From the IMG/VR virus record IMGVR_UViG_3300032050_000177, positions 1 through 54,624 of that record: DNA of 54,624 nt, one strand, 5' to 3'. The position numbers and the translations under genes are program-made. This DNA is from a virus (Duplodnaviria > Caudoviricetes). Below, one piece after another: positions 1 to 54,624 of the stretch (position 1 is its first letter; each line of letters opens with the position of its first letter). The notes beneath the pieces are model-generated. The model was given only the letters and a program-made list of their open reading frames with translations, made no database searches and was not told the origin of the DNA.

Positions 1-2097
1 TCCTGTATAAATGTATCCATAGTTAAATGAATTGTCATTAAAGGTGTAGGAGTTGGTTCCTTGACCATAATCATACCAAAAACTACCGAAAGCGCTTTCT
101 GAGTTATATCCCAAACTTCTATATGAAGAGTAATCATTAAACACTAAAGAACTAAAAGCAAAGTCTATTCTTTTATCAATAAATGAATTGTCATTCAAAA
201 CCACATTAGAACAGTTAAATCTTCCAATAAACAGATAAGTACTCTCGCCACTATAATCATTAAAAGTCATGGATTGGCAAGGTATATCGAAATAAGTTCC
301 ATAGTTTCCTAGTCCAAATATTTGTGAATTGTGATTAAAAATATAATTGTTGCTACTAGTCATTAGAGAGCTATAAAAAGTTATGCTACTATAGTTATTG
401 AGAGTTAAGTTTCCAGCTATATTTGCTCCATTATTTAAAGCGGCCTCATTAACATAACTATCATTTAGAATAATATTTGGCACATTGTAAGTTGCACTTA
501 GGTACGGTTGTATGCTACCATCAATACTACTACCATTATTAAATGTTATAGTAGGAACAACAACATTATTACCAATATAGATAATCTTATTACCATAATA
601 CGCAAAATTACTATTATTATTAAAAGTAACAGTATAACTCACAGTAATATTAATGTCAAAATTTATATTTCCAACACTACTAGTACCAACAGTTAGATTT
701 TTACATTTGGCCAAAGTTTCTATACTTACTCCAAGACTAACAGTATTTACATTAGCTAATATAACAACGCTATCAATTTGATTTTGGGGAACTGTTCCAG
801 CGTCTGGTAGTCCTATGGCCCCGTTGATGGGAATTGTGCAACTTTCATCCAACCACCAGTTGTTAAGATTACTCCAATCACCATCAGTGGTGGCGTTGTT
901 ATAGTAGTAAGTTAAACTATAATCATTTGGATAGGAGCTATTCCATGTGATTGTTCCAGTTATGGTGCTTCGTTTAATACTACTATCATTAAAAGTAACA
1001 TCTCCAGTGATGTTTCCGCTAACGCCAAGAGCAGAATTATCATTAAAAGTTGTGTTTGCATTAATGGTACCAGTATTTATATAACTAGAATCATTAAAGA
1101 TGACACTACCAGTGCCTCCATTTGAGAACACATTTATTCCACCATTGTGAACTGAATTATTATTAAATGTTATAGTTGCACTAGCATCAGTCATGTTCAT
1201 TTGTATTGAACCACTAGGTACTGCTAGTATTGATGATCCATTAAATATTGCGCTGTTTGTTATATTGGAGTTTGTTCTCATCTCAGCATCAGTTATAGTG
1301 AAATTTGCAACTGTTGGTTCGCTTCCACTATTACTAGTTATATTTGCACTAGCAACTACGCTATCAATATTTTGAGGTAAGCCTATAAGCGTTGTTATGG
1401 GTACGGTGAATCCGCTATCCAGCCACCAGTTGCCTATATTATTCCAGTCGTTGTCTACGACTCCGTTGAAATAGTAGGTTAATCCATCTCCATCGGGGTG
1501 ATAAGTACTATTCCATGTAATGGTTCCAGTTACATTACCTCGTTTTATACTATTATCATTGAATTCAGCGTTTCCAGTGATATACCCGCCTTGTGTTCCA
1601 TCCCAAACCCCAAGAATACTACTATCATTAAATGTTACAGTTATATTATTTCCGTCTATTGGACCAATACAATAACTATTATTATTAAATGTAACATTAC
1701 CAGTTATACCATATTGTGTTCCAGTACCATCATGATATGAACTATCATTAAAAACAACATTTCCAACGATAACCCCATTATCATTAAATGAAGTGTCATT
1801 AAAAACAACACTACCATTAATTTGTGCTAAAAGGCTTGTTGAATCGTTAAAAGTAGCAGTTCCGGTTACTGTTAGAATTGTGCTTGATAACTGAATGGTA
1901 TAACTTCCACCACCAATAGTAAAGTCTATTACTGTTGGGGCGCTTCCACTATTACTACTAATGGTTGCACTAGCAATCACACTATCACTACTAGTTGGTA
2001 ATGCTGATGCTGGTGTTGTAAAGCCGCTATCATCCCACCAGTTGCCTAGAGTATTCCAATCACCATCTACAGCACTGTTAAAATATAATGTGGCCAT
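1..2097 (-). CDS. Repeat-rich putative virion fibre/adhesin, 3' end runs off window
   Basis: Not in ORF track (truncated). ATG at 2097 after GGGAGA; translates MATLYFNSAVDGDWNTLGNWWDD...; three in-frame copies of a YFNxxxDxDWxxxxNWWxD module (~2090, ~1475, ~905) separated by FNDxS beta-helix-like repeats. Frame spot-checked, not read codon by codon. Confidence 0.8.
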   Translation of the reverse strand, partial: MATLYFNSAVDGDWNTLGNWWDDSGFTTPASALPTSSDSVIASATISSNSGSAPTVIDFTIGGGSYTIQLSSTILTVTGTATFNDSTSLLAQINGSVVFNDTSFNDNGVIVGNVVFNDSSYHDGTGTQYGITGNVTFNNNSYCIGPIDGNNITVTFNDSSILGVWDGTQGGYITGNAEFNDNSIKRGNVTGTITWNSTYHPDGDGLTYYFNGVVDNDWNNIGNWWLDSGFTVPITTLIGLPQNIDSVVASANITSNSGSEPTVANFTITDAEMRTNSNITNSAIFNGSSILAVPSGSIQMNMTDASATITFNNNSVHNGGINVFSNGGTGSVIFNDSSYINTGTINANTTFNDNSALGVSGNITGDVTFNDSSIKRSTITGTITWNSSYPNDYSLTYYYNNATTDGDWSNLNNWWLDESCTIPINGAIGLPDAGTVPQNQIDSVVILANVNTVSLGVSIETLAKCKNLTVGTSSVGNINFDINITVSYTVTFNNNSNFAYYGNKIIYIGNNVVVPTITFNNGSSIDGSIQPYLSATYNVPNIILNDSYVNEAALNNGANIAGNLTLNNYSSITFYSSLMTSSNNYIFNHNSQIFGLGNYGTYFDIPCQSMTFNDYSGESTYLFIGRFNCSNVVLNDNSFIDKRIDFAFSSLVFNDYSSYRSLGYNSESAFGSFWYDYGQGTNSYTFNDNSFNYGYIYTG

Positions 2098-2111
2098 CTT
2101 TTCTCCCTAAT

Positions 2112-2423
2112 TTATTGAATTGGTCGTACAGGAGGAGAGAACAATGATTGTAGGACCTTGCTTGGTTCGTTTCCTAATAATTCGATTATTCTAGCCTCTA
2201 CTTCTGCTTGAGTATAGTCGCCAATAGTTGTATAACTTTCACCTTCCCAAAGAACTAGTGGCATAGGAAGTGGTCTTATTTGAACAATAACATTTTTACG
2301 CTCAACACTATCAATAATAGTAACGTCAAGGTTATTTAAAGTTATAGGATTAAAATTTCTAACCGACCCATCTTGTCGTGTTATGCTGGGTGGTGTTATA
2401 GTAATTGGATCTGTTAAATTCAT
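2112..2423 (-). CDS. Hypothetical protein (possible fibre chaperone)
   Basis: 103 aa ORF with AGGAGA RBS between fibre-like genes. Confidence 0.65.
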   Translation of the reverse strand: MNLTDPITITPPSITRQDGSVRNFNPITLNNLDVTIIDSVERKNVIVQIRPLPMPLVLWEGESYTTIGDYTQAEVEARIIELLGNEPSKVLQSLFSPPVRPIQ

Positions 2424-2438
2424 AGTTTTCTCCTTGTA

Positions 2439-3374
2439 TTAATAGCCGGGAACAAATGCTACAACGTCCCATTTGTCTCGTCCAGAGTGATATGTGGCGG
2501 CAAAAATGTCCATTTTATTGGCGGCTGTACTCCAAGGAAGTGGACTAGTTGCACTACTGGGAATAACAAATTTATCTCCAAGAGTTACTCCTCTATTACC
2601 ATTACCATCTTGAAGTATTCTCCAACGAACTGTTTTACCATTTACAGGATTGGTGGGATTGGCTAATGTGGTATTATCTGTTAAAGTAACATCAAAAACT
2701 TCGCCCAAAGAACAATCTGTGCTTAGAGTGGTATTAAAAGTTAATGAAACTACTGTTGGAGAATATGTTATGGGGGAATCTAAATATAACACTTGTGGAA
2801 TACCTGATCCATCACCAGTAACAATATTTCTTAAATGACCAGCTTGCCAGTTAAGTTCATAACCAACAGTGCAATTTAAACTAATTCCACCATTACCACC
2901 AACCCCACTATCAAAAGACCCTTCGGCAAGGCTAGAATTATTACTTAAATTAACCCCACTAAAGGTTGGGAAATTAAAAGTATTTAGATCTTGATCAAAA
3001 GGATTTGGTATATTAGGAATATCTCTTCCATCAATATTTAATCTATATCCTGATCCAACATTTTCCCAGTAAGTTGTATCAGTTACTGGAATACTTTCAT
3101 TATCAAATTTTGCTCTATATAAATTACCACTACTATAAACAAGATCATTAACAAGATATCTTGTTCCGTCAGCAAGAGTATGATTGCTAGTCCATTCTAC
3201 AGCAGCATCAAATGAAGACCCTCCACCACCGCCCCCAATAGCGACACTTATTTGACTTAAACTAATCTTTTTAGTAACGCTAGACCCAGATGGATCGTCC
3301 ATGAATAAGAAAACGTCATCGTTACTTAAACTGCCGCTACCTTCTGGAAACTCGTTTATTCTTTGAATTGGCAT
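2439..3374 (-). CDS. Putative tail fibre/virion structural protein
   Basis: 311 aa; N-terminal TKKISLSQ-type anchor, Gly linker, C-terminal 'TLANPTN..GKT...I.QDG.G.R' domain typical of phage fibre ends. Confidence 0.6.
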   Translation of the reverse strand: MPIQRINEFPEGSGSLSNDDVFLFMDDPSGSSVTKKISLSQISVAIGGGGGGSSFDAAVEWTSNHTLADGTRYLVNDLVYSSGNLYRAKFDNESIPVTDTTYWENVGSGYRLNIDGRDIPNIPNPFDQDLNTFNFPTFSGVNLSNNSSLAEGSFDSGVGGNGGISLNCTVGYELNWQAGHLRNIVTGDGSGIPQVLYLDSPITYSPTVVSLTFNTTLSTDCSLGEVFDVTLTDNTTLANPTNPVNGKTVRWRILQDGNGNRGVTLGDKFVIPSSATSPLPWSTAANKMDIFAATYHSGRDKWDVVAFVPGY

Positions 3375-3375
3375 A

Positions 3376-3597
3376 TTAAGCTCCCACTATTACTTGGTTG
3401 CCTAGGGTATAGTATGTTACATCATCGAATCTATTACCATATTTAGATTCTAAAGCTTCGTAGCTGATGCCAACATCTTGTGCTGAACTTGCTACATAGT
3501 TACCAGTTCTTGTGCAGTATACAACGGCAGAGCCGGTATTTTGGGTTTCTCGGCCTGGATCTACGTTTGTTACAACGTCTACGGTTGAAATTGGCAT
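3376..3597 (-). CDS. Hypothetical protein
   Basis: 73 aa, GAGG RBS, downstream of GTGTATA motif. Confidence 0.6.
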   Translation of the reverse strand: MPISTVDVVTNVDPGRETQNTGSAVVYCTRTGNYVASSAQDVGISYEALESKYGNRFDDVTYYTLGNQVIVGA

Positions 3598-3626
3598 GAT
3601 TTTAACCTCATATTAGGGGGAAATAC

Positions 3627-3640
3627 ATAATAGTATACAC
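3627..3640 (-). promoter_or_regulatory. Putative phage late promoter (GTGTATA-N4-TA class)
   Basis: GTGTATACTATTAT upstream of a structural operon; same motif recurs at 16752, 29698, 31455, 47503 (-) and 42736 (+). Confidence 0.5.
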
Positions 3641-3728
3641 TTATTATATGCTGGCGGCTTAAGTAAAAGCACGATCAATATCGTTTTCTGTTAAGACTAA
3701 AATTTGACTTAATTGACAATATAGAAAG

Positions 3729-4049
3729 TTACTCCATTACTATTGGATCTTGAGGTAATAATAATAAAGCGTCACTCCAAGGGATAACCTCCACTTCTTT
3801 GCCTAATATTTCTTTATCAGCCGCAGCCCACATATCTGCGAGCAGCCCTCCCGGCAACACCTCCGTCAGAATGTCGGCACAGAGCATGAGCCGCCCATCG
3901 GTCAGCGTGAGCGGCATCGGGACGCAGTTGGACGAGCCGTGCAGCCGGTGTAGCTCCGCGAGGCGACCGGCGAGGGCGGGCGTGAACACCAAGGCCAGAA
4001 CCTTAGCATCCTCATACGAGATCGGCAGCGTAAGATCGAAGAGCGTCAT
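3729..4049 (-). CDS. Hypothetical protein (GC-rich 5' part, AT-rich 3' part)
   Basis: 106 aa; ATGA overlap with upstream gene. Confidence 0.7.
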   Translation of the reverse strand: MTLFDLTLPISYEDAKVLALVFTPALAGRLAELHRLHGSSNCVPMPLTLTDGRLMLCADILTEVLPGGLLADMWAAADKEILGKEVEVIPWSDALLLLPQDPIVME

Positions 4050-4903
4050 GGAATAGCCGCGCGAACGTCTGACATAAGTTGCGACACAAGGCGATCTAGC
4101 AAAATTAAATCCACGCCAGCCCCAAGGCTGTAAAACGACACCCTGCCGTTGCTGTAGATGTCAATGGCGCCTTCGCCGCCGTTGCCGTTGCGAGCAAGGA
4201 CGGCGACCGTGATATTTCCAAACAATGCGCTCGCGCCAACGATTGTCTCTGAGATTGCGTTTCCGCGAGCAGTGTATGAAACAGAATATGCGTTGCGGCT
4301 TGCGCCAATAAACCCAGCCGCCCTTAAGTTGGCCGCGCTGTCACCTGCATTGAAGGCAACTCTTGGCCTAATCCGCAAATTACCTCCGTATAGCAGGGCC
4401 AACACTGCTGATCCGATATATTGGCTAGTGGCTGCAACCGTCCCGATGTCGGTAACGAACACAGACAGGTGGGCGTTGTTTGGATTAAAAAATGCGTCTT
4501 GCCTGTTTGTCCACAAATACTTCGACGTGCCATTGCCCCTTAACCCCGGTGTCGCGCCGCCTCTTGCGTAATCGCCGCTGACGAAATTGAAGTTTGTCGG
4601 CGTTGCCCCTTTGAGAGGTTGCAGGCATCCGGCCAGCGAGCGAGCGCCGCACAGAATGCAGCAGTCGGTTATCGAATCCCAGACGCCGTTCGCCTTGCAG
4701 GCTTGAACAAACGAATTAAACGCCGTTCGTACGCGAGGCTCAAGCGGCGCACCGTCCGCCGCTTCGACACGCTGGATGTAGCCCAAGGCGTCAGCGTCGT
4801 ATGCGTATGGATCGCCGGGCATCGACACCGCCACTGGCCTGCCCAGCAGTCCTCGCGGCATCGTCGCAAACTGCGTCGGCGGAGTCAGGATGCCGGGATT
4901 CAT
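4046..4903 (-). CDS. Hypothetical virion-associated protein in GC-rich patch
   Basis: Start reassigned to ATG 4903 (MNPGILTPP), which overlaps the TGA of the upstream gene (ATGA). Confidence 0.7.
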   Translation of the reverse strand: MNPGILTPPTQFATMPRGLLGRPVAVSMPGDPYAYDADALGYIQRVEAADGAPLEPRVRTAFNSFVQACKANGVWDSITDCCILCGARSLAGCLQPLKGATPTNFNFVSGDYARGGATPGLRGNGTSKYLWTNRQDAFFNPNNAHLSVFVTDIGTVAATSQYIGSAVLALLYGGNLRIRPRVAFNAGDSAANLRAAGFIGASRNAYSVSYTARGNAISETIVGASALFGNITVAVLARNGNGGEGAIDIYSNGRVSFYSLGAGVDLILLDRLVSQLMSDVRAAIP

Positions 4904-5289
4904 AGATCGGCACCCAAAGCCGTCACAACTCCAGCATTTACAGTATGAACAGTTGCTCTTAATGACCATGATGAAGATGGTAATACAAGATTACTATATG
5001 ATGTACTAACTCTGGTTTGTTTTGCACTCTGAGAACCTGTAGCAGCAGGAATTGCCACCTCATCAAATAAATAATAGGATGATCCATCATATAAAAATAG
5101 CCTAACCATTGTGGCAGACGATACTGTAGCTGTCATTTGAACAACAACTTCGGCAATTCTAGTTCCAGACGATGCTCCAGTAATTACTGTAACTATATTG
5201 GTAGGAGATGTGTATGATGTGTCGGCAGAACCAGATAGTGCTATTGAGCCTATTCTTGGTGTAACAGCAAATTGAGGACTTAAAGCCAT
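4900..5289 (-). CDS. Hypothetical structural protein
   Basis: 129 aa, AGGAGA RBS, Ser/Thr/Val-rich. Confidence 0.7.
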   Translation of the reverse strand: MALSPQFAVTPRIGSIALSGSADTSYTSPTNIVTVITGASSGTRIAEVVVQMTATVSSATMVRLFLYDGSSYYLFDEVAIPAATGSQSAKQTRVSTSYSNLVLPSSSWSLRATVHTVNAGVVTALGADL

Positions 5290-5299
5290 AAATTTCTCC

Positions 5300-8176
5300 T
5301 TATCTAAAACTTGACCATAAATATAAATTTGAACTATTTATTATATTAATACTATTATTAATTGTAAAGTTGCCACTAGTAGAATTTATTATTATTCCAC
5401 TACCACCAGTAATATTAGTAACCGGTAATAATCCACTAACGCTAGTATTAAAATCTGTAATATCAGAAGACGTATGAGTATGACCAACAAGACTAACACC
5501 AGTACTATTTACTGTTAGTGAAGTAAAATTACCACTAGCAGCATTAATAAGACCACTAGCATTTAATCCATTGCTAAAAGTATGAAGTGCGCTAATGGTT
5601 CTATTATTATCAATATGAACATATTGGTTATGATCATCGTCTGCTAATCCGAACAAACTACCGTGATCGTTTTGAACAACACCCACAGCTGTTGATTGTA
5701 TAGTAACTCTAAGATCAAGAATACTTTGTAAACTACTCTTAGGAGTATTAGTATAACTATTGTTGGTTCGAAAAATTAATCGATATAATGGTCTTATTTC
5801 TTGTGTGGGAATATTAGTGAGATTAATATCGCTCCAAGTATTATTATTTTCAGCACTATTTAAACTACTATCTTGTCTTTGACCAACTATAGCAAGAATA
5901 GGATCATTAATATCGTTTGTTGCCACAATCCACATTGCGAAAAATCTATCGTTAGTAACATTTGGTGTTGTCCAAGTTCCTCCACTAAGCAAATTATACT
6001 GAGCGCGTGTGCCGTTGTATTTTACTGGGAACGCTGTGGCAGGGTCTCTTACCCACTGTCCCGTACTTCCACTATGATAATAAGTGGGAATATAAGCTAT
6101 TGGACTTAATGGTTGCACGAATTCATTTGCACTGTTAGTGCCATTATCGTCAGTGATATCAATAATAATATCTTCTTGATATAACACACCATCAGATATG
6201 TCTATTTGAGCATGACTATTAGAAGATCCATTACCTAATAGTGTATACCCTCCAATACTTAATCCGCTAATATATTGCATACCAAAAGTGTTGTGAATCC
6301 ATTTATGGGTTACGCTATCCATTCGTATTCCGTGACGTTCTTCACCAAAAAACGTGCTTTGGTTTATGTCACTATTCCAGTGAATAAATCCGATTGGAAT
6401 ATCAGTATCAAAATCAAAGCCGGTAGTTTTTGTGTGTAGAGTATATGGTGACGTAGTATCAAAGTGCAGATAATTTAATGCTGTTCCACTACCAAGCACA
6501 ACAGTCTCAACACCACTTTTAATAACCTTAACTCCTTCTGCATAAATAGCATAAGATCCACCAGAAATTGCCGGTTGTATTGTGAATGTGCGAGAACTAT
6601 CATCAAAACTAATTATACTATCAGTTCTATTAACAAATCCTTGAGGTTCTTGACTTAGTATATTAATTTCAGTATGACGATTGTCTATCGTTAGAATACC
6701 AGAAGGATCATTATAAGTTAAACTTACTCCTGTTCCAGCAACCAATAATTGGCTAACTCTATCATCAACTTCCTCTGTTGTTAATCCTAATTGACCAGTA
6801 ACTGATACTGTAAAGACTGATCCGCTAGAACTAACCCCGATATTGCTACCAGCTAATATATTTGTTACAGGAAGTAGTCCGCTTACTGAGGTATTAAAGT
6901 CGGTTATTTCGGATGCTGTGTGGGTATGACCCACAATACTATAATTGCCACTCGGTTGTAATCCAGTGGCGCTAATAGTTAATGAGTCTGCTATATTGTC
7001 ATAATTTAAATTGATATAACTACCAGCTTCTAATAAAGTAGATACTTCTTGATCAATACCATCCCCAAAATCTGTAATATCAGTATAATTATGGGTGTGA
7101 ACACTATTAGCATAATTTCCGCTAGGTTGTAATCCACTCACACTTATTGTATAAGTATTATTATTAAAAGAAGAATTAATATAGCCCGTTCCCGTTACGC
7201 TAGGCAACAAACCACTAACACTACTATCAAAATTAGTAATATCACTACTGGTATGATAGTGAATTCCGCTAGCGTATACTCCGCTTGCCTGCTTATTATC
7301 TAAAGCCGTTTGCAAGCCAGTTACATCATTAATAGAATGATTGTGGCCAACAATGCTATAATTACCACTGGGCTGTTTGCCATCCAGAATATTTTGTAGA
7401 TTTGTTATATCGCCAACAACGTGTTGGTGTGTTAAACTGGCTTTTCCATCTAGCGCGGATTGAGTCGCTGTACTTATTGGCTTATTAAGATCGCTAGTAT
7501 TATCTACATTTGATAATCCAACATCGCCCTTGTTTAAAGTTACATTTCCATATTTGCCAGCAACGCTTTTAATTGGGGAATATCCACTAACAGCCGATTC
7601 AAAGTTTGTGATATCATTGGCAACGTGAGAGTGTCCAACTATAGAGTAATTGCCACTAGGCTGTAATCCTGACGTACTGATAGTAAGCGTATTAGCATTA
7701 TCATTATAATTTAGTGTAATATTAGAACCGGCCAATAGTAAGTTAGATACTCTATCATCAACTTGCTCTGGAGTTAGGCCAAATTCGCCCGTTACTGCCA
7801 CGGTATAGTTTGTGCCGCTTTTTGTTACCGATATGCCGCTACCAGCAGAAACGTTAGTAATCGTTAAAAGGCCACTTACCGCCTGTGCAAAATCTAGTAT
7901 ATTACTACTTTGTAGATTAGGATTAGACAACCCTATAGTCAATGAGTCAGTGCCAGAAGCTAATACTATGCCAGAACCGGCTTGCAAAAACTGAGATATT
8001 CTTGTATTTAAAAGATTAGTAACTTCAAGCGGGGTAAATGTTAGTCCGCTCTCAATCTGTATAATATTATTATCAAAAGTTTGTACTTCAATAGAGGCAG
8101 GATTATTTCCTATAGAAGTTTCAATCTGTATAGATTTTACTGGATTGTCTTCTATTTGTACTGTAAAAGATGACAT
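5300..8176 (-). CDS. Tail fibre-like protein with HxH-DIT(N/D)F repeats
   Basis: 958 aa; multiple 'LQPSGNYSIVGHxH..DITxF..SVSGLL' and 'EEVDDRVSxLLxAG' repeats, resembling phage tail-repeat trimeric fibres. Confidence 0.75.
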   Translation of the reverse strand: MSSFTVQIEDNPVKSIQIETSIGNNPASIEVQTFDNNIIQIESGLTFTPLEVTNLLNTRISQFLQAGSGIVLASGTDSLTIGLSNPNLQSSNILDFAQAVSGLLTITNVSAGSGISVTKSGTNYTVAVTGEFGLTPEQVDDRVSNLLLAGSNITLNYNDNANTLTISTSGLQPSGNYSIVGHSHVANDITNFESAVSGYSPIKSVAGKYGNVTLNKGDVGLSNVDNTSDLNKPISTATQSALDGKASLTHQHVVGDITNLQNILDGKQPSGNYSIVGHNHSINDVTGLQTALDNKQASGVYASGIHYHTSSDITNFDSSVSGLLPSVTGTGYINSSFNNNTYTISVSGLQPSGNYANSVHTHNYTDITDFGDGIDQEVSTLLEAGSYINLNYDNIADSLTISATGLQPSGNYSIVGHTHTASEITDFNTSVSGLLPVTNILAGSNIGVSSSGSVFTVSVTGQLGLTTEEVDDRVSQLLVAGTGVSLTYNDPSGILTIDNRHTEINILSQEPQGFVNRTDSIISFDDSSRTFTIQPAISGGSYAIYAEGVKVIKSGVETVVLGSGTALNYLHFDTTSPYTLHTKTTGFDFDTDIPIGFIHWNSDINQSTFFGEERHGIRMDSVTHKWIHNTFGMQYISGLSIGGYTLLGNGSSNSHAQIDISDGVLYQEDIIIDITDDNGTNSANEFVQPLSPIAYIPTYYHSGSTGQWVRDPATAFPVKYNGTRAQYNLLSGGTWTTPNVTNDRFFAMWIVATNDINDPILAIVGQRQDSSLNSAENNNTWSDINLTNIPTQEIRPLYRLIFRTNNSYTNTPKSSLQSILDLRVTIQSTAVGVVQNDHGSLFGLADDDHNQYVHIDNNRTISALHTFSNGLNASGLINAASGNFTSLTVNSTGVSLVGHTHTSSDITDFNTSVSGLLPVTNITGGSGIIINSTSGNFTINNSINIINSSNLYLWSSFR

Positions 8177-8201
8177 ACTAGAGCTTCCTACTTTCTACTA
8201 G

Positions 8202-8600
8202 TTAGCAACTTAGTTGATCAGAGGTTTGGCTAAACCTCTTTACTATAGTAATTGTTCCATATAATACTCTAATAATCTTTTGCCCGCCACCCACATATAA
8301 ATCTTCTGGCATTTGAAGTTCTAAATCATATTTAGCTTGATTAAAATTAAAGCTATTTGTTGTAGACGCTGGGAGCATTAGTGTGAGCTTACCAGCCGCA
8401 ACGTCGGTAGTGAATCTATACTCTGAATAATTCGTATTATTAGTCACAAAGGTGTAAACGGTGCCAGACCCAGTTTTAAAAACTAGTCTACCGCACCATC
8501 CAGCTATATTAATAGGATTTCCACTTTCGTCTTTATGAACTAAAGACATTTGAAATGAAGAACCCTGCTCTATAGAAAAATCATGTTTTGATGCGGGCAT
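8202..8600 (-). CDS. Putative baseplate/fibre-attachment beta-sandwich protein
   Basis: 'DFSIEQGSSF...YDLEL...R.LYG.ITI' pattern common in phage tail-associated proteins. Confidence 0.55.
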   Translation of the reverse strand: MPASKHDFSIEQGSSFQMSLVHKDESGNPINIAGWCGRLVFKTGSGTVYTFVTNNTNYSEYRFTTDVAAGKLTLMLPASTTNSFNFNQAKYDLELQMPEDLYVGGGQKIIRVLYGTITIVKRFSQTSDQLSC

Positions 8601-8628
8601 AGTTTATTCCTCTTGTGTCAGTAAGATA

Positions 8629-9804
8629 CTACACTATTTTTACGCCTAGTTGCATATTATCAACTTGCTGTTTCGTCCATGATCCACTAGTGATAGGATT
8701 ATTAAATAAAAATGTATTTTTATAATTATAAGAAGTTGAATCTACTAGATACCCACTACCTATTTCTTTTATTGTACCGCCAATGCCGCTAGTCATGATA
8801 TTGGTAAAATTCATATTACTATTTAAATCAATCTTTTTAACAACATTTATTATTTTTATTCCTCCAACATTTGGTGGTGCTGACCCGTCAATATTAGACA
8901 TATTGAACAAGCACGCATTGCCGCTGGTAGAACTATAAATATATCCACTGTCTCCGTTATTATCATCAACATAGCTAAACGAAGGAGAAGTTTCAGAATT
9001 ATTAACTCTAGCTTTCCATTGCATTGTAGAAGAATCACCATTTGGTACTATACTATAAATTTTAGTATCTTGTCCAAGTAAACATTCTGAACTATTATTT
9101 CCAGCAGTTAAATATAAATCGTCCATAGCGCCAGTAGATATTTGATCATTAGTAGCATAATATTTAATACTTTTTAAGCTATTAAAACTATTAATATTTG
9201 TATAAATACCACTAGAAGAGTTAAGTAAATGGGTATTATAACTATTACTTGCAGAAAATCTCATAGCCATTTGACCTAGCGCTGGATTTATATATATTTC
9301 AATATAGCTATCATTCATAATATACCTTACAGTGCTTGACTCACCTATAACCCAACTACGACCTATTGGGCTGCTAAGATCATAAGTATCTAATAATGTT
9401 CCATTTTGATAAATTCCAAACCCCATACTGGTTTGACTGTTATACGTTGTTTTAATCACATCTATCCTTAATACTTCTGTAGAGTTATTATAAAATGAAA
9501 TTAAATTCTCTGCGTATGGTGGTGAGGCGTTATTATTATTTGTTTTTATTTGATAAGCGCTACACCAAAAGCCTAGACCAAATCCGCTATGACTAACTAA
9601 AGGATCATCAAAATTTGATAAAGTCAATGTGGCATTATGTGCTAAACCAGAATTAATCGGCCTTGGAGCAATACGTACCGCATTACCAGTTCTTCCAGCA
9701 CCAAAAGAGATAGATGGTGATGAATTAGTAGACCAGCAAAATGGATCTAAACGTAAAGTATCAGAATTATTATAATTAAAACCTTCAAAAAATATAATTG
9801 GCAT
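8629..9804 (-). CDS. Hypothetical virion structural protein
   Basis: 391 aa, Asn/Ser-rich, 'IFFEGF' N-terminus, 'NPITSGSWT..V..MQLGVK' C-terminus. Confidence 0.65.
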   Translation of the reverse strand: MPIIFFEGFNYNNSDTLRLDPFCWSTNSSPSISFGAGRTGNAVRIAPRPINSGLAHNATLTLSNFDDPLVSHSGFGLGFWCSAYQIKTNNNNASPPYAENLISFYNNSTEVLRIDVIKTTYNSQTSMGFGIYQNGTLLDTYDLSSPIGRSWVIGESSTVRYIMNDSYIEIYINPALGQMAMRFSASNSYNTHLLNSSSGIYTNINSFNSLKSIKYYATNDQISTGAMDDLYLTAGNNSSECLLGQDTKIYSIVPNGDSSTMQWKARVNNSETSPSFSYVDDNNGDSGYIYSSTSGNACLFNMSNIDGSAPPNVGGIKIINVVKKIDLNSNMNFTNIMTSGIGGTIKEIGSGYLVDSTSYNYKNTFLFNNPITSGSWTKQQVDNMQLGVKIV

Positions 9805-9813
9805 TTCATTCTC

Positions 9814-10170
9814 CTAAGAATTTTCAGTACATAATATATCAATATATAGTGTACTATTTTGTAGCTCGTTTTTATTTTCGTTATTAAGCATTGCGTCCAT
9901 TAATAAAGTGCTATTGTATAATTCATTTTTATTTTCACTAGTAGCTATTGTGTCTACCGATAATGTGCTAGTATAAATATAATCTATGTTTAAAGTGTCA
10001 TGCGCTATAACATCGGAATTGATAAAAGTCACCGATATATTGCTTGGCGCAAGTGTAGTAGTTGTTGTAGTAGTGGTTGTAGTAGTGGTTGTAGTAGTGG
10101 TTGTAGTTGTAGTGCTTGGTGGTAATAAACGATAAATTAATAATGAATTATTACTAATAAACGGCAACAT
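9814..10170 (-). CDS. Hypothetical protein with poly-Thr tract
   Basis: 118 aa ORF abutting upstream stop. Confidence 0.6.
   Translation of the reverse strand: MLPFISNNSLLIYRLLPPSTTTTTTTTTTTTTTTTTTTTLAPSNISVTFINSDVIAHDTLNIDYIYTSTLSVDTIATSENKNELYNSTLLMDAMLNNENKNELQNSTLYIDILCTENS
10054..10113 (-). repeat. Poly-Thr coding trinucleotide repeat (ACN)n
   Basis: gtagtagttgtt... tract of about 20 Thr codons; similar tracts at ~10990-11070 and ~11999-12022. Confidence 0.85.
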
Positions 10171-13104
10171 TTAAAATACGCCGCTTCCTAAATAATGTCC
10201 ATATATTGATGTGCCCATAGCTCTAAGTAGAATAAGATGTTTAGCTACAGGTAGTGGATTTGGTGGCGAAGAATACCAATTAGTGACTATTGGCCATGAC
10301 ACATTCGTACTTGATCCAGCTACAGAAAGATCTAATAATACATCTCTGCTAATATCATTTGTAGAAGGCCAATTGTTACCTTTATTCATAATAGCAGCGG
10401 TTCCACTTAGTGAGCCTGTTTGTATTTGTTTGTCAACGGCCCAATCAATATTTATATTGCCATAATTAAGAGAGCCTAAGTTATAGATTGATGTACTATA
10501 TACATCATTAAAATCTGCTATGTCTGATCTGACATGCTGATGACCGATTGGAGCATAGTTGTTTCCGTTAAAATCCGTTATATCTGATAGTACGTGTTGA
10601 TGATTTAATGGTGCATAATTTCCGCTAGACTGTACATTATTTAGAATTCCACTAAGACCGGTGATATCACTTAAGGTATGTTGATGATTACTTAGGGCTA
10701 AACCTGTGGCACCTATCACATAGGTATTTCCAACCGATGATATATTAATATTATTAGAAGCTAATAGTGTTGGAAAATCTATGGTTCCAGAGATATTTAC
10801 TGGTAGCAGTGCTGACCAAGGAGTATAACCGTCGCCCACCTTAATAACTCTAGTGTCTGTAGCATATCCAGGTTCACCGGATGCTAGAATAGTATTAGCA
10901 GATATAAATTGTGCGTTAGTTGCTCTACGAAGTTGAATCTTAGAAAAGCTTCCTCTTGACATGCAAGAGCCTACTATTTGTGGGCGAACTGTAGTAGTAG
11001 TAGTAGTAGTCGGCGCAGCCGTTGTGGTTGTAGTGGTTGTCGGCGCAGCCGTTGTTGTCGTTGTTGTATTAGTAGCTCCACAAACATAAGATGAAGCTAC
11101 TGGTCCATCTCCAGTTGTATTTGCAGATACACATGTTGGAGCAGTATCACTTTGTGTAGCATAAGTATAGTATCCAGGAGAACCACTACCATTTTTATTA
11201 GGAGAGTAATAAGCCGCTTTATACCATTCATTTTCGGTTGGTATACTATATTTAGCATTAACATTTCTAACCACATTTGTCTCAGATGTCGCTCCGTTAA
11301 GAGTGTATGCGCCACCTTCTGTTGTCGCAGTATTTTGAATCCCATTAGGTTTTCCGTTATGTAACCAGTTACAATATCGCGCAGCACTAAGCCATGTCAA
11401 AAAAACTACTGGTTTATTACCCATATTATTTTTGATAGTATAAACATAACTACCGCTACTACCGCTTCTATCTATACCACCTCTAGAAGAACTCATATTA
11501 CTAATATAGACTGAGTAAGTATCAGTACTTGCGACTGCATTTAAAAATTCTACGTATTCACAATTTGTTACCGCATATTTACTTATTTGATAGGCATAAT
11601 TCACTCCTCCATAGCTCAAGCCAGTGTTATTGTCATTACTATTATTAATATTTCCAACAGTAACAAAATAAGGAAGACCTAAAGGATTAAAAACAGAAGA
11701 AGAACTTGATAAACGAAAACCTACATCTGGGCCTGCGTACATTGTGGATGCGCTATTCCTATTGAATGACGATAAAGAGAATTGAGTACCTCCGTCACTC
11801 CAGAGTCCTCCACGACATGCACGGGCAGGGGGCGTATCAATAATAGTCTCTGACCATTCTAGCACATTTCCACTCTGATCATAAGTACCATAAGCGCTAG
11901 GCCCACCATTACTTCCCACGGTTGTAACGTTTCCGTTCTGACCATTCCAATCAGCACAATTATTAAAATTAGCAGTATTAGGACCAATGGGGGCTAGAGT
12001 TGTAGTTGTTGTAGTGGTAGTTACCGCAACGTCACTAAACAAAGCCGCAGAGTGATATCCAGGCCCAGCTTTTACTGCTACTGGAGTGCCAGATATATTA
12101 TTGTTAATTTTTACTGGTGATAATCTATTAATGTTTGTTCCGTCGCCAAGCTGATAGTTAGTATTTAAACCCCAACCATAAACATCGCCATTCGCATTTA
12201 TCGCCAATGTATAGTTATTCCCAGCACTAACCTCTGTCCATGCGTGACCGTTTATTCTAGATACTAAAATTGGCATAGATCTACTATTTGTATTTCCAAG
12301 CCCCAACTGACCATACAGATTATAACCCCAAGTATATAAATCTCCATCAGTGGTAATTGCTGCACTGTGCTGTGTTCCAAGACTAACTTTAGACCAATAT
12401 AAAGGTATAGAATTAGCTAGAGTTCCACCAACAATAATAAATGACGTTCTTAGGGTTTGTGTATTGTCCCCAAGTTGGCCACGATTATTAAGTCCGCATA
12501 AATATAATCTATTATCTCCAGTGATAATAGCTGTGTGGTAATCTCCAGCGGCTACATATTTTATATCGCCGGTAACCACGACATCTCCGGTAGATCCGGT
12601 TACTGCATTTCCAATTTGTCCATAATTATTTCTTCCCCAAATATAAGCTTGTCCAACTGTATTTAGCGCAATGTTATGATAGTTACCAGCGGATATTTGA
12701 ATGTATGGGCCATATGAATTAACAGTGACACTGGCTTCGTTTCCTTGAAGGTAAGTATTATTACCCCTAGCCGCTACGGTCCCATTTGACGTAAGGTACA
12801 GACTATGTTGCAATCCAGCTTCAACTTGTATAATATTAGCTGGCAGATTGTTTGATAAAGATCGAAATGGGGTTTTAGCTCCCACTCCAGCATCTGCTCC
12901 AGAATTGGTTAACTGGTTTTGTGAATTATCTCCACATCCAACATATGTTCTAGCAACGCCACTAGTGCCGATGGTATGATATCCACCAGCCGCTACCACG
13001 TTAATAGATGGGACGATTAATAGTGGAGAATTTTGAGTTCCAAGATTAGTATTTCCAATTTGGGATATACTGTTGTCGCCCCAAAGATATAGTCTGTTAG
13101 ACAT
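10171..13104 (-). CDS. Multidomain fibre/receptor-binding protein: RCC1 repeats + permuted FGE-sulfatase/CLec domain + Mtd-N-like domain + HxH repeats
   Basis: RCC1 'WGxNxYGQLG' repeats; 'YGTYDQSGNVLEW..RGG.W..GFR' and 'PTENEWYKAAY'; 'IQLRR.....ILASGEPGY.TDT...KVGDG'. Confidence 0.8.
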   Translation of the reverse strand: MSNRLYLWGDNSISQIGNTNLGTQNSPLLIVPSINVVAAGGYHTIGTSGVARTYVGCGDNSQNQLTNSGADAGVGAKTPFRSLSNNLPANIIQVEAGLQHSLYLTSNGTVAARGNNTYLQGNEASVTVNSYGPYIQISAGNYHNIALNTVGQAYIWGRNNYGQIGNAVTGSTGDVVVTGDIKYVAAGDYHTAIITGDNRLYLCGLNNRGQLGDNTQTLRTSFIIVGGTLANSIPLYWSKVSLGTQHSAAITTDGDLYTWGYNLYGQLGLGNTNSRSMPILVSRINGHAWTEVSAGNNYTLAINANGDVYGWGLNTNYQLGDGTNINRLSPVKINNNISGTPVAVKAGPGYHSAALFSDVAVTTTTTTTTLAPIGPNTANFNNCADWNGQNGNVTTVGSNGGPSAYGTYDQSGNVLEWSETIIDTPPARACRGGLWSDGGTQFSLSSFNRNSASTMYAGPDVGFRLSSSSSVFNPLGLPYFVTVGNINNSNDNNTGLSYGGVNYAYQISKYAVTNCEYVEFLNAVASTDTYSVYISNMSSSRGGIDRSGSSGSYVYTIKNNMGNKPVVFLTWLSAARYCNWLHNGKPNGIQNTATTEGGAYTLNGATSETNVVRNVNAKYSIPTENEWYKAAYYSPNKNGSGSPGYYTYATQSDTAPTCVSANTTGDGPVASSYVCGATNTTTTTTAAPTTTTTTTAAPTTTTTTTVRPQIVGSCMSRGSFSKIQLRRATNAQFISANTILASGEPGYATDTRVIKVGDGYTPWSALLPVNISGTIDFPTLLASNNINISSVGNTYVIGATGLALSNHQHTLSDITGLSGILNNVQSSGNYAPLNHQHVLSDITDFNGNNYAPIGHQHVRSDIADFNDVYSTSIYNLGSLNYGNINIDWAVDKQIQTGSLSGTAAIMNKGNNWPSTNDISRDVLLDLSVAGSSTNVSWPIVTNWYSSPPNPLPVAKHLILLRAMGTSIYGHYLGSGVF

Positions 13105-15146
13105 TAAAATACCTTATCTAGTGTCCATGACACTTTTCTTGGTGGGAAACCGTCAACATCACTAAATACCCAAGAGCCATTTTGACTTAACATTTCAGCA
13201 GCATCCCGCTCTCTAATCCAAAAGCTGCCTTCTGGCTGATCATGTCTCTTTGGTCCACCATTCCAAACTCCCCAAGAATTTTGCACTAAGAATAAAGTCT
13301 CTTTGTAAATTTCATGAGTATCATCCATAGCTATCCAAGCCATCGCGTGGTTCCAGCCACCACTTCTAGAGGCTATACCATATTGATCTCTTCTAGAACT
13401 AAATCCAGAACCAGAACAAACACTAATAGCATAACCGTTAGCTAGAGCATCACGGGCCTGTTCTATGGTGTTAATTAGAGATATGGTCTTGACTTTATTC
13501 TTACTAGCTACTTGAACAAGCTCTTTTGGAACTCCGCTTCTACCCCATTTGCCACCAATAGCACTATATTCAGAAAGATCATACTCTCCATATTTCTTTC
13601 TTAATAGAATACCGCCAGATTGATGAACAAACTTAGCAGCACCAGAACATGTCATGCCTTCACCACCGTGACCTCTAGAGCCATAAATACCTTCTGTAGC
13701 TCCGCGAGCAACAAACTCTTCTCGTTCACCGTTAATAATTTCGCACGATCTTGTAGCATCTACCGCGTTTCGCGTGGCGTGACTAACACAATTTTTTATA
13801 ACTGCTCCACAGCCATCTATAAATGTGTGAGTCTTATTTTCTACACCAATATCATAAACTTCTTCGTGTGGTCCTTCTTCAAGTTCTACTTTGGTTATAG
13901 GCATAGCTAAATATTCATCATCTCTCCAGATATTTCTAGACGTTTTATTTAAATTCCAAGAAACTATATAAGCTATTTTATTGGTTTTCCCGGTTCGCTT
14001 GTCGGTCCTTTGCCGACTTTTTAGAGTTGGAATAAATCCATTATTAATAGCCCAAAATCTAATGCCATAAACTAAAGATGGGCTTGTATTGGTAAATTCT
14101 TGACGGTCAGATTGATTTTTATTACGACGCTTTCTAACATTGCCGTCCGCATCAATCAATCCTTCTACAACATCATCGTTTATAGCCCAGCTTGGAAGAA
14201 CTTTATGGCCATTTTCATCATAAAAATATTTTCTAAACAAATTATAGATGATATCTATTTTGTGAGTATATACTTTTCTAGCTTTTTTACTTGTCTTACA
14301 ATGAAAATAAGAGTTCCAGCTAATGCCCAGATAATCTAGTGTATTACACAACCTTTGTTCTATTTCTGGTTCGTCTGTAGTACATCCCCATTCAAGAGTT
14401 TTGCTAGATTTTTTAGTATGACCATCACCCAAAAATAATCCAATCATCCAGCGACAATTTTTATCACCCATAAATAATAACATATCTTCTGGTATTTTTG
14501 TGTCATATTCTATATTTAGTGGACAGAGCAAATAATCCGCTTCTGTTAGCTCTGAAGCAGAAACTAATTCAGCTTTTCTAGCAGTAAAAACAGTGTTAGA
14601 TTTATGTTGTGTATTTAAACCCAACTTTTTTACTACCTCGTTTTGCGATCCCGGACTGTATCTTCTTTTCCATTTTGTATTGTTGTTAACAAAGCCGCCA
14701 AAGCGATATGCTAAAACTTTATGGTCAGAAGTTACTTCTAATGGAAGACCTCCTTTAGTATAGATTTTTACCATAGGATTAAGAGACTTTTTAACCATAG
14801 TAGAAATAACTTTGGTTATTTTGCCATCTCCAGCATAAACCCTGTCGCCAATTTTAATGTCTTGTATTTTTTTTACAAAATCTGGACTAGGAATTAGGGC
14901 ATCTTTTTTTCGACAATCCCCTTGGACTTGTCTTTCGGCAGGCCCGAAGCCGGGATCAAACTTTACGAGATTCTTAAATGGAAGAGCTAACTTACCCTTG
15001 CCACTTCCAGATAAATCATAAGCCGCCACACCAAACAATGGGTGAGGTAGTTGACCCAAAAGCGCATCCAGTTCTTTTGGGTCACAATAAGAACCTACAA
15101 AACCGTCTTTATAGGCTTTTAATAAATCTCTAGGTGTTTTAAACAT
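13104..15146 (-). CDS. Papain-like (C1-family) cysteine peptidase containing an intein
   Basis: Spliced Q-V-Q-G-D|C-V-S-H catalytic motif, GGWNHAM (His) and QNSWG (Asn). Confidence 0.85.
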   Translation of the reverse strand: MFKTPRDLLKAYKDGFVGSYCDPKELDALLGQLPHPLFGVAAYDLSGSGKGKLALPFKNLVKFDPGFGPAERQVQGDCRKKDALIPSPDFVKKIQDIKIGDRVYAGDGKITKVISTMVKKSLNPMVKIYTKGGLPLEVTSDHKVLAYRFGGFVNNNTKWKRRYSPGSQNEVVKKLGLNTQHKSNTVFTARKAELVSASELTEADYLLCPLNIEYDTKIPEDMLLFMGDKNCRWMIGLFLGDGHTKKSSKTLEWGCTTDEPEIEQRLCNTLDYLGISWNSYFHCKTSKKARKVYTHKIDIIYNLFRKYFYDENGHKVLPSWAINDDVVEGLIDADGNVRKRRNKNQSDRQEFTNTSPSLVYGIRFWAINNGFIPTLKSRQRTDKRTGKTNKIAYIVSWNLNKTSRNIWRDDEYLAMPITKVELEEGPHEEVYDIGVENKTHTFIDGCGAVIKNCVSHATRNAVDATRSCEIINGEREEFVARGATEGIYGSRGHGGEGMTCSGAAKFVHQSGGILLRKKYGEYDLSEYSAIGGKWGRSGVPKELVQVASKNKVKTISLINTIEQARDALANGYAISVCSGSGFSSRRDQYGIASRSGGWNHAMAWIAMDDTHEIYKETLFLVQNSWGVWNGGPKRHDQPEGSFWIRERDAAEMLSQNGSWVFSDVDGFPPRKVSWTLDKVF
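13791..14915 (-). mobile_element. Intein with LAGLIDADG homing endonuclease (375 aa)
   Basis: Cys1 'CRKKDALI', block B 'LEVTSDHKV', 'IGLFLGDG' and 'EGLIDADG', block F 'VYDIGVENKTHTF', C-terminus 'VIKN|C'. Confidence 0.9.
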
Positions 15147-15147
15147 A

Positions 15148-15372
15148 TTACTTGGTATTATCCTTTACCCACTTGGTTAATGTGTTAATCGCTACTGCTA
15201 CTACTGGCACAATGAGAGCAGAAGCAGCACCTAAATCTACTTTAGCAAGATTTTCGCCAACGTATGTTAATACTGCGGCTAAACCTACTAAAAGAGCATT
15301 TTTACCAATAGCAACTAAATCAGTTGTATTAAGGGCAAATGACACTGAACCCATTTTCTTTTCGTTTGACAT
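15148..15372 (-). CDS. Putative holin (two hydrophobic segments)
   Basis: 74 aa, two hydrophobic stretches and charged C-terminus, adjacent to the peptidase. Confidence 0.5.
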   Translation of the reverse strand: MSNEKKMGSVSFALNTTDLVAIGKNALLVGLAAVLTYVGENLAKVDLGAASALIVPVVAVAINTLTKWVKDNTK

Positions 15373-15373
15373 T

Positions 15374-15967
15374 TTATATCTCCTTGACTTCTGAAATGCT
15401 TACTAAAAAACCACCGTGCTTTTCATCGTTGATCTTGTACGGAAAACCAACGAGCTTTACGTTTTTCCCGTCGCAGCTTTTTGTGAGCTTAACGAATTTC
15501 CTATTCATGTTTACACATGATTTAAATTCTGTAAAAAAATCTTCTCTATCTTCTTCGTCTATATAAGTTAGCCAATCATAACCGTCTACACTATTAATAT
15601 GATCACTTGTTAATTCATAGAAACTATTATTTGTCCAAACTAGTCTTCCTTGATCGTCCGTTTCGAACAATGCTATATTATTGTAATGCAGTGCGGCTTT
15701 AGTTCTTTGTTCCATTACCTTTTGTCTAGTTTCGATTCTACTACATGTGCCTTTTAGGTCTATAATAGAGTCTTTTAAGCTGTTACCGCCATTTGTTGAT
15801 AGTTCTTTTTTAATTGTTTCCAACGTTTTAATAACGTTTTCTTGGCTTTGTAGTATTTTTATGGTGGGCCTTATTGCCTTTACCCATATTAAGCTAAAAA
15901 ATGTTCCAAGACCTCCTAAAATGCTAAATATTAGCGTAATATGTTCTGGATCTTTAAGGTCTAGCAT
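15374..15967 (-). CDS. Membrane-anchored PAS-domain protein
   Basis: N-terminal TM, coiled coil with 'TNGGNSLKD', PAS signature 'ALFETDDQGRLVWTN.SFYELT......G.DW...IDEEDRE'. Confidence 0.75.
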   Translation of the reverse strand: MLDLKDPEHITLIFSILGGLGTFFSLIWVKAIRPTIKILQSQENVIKTLETIKKELSTNGGNSLKDSIIDLKGTCSRIETRQKVMEQRTKAALHYNNIALFETDDQGRLVWTNNSFYELTSDHINSVDGYDWLTYIDEEDREDFFTEFKSCVNMNRKFVKLTKSCDGKNVKLVGFPYKINDEKHGGFLVSISEVKEI

Positions 15968-15994
15968 TTAATATCTCCAAGGCGAGTAATGGAA

Positions 15995-16014
15995 GCCCCG
16001 ATATTACACGGGGC
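15995..16014 (-). terminator. GC hairpin after gene 16044
   Basis: GCCCCG-tgtaatat-CGGGGC; weak U tail. Confidence 0.4.
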
Positions 16015-16043
16015 GTCCAAGAAAAATACTAATAACTAATTAA

Positions 16044-16673
16044 TCAAGACTCTAGAGTGTTTCTAGCCTTGTAAACATCATTCTTTGGAGCCTTACCACC
16101 AAACATGTATGTAAGCTCGCCAGGAACTGATCTTGTTGGACTAGCAGCATTATCTACATTAGATGTGGTTGTACCATCATCAACCTGTACATAATTTACA
16201 GCATCTCCAGCCCCAAGACCCTTTGTGCGACCTGGAACAACAGATGTGCTTGGTCTAGCAAGAACGTCGTATGAGGCACTTGCATATGCTCCCATAGCGC
16301 GTGTAGATGTGAGCTTATGAATGCTCTTACTGCTTACGCCACCGGGAATAGAAAGAAGAGTGCTAGCAGTACCATTTATTGTACTAGCAGTGTCGCCAGC
16401 GGCTCTTAGTAAAAAGCCTTCGCCTTTTGCTGGTGTATAGGCAAAAGTACCAGCAGACTTTACCTTTACGGTGCCGTGAGGATCTGTTGTACCATTACCA
16501 ACCGCTGTATTTACTACAACCTTGGTTCCGTACTGGCTTGTAGACCCATTGATTTCATTAACGCCGATTACTTTTGTAACTGGAGTGCCAGCAGCTACGT
16601 TGCCAGCATTTACTATTGTGCCGCCGTTATTCTGTGGTGAACCACCGGCAGACTTTGCAGATGTGTAAGACAT
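16044..16673 (-). CDS. Hypothetical virion protein
   Basis: Start reassigned to ATG 16673 after AGGAGA; Gly/Ala/Thr-rich; preceded by GTGTATT motif. Confidence 0.7.
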   Translation of the reverse strand: MSYTSAKSAGGSPQNNGGTIVNAGNVAAGTPVTKVIGVNEINGSTSQYGTKVVVNTAVGNGTTDPHGTVKVKSAGTFAYTPAKGEGFLLRAAGDTASTINGTASTLLSIPGGVSSKSIHKLTSTRAMGAYASASYDVLARPSTSVVPGRTKGLGAGDAVNYVQVDDGTTTSNVDNAASPTRSVPGELTYMFGGKAPKNDVYKARNTLES

Positions 16674-16753
16674 GTATATTTCTCCTATGAAATGTTGCAA
16701 AATTATTCATGTCCACATCCTTTTATAGTCCAGTTCCTAATAATTAATACACG

Positions 16754-17230
16754 TTAGTTGAAGTTTTTCCTGAGATTTTTTATAATTTTGTGCATTTTCC
16801 TACGTGCGCTTTCGCGGTTAGTATGATGCTTTTCGGCTATCTCAGCTATAGTCATGTTGCTCAAACGATCTAAAAGCATTGTCTTATCGTTTTCGGATAG
16901 TTCGTCCAGAATGTCTATAATAAAAAACTCATCCTTGTCTTGTGGTATATTATCGTGTAATTTACCACTAAATCTATCCATCTTTTTACTGAACTTTATT
17001 TCTTTCATGCACTCTATAAAAACACCATTGTATAGATATGTAGTAAACTTGGCACCCTTGGTTGGCTCATGATTAACAAACGTTTTCCATAGAGCGTTTA
17101 ACTGACAAGTATTGATAGTGTCCTTGTCTAGCTGGTTTCTAAACCTACGGGCCGCTTTATTCATTATCTTTACAATATTATCGTCTTTTAGAGCGTTTTC
17201 AATTTTATTATTCAATGTGTCTACCGTCAT
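16754..17230 (-). CDS. Phage sigma-70/ECF-like RNA polymerase sigma factor
   Basis: Region 2 'ALWK.....EPTKGAKFTTYLY' and region 4 HTH 'MTIAEIAEKHHTNRESARRKMHKIIKNLR'. Confidence 0.8.
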   Translation of the reverse strand: MTVDTLNNKIENALKDDNIVKIMNKAARRFRNQLDKDTINTCQLNALWKTFVNHEPTKGAKFTTYLYNGVFIECMKEIKFSKKMDRFSGKLHDNIPQDKDEFFIIDILDELSENDKTMLLDRLSNMTIAEIAEKHHTNRESARRKMHKIIKNLRKNFN

Positions 17231-17234
17231 GTTG

Positions 17235-17675
17235 CTATTCTCCTTTTATCAAAGCTTTTTCAATATCATTTCTTACCTGTGTAAAATCAAACATGCGACC
17301 AATACCAACAAAAAACCTATACCTACTACATATTTTGAGAAGTTCTACTCCGGGAACTTTATTTAAAACTTCTTTTGTGTAGTGAGTCAAATCAAAGTTT
17401 GTGTGACCAATCCAACAGTCAAAACTAGAAAGCATAGCTATATCATCCATTAACTGGTTTGTTAGTGGGACCATTGGGCTGGCTTTCAGTAGCTTTCTTT
17501 CTTCTTCATATTCTTCATCGTCATACTCTTCTTCATCAGATGAGTCATTTTCTAGAGACTCTATGTGTTGCATGGCAACGTTTTGTATAATATTTGTTAA
17601 TATTGGAGAAGATATCTGTTTTTCTAGATAGTCTTCGTATTTTTGCCAGCCTATTTTCTTTTTAAACTTACTCAT
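17235..17675 (-). CDS. Hypothetical protein with acidic linker
   Basis: 146 aa, GGAG RBS. Confidence 0.7.
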   Translation of the reverse strand: MSKFKKKIGWQKYEDYLEKQISSPILTNIIQNVAMQHIESLENDSSDEEEYDDEEYEEERKLLKASPMVPLTNQLMDDIAMLSSFDCWIGHTNFDLTHYTKEVLNKVPGVELLKICSRYRFFVGIGRMFDFTQVRNDIEKALIKGE

Positions 17676-17700
17676 TGATACCGCTCCTTTGCTACGTTCA

Positions 17701-18084
17701 TCATAGCATGTCAGAAGGCTTGATACAAGGTTCGTCTTTTACGCTTTCCTTTTGTACTTTAATAACTTTATCTCTAGCACTTTGGCTGACCTGTGTAAAT
17801 ATTTGAATTAATAAATCTTCTCTTCCATCTTCCATAAGTGCGTTTTTAATCATGTTTAATGTTTCAGCATATGTAGCATCTTGGCATAATACATCTAAAA
17901 TATCGCACATTCCTTGGGTGGATGCTTCGTCATAGTCTCTCATAGAAGCATCTATAATAATTTTGCTAGAATTTTCTTCTATATAATAAGTTATAGATGC
18001 TAATACTTTATCATCATTTTCGTTTTCTTCTACCACGCTCACAGGCTTTTTACTGCTGAATAGATTGAATAATTTTTTTAGCAC
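17701..18084 (-). CDS. Hypothetical protein
   Basis: 127 aa, GTG start after GGAG. Confidence 0.6.
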   Translation of the reverse strand: MLKKLFNLFSSKKPVSVVEENENDDKVLASITYYIEENSSKIIIDASMRDYDEASTQGMCDILDVLCQDATYAETLNMIKNALMEDGREDLLIQIFTQVSQSARDKVIKVQKESVKDEPCIKPSDML

Positions 18085-19123
18085 TGTTACTCCATGTAAA
18101 ATTGTTAGCGGTTTGTATACCAGATCTATTTATCTGCAACGTGCTAGACTGTCTAGACTTATGGATATCACGCATAGCTTGTGCCATAAGATCTTTTTGA
18201 TGTTGACCTAATTTTGCCCAATTTCCCTGCCCATGAAACCATTTGTTATCATATGCCGGTTCGTATTTATCTATTGGGATCAGTGTAGAGTTGGTTTCAT
18301 TGCAAAATTCCGTATGTGCAGAATATTTTGTGGTTATAACGGGCTTTCCACAAGCCATCATTTCTAATAACTCTAAATTCCAACCCTCTGCTCTAGACGG
18401 AAAAATGCCGCAGTGCATATCTTTCATAATATTATACACCTGTTGCTGAGTTGGTTGTCTAGGAATAATGGTGATTTTATCTCCTAGTTTTGAGTTTTTA
18501 TATAAATCTTCCCACTTTTTAGATTCTTCTGGAGTATAAAATGGATTTTCACACATCAATACTAGCTCTACATCGTCTTTAATATCAAAAGCTGTATTAA
18601 ATACTTCTACTAAAACATCGTGACCCTTTCTTATCTCCCACTTTCCGCAATTAAAAAATCGTGTAGTTTCGCAATTTTTTGGAAATTCAGACGGTTTAAA
18701 TATATCAAGATCAACACCCAAAGGAATTACGGTTATTTTACTTTGATCTATGTTGAGATTATATAGTATAACATTCTTAGCCCATTCTGAGCATACAAAA
18801 ATATGATCTAGATAGTTTAAATGATGTTTTTCCACCTTATTAAATCTGTCTAGCTCAAATATTGGAAAACCTGCTTTTACTCCGTCGCCAACAAATTGTG
18901 TCATATCATGCTGGTGCCATATTTTTATGCATGGAGCGTTAAAATCTGGCATCTGATTATTTCTGATACATTCAGATATAATATCAGAATCTTCTTGAGT
19001 AGTTACTTGTGGTTGACCTATAGGCCACAAGGCTACGCTTGTTAATTTACTCAAGCTTTTGACTATATTTAGTCCTGTGATCCCATAGCCCAACTGATTT
19101 ATTGGCGAAACTATATTAATCAT
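18050..19123 (-). CDS. Glycosyltransferase, GT4/GT-B family
   Basis: 'IPLGVD...F', 'RKG.D.L', 'PSRAEGWNLELLEMMACGKPVI'. Confidence 0.9.
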   Translation of the reverse strand: MINIVSPINQLGYGITGLNIVKSLSKLTSVALWPIGQPQVTTQEDSDIISECIRNNQMPDFNAPCIKIWHQHDMTQFVGDGVKAGFPIFELDRFNKVEKHHLNYLDHIFVCSEWAKNVILYNLNIDQSKITVIPLGVDLDIFKPSEFPKNCETTRFFNCGKWEIRKGHDVLVEVFNTAFDIKDDVELVLMCENPFYTPEESKKWEDLYKNSKLGDKITIIPRQPTQQQVYNIMKDMHCGIFPSRAEGWNLELLEMMACGKPVITTKYSAHTEFCNETNSTLIPIDKYEPAYDNKWFHGQGNWAKLGQHQKDLMAQAMRDIHKSRQSSTLQINRSGIQTANNFTWSNSAKKIIQSIQQ

Positions 19124-20019
19124 TTTGAATACCTATGATGAGAATATGATACTATCATGCTTGGATCTAATATTATTTTTTTATCAAACTGTCTATGAAA
19201 TTCAACATGATCTGGATTTACACATCCTTCTTTAAAACACGTTGATGAGTATTGTTTATCTCCTATATCTGACATTTTGTATATGGCTAATCCACCAAAA
19301 TTAGAATCTACTTCTACGGGATCATCAGCCCTTTGAAACTTAATAAAGTTAAAGTTTTGCAATACAAAGGCATCATAATCATAATTTATACCATTTAATG
19401 GTCTAAATGCAAAAGAGTCATACATCATGTAATCTTCTGGACTTATTTCTTCTAAAGACGCACGATTGGTACATTCAGTAAGAATTCCATATGAAGATAC
19501 ACACGGATTATCTGACTGATTTAGTGTAAATATGCCATGACCAATACCATCATAAGACCAACCGCCCAATAAATCCAAATCTAAAACGCATAGATAATCA
19601 AAGTGCGAAAACTGTTTAGCGTACTGTAGATAATTATTTCTGCAATCGGACAACACTTTGCATCTATTTTCATGCCAAGGGTCTTTTCCGTTCGTCAACC
19701 CAGCCGCGTAGTCTTTGTCTTGTCTCGCCGTTGATATAAAATTCAATTGATCTGATTTATACTTATTTAGTATTTCTACGGTATTATCATCAGAATCGTT
19801 TTCATATATAAAGATGTGATAATCTTTAAACATGTCTCCAGTTCTAAATAATCTAAGAATATTAGTCTCTAGTATGTGTCCAACATTTCTACATATACCA
19901 CAAAATAGAATTCTCTTATCTTTGCATATATTTCTTCCAGTATCTACTTTATATCTATAAATAGACTGTTTTTGTTTAGCTGGAGAAAATATATCTTCTG
20001 GAAAATCTGTAGAAATCAT
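19120..20019 (-). CDS. Glycosyltransferase, GT-A fold (CAP59/GT69-like)
   Basis: 'IYENDSDDNT', 'RNNYL', DxD 'VLDLD', 'SNFGGLAIY', 'DHVEFH'. Confidence 0.75.
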   Translation of the reverse strand: MISTDFPEDIFSPAKQKQSIYRYKVDTGRNICKDKRILFCGICRNVGHILETNILRLFRTGDMFKDYHIFIYENDSDDNTVEILNKYKSDQLNFISTARQDKDYAAGLTNGKDPWHENRCKVLSDCRNNYLQYAKQFSHFDYLCVLDLDLLGGWSYDGIGHGIFTLNQSDNPCVSSYGILTECTNRASLEEISPEDYMMYDSFAFRPLNGINYDYDAFVLQNFNFIKFQRADDPVEVDSNFGGLAIYKMSDIGDKQYSSTCFKEGCVNPDHVEFHRQFDKKIILDPSMIVSYSHHRYSK

Positions 20020-20567
20020 GAGTTATATAAGTTAGAGAAAAAGAACCATCTTTGTAGCTGTTGGGTGTCGCTTATACTATTAACGGTGTGAAGATATGAT
20101 ATAATTTCATCCATAGAGCTAAAAATGTGTTCGTGAGGAAGCATAAAAAACATCCAGTTTGGAGCCTTATGCTTTCCTTGCTCACACCATACTAATATGG
20201 GCTTTTTTTGTCGGTTAGCAGTTGTTATTTCCTCATAAGTGCCGCAGGCATGTGTATCTATATCAATATGAGCTATAATAAAATCTGAAATATCAACGCA
20301 TCTTAAATCAGCACTCCTTATAGCACTGAAAGCTGGTCTAATTTTGTGATATTGTCCAGTTTCCTTATAATGTTCTATCCAATGTCTAGCGTCTTCTTCT
20401 GATACGTTCTTGACCATTTTTTTGCACGGGTCAAGAACTTTAACGCCCAAGCTAGATAAGTGTGGAGTTATTCTTTGTCTCCAAGTTACACCACCATCGT
20501 GTACTCTATCCATAGCACCAACTAGATAAACTCTAGTACCTTTAAGATTGTTTATTGTAGAATCCAT
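20016..20567 (-). CDS. Nucleoside 2-deoxyribosyltransferase-like / nucleotide N-hydrolase
   Basis: 'VYLVGAM', 'WR', 'DLRCVDISD', 'GTYEE....KP'; start reassigned to ATG 20567. Confidence 0.7.
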   Translation of the reverse strand: MDSTINNLKGTRVYLVGAMDRVHDGGVTWRQRITPHLSSLGVKVLDPCKKMVKNVSEEDARHWIEHYKETGQYHKIRPAFSAIRSADLRCVDISDFIIAHIDIDTHACGTYEEITTANRQKKPILVWCEQGKHKAPNWMFFMLPHEHIFSSMDEIISYLHTVNSISDTQQLQRWFFFSNLYNS

Positions 20568-20958
20568 CGTCCATGCTCCACCATAGTTTATAAATACCAA
20601 GCCCGTTTATCACTTGCTCACACCTTTCGCACGGTTTGCTACATCTTAATTTTCCATGCTTATTCAGTCTTACAATAACCATCCTTAGACTACCATCTAT
20701 ATAATGCTTACCCCATAATCTAGATATTAGATCTGTCTCAGCGTGTAAGTATGGATGCTCCAAATCTGTATTAAATCTTTTTGAAAGCATTAATGCTTGT
20801 GTATGTGTTTTGTCTGGACAGTTTTGCCCAATAGCAAGTAGCTTATTCTTTTTAAAACCAAAAGCAAAATGGAAGAACTTATTCTTACTTTGCCTTTCTT
20901 GTTTGGCTCGCGGTAGCAAGGACAACGCAATTTCAAGTGACTGATCTAATATATTCAT
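20542..20958 (-). CDS. Zn-dependent cytidine/dCMP deaminase-like protein
   Basis: HAE and SKPCERC motifs. Confidence 0.75.
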   Translation of the reverse strand: MNILDQSLEIALSLLPRAKQERQSKNKFFHFAFGFKKNKLLAIGQNCPDKTHTQALMLSKRFNTDLEHPYLHAETDLISRLWGKHYIDGSLRMVIVRLNKHGKLRCSKPCERCEQVINGLGIYKLWWSMDDGFYNKQS

Positions 20959-20961
20959 AAT

Positions 20962-21303
20962 TTAGTTCTTAAGTGCTATCATCAAAAATTCTTGTACGCT
21001 CGACGGTGGATCGCTCATGGTGCTAAAAATAAACTTAGCTTTCTTTTTTGCTTCTGTTTTCTTCATACCAAGAGCATGAAGAGCCTCTATGCAGTCAAAA
21101 TACAATTGTTGAGATTCAAAACTTGGCTTTGTTGCAACAATCTGTTGAATAATTGGTTGATCTTCAAGGTATCCCATAGTGACTAAATCTAGATTGTGTA
21201 AATTAATAGTTTTACCTTCAAAGTAAGCTTTTCTAGCATAGTAATAAACTAAACCAATAAAAGCTAACATGAAAATAAAGCTGGTATTTTCGTATGGATG
21301 CAT
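20962..21303 (-). CDS. Hypothetical membrane-anchored protein with RuvA-CTD-like tail
   Basis: N-terminal hydrophobic helix; 'IEALHALGMKKTEA'. Confidence 0.55.
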   Translation of the reverse strand: MHPYENTSFIFMLAFIGLVYYYARKAYFEGKTINLHNLDLVTMGYLEDQPIIQQIVATKPSFESQQLYFDCIEALHALGMKKTEAKKKAKFIFSTMSDPPSSVQEFLMIALKN

Positions 21304-21338
21304 ATTTATTTCTCAAAAAGTGTGATGTCAACCAGTTA

Positions 21339-21367
21339 AGTATACCTTACTTATCGTCTACTGTCAA
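21339..21367 (-). promoter_or_regulatory. sigma70-type promoter
   Basis: TTGACA-17-TATACT with CGATAA in spacer. Confidence 0.8.
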
Positions 21368-21377
21368 GCCGTTCTTT

Positions 21378-21417
21378 AAGAAAAATGGCCCGTCAGCATC
21401 CTTGCAAACGGGCCATT
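21378..21417 (-). terminator. Rho-independent terminator after ssb
   Basis: AATGGCCCGT/ACGGGCCATT stem followed by a U-rich tail. Confidence 0.8.
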
Positions 21418-21441
21418 CTAATCACATCTGAACTAATCTTA

Positions 21442-21786
21442 TCACTTCTCGGTCTGTTCTTTACTTTCTTGTGTTACAGTATTTGATGGACCAAGAGAAA
21501 TTTCATCTGCCATTACGCAAATAGAATTCTTAGTGTTTCCATCTTTATCCTGGTAATCATCTATTTTTAGCTTTCCCTGCACCCCTACCAAGCGACCTCT
21601 AGTTAGATGTTCCTTTAATGCTTCCGCCATCTTGCCAAAGCACAAAACATTGAGAAATAGAGTATCTTCATTACGTCTATCATTTACAGCCATGCGAAAT
21701 TTAGCCATAGTTGTACCCTTGTGGGTAACAGTAAGTTCCGCATCTCTTGTGAGTCTACCACAACCAAGCCATGTATTAATATTCAT
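21442..21786 (-). CDS. ssb: Single-stranded DNA-binding protein
   Basis: 'GRLTRDAEL', 'FRMAVN', 'L.RG.LVGVQGKL...Y.DKDG'; start reassigned to ATG 21786 after GGAGG. Confidence 0.9.
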   Translation of the reverse strand: MNINTWLGCGRLTRDAELTVTHKGTTMAKFRMAVNDRRNEDTLFLNVLCFGKMAEALKEHLTRGRLVGVQGKLKIDDYQDKDGNTKNSICVMADEISLGPSNTVTQESKEQTEK

Positions 21787-21790
21787 ACTA

Positions 21791-22111
21791 TCATACCTCC
21801 AAAGCTGAACGAATTCTTCCACGAACCACTTGAGTATTTCCATGATTATGTGTAGCTAGAGTAGCACTATATACGCTTCTAGCAAAGTCTCTAGAAATTC
21901 CTAGTAGGCTAGCAGCAAACTCTGTTGACTCTCTAGTGTTTCGGAAAAAACCAAGACCCTTCTTGTGAGCCAGGGCAGTAATTGGATTTAGCTTAAAACC
22001 CTTAAAGTCACCACGCTGAATCTCTGCAACAACCCGATTATCACCGTCAACATCCCAATGATATGAAGAGGCAATATTCTCTAAACTATCAAAAAACTCA
22101 CTATAATTCAT
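21791..22111 (-). CDS. Hypothetical protein
   Basis: 106 aa, AGGAGA RBS. Confidence 0.7.
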   Translation of the reverse strand: MNYSEFFDSLENIASSYHWDVDGDNRVVAEIQRGDFKGFKLNPITALAHKKGLGFFRNTRESTEFAASLLGISRDFARSVYSATLATHNHGNTQVVRGRIRSALEV

Positions 22112-22136
22112 AACTATTCTCCTAAAAATTACTAAT

Positions 22137-22322
22137 TTATTTATTACTTACTTTCTCACTATCAGAAGCGTCTTCCAACTCTTCTATTTCTTCAAGACCC
22201 TTTTGGATATACGATGTTAGTTTGTTAATTTCATCGTCTATCAACTTTTTTTGATTTTTAAGTTCTTCTATCCTAGCATGAACGTTTTGTAAGTGGGCTT
22301 TTGCCATATCTACTACCGACAT
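22137..22322 (-). CDS. Hypothetical coiled-coil protein
   Basis: ATG 22322 after GGAGG. Confidence 0.65.
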   Translation of the reverse strand: MSVVDMAKAHLQNVHARIEELKNQKKLIDDEINKLTSYIQKGLEEIEELEDASDSEKVSNK

Positions 22323-22365
22323 TGTTACCTCCAATATGTTATATCGTGGAACAGAAATAAAAACA

Positions 22366-22569
22366 CTAGTACTTCTGATGATATGTTAAATAGTCTAAAA
22401 CCGCTTGGTGACTCCAAGTTACTTGATAATCACCATCGGTGGCCAGTTCGCAAACTTCTATATATTCCGATTGTAGTTTTGCTAGTATTTTAGCTAATAA
22501 TTCTATTTGATTTTTTTGTACACAATCTTCTACTAAATCTATCATAGCTTTAAGTTTATCATCTGACAT
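22366..22569 (-). CDS. Hypothetical protein
   Basis: 67 aa, tightly packed in operon. Confidence 0.6.
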   Translation of the reverse strand: MSDDKLKAMIDLVEDCVQKNQIELLAKILAKLQSEYIEVCELATDGDYQVTWSHQAVLDYLTYHQKY

Positions 22570-22570
22570 A

Positions 22571-23011
22571 TTATTCTTCTTTATATAGGGTAAGATCTAT
22601 ATCACACTCTTTAAATACGTCTTGTGAAACTATAAAGTCTGACTTCCATCTTTCTGGCATATTATCATAAGATACAACTCTGAGTATACCAGCCTGTGCT
22701 ATCATACTAGCACATTTAGGACACGGCATAAATGGATAAGTATAGATTGTACATCCAGTTAGTTCGGTTTTTGCAAACATCAATGCATTACATTCTGCAT
22801 GAATAATAATTTTATATTTTAATTCTCTTTCGTTTAATCTATCGTTATCAATAAGGCCCATTGGAAATCCATTATAACCAAGAGATATAATTCTATTATT
22901 ATAATCTGTTATAACAGCACCAACCTGTGTGGATGGATCTTTTGACCAACCGGCTACAAGTTTAGCTAAATCAAGAAATCTTTTATCCCACTTATAGCTT
23001 GGTGAATTCAT
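22571..23011 (-). CDS. dCMP deaminase
   Basis: 'SKDPSTQVGAVI', 'GYNGFP', HAE, PCPKC. Confidence 0.92.
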   Translation of the reverse strand: MNSPSYKWDKRFLDLAKLVAGWSKDPSTQVGAVITDYNNRIISLGYNGFPMGLIDNDRLNERELKYKIIIHAECNALMFAKTELTGCTIYTYPFMPCPKCASMIAQAGILRVVSYDNMPERWKSDFIVSQDVFKECDIDLTLYKEE

Positions 23012-23144
23012 ACCATAATAGTCCTAAATTAGCAAAAGCATATCCCATCCACATAACTCCATGAGGATGGTCTTTTTGATAAAAGCACGATAAACTAGTA
23101 ATGGCATATAAACATGTTGATATAATAACACAAGGAATAGCCAT
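22992..23144 (-). CDS. Small hydrophobic protein (50 aa)
   Basis: MAIPCVIISTCLYAITSLSCFYQKDHPHGVMWMGYAFANLGLLWYEFTKL; starts at guaC stop after AGGAG; below ORF-track cutoff. Confidence 0.55.
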   Translation of the reverse strand: MAIPCVIISTCLYAITSLSCFYQKDHPHGVMWMGYAFANLGLLWYEFTKL

Positions 23145-24265
23145 TATATACTCCTATCAAAATGTACTCTATTTACCTTTATGAATTCGGCACATCTTGG
23201 TAAGTCCTTAAGATTGTTGGCACCAGTATACGCACAGGCACTTCTTATTCCACCAAGTATATCCTCTATTATATTAGAGGCTTGACCCTTATAATCCACT
23301 GTTAATACCCTGCCCTCGCTAGCTCTATAATTTTTAATGCCACCATATTTGTGTTGAGCTTTATGTGAACTCATTCCATAGAATGTTAGAGATTTCTTTC
23401 TTTTAGCTGTTTCGCACCCCGGATCTAATGGTTGCCACCATTCTGAGTGAACTGTTCTATCATTATTGATTATTTGGCATAGATATTCATAATCCCACTC
23501 TCCTTCACACTCTTCTACTCCAGCCAGCATTCCGCCAAGCATAACAAAGTCTGCATTAGCCGCAAATGCCTTTACCACATCCGATGGAGTTCTGCACCCA
23601 CCATCAGCACATATCAAACCAAGTCTTTTATCCTCACTCTTTAAGCCGTGTGCTGCGTGTGAGCATTCTGCTATAGCTGATAATTGTGGATATCCAACGC
23701 CCGTTTTCAACCTAGTCGTGCAGGCTGAACCTGGGCCGATTCCTACCTTCACAATATCAACTCCACCATGAAGAATTAATTCTTGAACCATCTCTGGTGT
23801 GCATACATTGCCAGCCATTATAATTGGTTCGCTACCAAATAAATCTCTTACCTTTTGACAGAAGTTAACAAAGTTATCAGTATAACCATTAGCAACATCT
23901 ATACAAATATTAGGAATAAAATATTTACTAATAAATTGATCTAGTTTATTAATATCTGAATCTTGTATTCCCATACTATACCAACCATAATCAATATCGG
24001 TTGGGTCTAGTTGATAGTCTTCAATGTTATAATGTTTATGTAAACATGTAATGATATTAAATTCTCTTAACGCTTTCATCATTGATAATGTGCCAACAGA
24101 ATCCATGTTTGCAGCCATTATTGGTGTGCCAGACCACTTCCTAGAAGAGTGATAAAAAGAAAACTGCCGATTTACATCAACACAGACCCTTGAGGCGGCT
24201 CGGGATCGCTGTGGAACGAGTAAGACATCATCAAAGTCTAACTTAGTATCATTAATTATTTTCAT
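23144..24265 (-). CDS. guaC: GMP reductase
   Basis: 'KLDFDDVLLVP', 'PIMAANMD', 'CIDVANGY', 'KVGIGPGSACTTR..GVGYPQLSA', 'FYGMSS', 'YRASEG'; true start ATG 24265 (the ORF-track extension runs through the tRNA). Confidence 0.92.
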   Translation of the reverse strand: MKIINDTKLDFDDVLLVPQRSRAASRVCVDVNRQFSFYHSSRKWSGTPIMAANMDSVGTLSMMKALREFNIITCLHKHYNIEDYQLDPTDIDYGWYSMGIQDSDINKLDQFISKYFIPNICIDVANGYTDNFVNFCQKVRDLFGSEPIIMAGNVCTPEMVQELILHGGVDIVKVGIGPGSACTTRLKTGVGYPQLSAIAECSHAAHGLKSEDKRLGLICADGGCRTPSDVVKAFAANADFVMLGGMLAGVEECEGEWDYEYLCQIINNDRTVHSEWWQPLDPGCETAKRKKSLTFYGMSSHKAQHKYGGIKNYRASEGRVLTVDYKGQASNIIEDILGGIRSACAYTGANNLKDLPRCAEFIKVNRVHFDRSI

Positions 24266-24298
24266 ATTATCCTTTGCTATGTAACTATTAGTATCTAG

Positions 24299-24379
24299 TG
24301 GTAGGTGAAGGATTCGAACCTTCGAAGCCGAAACATCTGATTTACAGTCAGACCCCTTTGACCACTCGGGAAACCTACC
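24299..24379 (-). tRNA. tRNA-Tyr(GUA)
   Basis: GGTAGGT/ACCTACC acceptor, TCTGA-CTGTAAA-TCAGA anticodon arm, GGTTCGAATCC T arm; CCA not encoded. Confidence 0.93.
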
Positions 24380-24387
24380 TAAATGAG

Positions 24388-24417
24388 ATAACGGGACAGG
24401 TTGCCCCATCCCGTTAT
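24388..24417. terminator. Hairpin between rIIB-like gene and tRNA-Tyr (terminator or processing stem)
   Basis: ATAACGGGA...TCCCGTTAT 9-bp inverted repeat. Confidence 0.45.
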
Positions 24418-24433
24418 ACTCACGTTCAGTAAA

Positions 24434-25309
24434 TTAAACACCAACAAGATCACGACGAGTACGCTTAGAAAGAACTTGATTAATTCTTTCCATCTTTGCA
24501 GTAACCTCAACAACCCACTCGCGGTTACGCTTTTTACGATTCATATGTGAAATATCGTCACTGGTAAGATGAACAGCCTTATCAAAGATTGTATTAAATT
24601 CTGATACAACTTCGTATCGGCAGCATCGCAGCTTTTGGAACTTTGCGTCTGTAGGTACGCTCACAACATCGCGGGGATTTACCTTGCAGATCATCAAACG
24701 ATTTCCGCCATCGTTATCATCATCATCAAGATTAATTCCCCCATAACTCTTAGCATAATCAATAGCCCCAACATGTAGACCAGCACCGCACCCAACGTCA
24801 CGATTATTGTCAACCTTATTTCGCGGAACCTCGCAAACGGAGCCTACACTATTATCAAACTGTCCAGAATAAATATCCTTGTAGTCCTCACGAACAGCCT
24901 TATATGCAAGAAAGTGTCCATCATAAGTAATGGGCATGTTCTTATGCTCCATAAAGTCGAACAATTCAACAATGGCATGATCAGATGGATTCTGACTAAG
25001 ATTATCAAGGAAATTAAGCATTGGCTCAAAGGGAAAGCCCTGCTTAATCATATCCAAGATAGTACCAGTAAACATTTCTGGCATCTGAATACCATCCCAA
25101 TTCAATGATCCAGCATTGCAGTTAACATACCCCTCGCAGTAAGCATTTACATGAGAGATGATATCGTAAGCTGCCTCAAAATGCTCCACATTATTAGTCT
25201 TAAGATGATACACCAGCTTATTATAATTAGGATGAGACTTATTAAAAGAATAGGTCTGATCACTGACCACAGCACTAACCGAACCGTCATTAGCAATAAT
25301 ATATTTCAT
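24434..25309 (-). CDS. rIIB: rIIB-like protein
   Basis: 'PITYDGHFLAYKAV', 'GLHVG..DYA..Y', 'KVNPRDVVSVP.D...KLRCCRYEV'; directly after rIIA-like gene. Confidence 0.85.
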   Translation of the reverse strand: MKYIIANDGSVSAVVSDQTYSFNKSHPNYNKLVYHLKTNNVEHFEAAYDIISHVNAYCEGYVNCNAGSLNWDGIQMPEMFTGTILDMIKQGFPFEPMLNFLDNLSQNPSDHAIVELFDFMEHKNMPITYDGHFLAYKAVREDYKDIYSGQFDNSVGSVCEVPRNKVDNNRDVGCGAGLHVGAIDYAKSYGGINLDDDDNDGGNRLMICKVNPRDVVSVPTDAKFQKLRCCRYEVVSEFNTIFDKAVHLTSDDISHMNRKKRNREWVVEVTAKMERINQVLSKRTRRDLVGV

Positions 25310-25332
25310 AATAGAACTCCTTAGTGTTTAAT

Positions 25333-27468
25333 TTACATAGAACAAAGAGTGTTAGACATATTCTCAGCACTCTCAATTGTGTCAATATATTGTGCAACCA
25401 TCAGCTTGTCTTCATGATTCCAAGGATTCCCAAGCAACTTAAGCAAGGGATACTTCTTGATCTCATTGTCGAAACGCCTAGAAAACCTATCGTCCTCAAT
25501 CTTTACGTGGCTAAAGTCAATCTTAGCTACATCGATAAGATTACAAGAAACATTGTAAATGATACTCATATCAGCACTGACTTTATCCCTCTGCTTGATA
25601 TAATCATTATATTGACTCACAATCCTCTTAGCTTCATTATCAGTCTGAGTCATCATAAAGATATCCTGCCACTTATCATGTCGGCCATTCGAAAGGTAGC
25701 ATCGTCGCTGATGCTCAATAACATCCTGCTTATGAGTCTTAACTGCCTCATTAAAAATCTTAGAAAGAATTTCTACACCGGGACGCCAATTGGGCCTTTC
25801 GTCAAGCTTACGATTCTTTGCTACAGATGGCTTAACAATGTAGAATGTGGCATCGTCAAGAACATCTGCATACTTCTCATGAACGAACTTAAGGATACCA
25901 GACAGATATGATGTGTCAATAGTAGATCGACCAAACTGAACTTCGTTTTTAGACTCAATGAAGTAGTGGGCATTTTCATACTTAACACTCATAGTGCAGT
26001 CTTCGAACTGTCCCTTTTCTTCGTTGTACACCATAGCCTGCACCGCTGGCATACCGCTTCCAGCACCAGTACTAGAGCGATTATATTCTACCTTGGGCAG
26101 AGTAGAAGTAAGGATAACATCCTCACGCTTTGCATCACCCATGATAGAAAACATATGGCAATTATCCACAGATTCTCCATCGCGAAGCTTATAGAGATAA
26201 TTCATCTGACTGTGGTGATGGCTATTATCCTTCATATGCTGCTTAATGCGGCTCAATCCTCCGCGATTAAGATCGTCAATAAAGTACTTATTATGCTCAT
26301 TGAAGTACATACGCTCAACATCTGTCTTAACATCAATCTTCACACGGTATCGTGACTTTTCAAGCGTAGTAAGTTTAACATGCTTTACGTCGATATATTC
26401 TCCAGCAACACTGTCAAAGAGCTTCATATCTTTCCATGTCAAAGACTTTTGAAGGGACTGCATAGCAGAATTGATAGATGAACACTGATTACTAATCTGA
26501 ACGTACTTTGTTCGTGCCTTATAAAGTGACGGCTGAGTAGCAATCTGTTCCTCAATCTTTGTAGCAATCTCATCTACAATAGTCTGCAACACATTGAGAA
26601 TATTAGCCTTAGTTTCCTTGCTATAAGACAAGGATTCGCGGCTAGGAGTAATGTCCACATCTCCAATATTCATGAAGATACGAAGACCACTAGAGTTTTC
26701 AATAAACTTGCATCGCGGATCTGAAACGTTATTAGACCTCAACTGATTAACATCAATGGGATAAGCAATCTGACCCATGACGATCAAGTTATCATCAAGG
26801 TTATCATCAAAGTACCAGTTATTACCAGCAAGAATCTTGTTAGTCTTTGCATAGTCTGGCTTATATGCCAGAAAATTAGGCTTAGTATTAAAGTATTCGT
26901 AAACCTTGTAGGATTCAGAGTGGAAACGGCTAATGTCGTAGCTATTAACATTGATGGAAACCTTAATACCATTAGGCTCCGACGTTACAGTTTCATTCAT
27001 AAGAGAGAACACGGGGTTGCCGTCCTCATTCTTATAAGCTGTATAAAGCCGATAAGTACCATCAACATAAGACTCTACAGTAAAGCTGTCGCAGTAGGCG
27101 AATGGAGCCTTGCTGCCAAGACCAAGGCAACCAACAGCGTCATTACTATTATTACGAGTGCTACGGAAATACGTAGTGTAAAGTTGCATACAGTCTTCAT
27201 GACTCATGCCCGTACCGTAGTCACGAATAAAAAAGACGGGCTTAAGCTGAGTGGGAATATGAACGTCGAAAGAAACGTCCTTCTTTCCTGCCTCTACATG
27301 AGAATCATAGGCATTGGTTGAAAGCTCTCGGATAACAGCCAGTACCTTATTAGAATACAGACCGTCAGAAAGAATAAAGAATGCCTTAGAGGAAGCCTCA
27401 ATGCTAAACTTAGACTCTTCAAAGTTACCAGACTTCTCAATCACATTCGAACCGGCGTGAAGTTTCAT
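25333..27468 (-). CDS. rIIA: rIIA-like protein (N-terminal GHKL ATPase)
   Basis: 'LSDGLYSNK..AVIRELSTNAYDSH', 'IRDYGTGMS', 'GCLGLGSK', 'ITPSRESLSY'. Confidence 0.88.
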   Translation of the reverse strand: MKLHAGSNVIEKSGNFEESKFSIEASSKAFFILSDGLYSNKVLAVIRELSTNAYDSHVEAGKKDVSFDVHIPTQLKPVFFIRDYGTGMSHEDCMQLYTTYFRSTRNNSNDAVGCLGLGSKAPFAYCDSFTVESYVDGTYRLYTAYKNEDGNPVFSLMNETVTSEPNGIKVSINVNSYDISRFHSESYKVYEYFNTKPNFLAYKPDYAKTNKILAGNNWYFDDNLDDNLIVMGQIAYPIDVNQLRSNNVSDPRCKFIENSSGLRIFMNIGDVDITPSRESLSYSKETKANILNVLQTIVDEIATKIEEQIATQPSLYKARTKYVQISNQCSSINSAMQSLQKSLTWKDMKLFDSVAGEYIDVKHVKLTTLEKSRYRVKIDVKTDVERMYFNEHNKYFIDDLNRGGLSRIKQHMKDNSHHHSQMNYLYKLRDGESVDNCHMFSIMGDAKREDVILTSTLPKVEYNRSSTGAGSGMPAVQAMVYNEEKGQFEDCTMSVKYENAHYFIESKNEVQFGRSTIDTSYLSGILKFVHEKYADVLDDATFYIVKPSVAKNRKLDERPNWRPGVEILSKIFNEAVKTHKQDVIEHQRRCYLSNGRHDKWQDIFMMTQTDNEAKRIVSQYNDYIKQRDKVSADMSIIYNVSCNLIDVAKIDFSHVKIEDDRFSRRFDNEIKKYPLLKLLGNPWNHEDKLMVAQYIDTIESAENMSNTLCSM

Positions 27469-27511
27469 ATCGCTAATCTCCTACAAGTGCTAATTTACTG
27501 AACGTGCTTCA

Positions 27512-27539
27512 ATGATACTACAGTTATCGTCGCTGTCAA
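27512..27539 (-). promoter_or_regulatory. sigma70-type promoter of rIIA/rIIB
   Basis: TTGACA-16-TATCAT, CGATAA in spacer. Confidence 0.75.
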
Positions 27540-27564
27540 GCCCATGCCTTTAAAAATTCTTCTG

Positions 27565-27867
27565 TCACTTCTTTTTTTCTATAGAAAATGATATTGGACT
27601 CATCGCAAAGTCATCAATATAATTATTTTCATAATCTTCCCACTCTTCTAAGAAATCTATAATTATATCTTGATCTTCTTCAATATATCTATAAGCTTGA
27701 TAGTCATTAATATCATCATTCCATATAAAGATGCCATCCTTGTCTGCTTCAACGTTCTTTAGATCTTCTTTGAAAAATCTAGAGGCCAACACTTGTACTG
27801 GAGAGAATTGATTGTTCTTCATTGCTCTCACAATATCACTTTCAGACATAGATAGTTTTAGAGTCAT
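27565..27867 (-). CDS. Hypothetical acidic protein
   Basis: 100 aa, ATGA overlap with thyX. Confidence 0.65.
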   Translation of the reverse strand: MTLKLSMSESDIVRAMKNNQFSPVQVLASRFFKEDLKNVEADKDGIFIWNDDINDYQAYRYIEEDQDIIIDFLEEWEDYENNYIDDFAMSPISFSIEKKK

Positions 27868-28499
27868 GACCAGTTCAAAGCCTCACTTATAATAGGGAAT
27901 TGTTGACAAAAAATCTTCTTACATTCTAGAGCTATATCTTGATGCTCTTTTTGTGTACCATTCTTTTCTCTTAGCTGTATATAGTGAATCCACGATCTAA
28001 CAGTGCCACTAACATATAATCTTGTTGGAGTGGCCAGTGGTAATACAAACCTAGCACACTCTTTTGCTACGCCATCTTCAAGCATGCCGTCATAAATAGC
28101 TTTAGCTTTAGCAAAGTGTTCTCTAATTTTAGTATTCCACTTTGACTTGATTTCGTCGCTAATATCATCAATACTATTTTGTCTATTTTTATTGTCTTGC
28201 CTACGAAGTTCAAATAGTGGTATATCTTCTGATAGCAAGGTAGTGTCAGCATATCTCTGACTAAATTCTTGGAAAGTAAAACTACGGTGCCGAAGAATTT
28301 GTGCAGCAAGACCTCTTGTGGTATTCAACTCTAGAGTTAAAAAAGACTGTTCAAATATAGACCAGTGCTGGTGGTCGATGCAATACTTAAGCAATTTAGA
28401 GTAATTATCAGAGCCTTGATTGCTAGGGTTACTTACTCTAGCACAATAGGCCATAAGCTTTTCTGCATCTGGAGTGCAGCTTACAAATTTAACTAGCAT
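27864..28499 (-). CDS. thyX: Flavin-dependent thymidylate synthase
   Basis: 'HWSIFEQ', 'QILRHRSFTFQEFSQRY', 'KECARFVLP'; start reassigned to ATG 28499. Confidence 0.95.
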   Translation of the reverse strand: MLVKFVSCTPDAEKLMAYCARVSNPSNQGSDNYSKLLKYCIDHQHWSIFEQSFLTLELNTTRGLAAQILRHRSFTFQEFSQRYADTTLLSEDIPLFELRRQDNKNRQNSIDDISDEIKSKWNTKIREHFAKAKAIYDGMLEDGVAKECARFVLPLATPTRLYVSGTVRSWIHYIQLREKNGTQKEHQDIALECKKIFCQQFPIISEALNWS

Positions 28500-28549
28500 A
28501 ATATTCCTTTCCTGTTGTCCCTTTATTCTAACCCGCCGCAAGCGTTTTG

Positions 28550-29338
28550 TCAATTATTTTTTGGTAGCTCCAAGGTAATTTCTTTGGAAGACATTGTTTT
28601 TTTAATCCACTTTACGTATTTACTTACCCTTGTGTGACCAGCCTCATTATTATATGTTGATCTTTGTTGCCCAGTATTATGCATTACACAAGAATTTATA
28701 CCAGCTAGTTTTCCATCTATAAATAATCCCCCTCCACTATCTCCACTAGCTATTAAAAATTCTAATTGCGTTCTACCAGATCTTATGGATGGACTTGGAC
28801 TACATATTAATAAGTGTCTATCTACTTTATCTATTATGTTTGATCCTGCTCGCCTATACTGATCTGATTTTATTTGTCCAGTTAAAAATGTTCCAGTTAA
28901 ACCATATCCAGATATACAGCACAATTTACCAACTTCATCTTCTTTACTATATAACTCTGGATAGAAATCTAGATCCAAATCTTTTGATAGATAAACTAAG
29001 CCTATATCTCCATAACCAAAGTCTTTATTATAATCTTCGTGAGAAAATGTTTCTAATGCTAATATTGTTTGTTTATTTGCTTCTTCGCTTATGCCACATA
29101 TTTTAACGTCATCAATAACGTGTGCCGCTGTTAAAGCCCACCTTGGACCAATGGCTACACAAGACCCGCAGAACATTTCGTTAGTTTTTGACACTCCGCA
29201 AAGCTTATAAACATATTTAAATTTTTTACCATATTCTATATATTTTGAATCGTCTGTTAGTGGGTCTATTGTGCCAGCTATACCTAATAATGTGGAACAG
29301 GCTAAAATAATACCTAAAATATATTTAAAGGTTTTCAT
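28550..29338 (-). CDS. Trypsin-like serine protease with signal peptide
   Basis: LTAAH, DIGL, GDSGG catalytic triad motifs; hydrophobic N-terminus. Confidence 0.9.
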   Translation of the reverse strand: MKTFKYILGIILACSTLLGIAGTIDPLTDDSKYIEYGKKFKYVYKLCGVSKTNEMFCGSCVAIGPRWALTAAHVIDDVKICGISEEANKQTILALETFSHEDYNKDFGYGDIGLVYLSKDLDLDFYPELYSKEDEVGKLCCISGYGLTGTFLTGQIKSDQYRRAGSNIIDKVDRHLLICSPSPSIRSGRTQLEFLIASGDSGGGLFIDGKLAGINSCVMHNTGQQRSTYNNEAGHTRVSKYVKWIKKTMSSKEITLELPKNN

Positions 29339-29658
29339 TTGCGTGGCCTTTGTTTGAGTTTAGAATAGTAAGTTGCTGCATCCTCTACAACATTTGTATT
29401 CCAACTTTTATAATCCATTAAATGGCCAAAAACAAAGTGGCAGTGTTTGCCACACAAAGTTATTAAATTATTAGGGTCTAACTCCTTCTCTGGACAAAGT
29501 TGAACTGGCTCAATGTGGTGTACTTCTAAATCTTCGTCTGACCCACAAGCTCTACATATTGGATCTAACTTTAAGTGTTCATTTCTAACACTTCTCCATT
29601 TGGGAGAACGTGCTGTTTCGTCTGTTTTATGAAAAAACTGCTTTAAAAACTTGAACAT
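29335..29658 (-). CDS. HNH endonuclease
   Basis: 'CRACG....LEVHHI...NL.TLC..CH'. Confidence 0.85.
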   Translation of the reverse strand: MFKFLKQFFHKTDETARSPKWRSVRNEHLKLDPICRACGSDEDLEVHHIEPVQLCPEKELDPNNLITLCGKHCHFVFGHLMDYKSWNTNVVEDAATYYSKLKQRPRK

Positions 29659-29705
29659 AGATATATACCTGTATGGAAAAGACCATACTTGTATACACCT
29701 ATATT

Positions 29706-29891
29706 CTAAGCTTGGTTAATTACCTCAAGCTTTGGTATATTATCAAAATCTGAGACTTCTTTTATTTCTATAACTAAGAGCCTATTTTCAACGGTATTGT
29801 GTTCTTTTATATAGTTTTGTATGAGATTATTTATCTTGTGACAGACATTGTTGCAGTCCAAGTTTTGATTCATTGATATTGCCAGTTTCAT
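29706..29891 (-). CDS. Hypothetical protein
   Basis: 61 aa ORF. Confidence 0.5.
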   Translation of the reverse strand: MKLAISMNQNLDCNNVCHKINNLIQNYIKEHNTVENRLLVIEIKEVSDFDNIPKLEVINQA

Positions 29892-29984
29892 CTGTTTTAA
29901 TCTTTTCTTTTAATCCTAGCATTGTCGCATCATCCTCCCCAACGCCATGATTCCATTCTAAATCAATATCATAATCTTCATTTG

Positions 29985-30227
29985 TCATATATAATCTATT
30001 ACTCCAGATCGACCAAGAGCAATCCTAATTCCGAGCTTTTTGTTATAGTTATCTTCCTTAGAACAAGTTGCTATTCCTTCGAAATGTTGGCCGCTTGGAC
30101 TATCAATAACAAGAATAGTCTTTCCGCCCTTTGGGGAAACAGTTCCCTTTTTGGTCTTTCTACGGTGGTGATAAACGCCAACCTTGTATCCAGACTGACG
30201 AAGATATTGAATAGTAAGATTATACAT
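29985..30227 (-). CDS. Hypothetical phage protein
   Basis: 'GGKT...CSKEDNYNKKLGIRIALGR'. Confidence 0.65.
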   Translation of the reverse strand: MYNLTIQYLRQSGYKVGVYHHRRKTKKGTVSPKGGKTILVIDSPSGQHFEGIATCSKEDNYNKKLGIRIALGRSGVIDYI

Positions 30228-30244
30228 ATAAGCCCTTTCTCAAA

Positions 30245-30577
30245 TTAAAAACTTTTAGATATCAAATAATTTACAGCTTTAATCAAACCGTCTAAATTGT
30301 CGCCAAGATTTCCTATTCCAGTGTTACATTTGTCGCAAAGCCAGCCTCTAAAGCTATCATCGGTATGATCATGGTCTAAGCACCATTTAGAAGGTTCTTT
30401 ACCACAACATTCGCAAACACTTGGTTTCGGTGGAGCATCTTGATATAATTTTTTACGCACAACCGTTTGTTGCTTAACACATTCTTTGCATCTATTATCC
30501 AAATTATCTCTAGAATGAGAATGCTTTGGGAACTGATCAAATTGTTTTGTCTCCTTACAGTATATGCATATCTTCAT
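30245..30577 (-). CDS. Endonuclease VII-like nuclease
   Basis: 'CECCG....LDHDH....RGWLCDKCNTGIG'. Confidence 0.85.
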   Translation of the reverse strand: MKICIYCKETKQFDQFPKHSHSRDNLDNRCKECVKQQTVVRKKLYQDAPPKPSVCECCGKEPSKWCLDHDHTDDSFRGWLCDKCNTGIGNLGDNLDGLIKAVNYLISKSF

Positions 30578-30712
30578 AACTTGTCAATCACTGATTAGTT
30601 GAAAATACAATATGCAGTATATGATGCCATAAAACGTTAAGCATAATGGGAAAATAATATGACTGTAATTTAATAAATATCCAAGATGATAACTATCCAT
30701 AGTAATTAAATG

Positions 30713-31062
30713 TGGTGGAGGCGGCGATCTTCGAAAATCGCGTCCAGTCTAGTTTCAATATAAACTTCTACATCCTTAGTTAATCGTTATCGCACAATTA
30801 ACAAAACTATCAGAGTTATCTGAGTCAGATTGAGTACAATCATCATATTCATTTATGTCTGGCGAATCTACCATATCCGATTATCGGAGTCAGCATGATT
30901 GGTCGATATGGTTCATGCTACCACACTCTTGCCTAACTAGGTCAGGCAGCGAGAGCGAAACGAGTTTCGCCAACTAACATTAAGCGACTTTTATACTGGC
31001 CGGTCGCTCAACCAGTGGATGCCATCTATACCTACGTCTATCTGTCGATACCTTTCGCCCCC
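30713..31062 (-). ncRNA. ssrA: tmRNA
   Basis: 5' GGGGGCGAAAGGTATCGAC; 3' GACGCGATTTTCGAAGATCGCCGCCTCCACCA; G3-U acceptor wobble; tag frame GETRFALAA* at 30971-30942. Confidence 0.95.
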
Positions 31063-31413
31063 TTATTTGTTTTCCTCTAAAAATTTTATTAAGTCTTTTG
31101 GTCCTTTGTATCCAACCTTTTTAGTTACCGTTCTTCCTTTGATCGTCACAAAGCTTGGTATGCTCTTAATATCATACCCTTCTACAAGATCTTTGTCAAC
31201 ATCAAAATCTGCGGTCACTACTTGGTAATTTTTTACAACTTCTGATAGAACCTTGTCGTTGTTAATATCTTTCTTCGCTACCTGACAATATTTGCACCAA
31301 TCGGCAGAGAACATTATTAAAACTGGCTTATAATCGCTATCGTTGGCAAATACGGAAGCCATCGATATTAGACAAGAAATTAATAAAACACTAATAATAC
31401 TATTCTTTTGCAT
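31063..31413 (-). CDS. Thioredoxin-family protein with signal peptide
   Basis: FSADWCKYC, 'IKSIPSFV' cis-Pro; start ATG 31413 after GGAGG. Confidence 0.85.
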   Translation of the reverse strand: MQKNSIISVLLISCLISMASVFANDSDYKPVLIMFSADWCKYCQVAKKDINNDKVLSEVVKNYQVVTADFDVDKDLVEGYDIKSIPSFVTIKGRTVTKKVGYKGPKDLIKFLEENK

Positions 31414-31507
31414 GGTTCCCTCCAAGGTTAAAGGAATATCCTTATATATATACACCGTGACGCCCATTCTAGTTATCGTAAAATGGACGCCACGGGCTTT
31501 AACCTTT

Positions 31508-31750
31508 TTAGATCACAAAGTATTCAGTATCCGGTTTTTTAGTTTTTTGGATACTTGGCATCTTGGTAATCTTTGTTATTCTTCCGCGATGGTCTTTATG
31601 TTCAGCTACTATAAATAACTTGTCCCCACCGTCGCTATAGTCTTTATAATGCCAACTATAGTTTTTAATTATATCTTCTGCTTTAGTAGACTGATCATAA
31701 ATCTCACCCTCAATTTTAAATGTTAATATTCTATTAAATACTCTTGGCAT
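31508..31750 (-). CDS. Hypothetical protein
   Basis: 80 aa overlapping operon ORF. Confidence 0.6.
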   Translation of the reverse strand: MPRVFNRILTFKIEGEIYDQSTKAEDIIKNYSWHYKDYSDGGDKLFIVAEHKDHRGRITKITKMPSIQKTKKPDTEYFVI

Positions 31751-31982
31751 ATTCTGCCCCCTTTCCTATTACTTGTTCTGGAAAGTGATCTTCAAGTATT
31801 TCTGGACATAACCTATTAATTTCATCTTCTAGAGTATCATTGGGATATTCCATCTTTTCTTTAAAAAGATAATTTTTGAATTCATTAAAGATATCTAGAT
31901 TGTCCATTCTTGAAACTATATAATCAGAATACCTTCTAACAATGTAAGATTTATTGCTATCTGTGATATGATAGTGTCTCAT
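31734..31982 (-). CDS. Hypothetical protein (paralog family A)
   Basis: Similar to 31979-32224 and 50705-50896. Confidence 0.7.
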   Translation of the reverse strand: MRHYHITDSNKSYIVRRYSDYIVSRMDNLDIFNEFKNYLFKEKMEYPNDTLEDEINRLCPEILEDHFPEQVIGKGAEYAKSI

Positions 31983-32224
31983 GATAGAACCTCAATTTCT
32001 TTATTGTGACGATAAACTCTACCAAAAACATCTTTGCATATTCTTGGGTCGCGTGATCTTATTTCATCTGCCAAATCTTCATTGGAATATCTATCTTTTT
32101 CACTATGAAGATAGTCCCTTAGAAGACTGCGAATCTGTATAAAATCCAAATGAGCTATAATACTATCAACGTATTTTACTTGGATTTCGTCACGATTAGA
32201 ATTAGTAACTTTAAAACCTTCCAT
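31979..32224 (-). CDS. Hypothetical protein (paralog family A)
   Basis: Similar to 31734-31982 and 50705-50896. Confidence 0.7.
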   Translation of the reverse strand: MEGFKVTNSNRDEIQVKYVDSIIAHLDFIQIRSLLRDYLHSEKDRYSNEDLADEIRSRDPRICKDVFGRVYRHNKEIEVLS

Positions 32225-32229
32225 AAATC

Positions 32230-32446
32230 ACCCCATAGATAAAGTTTGTATCTATGGCTCTAACTTTCCGCCACATTAGCTGAAATTTAGCACCAGTGAT
32301 AATTGGGTTGGCCTGCAAATGCCTGCCACAACATATTATACCTTAACGATATAAAGAAGGCAGCAACTTTCAGTATTACAGAAAATGCTGTCGCCAAACT
32401 CTACGGAAGTTGATTAAGAGGATACCCGCGACCTCAACCTTTCGGC
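32230..32446 (-). ncRNA. Structured leader; partial SAM-I-riboswitch-like segment and RBS-overlapping hairpin
   Basis: GGCCAACC...TGGTGCTAAATTTCAGC...GGAAAG and CCATAGATA/TATCTATGG 9-bp hairpin next to the GGGGTGA RBS. Confidence 0.35.
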
Positions 32447-33055
32447 TCAACTAATAATTTCAGTCTCTAGCTCGTTCAAACACTTAAAGTGAGTGCCATT
32501 AATAGTCATTTCCCACGTTTTGTGGTAGTGTCCGAATCGCCAAATTTTTGGTTGATGTATTCTAAATAATTCATCTAATGCCCAACCAGTAAGATTTTGA
32601 TATCTAGTTGCTCCAGGTGGCAACAGGTGATAATTAATACTCTCTGGACAATCATGAGTAATAACAATATCTGGCTTTATTTCTCTATAAAGCTCCCTAG
32701 CTTTCATGAATTGATCTATAGATACTTGCTCCTGTTCCCACCAATCAATACCAATTGTTCTATACTGACGATCAATACTATATGCTCCACGATAATAGAA
32801 AAATTTTACTCCATTAATAGAAGTGTAACCGTAATCATATAAGAAATGAGGGTACTTATAACAAGTATCATAATTATCATGATTACCTCCTATAATTAGA
32901 TGTTTAGTATAGTCTACATTCTTTAGGGTATCATACTTAAATCCAAAATCACCGATCTGTAAAGTATATGGATGATACTCTGTTTGTCTAATTATTTTGT
33001 GGTAACGATCATATTTTCCATGAACGTCACCCACTAGTGTCAGCTTGTTCTTCAT
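32447..33055 (-). CDS. Calcineurin-like metallophosphoesterase
   Basis: GDVHG, GDFG, GNHD, THDCP, GHYH. Confidence 0.9.
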   Translation of the reverse strand: MKNKLTLVGDVHGKYDRYHKIIRQTEYHPYTLQIGDFGFKYDTLKNVDYTKHLIIGGNHDNYDTCYKYPHFLYDYGYTSINGVKFFYYRGAYSIDRQYRTIGIDWWEQEQVSIDQFMKARELYREIKPDIVITHDCPESINYHLLPPGATRYQNLTGWALDELFRIHQPKIWRFGHYHKTWEMTINGTHFKCLNELETEIIS

Positions 33056-33407
33056 TCTGTATTGTTTCTTGAAGTTTACTTACGATGGTTGCCGCTTCAT
33101 CTAACAAATTATTAATTTCTTGTAGCTTATGAAACGCTTTATTTCTTTGATTAAGAAGCAGTCTAGGAATACCTGTACTATTTTGATCATACCATGAAGT
33201 ATTAGCATTGTCAAATGCAAAATCTGACAAAGACTCTGCTAAATTTATCAAATCTTTATTTGACATTCTAGCAGAAAATGATCCTTCCCATGAGTATATC
33301 TTTAAATAAAATGGATTGGTTGATACTAGTGGATTAAATTGAATTTCTAAAGAAAGATCGTTATTAATATCAATAAATTGTTTTTTTTCTTCCATGATTA
33401 TGTCCAC
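33027..33407 (-). CDS. Hypothetical protein
   Basis: 126 aa overlapping operon ORF. Confidence 0.6.
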   Translation of the reverse strand: MDIIMEEKKQFIDINNDLSLEIQFNPLVSTNPFYLKIYSWEGSFSARMSNKDLINLAESLSDFAFDNANTSWYDQNSTGIPRLLLNQRNKAFHKLQEINNLLDEAATIVSKLQETIQNEEQADTSG

Positions 33408-34156
33408 AACTCTTTTCTAATCTTGATAAGTTCAATTAGTTTATCAGTATCTTCTTTGTCATACTGTTCTTCAAGCTTAACCATATTGTGCATAGACTTT
33501 ATTTCTTCTTTAGATTTTTTACTAAAGAATTCATTTCCTTCAAATTGTGACATTCCAGATAGATAATATGGCTCTGGTCTAATAGGTCTTATTTTTGTCC
33601 ACCAAATATACAGCTCTTTAACCTTTTGTGCAGAAATTGCTTGTGGTGTAATTTTTCCATAACGCCTATCACCTTCCATTATTCCGCAGTCTTCGTTGTA
33701 TGTTAGCGAACAAGCCCAGTCAAGATGATCTAATCCTGCTTGCTTACATTTCCCCTTGATAAACTTATAATCGCGGTCTTCATATGATTTCATTGTATGA
33801 GCCAATTCGCCTTCAACGTAATCTACAAGTTCATTAAATAGTCCATGCAATATTTTAGTGTCTATTTCGTGGTAATGTCCAGGTTTTAGGCCAGTTTTAA
33901 TAATGTGGGTTTGATCTATCCATCTATTTCTAACGTAAATTCTAACAGCGTTATATATATCTGATGGAAACATCCAACAATCTTGCAGGATATCAAGACC
34001 TTCTTCTGCTAACCAATATCTGATAGGATTTTTAGTCTTGACTTCGCCTTTCCACTCTGCCCACTGGTTCCATTCTAGTGCAAATGGTTTTGGTGTTCCT
34101 CTAATCCAATCGGCAAATTTGGAGCATGACCAATAGTTAAATCTAGATTTTATCAT
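33398..34156 (-). CDS. Hypothetical Trp-rich phage protein
   Basis: 252 aa; C-terminal 'EDT.KLIELIKIR..LWT'. Confidence 0.75.
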   Translation of the reverse strand: MIKSRFNYWSCSKFADWIRGTPKPFALEWNQWAEWKGEVKTKNPIRYWLAEEGLDILQDCWMFPSDIYNAVRIYVRNRWIDQTHIIKTGLKPGHYHEIDTKILHGLFNELVDYVEGELAHTMKSYEDRDYKFIKGKCKQAGLDHLDWACSLTYNEDCGIMEGDRRYGKITPQAISAQKVKELYIWWTKIRPIRPEPYYLSGMSQFEGNEFFSKKSKEEIKSMHNMVKLEEQYDKEDTDKLIELIKIRKELWT

Positions 34157-34503
34157 TATTTTTGCATCATTTCTGAGTAAGATATTTTTTGACGATAAAC
34201 AAAACCTTCAGAAAAACCTTGTTGGTATATCCATTTGATAGTTGATAAATGGTCGAAGGTTTCCACAAAGTCTTTATTATTTTTTGCCCAATTTATCCAC
34301 GACTTTTCCTCATCGCTTTCTCCATACAAATCATCAAAATAAATATCTTCATATGAATAGTAATGAGTATTTAAACCAGTATCAACAAGAGTAAAGACCA
34401 AGCCACCGTCTTCTTGGCTTATCGAACCAACAACCAGCTTTTGCATAAATACATTATAAACTATATCGCCCGCCTTAATGCTATCAGCCAGAGATTTTAT
34501 CAT
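34156..34503 (-). CDS. Hypothetical protein
   Basis: 115 aa, translationally coupled. Confidence 0.65.
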   Translation of the reverse strand: MIKSLADSIKAGDIVYNVFMQKLVVGSISQEDGGLVFTLVDTGLNTHYYSYEDIYFDDLYGESDEEKSWINWAKNNKDFVETFDHLSTIKWIYQQGFSEGFVYRQKISYSEMMQK

Positions 34504-35075
34504 GTTTCAATCTGATTTATTGGTTTTGAATGAAGTAGTTTTTGTATCTCTTTGAAGCTCCACGGCTCTCCAAATAGCTTACCATAGTTTATCGTATTGT
34601 CAACACCTACATCTAAAGTTTTTCTGTTAGAATTTTTGTCTTCTTCGTTTAATTTAGAGTGGCTATGCCCATAGAGCATCCAGCTACCCTTGTGAGATGC
34701 GGGCCAGACTCTAGATGCGTAGTGACTAAGATATATTCTTTGATTACAATATATTATTTCTTTAACAGGCTGAACGCTGCTAAATCCATAGGAATTTTCT
34801 GATGATATTAGATGTTTAACGAAGTCTTTTTCCCGATCATGATTCCCTATTAGGACATGAATATCTTTACAGATTATTCTTTCTCTATACTCTATAGGAT
34901 CTTTACCTCTAAAAGCAAAATCACCGAGGATATAAAGAGAATCATCTATTCCAACAGTAGTGTTTATAGTATCTATAATAGATTTATTCATCTCATGCAC
35001 ATCAGAGAATGGTCTGTTGCAATATTTTATGATGTTTTTGTGTCCCAAATGTAAATCGCTAGTAAAGAATATCAT
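34500..35075 (-). CDS. Calcineurin-like phosphoesterase
   Basis: 'TSDLHLGHKNII..CNRPF', LGDF, GNHD, SHY, GHSH, DVGVD. Confidence 0.9.
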   Translation of the reverse strand: MIFFTSDLHLGHKNIIKYCNRPFSDVHEMNKSIIDTINTTVGIDDSLYILGDFAFRGKDPIEYRERIICKDIHVLIGNHDREKDFVKHLISSENSYGFSSVQPVKEIIYCNQRIYLSHYASRVWPASHKGSWMLYGHSHSKLNEEDKNSNRKTLDVGVDNTINYGKLFGEPWSFKEIQKLLHSKPINQIET

Positions 35076-35077
35076 AT

Positions 35078-35281
35078 TTAATGATTTAATAGATTAGAAA
35101 GTTTATGTGTTGCCATTAAAGCAACTACTATATTTTTAGTTAGCCAATCTCTGTTAGATTGATAATCTCCATTCTTGTCCCATCCACCTTCTACTAACCC
35201 TTCGTCAAAAGCATCTCTCAAATCTTGAGCAAATGATATACAGCAGTATATTGCATTTATTTCGTCAACAGTTAGTTCCAT
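35078..35281 (-). CDS. Hypothetical protein
   Basis: 67 aa packed ORF. Confidence 0.55.
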   Translation of the reverse strand: MELTVDEINAIYCCISFAQDLRDAFDEGLVEGGWDKNGDYQSNRDWLTKNIVVALMATHKLSNLLNH

Positions 35282-35516
35282 TATTATTTTCTTTTTTCTT
35301 TAAGGTATCAATGTTAAAATGAAAACGTAATTCTATGGGATAATGTCCTTCGCCAAACTCTTTATTGTAATGATTGTTACAAGCCATAATAGCATCAGAA
35401 TAGTTGTTATAAATTCTTGCCAGATTAGGATCTTTAGTATAATTAAATGGACTACCAGTAATAAAACTTTGTGTCGTTGGGTGGAATATAATCCACTTTT
35501 GTATTAGATTATTCAA
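35265..35516 (-). CDS. Hypothetical protein
   Basis: 83 aa packed ORF. Confidence 0.55.
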   Translation of the reverse strand: MNNLIQKWIIFHPTTQSFITGSPFNYTKDPNLARIYNNYSDAIMACNNHYNKEFGEGHYPIELRFHFNIDTLKKKENNNGTNC

Positions 35517-35910
35517 TCTTCGGCCCTCCCCAATAATCCTTATCTAGTTTAATATCTGGATTGATTAAATAGCCTTGAGGGTGTCTTTTATTATATTCTT
35601 TTTCAAGTCGGCGTTGTTCCTCATAATCTGTTTCCATTTCCTGTTTATGCCAACCCTTAACAACTTCTAGTGCCTCATCAAGAGTATAATAACAGTGAGT
35701 ACGAACACTACCAAAAACATAACTATAAATAGTAATGCTAGTAATTTTCATTTCGCATTTCTTATCTTCCCAATAATTGCCAAATTCTAAACTAATATGC
35801 CCCTCTTGGCTTTTGTGTCCAACATCACTATCGTTCTCAAACACATGGTCATATGCTTCTTTGAGAAGTTTTCGTATTAATACTAGTTTATTTATATCTT
35901 GTTGATTCAT
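35509..35910 (-). CDS. Hypothetical protein
   Basis: 133 aa packed ORF. Confidence 0.65.
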   Translation of the reverse strand: MNQQDINKLVLIRKLLKEAYDHVFENDSDVGHKSQEGHISLEFGNYWEDKKCEMKITSITIYSYVFGSVRTHCYYTLDEALEVVKGWHKQEMETDYEEQRRLEKEYNKRHPQGYLINPDIKLDKDYWGGPKIE

Positions 35911-36104
35911 AAATATTTATTGACTCTTCTTCTTGCTGGATCTTTTACCAGAGGTTTATGAAATTCTTTAGTTACTATTTTTCTAAAATTATATCCGTAA
36001 ATCTCGTTCATTAAACTTTGTTCAGCTTCTAATACTCTATTAAGATCACAAGCATTATTCCAACCGCTCATAGGCGAAGGTTTTTTATATTGTCCCCAAC
36101 CCAT
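35907..36104 (-). CDS. Hypothetical protein
   Basis: 65 aa ORF. Confidence 0.5.
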   Translation of the reverse strand: MGWGQYKKPSPMSGWNNACDLNRVLEAEQSLMNEIYGYNFRKIVTKEFHKPLVKDPARRRVNKYL

Positions 36105-36206
36105 TCGATCTACAAGTCCTGCATTTGATTGTCAAGATCATTGATAGTTTCATCTACTGTTTTTGGACTCATCCAATCAAATAGACCGAAAAATCCTTTT
36201 AGAAAA

Positions 36207-36449
36207 CTATTCATGCCATTCTTTCTCTAGTTTATCTAGTACAAATGTAACCATTTTATTATCATAAAAACAATCAGACTCAGACGCCACAAGTTCTTTA
36301 TGTTTTTCCGGCCAAACATCCCACAATACATTCATAATAGTCTGACCATATCTCCACTGATTAGCAGCAGAAATTTTCCCCCCCGACCTTGACGCTTGAT
36401 GATTCATGAATGTATCATCGACTTTAGATACAAATTCTTCAAACTTCAT
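36207..36449 (-). CDS. Hypothetical protein
   Basis: 80 aa; 'RYGQ..MN.L...P......DCFY'. Confidence 0.65.
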   Translation of the reverse strand: MKFEEFVSKVDDTFMNHQASRSGGKISAANQWRYGQTIMNVLWDVWPEKHKELVASESDCFYDNKMVTFVLDKLEKEWHE

Positions 36450-36742
36450 ACTAATATATCCTCAACACCTTCTAATAGTGTTTTTCTCACACCCTTATTC
36501 ATATTAGTAAGTAGTATATGATTCTTAACAAAGTCCGATCCGCGTTCTTTAGCTATAACACCTATTAGATTCCTACCCCATCCATTAGTAATAGAACGAA
36601 CATCCTTAAAATCAATCTCTACATTAAAACCAAGATTAATTTCTTCTAACACACTATGACGTAACTCACTAGCTAATTTAGTGCTAGATAAATCAGTACC
36701 ATACATATGTTTAATCTCATAATATATTATTGGGCCTTTCAC
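36446..36742 (-). CDS. STAS-like (DUF4325-like) protein
   Basis: 'LSS...A..LR.......VEIDFKDVRSIT..W....G'. Confidence 0.55.
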   Translation of the reverse strand: MKGPIIYYEIKHMYGTDLSSTKLASELRHSVLEEINLGFNVEIDFKDVRSITNGWGRNLIGVIAKERGSDFVKNHILLTNMNKGVRKTLLEGVEDILV

Positions 36743-36963
36743 AGTTTATCCCCTATTGTCGCAGCAAAATATCCGAAGCTGAGTATCCAAGAAAGTATTA
36801 ATATAACAAAACAATGAGAGAACACCCAATAATTTTCATTACCATAGTTGTATTTAAAATGCTCTATGAGAATATAACAAGCAAACCAATAAAGAACCAT
36901 AAGAATCACAGAGACTCCTGTGGCAAATATTCCACTCATTAGTATTTTAAGTAAAGTATTCAT
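36739..36963 (-). CDS. Hypothetical two-TM membrane protein
   Basis: Two hydrophobic segments. Confidence 0.6.
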   Translation of the reverse strand: MNTLLKILMSGIFATGVSVILMVLYWFACYILIEHFKYNYGNENYWVFSHCFVILILSWILSFGYFAATIGDKL

Positions 36964-36985
36964 AATTTTCCTTTATTGTATTGAA

Positions 36986-37100
36986 AACGCCCCCATTATT
37001 GAACATAATACGTCGAGAGGGAAATCCCTACAAATAGACGCACTAGAGGTTCTAGGACGTTACCCTTGCGATCAACTCAAAGGTCGGTGTTAATTCACCT
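36986..37100 (-). ncRNA. Candidate multibranch structured RNA
   Basis: Stems AACGTCC/GGGCGTT, CTAG/CTAG, TGCGTC/GACGTA, AGGG/CCCT, ATTAT/ATAAT, ACCTTTG/CAAGGGT, GGTG/CACC in an ORF-free gap. Confidence 0.45.
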
Positions 37101-37102
37101 GT

Positions 37103-37339
37103 TTATATTTCTTCTCCTGTATTATAATCAAGAACAGGATAATCCCACGCCTCTTTCATCAAAGAAGGAAGAGGTATTCCTGCTTTATCTTGCACTGTTT
37201 GTAAATCCAACATACTATCCTTTAGATAAACTGGCATATTATGAATGTTCACAACATCTTGGTTATCGTCAATAAATACTGGATATAATCCATATTTGTC
37301 TTCTTTTTTAACGATACGATATTTCCAGCCGGTAGTCAT
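37103..37339 (-). CDS. Hypothetical protein (paralog of 37336-37578)
   Basis: 'WKYRIVKK'. Confidence 0.6.
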   Translation of the reverse strand: MTTGWKYRIVKKEDKYGLYPVFIDDNQDVVNIHNMPVYLKDSMLDLQTVQDKAGIPLPSLMKEAWDYPVLDYNTGEEI

Positions 37340-37578
37340 GGTTTAATTTCCTGTAGTGTATCGTAGTCAATTATACGTTGTTCCAAACACTTTGTCAATC
37401 GTTCGACCGTTTGTCGTAGATCGTCAATACTTTCTTCTCGTATTCTTATTGGTTCTCCCATTATTGCGTTTATAGTTCCGTCAGAGTTATAATAGACTTC
37501 ATATATCTCATATAACATACTATCATCCATATGAGTATTAGGATAAAATCTACGAACGACACGGTGATTCCATGACAT
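37336..37578 (-). CDS. Hypothetical phage protein
   Basis: 'MSWNHRVVRR...EIYEVYY..DG'. Confidence 0.7.
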   Translation of the reverse strand: MSWNHRVVRRFYPNTHMDDSMLYEIYEVYYNSDGTINAIMGEPIRIREESIDDLRQTVERLTKCLEQRIIDYDTLQEIKP

Positions 37579-37583
37579 TTAAA

Positions 37584-37913
37584 TTATTGTGATATTCCAC
37601 AATCTCCACTTAGTTGAGGTTGTTTTAATATTGATTGTATAGAGTCAGAAATGCTTGTATTTTGTTGCAGATATTCGTTATGCAATCGCACAATATATTC
37701 GGCGGTTTTTTGATCTATAGCAGCGTCGGGTATAATCTCATACTCTTCACTTTCTGTACTTACCAAAGTCTTACCAAAATTTTCATATTCGTCATTATAT
37801 AGAATAGGATTAACTGGCACAATTCTTCTACACCAACATTGTGGCCCACTAAAACATTCATCAACTTTCCACTCTACTAGGAAAGATAACTCTTTTGCTT
37901 GTTCAAAGTTCAT
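37584..37913 (-). CDS. Hypothetical protein
   Basis: 'C.SG..CWCR.I', 'AEYIVRLHN'. Confidence 0.65.
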   Translation of the reverse strand: MNFEQAKELSFLVEWKVDECFSGPQCWCRRIVPVNPILYNDEYENFGKTLVSTESEEYEIIPDAAIDQKTAEYIVRLHNEYLQQNTSISDSIQSILKQPQLSGDCGISQ

Positions 37914-38307
37914 AGTTATGATTTTCGTATATTTTTGGAATCATCCAGTTCTTTAGCCATTTACTATCTTTGGCTCGACTTTTCAGTTCTTCGTCAATGT
38001 ATTTGCGTTCATTGTAATCTAACAGCCAATATCTGTCAATAGCAAACTTTTCCCACTCTCTAACATCATATCCTCCAAATGGTAATTCATACATACCACT
38101 TGACTTAAATTCATCATACAAGTATTCAAAAACATCTCGTACAACAACACATTTGGTATTAGAATTTAAACTATCCCAATGGTTTTTTATCCAGTCTTGA
38201 ACTGCTCCCGGCACATAAGTCATTCGACCAAGAGCATAGCGTAACGCAGAAGTAACCATGATACCACCATTAACATCGCAGTTAAAATTATGTTTTTTAG
38301 TTTTCAT
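37903..38307 (-). CDS. Hypothetical phage protein
   Basis: 'ALRYALGRMTY' motif. Confidence 0.7.
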   Translation of the reverse strand: MKTKKHNFNCDVNGGIMVTSALRYALGRMTYVPGAVQDWIKNHWDSLNSNTKCVVVRDVFEYLYDEFKSSGMYELPFGGYDVREWEKFAIDRYWLLDYNERKYIDEELKSRAKDSKWLKNWMIPKIYENHNYEL

Positions 38308-38443
38308 TCCTGCACCTTTGTTCCCATGTCATAAGGATAGCCGTTCTCTGGATCATCACTATACACTCCCTCGTATTCATTATCATACCAAGGAATTTTG
38401 CTATCTGGTAACGATTCGCCGTCTGTATTATCTGATATCATAA

Positions 38444-38665
38444 TTAAAGATCTATATTTACATTGTGTTCGTTTAATAGTCTATAAAATTCTTCTCGTAT
38501 CTTGTCCAAGGCATCACTAGCGTCAGTAAAATCATTGTGATATTTATACCAATTTCTAAGCTGCTGACTAAAATCCCACAAAAAGGATTGAGTTCTAGAT
38601 GCTTGCATAGTAACATCATATTCGTGTTGATCTTCTGGCAGATCAAATCTTAGCATTACCTTCAT
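38444..38665 (-). CDS. Hypothetical phage protein
   Basis: 'FDLPEDQ.EY......LW...Q.LR..YKY'. Confidence 0.7.
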   Translation of the reverse strand: MKVMLRFDLPEDQHEYDVTMQASRTQSFLWDFSQQLRNWYKYHNDFTDASDALDKIREEFYRLLNEHNVNIDL

Positions 38666-38667
38666 TA

Positions 38668-38871
38668 TTATACTCCATATTTACAAATTTCCAACCCGAA
38701 ACCTAGAAAACGAAAATTTAATCCATATCCCCAATCGTATGTATAGAAATATAATTCTGTAGTTAGGTCTAATGAGAAACCATATTCATATACATCATCA
38801 GTATTATATAGTTTATTAGGAGTTCTGACTCCTACTAGGTTAAAAGGATGAAATACTTTAAATCTGACCAT
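38668..38871 (-). CDS. Hypothetical protein
   Basis: 67 aa packed ORF. Confidence 0.55.
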   Translation of the reverse strand: MVRFKVFHPFNLVGVRTPNKLYNTDDVYEYGFSLDLTTELYFYTYDWGYGLNFRFLGFGLEICKYGV

Positions 38872-39071
38872 TATTTACCCCTATAAGAAGCCGCACTAAT
38901 ACTACTATTAAGTATCATAACACAAGCCCAATTAAGCCAACTATGCTCAATAGAAGTTTTAAATAATGTATTAATTGCCCAAATTTGAATAAATGGCCCA
39001 GCCACTATAAAGATCAGAGCAATCAACAAAATTATAGTAAAAAGAACGGGATCAATATTCACTGGTTTCAT
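38871..39071 (-). CDS. Hypothetical membrane protein
   Basis: 'GPF..IWAINTLF...I'; ATG 39071. Confidence 0.65.
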   Translation of the reverse strand: MKPVNIDPVLFTIILLIALIFIVAGPFIQIWAINTLFKTSIEHSWLNWACVMILNSSISAASYRGK

Positions 39072-39472
39072 TATAGATTTTTCCACTCTTTCTCAATAAT
39101 ATCTGCTATAGTCTTAAACTTTCTTCCGCAATCATTAAGATCAGCCAAATATTCATAATGATCTGAAAGATAAAATCTACCAAGATTATCATTCATACCA
39201 GCCCAATCTTTAACCTCTTTTGGCAAATCCTCTTTCTTACCACCAAATCTACAATATCCATGAGAAAAATCACTATCATTATCATAAACTTTCTCAGGTA
39301 GAATCTTTTTCTTGTTCTTCTTCATGGTAGTATTATACAACTCACAAAGCACCCCAAGACAACAGTGTTGAGCCTGTCCCTTGCTATTAAATTGTTTGAG
39401 AGTTCCAGTACCCTGCTTATATTTGCCAGATCGCAGAGCCTTAACCCATTTTTTCATAATATTTTGTTTCAT
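39071..39472 (-). CDS. Hypothetical phage protein
   Basis: 'KWVKALRSGKYKQG...CCLGVLC...LND.G..F..IAD.IE'. Confidence 0.75.
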   Translation of the reverse strand: MKQNIMKKWVKALRSGKYKQGTGTLKQFNSKGQAQHCCLGVLCELYNTTMKKNKKKILPEKVYDNDSDFSHGYCRFGGKKEDLPKEVKDWAGMNDNLGRFYLSDHYEYLADLNDCGRKFKTIADIIEKEWKNL

Positions 39473-39756
39473 TGATTATTCTCCATAAATTTCAAATCTC
39501 TAGGATGATCTTGGCTGGCTTCTCTAATAGATGGAAGATAATAGTAATCATAAATATCTTGCCACGAAGGAAACTCATAAAATGGTTCGCCCTCATTAAC
39601 ACACAATCCGCTATTGTCATAAACATCATAAAAACTTACTTTACGATTATCGTAATCTTCCATGCTATCATAGCAGGCAAATACCGTATAGATTCCATAA
39701 TCTACATTTGGTTCATAGATATATGACGCAACACTTTCGTTCATGGTTTTACTCAT
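39469..39756 (-). CDS. Hypothetical protein (paralog family B)
   Basis: ATG 39756 after GGAGA; similar to 50893-51120. Confidence 0.7.
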   Translation of the reverse strand: MSKTMNESVASYIYEPNVDYGIYTVFACYDSMEDYDNRKVSFYDVYDNSGLCVNEGEPFYEFPSWQDIYDYYYLPSIREASQDHPRDLKFMENNQ

Positions 39757-39931
39757 TGTTATTCTCCACAAAACTATTATCAAAACTCTGGAAAAGACCA
39801 TCAACCTCTTCAATAGAATATGGTCTACGATTAGGCAACCCAAATGCCTCACTATTCTTCATACTCAAAACTAAATTCTCCAAAGCATCCAGAATAATTG
39901 TCATATCATGCTTTTCAATATAGTAGTTCAT
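39749..39931 (-). CDS. Hypothetical protein
   Basis: 60 aa packed ORF. Confidence 0.55.
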   Translation of the reverse strand: MNYYIEKHDMTIILDALENLVLSMKNSEAFGLPNRRPYSIEEVDGLFQSFDNSFVENNNE

Positions 39932-40140
39932 ACTTCTTCCTCACTCGGGATATTATAGACGCCAATAATAGCAACGTCTTTGTGCAGTTTTACATTTTTG
40001 TATACCCAATCAATTATTTCTTTTTCTTCATGTATTATATTTTCTGGAACATCAATAAAATTAGTATTCCAAGTATAATCATCCAACAAAAAATAAAACT
40101 CAACACTAATCATCTTAGGCTTTTGCTTAGTTTTCATCAT
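39928..40140 (-). CDS. Hypothetical protein
   Basis: ATG 40140 after GGAGA, downstream of promoter. Confidence 0.6.
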   Translation of the reverse strand: MMKTKQKPKMISVEFYFLLDDYTWNTNFIDVPENIIHEEKEIIDWVYKNVKLHKDVAIIGVYNIPSEEEV

Positions 40141-40162
40141 ATCTCTCCAAAGGGTATACAAC

Positions 40163-40190
40163 AGTATACAGTGTTATCGGCAGTTGTCAA
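40163..40190 (-). promoter_or_regulatory. sigma70-type promoter
   Basis: TTGACA-16-TATACT, CGATAA in spacer. Confidence 0.8.
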
Positions 40191-40204
40191 GAGCAACCTT
40201 TAGA

Positions 40205-40393
40205 CTAAAACATTTTTTCGATCTTGTGTGGTTTATTTTCAACGATCTCAATAATAGCATCAGTACAACCTATAATTTCTTCTATGGCGTCTATTACAAT
40301 ATGATGACCGATACTTAAAGAACCAATATTATTGGCTGAAGACTTAATAATATGTGTTAGTTCTAGTAAATCCTTTTTATCAAGATCATTCAT
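40205..40393 (-). CDS. Hypothetical protein
   Basis: 62 aa ORF. Confidence 0.5.
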   Translation of the reverse strand: MNDLDKKDLLELTHIIKSSANNIGSLSIGHHIVIDAIEEIIGCTDAIIEIVENKPHKIEKMF

Positions 40394-40514
40394 TCTTTAA
40401 TCTCTTTAATGTTCTGATACAATTCTATCGCTATGTTTTCTAATTGTTCGATAACTTCTACCGAAACATGATCATTAAGAAAATTTTGGACGGTTTCTCT
40501 GAGTTTGTCGTTCA

Positions 40515-40967
40515 TTATTTATTTTCCTTATAAACTCTTACGCCCCATTGACTTGATCCATAATTATTAGATCCAATAATTGGTTCTGATTTAGAAAATC
40601 CATTTTTTAGATAATAAGCAGATATTGCATTAACAACATGAGAACTTGATACGTTGTATTTTTTAAGCCAATCTACTTCTGTTGATTCAACAACCCATAT
40701 AGGATTATTCTCTTCAAAGCCCAAACCATAAATTCCAATTTTATCATCTGTTACCATATTATCATAACAAATATCAATAGAATATATACGGGAGTTTTTT
40801 GTTTTTATGTTTTCATAATCCATATTTAAAATAAAACTTTCGACAACTTTTGCTGCAACATCCCATCGTGGCAAAAGATCATTATTACTAAAATCAAACT
40901 TATTAAATAGTGGTAATATACCAAAACTTAATAGGCTGTTTTGAAAAAATTCTCTACGAGTATTCAT
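40515..40967 (-). CDS. Hypothetical protein with twin-arginine-like N-terminus
   Basis: MNTRREFFQNSLLSFGILPL. Confidence 0.6.
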   Translation of the reverse strand: MNTRREFFQNSLLSFGILPLFNKFDFSNNDLLPRWDVAAKVVESFILNMDYENIKTKNSRIYSIDICYDNMVTDDKIGIYGLGFEENNPIWVVESTEVDWLKKYNVSSSHVVNAISAYYLKNGFSKSEPIIGSNNYGSSQWGVRVYKENK

Positions 40968-40970
40968 TAT

Positions 40971-41195
40971 TTATTCTCCACAGAAAATAAAATCTGGATC
41001 AGACCCCTGCTTAATAAGAGCCTGTTCCATTTCATCTCTAGTAATTTCTTCACACTGTTCGCTAATTTGGCCGCTTACTTCTCCAAACTTAATATCATAA
41101 TCTACTTGAGACAAATCCAAAACAGAATATGGAAAATCACTCAATACTTCAACAGTAATAGTTGTGCGATAATATTTTTGTTTATTTTGCGACAT
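40971..41195 (-). CDS. Hypothetical protein
   Basis: 74 aa, GGAGA RBS. Confidence 0.65.
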   Translation of the reverse strand: MSQNKQKYYRTTITVEVLSDFPYSVLDLSQVDYDIKFGEVSGQISEQCEEITRDEMEQALIKQGSDPDFIFCGE

Positions 41196-41212
41196 TAGTT
41201 ATTCTCCAAATA

Positions 41213-41449
41213 TTAGTCTATAATATGACTTTCAATTTCCATGTCATAATATCCACCACGATAGTATGATGTATCTCCATAACCTTTTCTCGTTGGTTTG
41301 ACTAATTTAGAGTTAGCCACAAACTGCCTCGCCCGGTCTACACTAGAAAATACTCGTACAATTTCTTTGTCTGGATGAGGTGTAAAGTCTCCACCAATAA
41401 TATCTTGATAAACATTCTCTTTTGTTCCAATAATGATAAAAACTTCCAT
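41213..41449 (-). CDS. Hypothetical protein
   Basis: 78 aa, GGAGA RBS. Confidence 0.65.
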   Translation of the reverse strand: MEVFIIIGTKENVYQDIIGGDFTPHPDKEIVRVFSSVDRARQFVANSKLVKPTRKGYGDTSYYRGGYYDMEIESHIID

Positions 41450-41646
41450 TATTCATTCTCCAAATACTTATAGATAAAATCGGCCACTTCCTTATCTTCT
41501 TTCATACATTCATCACATAAAGCATAATTGTCTTGTCTATTATCAAAAACTTTACCACAAATACATTTAGTATGCGTAGCATTTAAGTGTTTACCTAAAT
41601 CATCTAGAGATTCATATTCATAATCACAATAATTACATTTGACCAT
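41449..41646 (-). CDS. Small zinc-finger protein
   Basis: CxxC-x12-HxxxxH followed by CxC...CxxC. Confidence 0.6.
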   Translation of the reverse strand: MVKCNYCDYEYESLDDLGKHLNATHTKCICGKVFDNRQDNYALCDECMKEDKEVADFIYKYLENE

Positions 41647-41976
41647 TAATTATTCTCCAAATACTTAAGGATAAATTCGGCCAACCCCTTTAAATCTTCC
41701 TTACTAGCATAAGGATAAACATATTCACTACCCATACCTATAAGATATTCACCATCATTATTAAATAGATGAAATACGAAATTTTCACCATTATAAGTAT
41801 TTTTATTTTTCACGGGTTATTGTCCTTATGAATAATACATAGTAAACCTAGTATAACTATCCAACCCATATTAGGAGGAAAACTATGTTGTGGATCGTCC
41901 ATAAAATTCATGATAGTTCCAAGTAGAACATTAAAATAGAAACTAAGATGTAAAATATTGTAAGTTAAAGATTTAT

Positions 41977-42297
41977 TCAAGATGCTACTATCCACCCTAT
42001 TTTTATTAAATCTAATCGTATTTCATCTGTAACTTCGCCCTCTCCTACACAACCTTCTAATCCGCTGCCTATGCCAGAACAATACCAATTTAAGTAGTCT
42101 CCAGAGCCTTGTATATCAGATATTATTCCGCCAGCATATCTCCAAGAGCAACTCCAAGGTTGATCGCCTTTTTTAAATACATTATTGCAAAGTGCTGCGT
42201 ATAAGTTCTGACTATAAACATAGCTATTTTTGCATTTAGAAACTATCGTTTCAGAATCATATAAATCATTTTCCAGGCTTGCAGTTTCTATATTCAT
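41977..42297 (-). CDS. Hypothetical phage protein
   Basis: 'YSQNLYAALCNN.F...WSCSWRYAGG....GDY.NWYCSG...EG.VTDEI..DL..IGW'. Confidence 0.75.
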   Translation of the reverse strand: MNIETASLENDLYDSETIVSKCKNSYVYSQNLYAALCNNVFKKGDQPWSCSWRYAGGIISDIQGSGDYLNWYCSGIGSGLEGCVGEGEVTDEIRLDLIKIGWIVAS

Positions 42298-42671
42298 ACA
42301 TATCCAGCTTTAGCTGCCTCTTCGTCGCATAGTGTTTGCATCCAAGCATTAACAAATTCCCCGTTTACTATCTTTTTTGTTCTTAGCTTGCCCCTTTTAC
42401 CAGTAACTTCGCACGTTATATAACTAATAGCTTCTAACGCACGAAAATATCCAAACAAATATTCATTATATGAGGTACAGTATATTCTAAGTCCACCAAA
42501 CTTCTCTTTAATCTGAACAAATTGATATTGTTTATGGTCTTGCTTAGACCTATGATCCATTTCTTCCGCTGCCATACGAATCAAATCATACCACCCATCT
42601 CCACATTCACAATATGTGAAATTCAGAGTGGGGAAATCTTTTTTTAGTTGATCCATTAATTCTTGTTTCAT
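42294..42671 (-). CDS. Hypothetical phage protein
   Basis: 'ECGDGW..LI...QIKEKFGGLR.Y...S..TCE..G'. Confidence 0.75.
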   Translation of the reverse strand: MKQELMDQLKKDFPTLNFTYCECGDGWYDLIRMAAEEMDHRSKQDHKQYQFVQIKEKFGGLRIYCTSYNEYLFGYFRALEAISYITCEVTGKRGKLRTKKIVNGEFVNAWMQTLCDEEAAKAGYV

Positions 42672-42686
42672 AATTATACCTTACAA

Positions 42687-42711
42687 TAGCCCCAAGAGGA
42701 ATCGAACCTAC
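42687..42711 (-). pseudogene. Isolated tRNA 3' fragment (T arm + acceptor strand)
   Basis: GTAGGTTCGATTCCTCTTGGGGCTA with no adjacent D or anticodon arm. Confidence 0.5.
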
Positions 42712-42749
42712 AGAAATGATAGTCTATTCCATTTTGTGTATATATTAAT

Positions 42750-42833
42750 ATCTCGTTGGGGAGTCGAACCCTAGTCATCCGTCCACCATGTTAATGACAT
42801 AGGCTTAGAAGGCCCACGGCGGCTACAACGAGA
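42750..42833 (-). tRNA. Non-canonical D-armless tRNA-like RNA, anticodon UCU (Arg)
   Basis: TCTCGTT/AACGAGA acceptor, TGGGC-CTTCTAA-GCCTA anticodon arm, long extra arm GTCATT/GATGAC, GGG-TTCGACT-CCC T arm; only ~10 nt where the D arm should be. Confidence 0.7.
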
Positions 42834-42861
42834 CTCGTTTAACTATTATAGAGGCTACTGC

Positions 42862-43380
42862 ATGAAAGTCAATTGCAAAAACTGTGAAAAAACATTCGAA
42901 AAAACAAAAGCAGAGATTATGAGAACTGAAAATAATTTTTGTAGTAGGAGTTGTGCGGCTAGTTTTAATAATAGAAATACAAAAAGAATAAAAATGAAAC
43001 CAATGGAAAAAACTGTCAAAAAATACTCTAAATGTAATCAGTGCGGTATTGATCTTAATTATAAAAAACGTAGAATGCTATGTGAAGAATGCAAGGACAC
43101 TTCTAAAGATCAAACATTGGCTCAGGTTGCTTATGATAAGCATCATAAATCGTCTTGTTGGGCATTAGTAAGATCAAGAGCAAGGGCTGTAATGAAAAAT
43201 AAAACACAAATTTGTACAAAGTGTGGGTACGATAAACATGTTGAAGTAGCACATATTAAACCAATACAAAGTTTTGAACTTTATACATTGGTATCGGAAG
43301 TAAATGATGAAAACAATTTAATTTTATTATGTCCAAATTGTCATTGGGAATATGATCACGGTCTTTTTACATTAGATTAA
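42862..43380 (+). CDS. HNH endonuclease with N-terminal Zn ribbons (probable mobile homing nuclease)
   Basis: 'CKNC..F...FCSRSC', 'CTKCGY...VEVAHI...NLILLCPNCH'; the only convincing plus-strand gene. Confidence 0.85.
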   Translation: MKVNCKNCEKTFEKTKAEIMRTENNFCSRSCAASFNNRNTKRIKMKPMEKTVKKYSKCNQCGIDLNYKKRRMLCEECKDTSKDQTLAQVAYDKHHKSSCWALVRSRARAVMKNKTQICTKCGYDKHVEVAHIKPIQSFELYTLVSEVNDENNLILLCPNCHWEYDHGLFTLD

Positions 43381-43382
43381 TA

Positions 43383-43700
43383 TCAAATATATTTATATTC
43401 TTTTATATCACCATTAGATACTATCTTGCTATCTTCATATTGTGAGGCTACTCGCCTATAAAACTCTTGCTTAATATTTTCTAGTACGCCAGTTATTATA
43501 GCAATCTTGGGATAAGAAACCTTGCCCATTAGACCAGCCGCTATTCTGCTAAAGCTATAGTTAATATCTCCACAAATCTCTAGCAGTTGATCGTTAGTAA
43601 GCTCTTTACCTTCTGCATCAATATTATGTTTAATACAGTTTATCATATCATCAATACAGTGATACAGGCTTGTTCGTCGTTCTTCTTTTATGTATGGCAT
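43383..43700 (-). CDS. Hypothetical phage protein
   Basis: 'MPYIK..RR...G.INY....Y.....GVLE..K.EFYRR....YED.KI..NGD'. Confidence 0.75.
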   Translation of the reverse strand: MPYIKEERRTSLYHCIDDMINCIKHNIDAEGKELTNDQLLEICGDINYSFSRIAAGLMGKVSYPKIAIITGVLENIKQEFYRRVASQYEDSKIVSNGDIKEYKYI

Positions 43701-43739
43701 AGTTTTTCCTTTGTAAACTTAAAACGTTTTGATATATAG

Positions 43740-43824
43740 TCTCACGGGCGGGATTCGAACCCGCAGTGTTTCTAATGTGGGGGATTTTAAGTCCCCTGTG
43801 TTTCGCCAATTTCACCACCGTGAG
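43740..43824 (-). tRNA. tRNA-Leu(UAA)
   Basis: CTCACGG/CCGTGAG acceptor, GGGGA-CTTAAAA-TCCCC anticodon arm, long variable arm, GCGGGTTCGAATCCCGC. Confidence 0.93.
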
Positions 43825-43860
43825 TGCGTTTACATATCATATCGCATTATAACAAATCTG

Positions 43861-44052
43861 TCATTTAACAAACTCTATTGTCCAATTATCCTTATTTACG
43901 ATCCACTTTTTCACAAGATCAGCATCAATATATTCTCCAACCCTTACATTTAGAGTATTTACAACTTTCTTTACCATAAAAACATTATCGTCACAAATAC
44001 TACTTGGTGGATCACAAAGAACTATCTTAACAGACTTACTTTTTTTAACCAT
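43861..44052 (-). CDS. Hypothetical protein
   Basis: ATG 44052 after AGGAGG. Confidence 0.6.
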   Translation of the reverse strand: MVKKSKSVKIVLCDPPSSICDDNVFMVKKVVNTLNVRVGEYIDADLVKKWIVNKDNWTIEFVK

Positions 44053-44062
44053 TTCAATCCTC

Positions 44063-44365
44063 CTAATTAGTGTCTTCATCATCAACAGTCTCAGTATACA
44101 TCGAACCATTGTGTTCGTCAAGTCGAAACAGTGCTGTAAATACAGACCAAAGCTTAGCATGTTTCATTTCATGTAGATTAACAATGCCTTGCAGAGTATT
44201 TACCAAATAATCTGGATCTTCACAAACATTTTCACCCTCAATAACATTCTCCATAATTGTATTCAGATTATCCACAATCTCCATCTGTTTCGTAATAGCA
44301 TCTTCAAGATCAAATCGACTTGGACAACCAAAATCAAAATCAATATTTTCATATTTGTTAGTCAT
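44063..44365 (-). CDS. Hypothetical protein
   Basis: 'RFDLE..I'; 100 aa. Confidence 0.65.
   Translation of the reverse strand: MTNKYENIDFDFGCPSRFDLEDAITKQMEIVDNLNTIMENVIEGENVCEDPDYLVNTLQGIVNLHEMKHAKLWSVFTALFRLDEHNGSMYTETVDDEDTN
44093..44121 (-). promoter_or_regulatory. sigma70-type promoter (intragenic)
   Basis: TTGACG-17-TATACT with CGAT. Confidence 0.6.
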
Positions 44366-44369
44366 AATT

Positions 44370-44699
44370 TTATCCTATGTTATAGTGTCTAGAAAATTCG
44401 CCCTGTATATCGCTTACAAACTCTGGTTTACCATCATAGTCTGGACCATATATAAAAGACTTTGGAATCTCTTTATATACTCCCTTAGTTTTTGCTTCGT
44501 CCCAATCTAACTGACCATACTTATTCCAGTAAAGGTATTTGTATGTTGCATCCTCTTTTGTTTCTTGAAGCAGTTTTTCCATCATAATACAAAGCTTTTG
44601 CTTAGTTGATTGAGGAATCTTACTCCTAAGAAGATCATTAATAGAGTTTTTGCAGTGAGTCAAAAAATCAATCGATACTTGCTTCCTTAGCTTCTTCAT
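44370..44699 (-). CDS. Hypothetical protein
   Basis: 109 aa, GAGG RBS. Confidence 0.65.
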   Translation of the reverse strand: MKKLRKQVSIDFLTHCKNSINDLLRSKIPQSTKQKLCIMMEKLLQETKEDATYKYLYWNKYGQLDWDEAKTKGVYKEIPKSFIYGPDYDGKPEFVSDIQGEFSRHYNIG

Positions 44700-44910
44700 C
44701 CTCTAGCTCCTGTTCATTTATAGCGATATATGCTACCCATCCAGTATCCATGTTCTCAGTTGCTTCAACTAGAAGCTCCGTAAGGCCACCAGCAAATAAT
44801 TCGCCAGTGGAATAATCAAAAATATTTACAGATTCTTCAAGAAAGTGTTTATTATTTCTAGCCTGTTTATTAATAAAGTTCTTAAGTTCTCGCCAAGTCA
44901 TTTTAGTCAT
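44668..44910 (-). CDS. Hypothetical protein
   Basis: 'MTWRELK.FI'; GAGGAG RBS. Confidence 0.65.
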   Translation of the reverse strand: MTKMTWRELKNFINKQARNNKHFLEESVNIFDYSTGELFAGGLTELLVEATENMDTGWVAYIAINEQELEDEEAKEASID

Positions 44911-44934
44911 TTTAGTAATTTTCTCCTCGTATGT

Positions 44935-44963
44935 ATTTTAGCTTATCGACATTCCATTGTCAA
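44935..44963 (-). promoter_or_regulatory. sigma70-type promoter
   Basis: TTGACA-17-TAAAAT, CGATAA in spacer. Confidence 0.75.
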
Positions 44964-45259
44964 GAGCTTGAAACATTTTCTTCAATCTTCACAATGTTTA
45001 TTCTCATAAATTGATTAGAATACCTATTTGGATCAGCAAGTCCGCTGTCTATATAATTCTTGAATGTCATGTAGAACCCTCTATCATCCTTACAAAGTAT
45101 TGCCCCAACCTTTTCATTGAGAACAACGGGACGGCCATCTTCAACGTATTTATATTGATTATGATCCACAACCATGTCGCTAGTGCTACCAAAATGAGTT
45201 TTAGTAGTAACTGATGTGCCCGTTTGATGAACTGGTGCCTTATAATGCTTCTTAGCCAT
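44960..45259 (-). CDS. Hypothetical protein
   Basis: 99 aa, AGGAGA RBS. Confidence 0.65.
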   Translation of the reverse strand: MAKKHYKAPVHQTGTSVTTKTHFGSTSDMVVDHNQYKYVEDGRPVVLNEKVGAILCKDDRGFYMTFKNYIDSGLADPNRYSNQFMRINIVKIEENVSSS

Positions 45260-45589
45260 TTATATCTCCTTTAGATTACCAAAAACCATACAATTCTTAT
45301 CTTCGTCCCAACTAGCAGCTAAATCTCCGCTAGATGCCATTTTACATAATTTTATACCTAATACCCAATCGTTAATCTCTTTAAATATCTTTTGCAATAT
45401 CATTGCATTAATAAGATATTCTCCATTTTTTTCTACGCAGTATTGTCTAATAAGTGATCTTACTTCTTTAGGCTTAATATATGTTCTAAATTCATCTAGT
45501 GGGATATCCATATTGTGAGCAACATCCCTTCCTATATGTCTAGACATTTTTCTAATGTCTTTTATTTGCACCATTGGATCATTATACAT
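45260..45589 (-). CDS. Hypothetical protein
   Basis: 109 aa, AGGAGA RBS. Confidence 0.65.
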   Translation of the reverse strand: MYNDPMVQIKDIRKMSRHIGRDVAHNMDIPLDEFRTYIKPKEVRSLIRQYCVEKNGEYLINAMILQKIFKEINDWVLGIKLCKMASSGDLAASWDEDKNCMVFGNLKEI

Positions 45590-46490
45590 ATGATATCTCC
45601 TGTATAAACTTGCTTATAGCTTTGTCTTTCATTTTTAATTCGAAGTCAAGATCAAAGTCTAAGTCGTATGTATTGAAAGTATTATATGCGTAGTCTGCGT
45701 GTGCCCTTGGATTGTTTCCAGCCCTACTCTCGCTGTAGTGGAATAGGGGCTTGTAATCGCCCCAAGTGGCGTGGCAGGCCAGTATAGCCTGTTCCTCAGT
45801 CAAACCGTCTGGATGGCAGGTATGATGCAAGTAGTCGAACGTGATCGGTATATTTGTAGCAGGATGAAATATCTCTGTCAACTCTTTAACTGACCAGCAA
45901 TTTACTTTATCGTCATTCTCAATAACCAGTCTGCTACGGCAATTGTCATCAAGGCGAGAATAATTGGAGAGAAATCTAGTAATAATGGTATCATGGTCGC
46001 CACTCTTATTATGTACGTGTAAATTTATGGGAGATCGGTAGTCTGCTGGACAACCTATACGATCCATGAAAGATGAATAAAAATTAAGTTCTGTAATAGT
46101 CTTTTCGACTGCCGCACTATTGGTTGAGGCTAATACGTTGAATTCGCTGGGATGACAAGATATGCGAATATTACTAGATTTTATAGTGTCCTCTAGAACG
46201 TCAAAGCTATATTCAATATCGTCATAATTTGGCAGATCTGTAAGCTCTATATTAGCCTCATCATATGTAATGAGAGGAAATAGGTCACTACTAATACGGT
46301 AGCAATAATCATTTATGGCACAATATTTGATTATCTCATTGGTAACGCACATATTATTATATATGCGGTCGCCAAGAATTGATAGTGCCTCTTCTCTAGG
46401 TAGGCTAGAGAATCGTTTGTATGTCATCGTCTGAAACTTAATATCTTGCTCTTGGAGCTTAATAGATATGCAACATAGTCCGTATTTCAT
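45582..46490 (-). CDS. uvsE: UV-damage endonuclease (UvsE/UVDE)
   Basis: 'GLCCI', 'YRISSDLFP', 'RISCHP..FNVLAS', 'RLVIENDDK', 'PITFDYLHH', 'HYSES....AHAD', 'ELKMKD'. Confidence 0.92.
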   Translation of the reverse strand: MKYGLCCISIKLQEQDIKFQTMTYKRFSSLPREEALSILGDRIYNNMCVTNEIIKYCAINDYCYRISSDLFPLITYDEANIELTDLPNYDDIEYSFDVLEDTIKSSNIRISCHPSEFNVLASTNSAAVEKTITELNFYSSFMDRIGCPADYRSPINLHVHNKSGDHDTIITRFLSNYSRLDDNCRSRLVIENDDKVNCWSVKELTEIFHPATNIPITFDYLHHTCHPDGLTEEQAILACHATWGDYKPLFHYSESRAGNNPRAHADYAYNTFNTYDLDFDLDFELKMKDKAISKFIQEISYV

Positions 46491-46496
46491 TTTTGT

Positions 46497-46524
46497 ATTC
46501 TACCATCCCTAGTTTAGTTGTCAA
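46497..46524 (-). promoter_or_regulatory. sigma70-type promoter, probably leaderless uvsE mRNA
   Basis: TTGACA-16-TAGAAT then 6 nt to ATG. Confidence 0.65.
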
Positions 46525-47125
46525 GTGCGTATTTTTTGTACAATGTGTTAATTTTTTGCAATAAATCTTTTGGCGTGTTATCAATAATAAACTGATTATC
46601 ATTATCCGTTATATATGCTTGTAGTTCATCATATAAAACATCTTTATGATATCCTTTATCTAGAATATACTTAGATATTTTACTAATATGTTGCTTATTG
46701 GCATAGAATATATTGTTAATAGATTGAGTATAATTGCTATCAAAATAATACAGAGCATGAGCCAACTCATGCCTAATTGTACTATCGTCATTAGCCCCTA
46801 TAATATAAAACTTATCTGTTCTATACTTAAATAGATTAACGAGGCTAGATTCTTGATCTGTTAGAGGATCAAATAGGCCACATTTAAATGGCTCTAAAAT
46901 ATAACTTGGAAAGTTAAAGCCAGACCAATCTAGGTGGTAAGTGTCACCACCATATTCTTGAGAATACCAGTTAAGATATTTGCCCCTTGTGAATATATTT
47001 CTTCTAAAGTTCTCATTGGGGCTTTCATAGTATTCTTGAAATCTCATGAAAGTCTGACCTAATTCCTCTTGGGAATCCGCAGACACAAGAACACTGTTAA
47101 ATTTTTGTGGTTTTACGTGTAGCAT
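46514..47125 (-). CDS. Hypothetical protein with HExxH motif
   Basis: 'F.RFQEYYESP', 'W.GFNFP', 'HELAHALY', 'DELQAY'. Confidence 0.7.
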   Translation of the reverse strand: MLHVKPQKFNSVLVSADSQEELGQTFMRFQEYYESPNENFRRNIFTRGKYLNWYSQEYGGDTYHLDWSGFNFPSYILEPFKCGLFDPLTDQESSLVNLFKYRTDKFYIIGANDDSTIRHELAHALYYFDSNYTQSINNIFYANKQHISKISKYILDKGYHKDVLYDELQAYITDNDNQFIIDNTPKDLLQKINTLYKKYALDN

Positions 47126-47142
47126 AGCCTTTCTCCCAATGT

Positions 47143-47170
47143 ATTATACATCGGCCAAAGGCGTTGTCAA
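47143..47170 (-). promoter_or_regulatory. sigma70-type promoter
   Basis: TTGACA-16-TATAAT with CGAT. Confidence 0.8.
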
Positions 47171-47409
47171 CCTTGATTTTTTTTCCAAGAGAACAAACTA
47201 TTTAGATAAGCTTTTCTTTTTGTGCAATTACACTCTTTAAGCCCGAACCACTCTTTGAATCTTTCCTCAGTAATACCAAAAGTCTTTAATACATTCTCTA
47301 CAACATCGCCCAATCCTATTACATTTGGATCTAAATGGCTAGATGGACTCACTCCTAGCTTCTCTAATTCTGTTATTACTACGTCCATTTCTTCTTTAAT
47401 GTCTGCCAT
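47167..47409 (-). CDS. Hypothetical phage protein
   Basis: 'GLGD.VE......GI......CNC..RK..LN'. Confidence 0.7.
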   Translation of the reverse strand: MADIKEEMDVVITELEKLGVSPSSHLDPNVIGLGDVVENVLKTFGITEERFKEWFGLKECNCTKRKAYLNSLFSWKKNQG

Positions 47410-47797
47410 TTTTTCTCCCTTTTGTGGTTTTTTCTCCCTTTTAATATCTTATAATCCTTTTTTCTGTGGGTTGTTTACCACTATTCCACATAGTATTATA
47501 CACCTAAAATGGTCTAAAAACGGGTAGTTAATCCAATACGTCTAATGTACATTTAACACTATAAAATAAGATATATAACATAATACATATACATAGTAGT
47601 ACTACATACAATAGAAGAAAGATGGGTAGGGAATATATTGTGAATTTAAACCTGGATAATTCACCACAAATATAATTACTCACTTATCATTTCCTTATGG
47701 ATGGTATGGTAGTATGGATAGGTATGTATGGATGTATGTATATAGGAAGACCCACTATAGGATAGTTAGTCCAGTATAGTGGGCCTTATAGGGATAT

Positions 47798-48073
47798 TTA
47801 GTTATTTTCGTCTATTTGTAGTAGGGCGTATTCTATGGTACTCATGTACTGATCTACTTGGGATGGTGTATACTCTCGCCCATTAGATGCTAGGGCGTGT
47901 CTATATAGCAATCTTTTATGTTTATCCATTTTAGTAAGGTCACGAAGCTCTTTTATTTGGCCACTGTCCTTTATTTTAGATAGTGTCTTAAAGGATTTAT
48001 ATAGATCAGAGTAATCGTTATCATCTCCATGCATCTCTGTCATATAGTCTATGAATTCTTTCTTTGTGACCAT
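47798..48073 (-). CDS. Hypothetical protein
   Basis: 91 aa, AGGAGA RBS. Confidence 0.65.
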   Translation of the reverse strand: MVTKKEFIDYMTEMHGDDNDYSDLYKSFKTLSKIKDSGQIKELRDLTKMDKHKRLLYRHALASNGREYTPSQVDQYMSTIEYALLQIDENN

Positions 48074-48165
48074 GTTGAATCTCCTATTGAATTTGGCGCG
48101 TTTTGGGCCTTATTTTTAGTAATAAACCCGTTTAAACCTAATATTTCATGTTATTAGGTGTGATT

Positions 48166-48600
48166 TTACACACGGGCTGGAATATTGACTTTTGCTATCT
48201 TATGGGGCGCTCTATACATATTAGGAATATACTGGGACTGTTCTTCTGGTCCCATATAAATATACCCGAATCCGCCCTCGTTCCCATATACCACCAAGCC
48301 CTTAGAGTCTTGTGACTTTACAATATATATACCAGAATCCGTAAAATATTGTTTATCACCATTGTCTCCAACATAATAGTTACCAGACCGCCCAAATACC
48401 TTTATACGATCACCATTAGCCAACTCTCTCCAATCATCTATATACTCTATCTTCTTTACCTTCTTGGGCTTCTTCACCTTCTTATTTTTAGAGGTGGCTC
48501 CACTTACAAATGCATGATTACAATGTTTACAAGAGTGAGATCGGGCGCCATTGATTTGATTACAATTCTTACAAAGCTTTTGTCCACGTTTTGGTTTCAT
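48166..48600 (-). CDS. Zinc-ribbon protein
   Basis: 'RGQKLCKNC....GAR...CKHC.H.F' plus basic linker. Confidence 0.7.
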   Translation of the reverse strand: MKPKRGQKLCKNCNQINGARSHSCKHCNHAFVSGATSKNKKVKKPKKVKKIEYIDDWRELANGDRIKVFGRSGNYYVGDNGDKQYFTDSGIYIVKSQDSKGLVVYGNEGGFGYIYMGPEEQSQYIPNMYRAPHKIAKVNIPARV

Positions 48601-48610
48601 ATAGTCCTTT

Positions 48611-48730
48611 CACTGACTATGAGTATCTGGGCGATCTTATTGATTTGAGTAGTACAGTATACATCGTCATATCCCTGGTGTCAACTACAATATAAAAAGT
48701 CGCTGACTATCAGCATTGTGGCGATCTTAT
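48611..48730. repeat. Imperfect 30-bp direct repeat pair flanking a promoter
   Basis: cactgactatgagtatctgggcgatcttat (48611-48640) vs cgctgactatcagcattgtggcgatcttat (48701-48730), 24/30 identical. Confidence 0.75.
48656..48684 (-). promoter_or_regulatory. sigma70-type promoter
   Basis: TTGACA-17-TATACT with CGAT. Confidence 0.8.
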
Positions 48731-48733
48731 ATA

Positions 48734-48958
48734 TTAAGGTGAGACAATGGTAAGTTCATGATTATGCATATGTATAAAATAACTTTTACTAATGATCTTA
48801 CCTTCTATACCTTCTACCATACGCTTACTATATATGTTGACCCGCCAGCGGTTATCAAATACATTAATACTTTTGCACCCTATATAATCCTTGGGCTTCT
48901 CTACATAATTGAAAATAATATCACAAGGAGTAATGCCCCAATCCTCAATCTTTGTCAT
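48734..48958 (-). CDS. Hypothetical protein
   Basis: 'INVFDNRWRVNIY......I.KSYF'. Confidence 0.6.
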   Translation of the reverse strand: MTKIEDWGITPCDIIFNYVEKPKDYIGCKSINVFDNRWRVNIYSKRMVEGIEGKIISKSYFIHMHNHELTIVSP

Positions 48959-49133
48959 TGGAAATCCTTTCACAGTATTTAACATAAAACCTCTATTTTC
49001 GCTGACTGTATTGCAATAACTTGAACCTTTTGGTTGGGGTTGTACACCCCCTTGCCCAGCCTGTGTAGATTACCTATCTTACCCATCTTCACAACTGAAC
49101 CTTCTCCATTCTACCATATCGACACTCTAGACA

Positions 49134-49249
49134 CAACCTCTTGAGATCAAAGGACTTACGTAGACTTGACGTAAGTACTTGGAAATAAATAACTTATGGA
49201 AAATGGTCCCGGCCCCGCTTGACGCAAACCCTTGCGGCATAAGGACTTA
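49134..49249. repeat. Composite palindromic element copy 1 (sites 49172-49196 and 49225-49249) plus extra site 49134-49158
   Basis: Consensus TAAGTCCTT-N7-AAGGACTTA; 28-bp spacer containing CCCGGCCCCGC. Confidence 0.85.
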
Positions 49250-49262
49250 GGACGAATAAGAG

Positions 49263-49309
49263 AAAAAGAAACCGGCCACCACCGATGACGTATTTATGAT
49301 GGTGACCGG
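49263..49309 (-). terminator. Rho-independent terminator
   Basis: CCGGTCACCATC/GGTGGTGGCCGG stem followed by TTTCTTTTT. Confidence 0.8.
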
Positions 49310-49326
49310 CTCTTTCCCTTTATAAC

Positions 49327-50529
49327 TTAAGCTGTAAGAGCGAAAATCTTTTCGTAGTCCTTATCAGTGTAAGTATCAGCACGACGCAGGATGGTACTCC
49401 AGCTATTAGCAGAGGTTTCCATCAGACCGCCAGCCATTTCGTCAAGCCGTACCCAAGTCTTATTATCAAACTTCTGGCCAGCACGGGTCAGGCCGTTGAT
49501 AATACCAAACAGGTTACGATGCTCAGACTCCATAGTAATATACTGCTCAAGGAACTCTGTAGCCTCACGCTTCGACAGTTTATAATCTGACGAAACCGCT
49601 GCGATAACACCCTTAACACTAGCCTTGCCAGTTTCCATAGCACGGGTAGCGAGGAATTGCTTAATACCGGGAGCAAGAAGCGGAATCTGATCCTGGATAT
49701 TCTTAGCAATTTCCATCTTAAGTTTAACAAGATCAATATTACCACGGTGAACACGACGAATCTTTTCGCCCGTAGTCTGACCCCAGATACAACCGTTCAT
49801 GCAGATAGCACGAAACAGGCTGGGCGTTTGACTAATGCGGCGAGTACCAATCTCGCAATTACCAACACTAATCATACCACCATAGTCACTATCGTCAGAA
49901 CCATAATCCATGATAGTATCGGGGATAAGAACATTACCATAGATAGTATCCTCATCGCCACGCCAGTGACTGAAACGACCGCCGGGAATAAACTCCGCGA
50001 GGGTTTCCAAATACCAGCGATTATCAACCGGAGCATACTGATCTGTCACGAAAGCACGACAAGTACCATCGGTATAGGTACGGAGTCGGAATTTCTTATC
50101 TTGGTCAATACGTCGCAGAGCATTATTACCCACAATAGCCATAGTATTAGCATCGTGAGAATCAAACCCCTCAATATTACGCATCTCACGCAGGAATGAA
50201 GAACTGGTAACGCCAGCCCTCACGCTGAACTGTTCAATAGCATGATCGGTCGGGCGAAACTTACGCCCATCGTGCAGCTTAAAAGAGAACTCGCCATCCT
50301 CGCTCACGCAAGAGATGCTCTTAGTCTCAACCAGAATATCCTCACGATTCTCAACGGCAACGTGAGCATCCTGCATAACCTGTTCGTAGGTTTTAGTCTT
50401 AGACCACCAATCCTTATGAACATGCGTTCCCTTCTCAAAACCAACGCCCGTTTGGCCTTGCAGGGTACGCACAAAATCGCCCTGACTCTTATCGGACGCA
50501 ATAACCAGTTTATCGTAGCTCATCATCAA
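49327..50529 (-). CDS. DUF932-like phage/plasmid protein
   Basis: 'PTDHA..Q', 'RA..TD.Y...DN', 'G....N.E.G', 'R.IC.NG..W.......R.H.G'. Confidence 0.65.
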   Translation of the reverse strand: MMMSYDKLVIASDKSQGDFVRTLQGQTGVGFEKGTHVHKDWWSKTKTYEQVMQDAHVAVENREDILVETKSISCVSEDGEFSFKLHDGRKFRPTDHAIEQFSVRAGVTSSSFLREMRNIEGFDSHDANTMAIVGNNALRRIDQDKKFRLRTYTDGTCRAFVTDQYAPVDNRWYLETLAEFIPGGRFSHWRGDEDTIYGNVLIPDTIMDYGSDDSDYGGMISVGNCEIGTRRISQTPSLFRAICMNGCIWGQTTGEKIRRVHRGNIDLVKLKMEIAKNIQDQIPLLAPGIKQFLATRAMETGKASVKGVIAAVSSDYKLSKREATEFLEQYITMESEHRNLFGIINGLTRAGQKFDNKTWVRLDEMAGGLMETSANSWSTILRRADTYTDKDYEKIFALTA

Positions 50530-50564
50530 TCTCCTAAAGTGGGATCATCAACTCTTGTTCCCCT

Positions 50565-50592
50565 ATCATACTATACATTATCGGCGTGTCAA
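50565..50592 (-). promoter_or_regulatory. sigma70-type promoter
   Basis: TTGACA-16-TATGAT, CGATAA in spacer. Confidence 0.8.
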
Positions 50593-50623
50593 GGGGTCAG
50601 CATTAGAAATTTCTTTTTAGCTC

Positions 50624-50701
50624 TAAACCCTTGTGGAATAAGGACTTATGGCGAGCCGCCCCGGCCCCGCTGTTCCTAAATATAGGCAGCGTAAGGACTT
50701 A
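50624..50701. repeat. Composite palindromic element copy 2
   Basis: Sites 50624-50648 and 50677-50701, 28-bp GC-rich spacer. Confidence 0.85.
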
Positions 50702-50704
50702 CGT

Positions 50705-50896
50705 TCAATCTTCTAAGAGATGTGGATAAACCGCAAGTATTTCTCTTTCGAGAACTTCGGATTCCAATAATTCGTTTTTCTCTACCAATGTTTCATAAGC
50801 AAAGGTATATAGAGAATCCCAATCCATACTGTCCAATACTTCGTGAGAGTATGAGCGAACAATATCCATCTTATTATTAGCATTAACTTTAATCAA
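50705..50896 (-). CDS. Hypothetical protein (paralog family A)
   Basis: 'N..DIV..Y....LD.MD......L..EI....P.LLED'. Confidence 0.7.
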   Translation of the reverse strand: MIKVNANNKMDIVRSYSHEVLDSMDWDSLYTFAYETLVEKNELLESEVLEREILAVYPHLLED

Positions 50897-51120
50897 TTCA
50901 CATACTCCATATAATATATATCAAACACCTGTTTCCACGTTGGCATGTCGTACCAAGGATCTCCCTCGTTTACACATACGCCATTCTTATCATATATATC
51001 ATGCCAGGAAACATTTCTGTTATCACGATCTACCATGGAATCATATACAGCATATATTTCGTATACGCCATAATCAAGTCGCTCGTCATAGATATATGTT
51101 GCTATATGTTCTTCGTTCAT
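50893..51120 (-). CDS. Hypothetical protein (paralog family B)
   Basis: Similar to 39469-39756. Confidence 0.7.
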   Translation of the reverse strand: MNEEHIATYIYDERLDYGVYEIYAVYDSMVDRDNRNVSWHDIYDKNGVCVNEGDPWYDMPTWKQVFDIYYMEYVN

Positions 51121-51276
51121 AATATGGCACCGTTTAAAAGTGTGAGAGGATATTGGTTTAATTTATAACACAAACTATCCCGATTTATTTATCTTGGTAC
51201 AGCATACTCCATATAACAATCATAATCATGAGTTCTAGCAATGATACTCCCTAGGTGAAATGATAACATATCACAG

Positions 51277-51352
51277 TAGGGCGAGTAGGAGTCGAACCTA
51301 CCTATGAACACCTTATAAGAGTGTCGGATGCAACCGGCTTACCTTTCGCCCC
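51277..51352 (-). tRNA. tRNA-Ile(UAU)
   Basis: GGGGCGA/TCGCCCT acceptor, ACACT-CTTATAA-GGTGT anticodon arm, GTAGG-TTCGACT-CCTAC; atypical A8 and weak D stem. Confidence 0.85.
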
Positions 51353-51373
51353 GTGAAGCGGGTGATACAAGGC

Positions 51374-51402
51374 ATTATACCATGTACCACCCGCATCGTC
51401 AA
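51374..51402 (-). promoter_or_regulatory. sigma70-type promoter of tRNA-Ile
   Basis: TTGACG-17-TATAAT. Confidence 0.75.
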
Positions 51403-51409
51403 GGGAGAA

Positions 51410-51628
51410 TCAACGATAGCAGTGCGTTTCGATCATCTTATCGCACAGCAGGGTACGCACCGTCTGATCCACAGCACGAACCACGGCATAGCGGCCATTA
51501 GGGCCAGTACCAACACGCTCAATGCGACCAACGTGATACTTCAGCACATTCTTACTGCCGTGCAGCGGATACTTGCACTTGATATGGCGGTTCTTACGAA
51601 GGCTAGCAAAGTTATTAGACATAATCAT
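51410..51628 (-). CDS. Small hypothetical protein (possibly WYL/SH3-like)
   Basis: 72 aa; C-terminal 'RTLLCDKM'. Confidence 0.55.
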   Translation of the reverse strand: MIMSNNFASLRKNRHIKCKYPLHGSKNVLKYHVGRIERVGTGPNGRYAVVRAVDQTVRTLLCDKMIETHCYR

Positions 51629-51633
51629 CTCCC

Positions 51634-51771
51634 TTAGTTAGTAAACATCTTCTCAACATCGGCAAGGGCATACACAGCCGTCTTGCCATTCAACACAAAC
51701 GTCACACCATTAGCCGCGATACTAACAACCTTACCGTACTTAGTATCGTCATTCAAGCCAAGAATCTTCAT
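51634..51771 (-). CDS. Small hypothetical protein (45 aa)
   Basis: MKILGLNDDTKYGKVVSIAANG...; GAGGA RBS; below ORF-track cutoff. Confidence 0.55.
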   Translation of the reverse strand: MKILGLNDDTKYGKVVSIAANGVTFVLNGKTAVYALADVEKMFTN

Positions 51772-51796
51772 TCTTTGTTCCTCGTTATTTTCAATA

Positions 51797-52168
51797 TCAC
51801 CACCAGCTATCATACACTACAGTTAGTCCGTTGTCAATAGCCTCTCGGGCTTTACGAACAAACTCCAAATCTTGATCTTTATAGTATCCGTCACTGTTAT
51901 CTCCAAAGAAGAATCCTCCAGTAGACGGAAGTTCATTATTAGAAACAGCAGACTCCAAACATGCCAGATCGTCCAAATCCAATTCAAGGGGAACACAGTT
52001 GAAATCGCCCATCATATTAGACTCGTAATCCTCTGGCAAACCGGGACGCCCCTTTTCTTCCCACAGATTTTCCATCCAACCTTGAAGATTAGGATGCTTA
52101 CGCCAGTAGGCAATTTCAGTCTTATTACCTTCCTTGTCAATCGTAGAAGCATACTGATCCAGACCCAT
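51797..52168 (-). CDS. Conserved hypothetical phage protein
   Basis: 'MGLDQY...YWRKH..LQGW...FNC.....LP.T.GFFFG...Y.SWW'. Confidence 0.8.
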   Translation of the reverse strand: MGLDQYASTIDKEGNKTEIAYWRKHPNLQGWMENLWEEKGRPGLPEDYESNMMGDFNCVPLELDLDDLACLESAVSNNELPSTGGFFFGDNSDGYYKDQDLEFVRKAREAIDNGLTVVYDSWW

Positions 52169-52286
52169 TATAATCTCCTAATTAGTGAAAGTGTGATATA
52201 CCTATACTGGTCTAACGTCCAGTTGCGTTTTCGACTTCCACCGCCTATAAGGTATATCGGTATTCTACTCTCTAGTCTTTAGAAAA

Positions 52287-52562
52287 TCAAGCCTCGACCG
52301 TAGCAGGAACCTCTGCCTTCACGGCCTTCGGAGCCTTCGGAGCCTTGACGGGCTTCGGGGCAGCAAGGCTAACGCCAGCCACACGCTTTGCCCAAACCTT
52401 ATAACCCTGCTCTGCCAGAACGTCAGACTTGACCTGACGATGCACAGCGTGGATGCTACCGATACCGTCAACAGCGGCATTAAGCGAACCACGAACAGCA
52501 TCAATGTCAATACCAACCGGCGAATCCGTCACAATATCAACCGTAAAAGAAAACTTGTGCAT
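52287..52562 (-). CDS. Hypothetical protein with Ala/Lys/Pro-rich tail
   Basis: ATG 52562 after AAGGAG; PKPVKAPKAPKAVKA histone-like tail. Confidence 0.7.
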   Translation of the reverse strand: MHKFSFTVDIVTDSPVGIDIDAVRGSLNAAVDGIGSIHAVHRQVKSDVLAEQGYKVWAKRVAGVSLAAPKPVKAPKAPKAVKAEVPATVEA

Positions 52563-52608
52563 AATCAACTCCTTATCAAAAGTTAGTGTTATCAACCTTA
52601 CTACGACG

Positions 52609-52636
52609 ATTATACATCTATTATCGACCCTGTCAA
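52609..52636 (-). promoter_or_regulatory. sigma70-type promoter
   Basis: TTGACA-16-TATAAT, CGATAA in spacer. Confidence 0.85.
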
Positions 52637-52667
52637 GCACAATCTTGAAAAAAAATTTTATTCGTCA

Positions 52668-52745
52668 TAAGTTGTTGTGGCGTAAGGACTTATGGCGAGA
52701 GCGGCCCGCCCCGCTAGCTCTAAATCCTTATGGGATAAAGAGTTA
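52668..52745. repeat. Composite palindromic element copy 3
   Basis: Sites 52668-52692 and 52721-52745, 28-bp GC-rich spacer. Confidence 0.85.
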
Positions 52746-52754
52746 GGGAGAGTC

Positions 52755-53114
52755 TCAAGCATTAGTTGTCCAGCACGAACAACCACACCTCCCCAGTTCC
52801 TCGCACAGTTTGTGTGCAACCTCTGGGTCAAGAGGTTTGGTGAACATGGTCTTGTTGTAGTTTTGGGCTTCCTCAACCCAATCCTTGGCATCCTTCAAGC
52901 CAATACCGGTAGCCAACCGCAGGCTTTTAATGGCAGGAATCTTCTGATCCCAATACTGACCATTATAGGCCACGCCATTACAAGCCACCAGTAACTTCTC
53001 GTTACCAGTAGCCAGTTCCAGAGCCTTGATGATCCTCTCGTATAGATCACCAGTGCAACTGGAGTTAGAAGCCAGCGACACCATCTCACGAATCGTCATG
53101 CCAACATTAATCAT
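52755..53114 (-). CDS. Ribosomal protein L7/L12 C-terminal-domain-like protein
   Basis: 'KIPAIKSLRLATGIGLKDAKDWVEEA...A.KL.EEL...G'. Confidence 0.8.
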   Translation of the reverse strand: MINVGMTIREMVSLASNSSCTGDLYERIIKALELATGNEKLLVACNGVAYNGQYWDQKIPAIKSLRLATGIGLKDAKDWVEEAQNYNKTMFTKPLDPEVAHKLCEELGRCGCSCWTTNA

Positions 53115-53524
53115 ACTCTTTCCTCCAGAACGTAAACTTGTTTGTCGTTAGTAATCAGTGTAGAGTATTCGCTATCATCCCACACGAATTCGTTGCTATC
53201 GCTCTCTCGTCGCCAGTGTGGGTCACGAATAGGATTATAATACAATTTCTCTAGATCGTCAACTGGAATATTCTTAATCGGCCTAACTTCTTCACACTTG
53301 ACCCATCCACTAACATCGTGAACGCCAGCCTTATGTACTTTCTTGGCCTTGTTGGGATAATTCACCAATTTGCAACCAATCATCTCTAGCTGATATTCGT
53401 TAGGATTATAGTAGTATACATCTACCTTTTTCCTACCCTGCATGATCTTAATTTGCCAGTGCATATAATGCTGGCCTTTGCTCAGATGAAATCGAACTTC
53501 GGCGTGTAGTGGTTTCTGTTTCAT
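53111..53524 (-). CDS. Hypothetical protein (probably leaderless)
   Basis: ATG 6 nt downstream of TATAAT; 'VRFHL..G.HYMHWQI'. Confidence 0.7.
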   Translation of the reverse strand: MKQKPLHAEVRFHLSKGQHYMHWQIKIMQGRKKVDVYYYNPNEYQLEMIGCKLVNYPNKAKKVHKAGVHDVSGWVKCEEVRPIKNIPVDDLEKLYYNPIRDPHWRRESDSNEFVWDDSEYSTLITNDKQVYVLEERV

Positions 53525-53530
53525 GCTCAT

Positions 53531-53559
53531 ATTATACGTTATCGACCATATCCTGTCAA
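53531..53559 (-). promoter_or_regulatory. sigma70-type promoter
   Basis: TTGACA-17-TATAAT, CGATAA in spacer. Confidence 0.85.
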
Positions 53560-53564
53560 GACCT

Positions 53565-53879
53565 TTAATCGTATAAATTTTGTGTGTATTCTTTCGGAAT
53601 TATGGGACACCAACTCTTGGCCCGTTCCTCGTCGTAAGGAAGCCAGAATGGGGCGTCACAAGCGTCACACACTCCAAAGGTGACGTTGGTGAATATATGA
53701 GAACAAAGCTCTATCACCTTTTCCTCATACACTTTCACACCATTCTCATCATAATAGTGTGGAGTGAATGATCTTTCTTCGTAAGAATAGTGACCAATCC
53801 ACAGGCCAATGTTGGGGCCGAAGTAATAAACTTTCTGGCCAACCTTGGGTGGATTCTTATGAGAACTATTCCACTCCAT
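53565..53879 (-). CDS. Hypothetical protein (DUF551-like)
   Basis: 'MEW.S....PK.GQKV'. Confidence 0.6.
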   Translation of the reverse strand: MEWNSSHKNPPKVGQKVYYFGPNIGLWIGHYSYEERSFTPHYYDENGVKVYEEKVIELCSHIFTNVTFGVCDACDAPFWLPYDEERAKSWCPIIPKEYTQNLYD

Positions 53880-54076
53880 TACCAACCCTCCGGCATAGGA
53901 ATATCACCAAGATACATATAATAGGCAACTTCATTACTATCAAGAGTTTCCCAACTTTCACTATCCCCATAACCCCATGAAACACCGTCCCAATATAGTT
54001 CAGTAGGCTTATTGCTATCAACAATAGCACAAAGATAGTAGCCAATATCAATAGGTTGTCCACTTCGCCACTTCAT
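53879..54076 (-). CDS. Hypothetical protein
   Basis: ATG 54076; 'W..G.P...GYYLC......LYWDG..W...V..YM'. Confidence 0.6.
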   Translation of the reverse strand: MKWRSGQPIDIGYYLCAIVDSNKPTELYWDGVSWGYGDSESWETLDSNEVAYYMYLGDIPMPEGW

Positions 54077-54078
54077 AT

Positions 54079-54243
54079 TCACACCCTCTCTGCTATTTTC
54101 GCCCACTGTTCGATCAAATCTTTAGCCATTATACCATGCTCAAATGCTAATGCAAATGCCTCATCCCTCATAGGTTTGCTCATAACGGCCATACGGCTAT
54201 TTAAAACTTTCAGAATCTTAACGATTGCTTCTTCTTTAGTCAT
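54079..54243 (-). CDS. Small hypothetical protein (54 aa)
   Basis: MTKEEAIVKILKVL...; AAGGA RBS; below ORF-track cutoff. Confidence 0.55.
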   Translation of the reverse strand: MTKEEAIVKILKVLNSRMAVMSKPMRDEAFALAFEHGIMAKDLIEQWAKIAERV

Positions 54244-54334
54244 TCTTTTTCCTTATATTAAAACCAGCGAGATATTTACGGTCAATCCCTATAACCCCAC
54301 CAATACCCGATATTATTAACCCTTGGGCCAGGTA

Positions 54335-54570
54335 AAAATTGGCGGGAAGCGGCCTACGCTCCTTTCGTTCCGTTCATGAATCGGACACAGGGAGGGGTGA
54401 CAGCTACTGGTTGTATTGGCCGTGGTGAGGACGCTATCCCCCATAGATTAGCACTACTATACAGCGTATAAGCCCGCTGTCAACCCCACGCTGCATCACA
54501 GCCGTAGGTTTATCGTAATGGCTTATCCTAATCTAGTCCCGAGCATGGACCCACGGATATTTGTTTTGTC
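54335..54570 (-). ncRNA. Candidate large structured ncRNA
   Basis: ORF-free GC-rich segment downstream of a TTGACA-17-TATGAT promoter with many long-range complementary blocks. Confidence 0.55.
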
Positions 54571-54580
54571 TTATTTATAC

Positions 54581-54609
54581 ATCATACTCGTTACGCCACG
54601 CCCTGTCAA
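54581..54609 (-). promoter_or_regulatory. sigma70-type promoter
   Basis: TTGACA-17-TATGAT. Confidence 0.75.
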
Positions 54610-54624
54610 GAGCTTTTCTTGTAC

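Follow-up and report, generated by a model that had tools for sequence, protein, structure and literature searches.

Does an 84-nt stretch of a phage genome that folds like a tRNA with anticodon UCU, but lacks a D hairpin, encode a working tRNA, and if so, how is the core of the molecule held together? We examined this in a linear viral contig of 54,624 nucleotides (the window; IMG/VR record IMGVR_UViG_3300032050_000177), which is an estimated 37% complete and has a G+C content of 30–45%. The window carries an rIIA gene, tail-protein genes and many small minus-strand ORFs, as in T4-like phages. A first-pass annotation, made from the sequence alone, had placed a D-armless tRNA-like RNA at 42750–42833, proposed that its D stub could pair with the loop of an enlarged extra arm, and suggested that it was either a functional AGA decoder or a decoy against anticodon nucleases.

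ARAGORN called tRNA-Tyr(GUA), tRNA-Leu(UAA) and tRNA-Ile(UAU) in the window and Rfam added a tmRNA, but neither called a gene at this position. There was no match to the Rfam tRNA model RF00005 (cut-off 29 bits), either at the gathering score or at E-values up to 10, in the region 42400–44100. The only hit was to the tRNA-Sec model RF01852, at 27.3 bits against a cut-off of 47. When read by eye on the minus strand, however, the sequence folds as had been described, and the observation is therefore confirmed. The strand had not been stated, the gene is one base longer at each end, and only 8 nt, rather than about 10, lie between the acceptor and anticodon stems. The features of the locus are as follows, where tRNA position n corresponds to window coordinate 42835 − n.

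42749..42834, minus strand: whole non-canonical tRNA(UCU) gene, 86 nt, with discriminator A at 42749 and no encoded CCA
42826..42834, minus strand: acceptor stem, 5′ strand (positions 1–9), pairing with 42750–42758
42750..42758, minus strand: acceptor stem, 3′ strand (positions 77–85)
42818..42822, minus strand: D stub CCGCC (positions 13–17), preceded by three linker bases and contiguous with the anticodon stem; read as the counterpart of the D-stem 3′ strand
42799..42817, minus strand: anticodon arm (positions 18–36), with a 6-bp stem, loop CUUCUAA and anticodon UCU at 42807–42809
42774..42798, minus strand: enlarged extra (variable) arm of 25 nt (positions 37–61), with a stem of 37–41 with 57–61 closing a 15-nt loop, followed by two linker bases
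42783..42787, minus strand: GGUGG (positions 48–52) in the extra-arm loop, partner of the stub; read as the counterpart of the D-stem 5′ strand
42778..42782, minus strand: ACGGA (positions 53–57), inferred counterpart of D-loop A14, G18, G19 and A20
42759..42771, minus strand: T arm (positions 64–76), with a 3-bp stem GGG/CCC and loop UUCGACU
42845..42872, minus strand: sigma-70-like promoter, TTGACT-16 nt-TATAAT, ending 11 nt before tRNA position 1
42862..43380, plus strand: HNH endonuclease gene, head-to-head with the tRNA, its start codon 28 nt from tRNA position 1
42687..42734, minus strand: decayed relic of a canonical tRNA-Arg(UCU) gene

Pairing of the D stub with the extra-arm loop

In this one sequence, the complementarity between stub and loop is not beyond chance; a 5-bp antiparallel run between the 8-nt stub and the 15-nt loop appeared in 4629 of 20000 shuffles. 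The minimum-free-energy fold was also unremarkable (z = −0.99), although that method cannot model pseudoknots. A search for homologues, with covariation of CCGCC/GGUGG, had been specified in advance as the test of the proposed pairing. To carry this out, we built a single-sequence covariance model with the cloverleaf helices but without the stub/loop pairing. This model found nothing in 28 distant related loci, identified through the downstream ORF (about 43% identity), or in five complete genomes of that clade. An exact 21-mer scan of viral contigs also gave nothing, and the collection of named phages held no close relative of the locus. Among 47 closer related loci, the model found two homologues (in loci L037 and L042), and it found eight more in metagenome contigs retrieved with an anticodon-loop/T-arm pattern. 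A second model, built on the family, added homologues in loci L216, L186 and L288 and a more distant one in L213, giving fourteen homologues from viral and metagenome contigs. Both models match the window gene end to end (94.5 bits with the family model).

The sequences were aligned with MAFFT and not fitted to the structure. The stub/loop helix was paired in 55/55 cells among the 11 sequences obtained with the model that lacked it, and in 75/75 cells among all 15 sequences, where four of the five pairs change on both sides. The pair types are CG14/UA1 at 14–51, GU5/AU4/UA3/CG2/GC1 at 15–50, AU5/GC4/CG3/GU3 at 16–49 and CG13/AU2 at 17–48. The acceptor stem was 100% paired in the 11 sequences and 98.5% in the 15, with seven of nine pairs covarying and G1·U85 invariant; the anticodon stem was 98.5% and 96.7% paired, with five of six pairs covarying and an invariant loop. 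The T stem is invariant in 15/15. The extra-arm stem was only 70.6% paired, with three covarying pairs, because one subgroup is shifted by a gap in the automatic alignment; by eye, each member has a complementary stem of 3–5 bp with a different sequence. For the whole structure, 94.1% of cells were paired in the 11 sequences and 93.9% in the 15, compared with 71.5% in shuffles (0/500 reached the observed value) and 37–47% when partners were slid. As the extra-arm stem crosses the stub/loop helix, the structure is a pseudoknot.

The test thus supports the interpretation put forward in the first-pass annotation as regards the structure, but ‘D-armless’ is a misnomer, since a D-stem is rebuilt from the stub and a strand in the extra arm. 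A decaying pseudogene with a chance complementarity might have been suspected from the failure of the tRNA finders, the shuffle result and the fold score. This is contradicted by the covariation counts, with fifteen diverged copies keeping every helix, and we regard it as highly improbable.

The alignment also corrects the stem lengths. The acceptor stem is 9 bp, rather than 7, and the T stem 3 bp: pairs 8–78 (UA12, GC2, AU1) and 9–77 hold in 15/15 and 14/15 sequences, whereas the two extra T-stem pairs of a 7/5 reading hold in only 11/15 and 1/15. A 9/3 branch with a long extra arm is the hallmark of the Ser-charged (9/3) allo-tRNAs, which were found with tRNA-Sec models, have a longer anticodon stem and in some cases carry AGA/AGG anticodons (PMC5389517; PMC7590224). 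The window gene shares the 12-bp branch split 9/3, the 25-nt extra arm with its 5-bp stem, the 6-bp anticodon stem and a weak tRNA-Sec hit, and could in principle be charged with serine, placing Ser at AGA codons or acting as a regulator. However, the long D-stem with tetraloop, as in tRNA-Sec, that defines allo-tRNAs is absent, and this family has instead a stub/extra-arm pseudoknot and a phage context. The discriminator is A in 13/15 and G in 2/15 sequences, rather than consistently the G or U linked to Ser identity, and pair 3–83 is UA, CG, AU or GC but never the G:U of Ala identity (G3:U70), which, with Ser identity, is what allo-tRNAs carry. We therefore consider this reading very unlikely, although overlap with published 9/3 UCU sequences is not ruled out, their lists not having been compared.

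Other systems differ in other respects. tRNA-Sec is the best Rfam match (homologues score 29–30 bits) and shares a long acceptor stem, a 6-bp anticodon stem and a long extra arm, but here the branch is 12 bp rather than 13 bp, there is no 6-bp D-stem and the anticodon is UCU rather than UCA. D-armless mitochondrial tRNAs, such as nematode mt-tRNA-Ser(UCU), also have a short connector between the acceptor and anticodon stems, described as replacing the D-arm and conferring flexibility, and are short (PMC7609411). In the window gene the connector is base-paired to an enlarged extra arm, the T arm has a normal loop and the molecule is longer than a normal tRNA. Compared with the canonical tRNA-Arg(UCU) genes of related phages (loci L029, L034 and others), it has the same anticodon loop, discriminator A, T-loop UUCGA, and a GGA that is read, by inference, as that of the D-loop G18 G19 A20. 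It likewise keeps an acceptor stem, a 7-nt anticodon loop with U33 and a purine at 37, and a T arm with a UUCRA loop. The canonical genes are 72–75 nt with a 7/5 branch, a D hairpin and a short variable loop, whereas here the D-stem 5′ strand and D-loop bases lie after the anticodon arm. The first-pass annotation had mentioned reports of D-armless bacterial or phage tRNA-like RNAs. Our full-text searches found no description of a D-stem rebuilt with the extra arm or of a D-loop placed after the anticodon arm, although they covered few subscription journals and so do not exclude an earlier one. The order of strands in the cloverleaf is among the most conserved features in biology, and known exceptions either lose arms (mitochondria) or shift base pairs between stems (tRNA-Sec, allo-tRNAs). 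Here the tertiary-contact nucleotides are kept but their order along the chain is changed, and covariation supports this in about a hundred natural sequences.

A wider class with a 7/5 branch

The lower-scoring hits were 75–81-nt genes with an ordinary 7/5 branch, belonging to a class of about 76–80 nt that shows the same strand swap. Their parts run in the order: acceptor stem; U A; a 4–5-nt stub; one base; the anticodon arm; a short linker; three or four bases complementary to the stub; a motif that reads like a normal D-loop (U A A/G Y Y G G A); and a few bases before the T arm. In 27 such sequences the two central trans pairs hold in 27/27 each (CG17/GC5/UA5 and GC17/CG5/UA3/AU2) and a third holds in 17/27. 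U8, A9, A14, G18 and G19 are invariant, and A20 nearly so. By eye, without a count, the purine after A14 (R15) and the base just before the T stem read A/U in most rows and G/C in locus L086, as the R15–Y48 pair would. In some 80-nt members the stub could alternatively be paired with the UUGG of the D-loop-like motif, but this is broken in others, whereas the register just before the motif holds throughout.

As the stub runs straight into the anticodon stem, we read it as the D-stem 3′ strand (22–25), with the D-stem 5′ strand and the D-loop lying after the anticodon arm. The tertiary-contact nucleotides of a normal tRNA are all present, but two internal blocks have swapped order. Circular permutation of the gene was rejected, because circularization cannot undo such a swap. 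In this view, the 9/3 family is a derived version with a 5-bp trans helix, a shortened D-loop-like motif (A x G G A) and an added hairpin stem around it. G55, G56 and A57 are invariant in 15/15 sequences of the 9/3 family, but their assignment to G18, G19 and A20 is by analogy with the 7/5 class. That the chain can still form an L-shape is inferred from known tRNA geometry; no 3D model was made.

To examine the distribution of these genes, we applied a rule-based, anticodon-agnostic scan to loci retrieved by the same pattern from parts of three collections. At least one such gene was present in 37 of 117 metagenome loci, 40 of 120 viral loci and 6 of 120 prokaryote-genome loci. The 83 distinct sequences carry UCU (70), UCG (4), ACG (4), CCU (3) and Ile (2) anticodons, so that 81 are Arg; the two Ile members have GGU instead of GGA. 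The retrieval pattern required a UCU loop, which inflates the Arg bias, the other anticodons coming from the flanks, and true abundance was not measured. In the first 40 prokaryote-genome loci, which were read individually, most hits are ordinary tRNAs with the motif in the D-arm, or archaeal intron-bearing tRNA-Arg genes. ARAGORN missed every member it was run over, although many lie inside arrays of 12–30 tRNA genes, while 7/5 members pass RF00005 at 31–42 bits. BLAST found 7/5 members in isolated phages: unannotated in Agrobacterium phage Atu_ph04, Stenotrophomonas phage SOVA965 and Limnohabitans phage DC31, under a ‘hypothetical protein’ in Maribacter phage Panino, and annotated as tRNA-Ser in two Alishewanella phages, where CCA is encoded. 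No 9/3 member was found in that collection.

The near confinement to Arg anticodons and the larger share of viral than cellular loci raise the possibility that the rewired core exists to escape or soak up host nucleases that attack tRNA-Arg or the tRNA core, the RNA being either a nuclease-resistant decoder or a pure decoy not used in translation. Phage tRNAs have been proposed to be selected for insensitivity to host anticodon nucleases, including colicin D (PMC10264068), and a defence system that cuts the variable loop of tRNA-Tyr is reported (PMC13096335). However, the anticodon loop CUUCUAA is identical to that of most of the canonical phage tRNA-Arg(UCU) genes compared, and a loop-directed nuclease should still see it; no nuclease is identified. 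A pure decoy would also not need a conserved acceptor stem, discriminator and GGA motif, nor would it let the canonical gene decay. We consider a nuclease-related role unlikely, and the decoy suggested in the first-pass annotation is neither supported nor excluded.

Genomic context and the probable reading of AGA codons

Of the 47 closer related loci, 17 hold a canonical tRNA-Arg(UCU), often directly after tRNA-Leu(UAA). L037 and L042 hold the odd gene there instead, and none of the 47 holds both. No canonical tRNA-Arg(UCU) was called in the window. RF00005 finds 2 and 4 tRNAs in the whole contigs of L037 and L042; the four inside those loci are the Leu, Ile and Gly genes called by ARAGORN, and the anticodons of the other two were not determined. 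Replacement is not obligatory, since L288 carries the odd gene and an intact canonical tRNA-Arg(UCU) 63 nt apart, and locus L117 carries a 7/5 member and a canonical gene.

In the window, a relic of the canonical gene lies 14 nt downstream of the odd gene. It runs from the D-loop onward, with a garbled and shortened anticodon arm, and its last 23 nt (42687–42709; T arm plus acceptor 3′ end) are identical to the canonical tRNA-Arg of L029. The local alignment to that gene scores 54, against a maximum of 31 in 500 shuffles. We had considered whether the T-arm-like stretch at about 42690–42710 was a second rewired tRNA, but it belongs to this relic. L037 shows the same relic further decayed. So one gene decays, which shows what decay looks like here, while the odd one keeps all its helices through compensatory change. 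An 11-nt match to positions 7–17 of a canonical tRNA-Arg just upstream of the odd gene was dismissed as a further relic, as 93 of 500 shuffles reached the 9-mer score and it overlaps the −10 box and leader of the promoter.

The Arg identity set is A20, C35, U/C36 and A/G73 (PMC9976931). C35 and U36 are present throughout, as UCU is invariant in the family, and position 73 is A or G. For A20, an invariant GGA follows the trans helix, but its spatial equivalence to A20 is inferred, which leaves this element undecided. AGA makes up 133 of 316 Arg codons in 20 long ORFs and is the commonest Arg codon. Window AGA sites align with R in 96 and K in 48 of 174 cells in relatives that carry a canonical tRNA-Arg; Ser is not among the six commonest residues. 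This comparison, which like the position of the gene speaks against the Ser-charged alternative, reflects gene history and host tRNAs as well as this tRNA. The promoter-like site matches the consensus at 11 of 12 positions, which is not proof of function, and the same layout is readable upstream of the homologues in loci L129, L131 and L288. The only metatranscriptome run holding part of the stretch has contigs over 42828–43003 and 43070–43100, which do not cover the tRNA body. Two further runs, whose label as RNA is a guess, hold a related contig that is similar only across 42749–42836, and there is no verdict on transcription.

Taken together, the gene is best read as a functional, AGA-decoding tRNA-Arg with a rewired D-arm, a reading in which we have fair confidence. 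The sequence family, all of the helices including the pseudoknot, the 9/3 split, the synteny and the relic were demonstrated by the analysis, and the RNA family and its pseudoknot are close to certain. The docking contacts of the fold, transcription, processing, Arg charging and use in translation are inferences; charging and use are likely, with only indirect support, and aminoacylation was not assayed. In this model, the 13–17/48–52 helix would stack on the anticodon stem where a D-stem normally sits, and the bases that follow would dock on the T-loop and offer A20 to arginyl-tRNA synthetase. The gene would be transcribed from its own promoter, trimmed, given CCA by the host, charged with Arg and used for AGA, having taken over from the canonical gene. 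If these molecules are charged and used, the tRNA core tolerates a different chain topology, which bears on tRNA evolution, on how RNase P, the CCA-adding enzyme, ArgRS, EF-Tu and the ribosome recognize tRNA, and on the design of orthogonal tRNAs. It would also follow that phage tRNA counts are underestimated or mislabelled.

The adjacent HNH endonuclease gene

The plus-strand ORF beside the tRNA matches Pfam PF13391 (44.9 bits) and PF01844 (25.8 bits) and phrog_1271 (5.4e-14). Homologues with 35–69% identity lie in the same position and orientation in L037, L129, L131, L122 (cut by the contig end), L216 and L186, so that an HNH gene is head-to-head with the 9/3 tRNA, 15–28 nt away, in 7 of 15 family loci. 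Where called, the tRNA genes around it differ between these loci. The endonuclease domain is thus present and linked to the same neighbour across genomes, as in a free-standing homing endonuclease cassette. There is a precedent in T4 SegB, a homing endonuclease in a tRNA gene cluster that recognizes a site containing the conserved T-stem-loop motif of tRNA genes (PMC2330249). SegB, however, is GIY-YIG rather than HNH, and no link to a structurally altered tRNA is reported there.

This arrangement suggests, in addition to the main explanation rather than in place of it, that the tRNA is the immune, functional cargo of the HNH gene. The nuclease would cut the conserved canonical tRNA-Arg(UCU) gene of related phages, and repair would copy in the HNH gene together with the rewired tRNA-Arg, which lacks the target and keeps AGA decoding. 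The idea fits the facts but rests on adjacency alone, and we hold it only tentatively: eight of the 15 family members have no HNH gene nearby (though several of those contigs are short), endonuclease genes are common in phage tRNA regions in any case, no cleavage site is known, and neither cleavage nor immunity was measured. Equally tentative is the furthest-reaching possibility, that phages carry a previously undescribed structural class of tRNA, with the D-stem 5′ strand and D-loop moved to the far side of the anticodon arm and the L-shaped core tied by a pseudoknot, whose 9/3 version spreads as the cleavage-immune cargo of an endonuclease that destroys the canonical gene of rival phages. 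Should the tRNA prove to be charged and used, the link would offer a testable case of a mobile element that carries a replacement for the gene it may destroy. None of the seven loci with the HNH gene shows an intact canonical tRNA-Arg(UCU), although the loci are short and absence is weak evidence, and the window and L037 show its relic. In contrast, L288, which keeps both tRNA genes, has no HNH gene.

Sequences flanking the tRNA gene

Four stretches in or around the tRNA locus of the window were noted:

42687-42734, minus strand: pseudogene relic of the canonical tRNA-Arg(UCU)
about 42735-42741, minus strand: short motif, TATACAC
43383-43700, minus strand: small ORF between tRNA-Leu and the HNH gene
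42500-43100: stretch whose DNA was also found in metagenome runs

The last 23 nt of the relic are still identical to the gene of relatives, and a more decayed copy is present at 13770-13820 of L037, one of the loci that carry a homologue of the 9/3 tRNA. The TATACAC motif recurs 10-60 nt downstream of the 9/3 tRNA in several otherwise different contigs, having been seen in the homologous loci L037, L129, L131, L122, L216 and L288 as well as in the window. Its meaning is not known, although a phage promoter or a processing signal is possible. The small ORF encodes a DUF6899 protein (72.9 bits). Homologues of this protein lie between tRNA-Leu and tRNA-Arg in the loci L039-L042 and L072, so this spot often holds inserts. 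The DNA of the 42500-43100 stretch is present in 17 DNA runs labelled freshwater, lake-water or ‘fungus’ metagenome, from 13 coded studies, some of which may be the source sample.

Rewired tRNAs in other phages and contigs

A 7/5 rewired tRNA with anticodon UCU is present in Alishewanella phage vB_AspM_Slicko01 (locus L321, positions 1485-1563; OQ508956.1, 17417-17495), where the record annotates it as tRNA-Ser. The same kind of gene is unannotated in Agrobacterium phage Atu_ph04 (MF403007.1, about 112.8 kb).

In locus L149, three rewired-D tRNA-Arg genes (UCG, CCU and UCU) stand in tandem at 1650-1926 on the plus strand, inside a 16-gene tRNA array, and ARAGORN calls none of them. In locus L191, two rewired-D tRNAs with Ile anticodons (GAU and UAU) were found at 620-696 and 1223-1302 on the plus strand, both of which carry GGU in place of GGA. 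These are the only non-Arg members seen. ARAGORN calls the first of the two as tRNA-Ile, with an odd anticodon position.

Other RNA genes of the window

Two further regions of the window concern RNA genes:

30713-31062, minus strand: phage-encoded tmRNA
23144-24409, minus strand: longest ORF for a dehydrogenase-like protein, overlapping tRNA-Tyr at 24298-24379, minus strand

The tmRNA was identified with Rfam (76.3 bits). ARAGORN did not call it in the window, but called tmRNAs with tags ending LALAA in many related contigs. For the dehydrogenase-like protein (phrog_9582), the match starts at residue 49 of the longest ORF, and the true start codon is probably further in.
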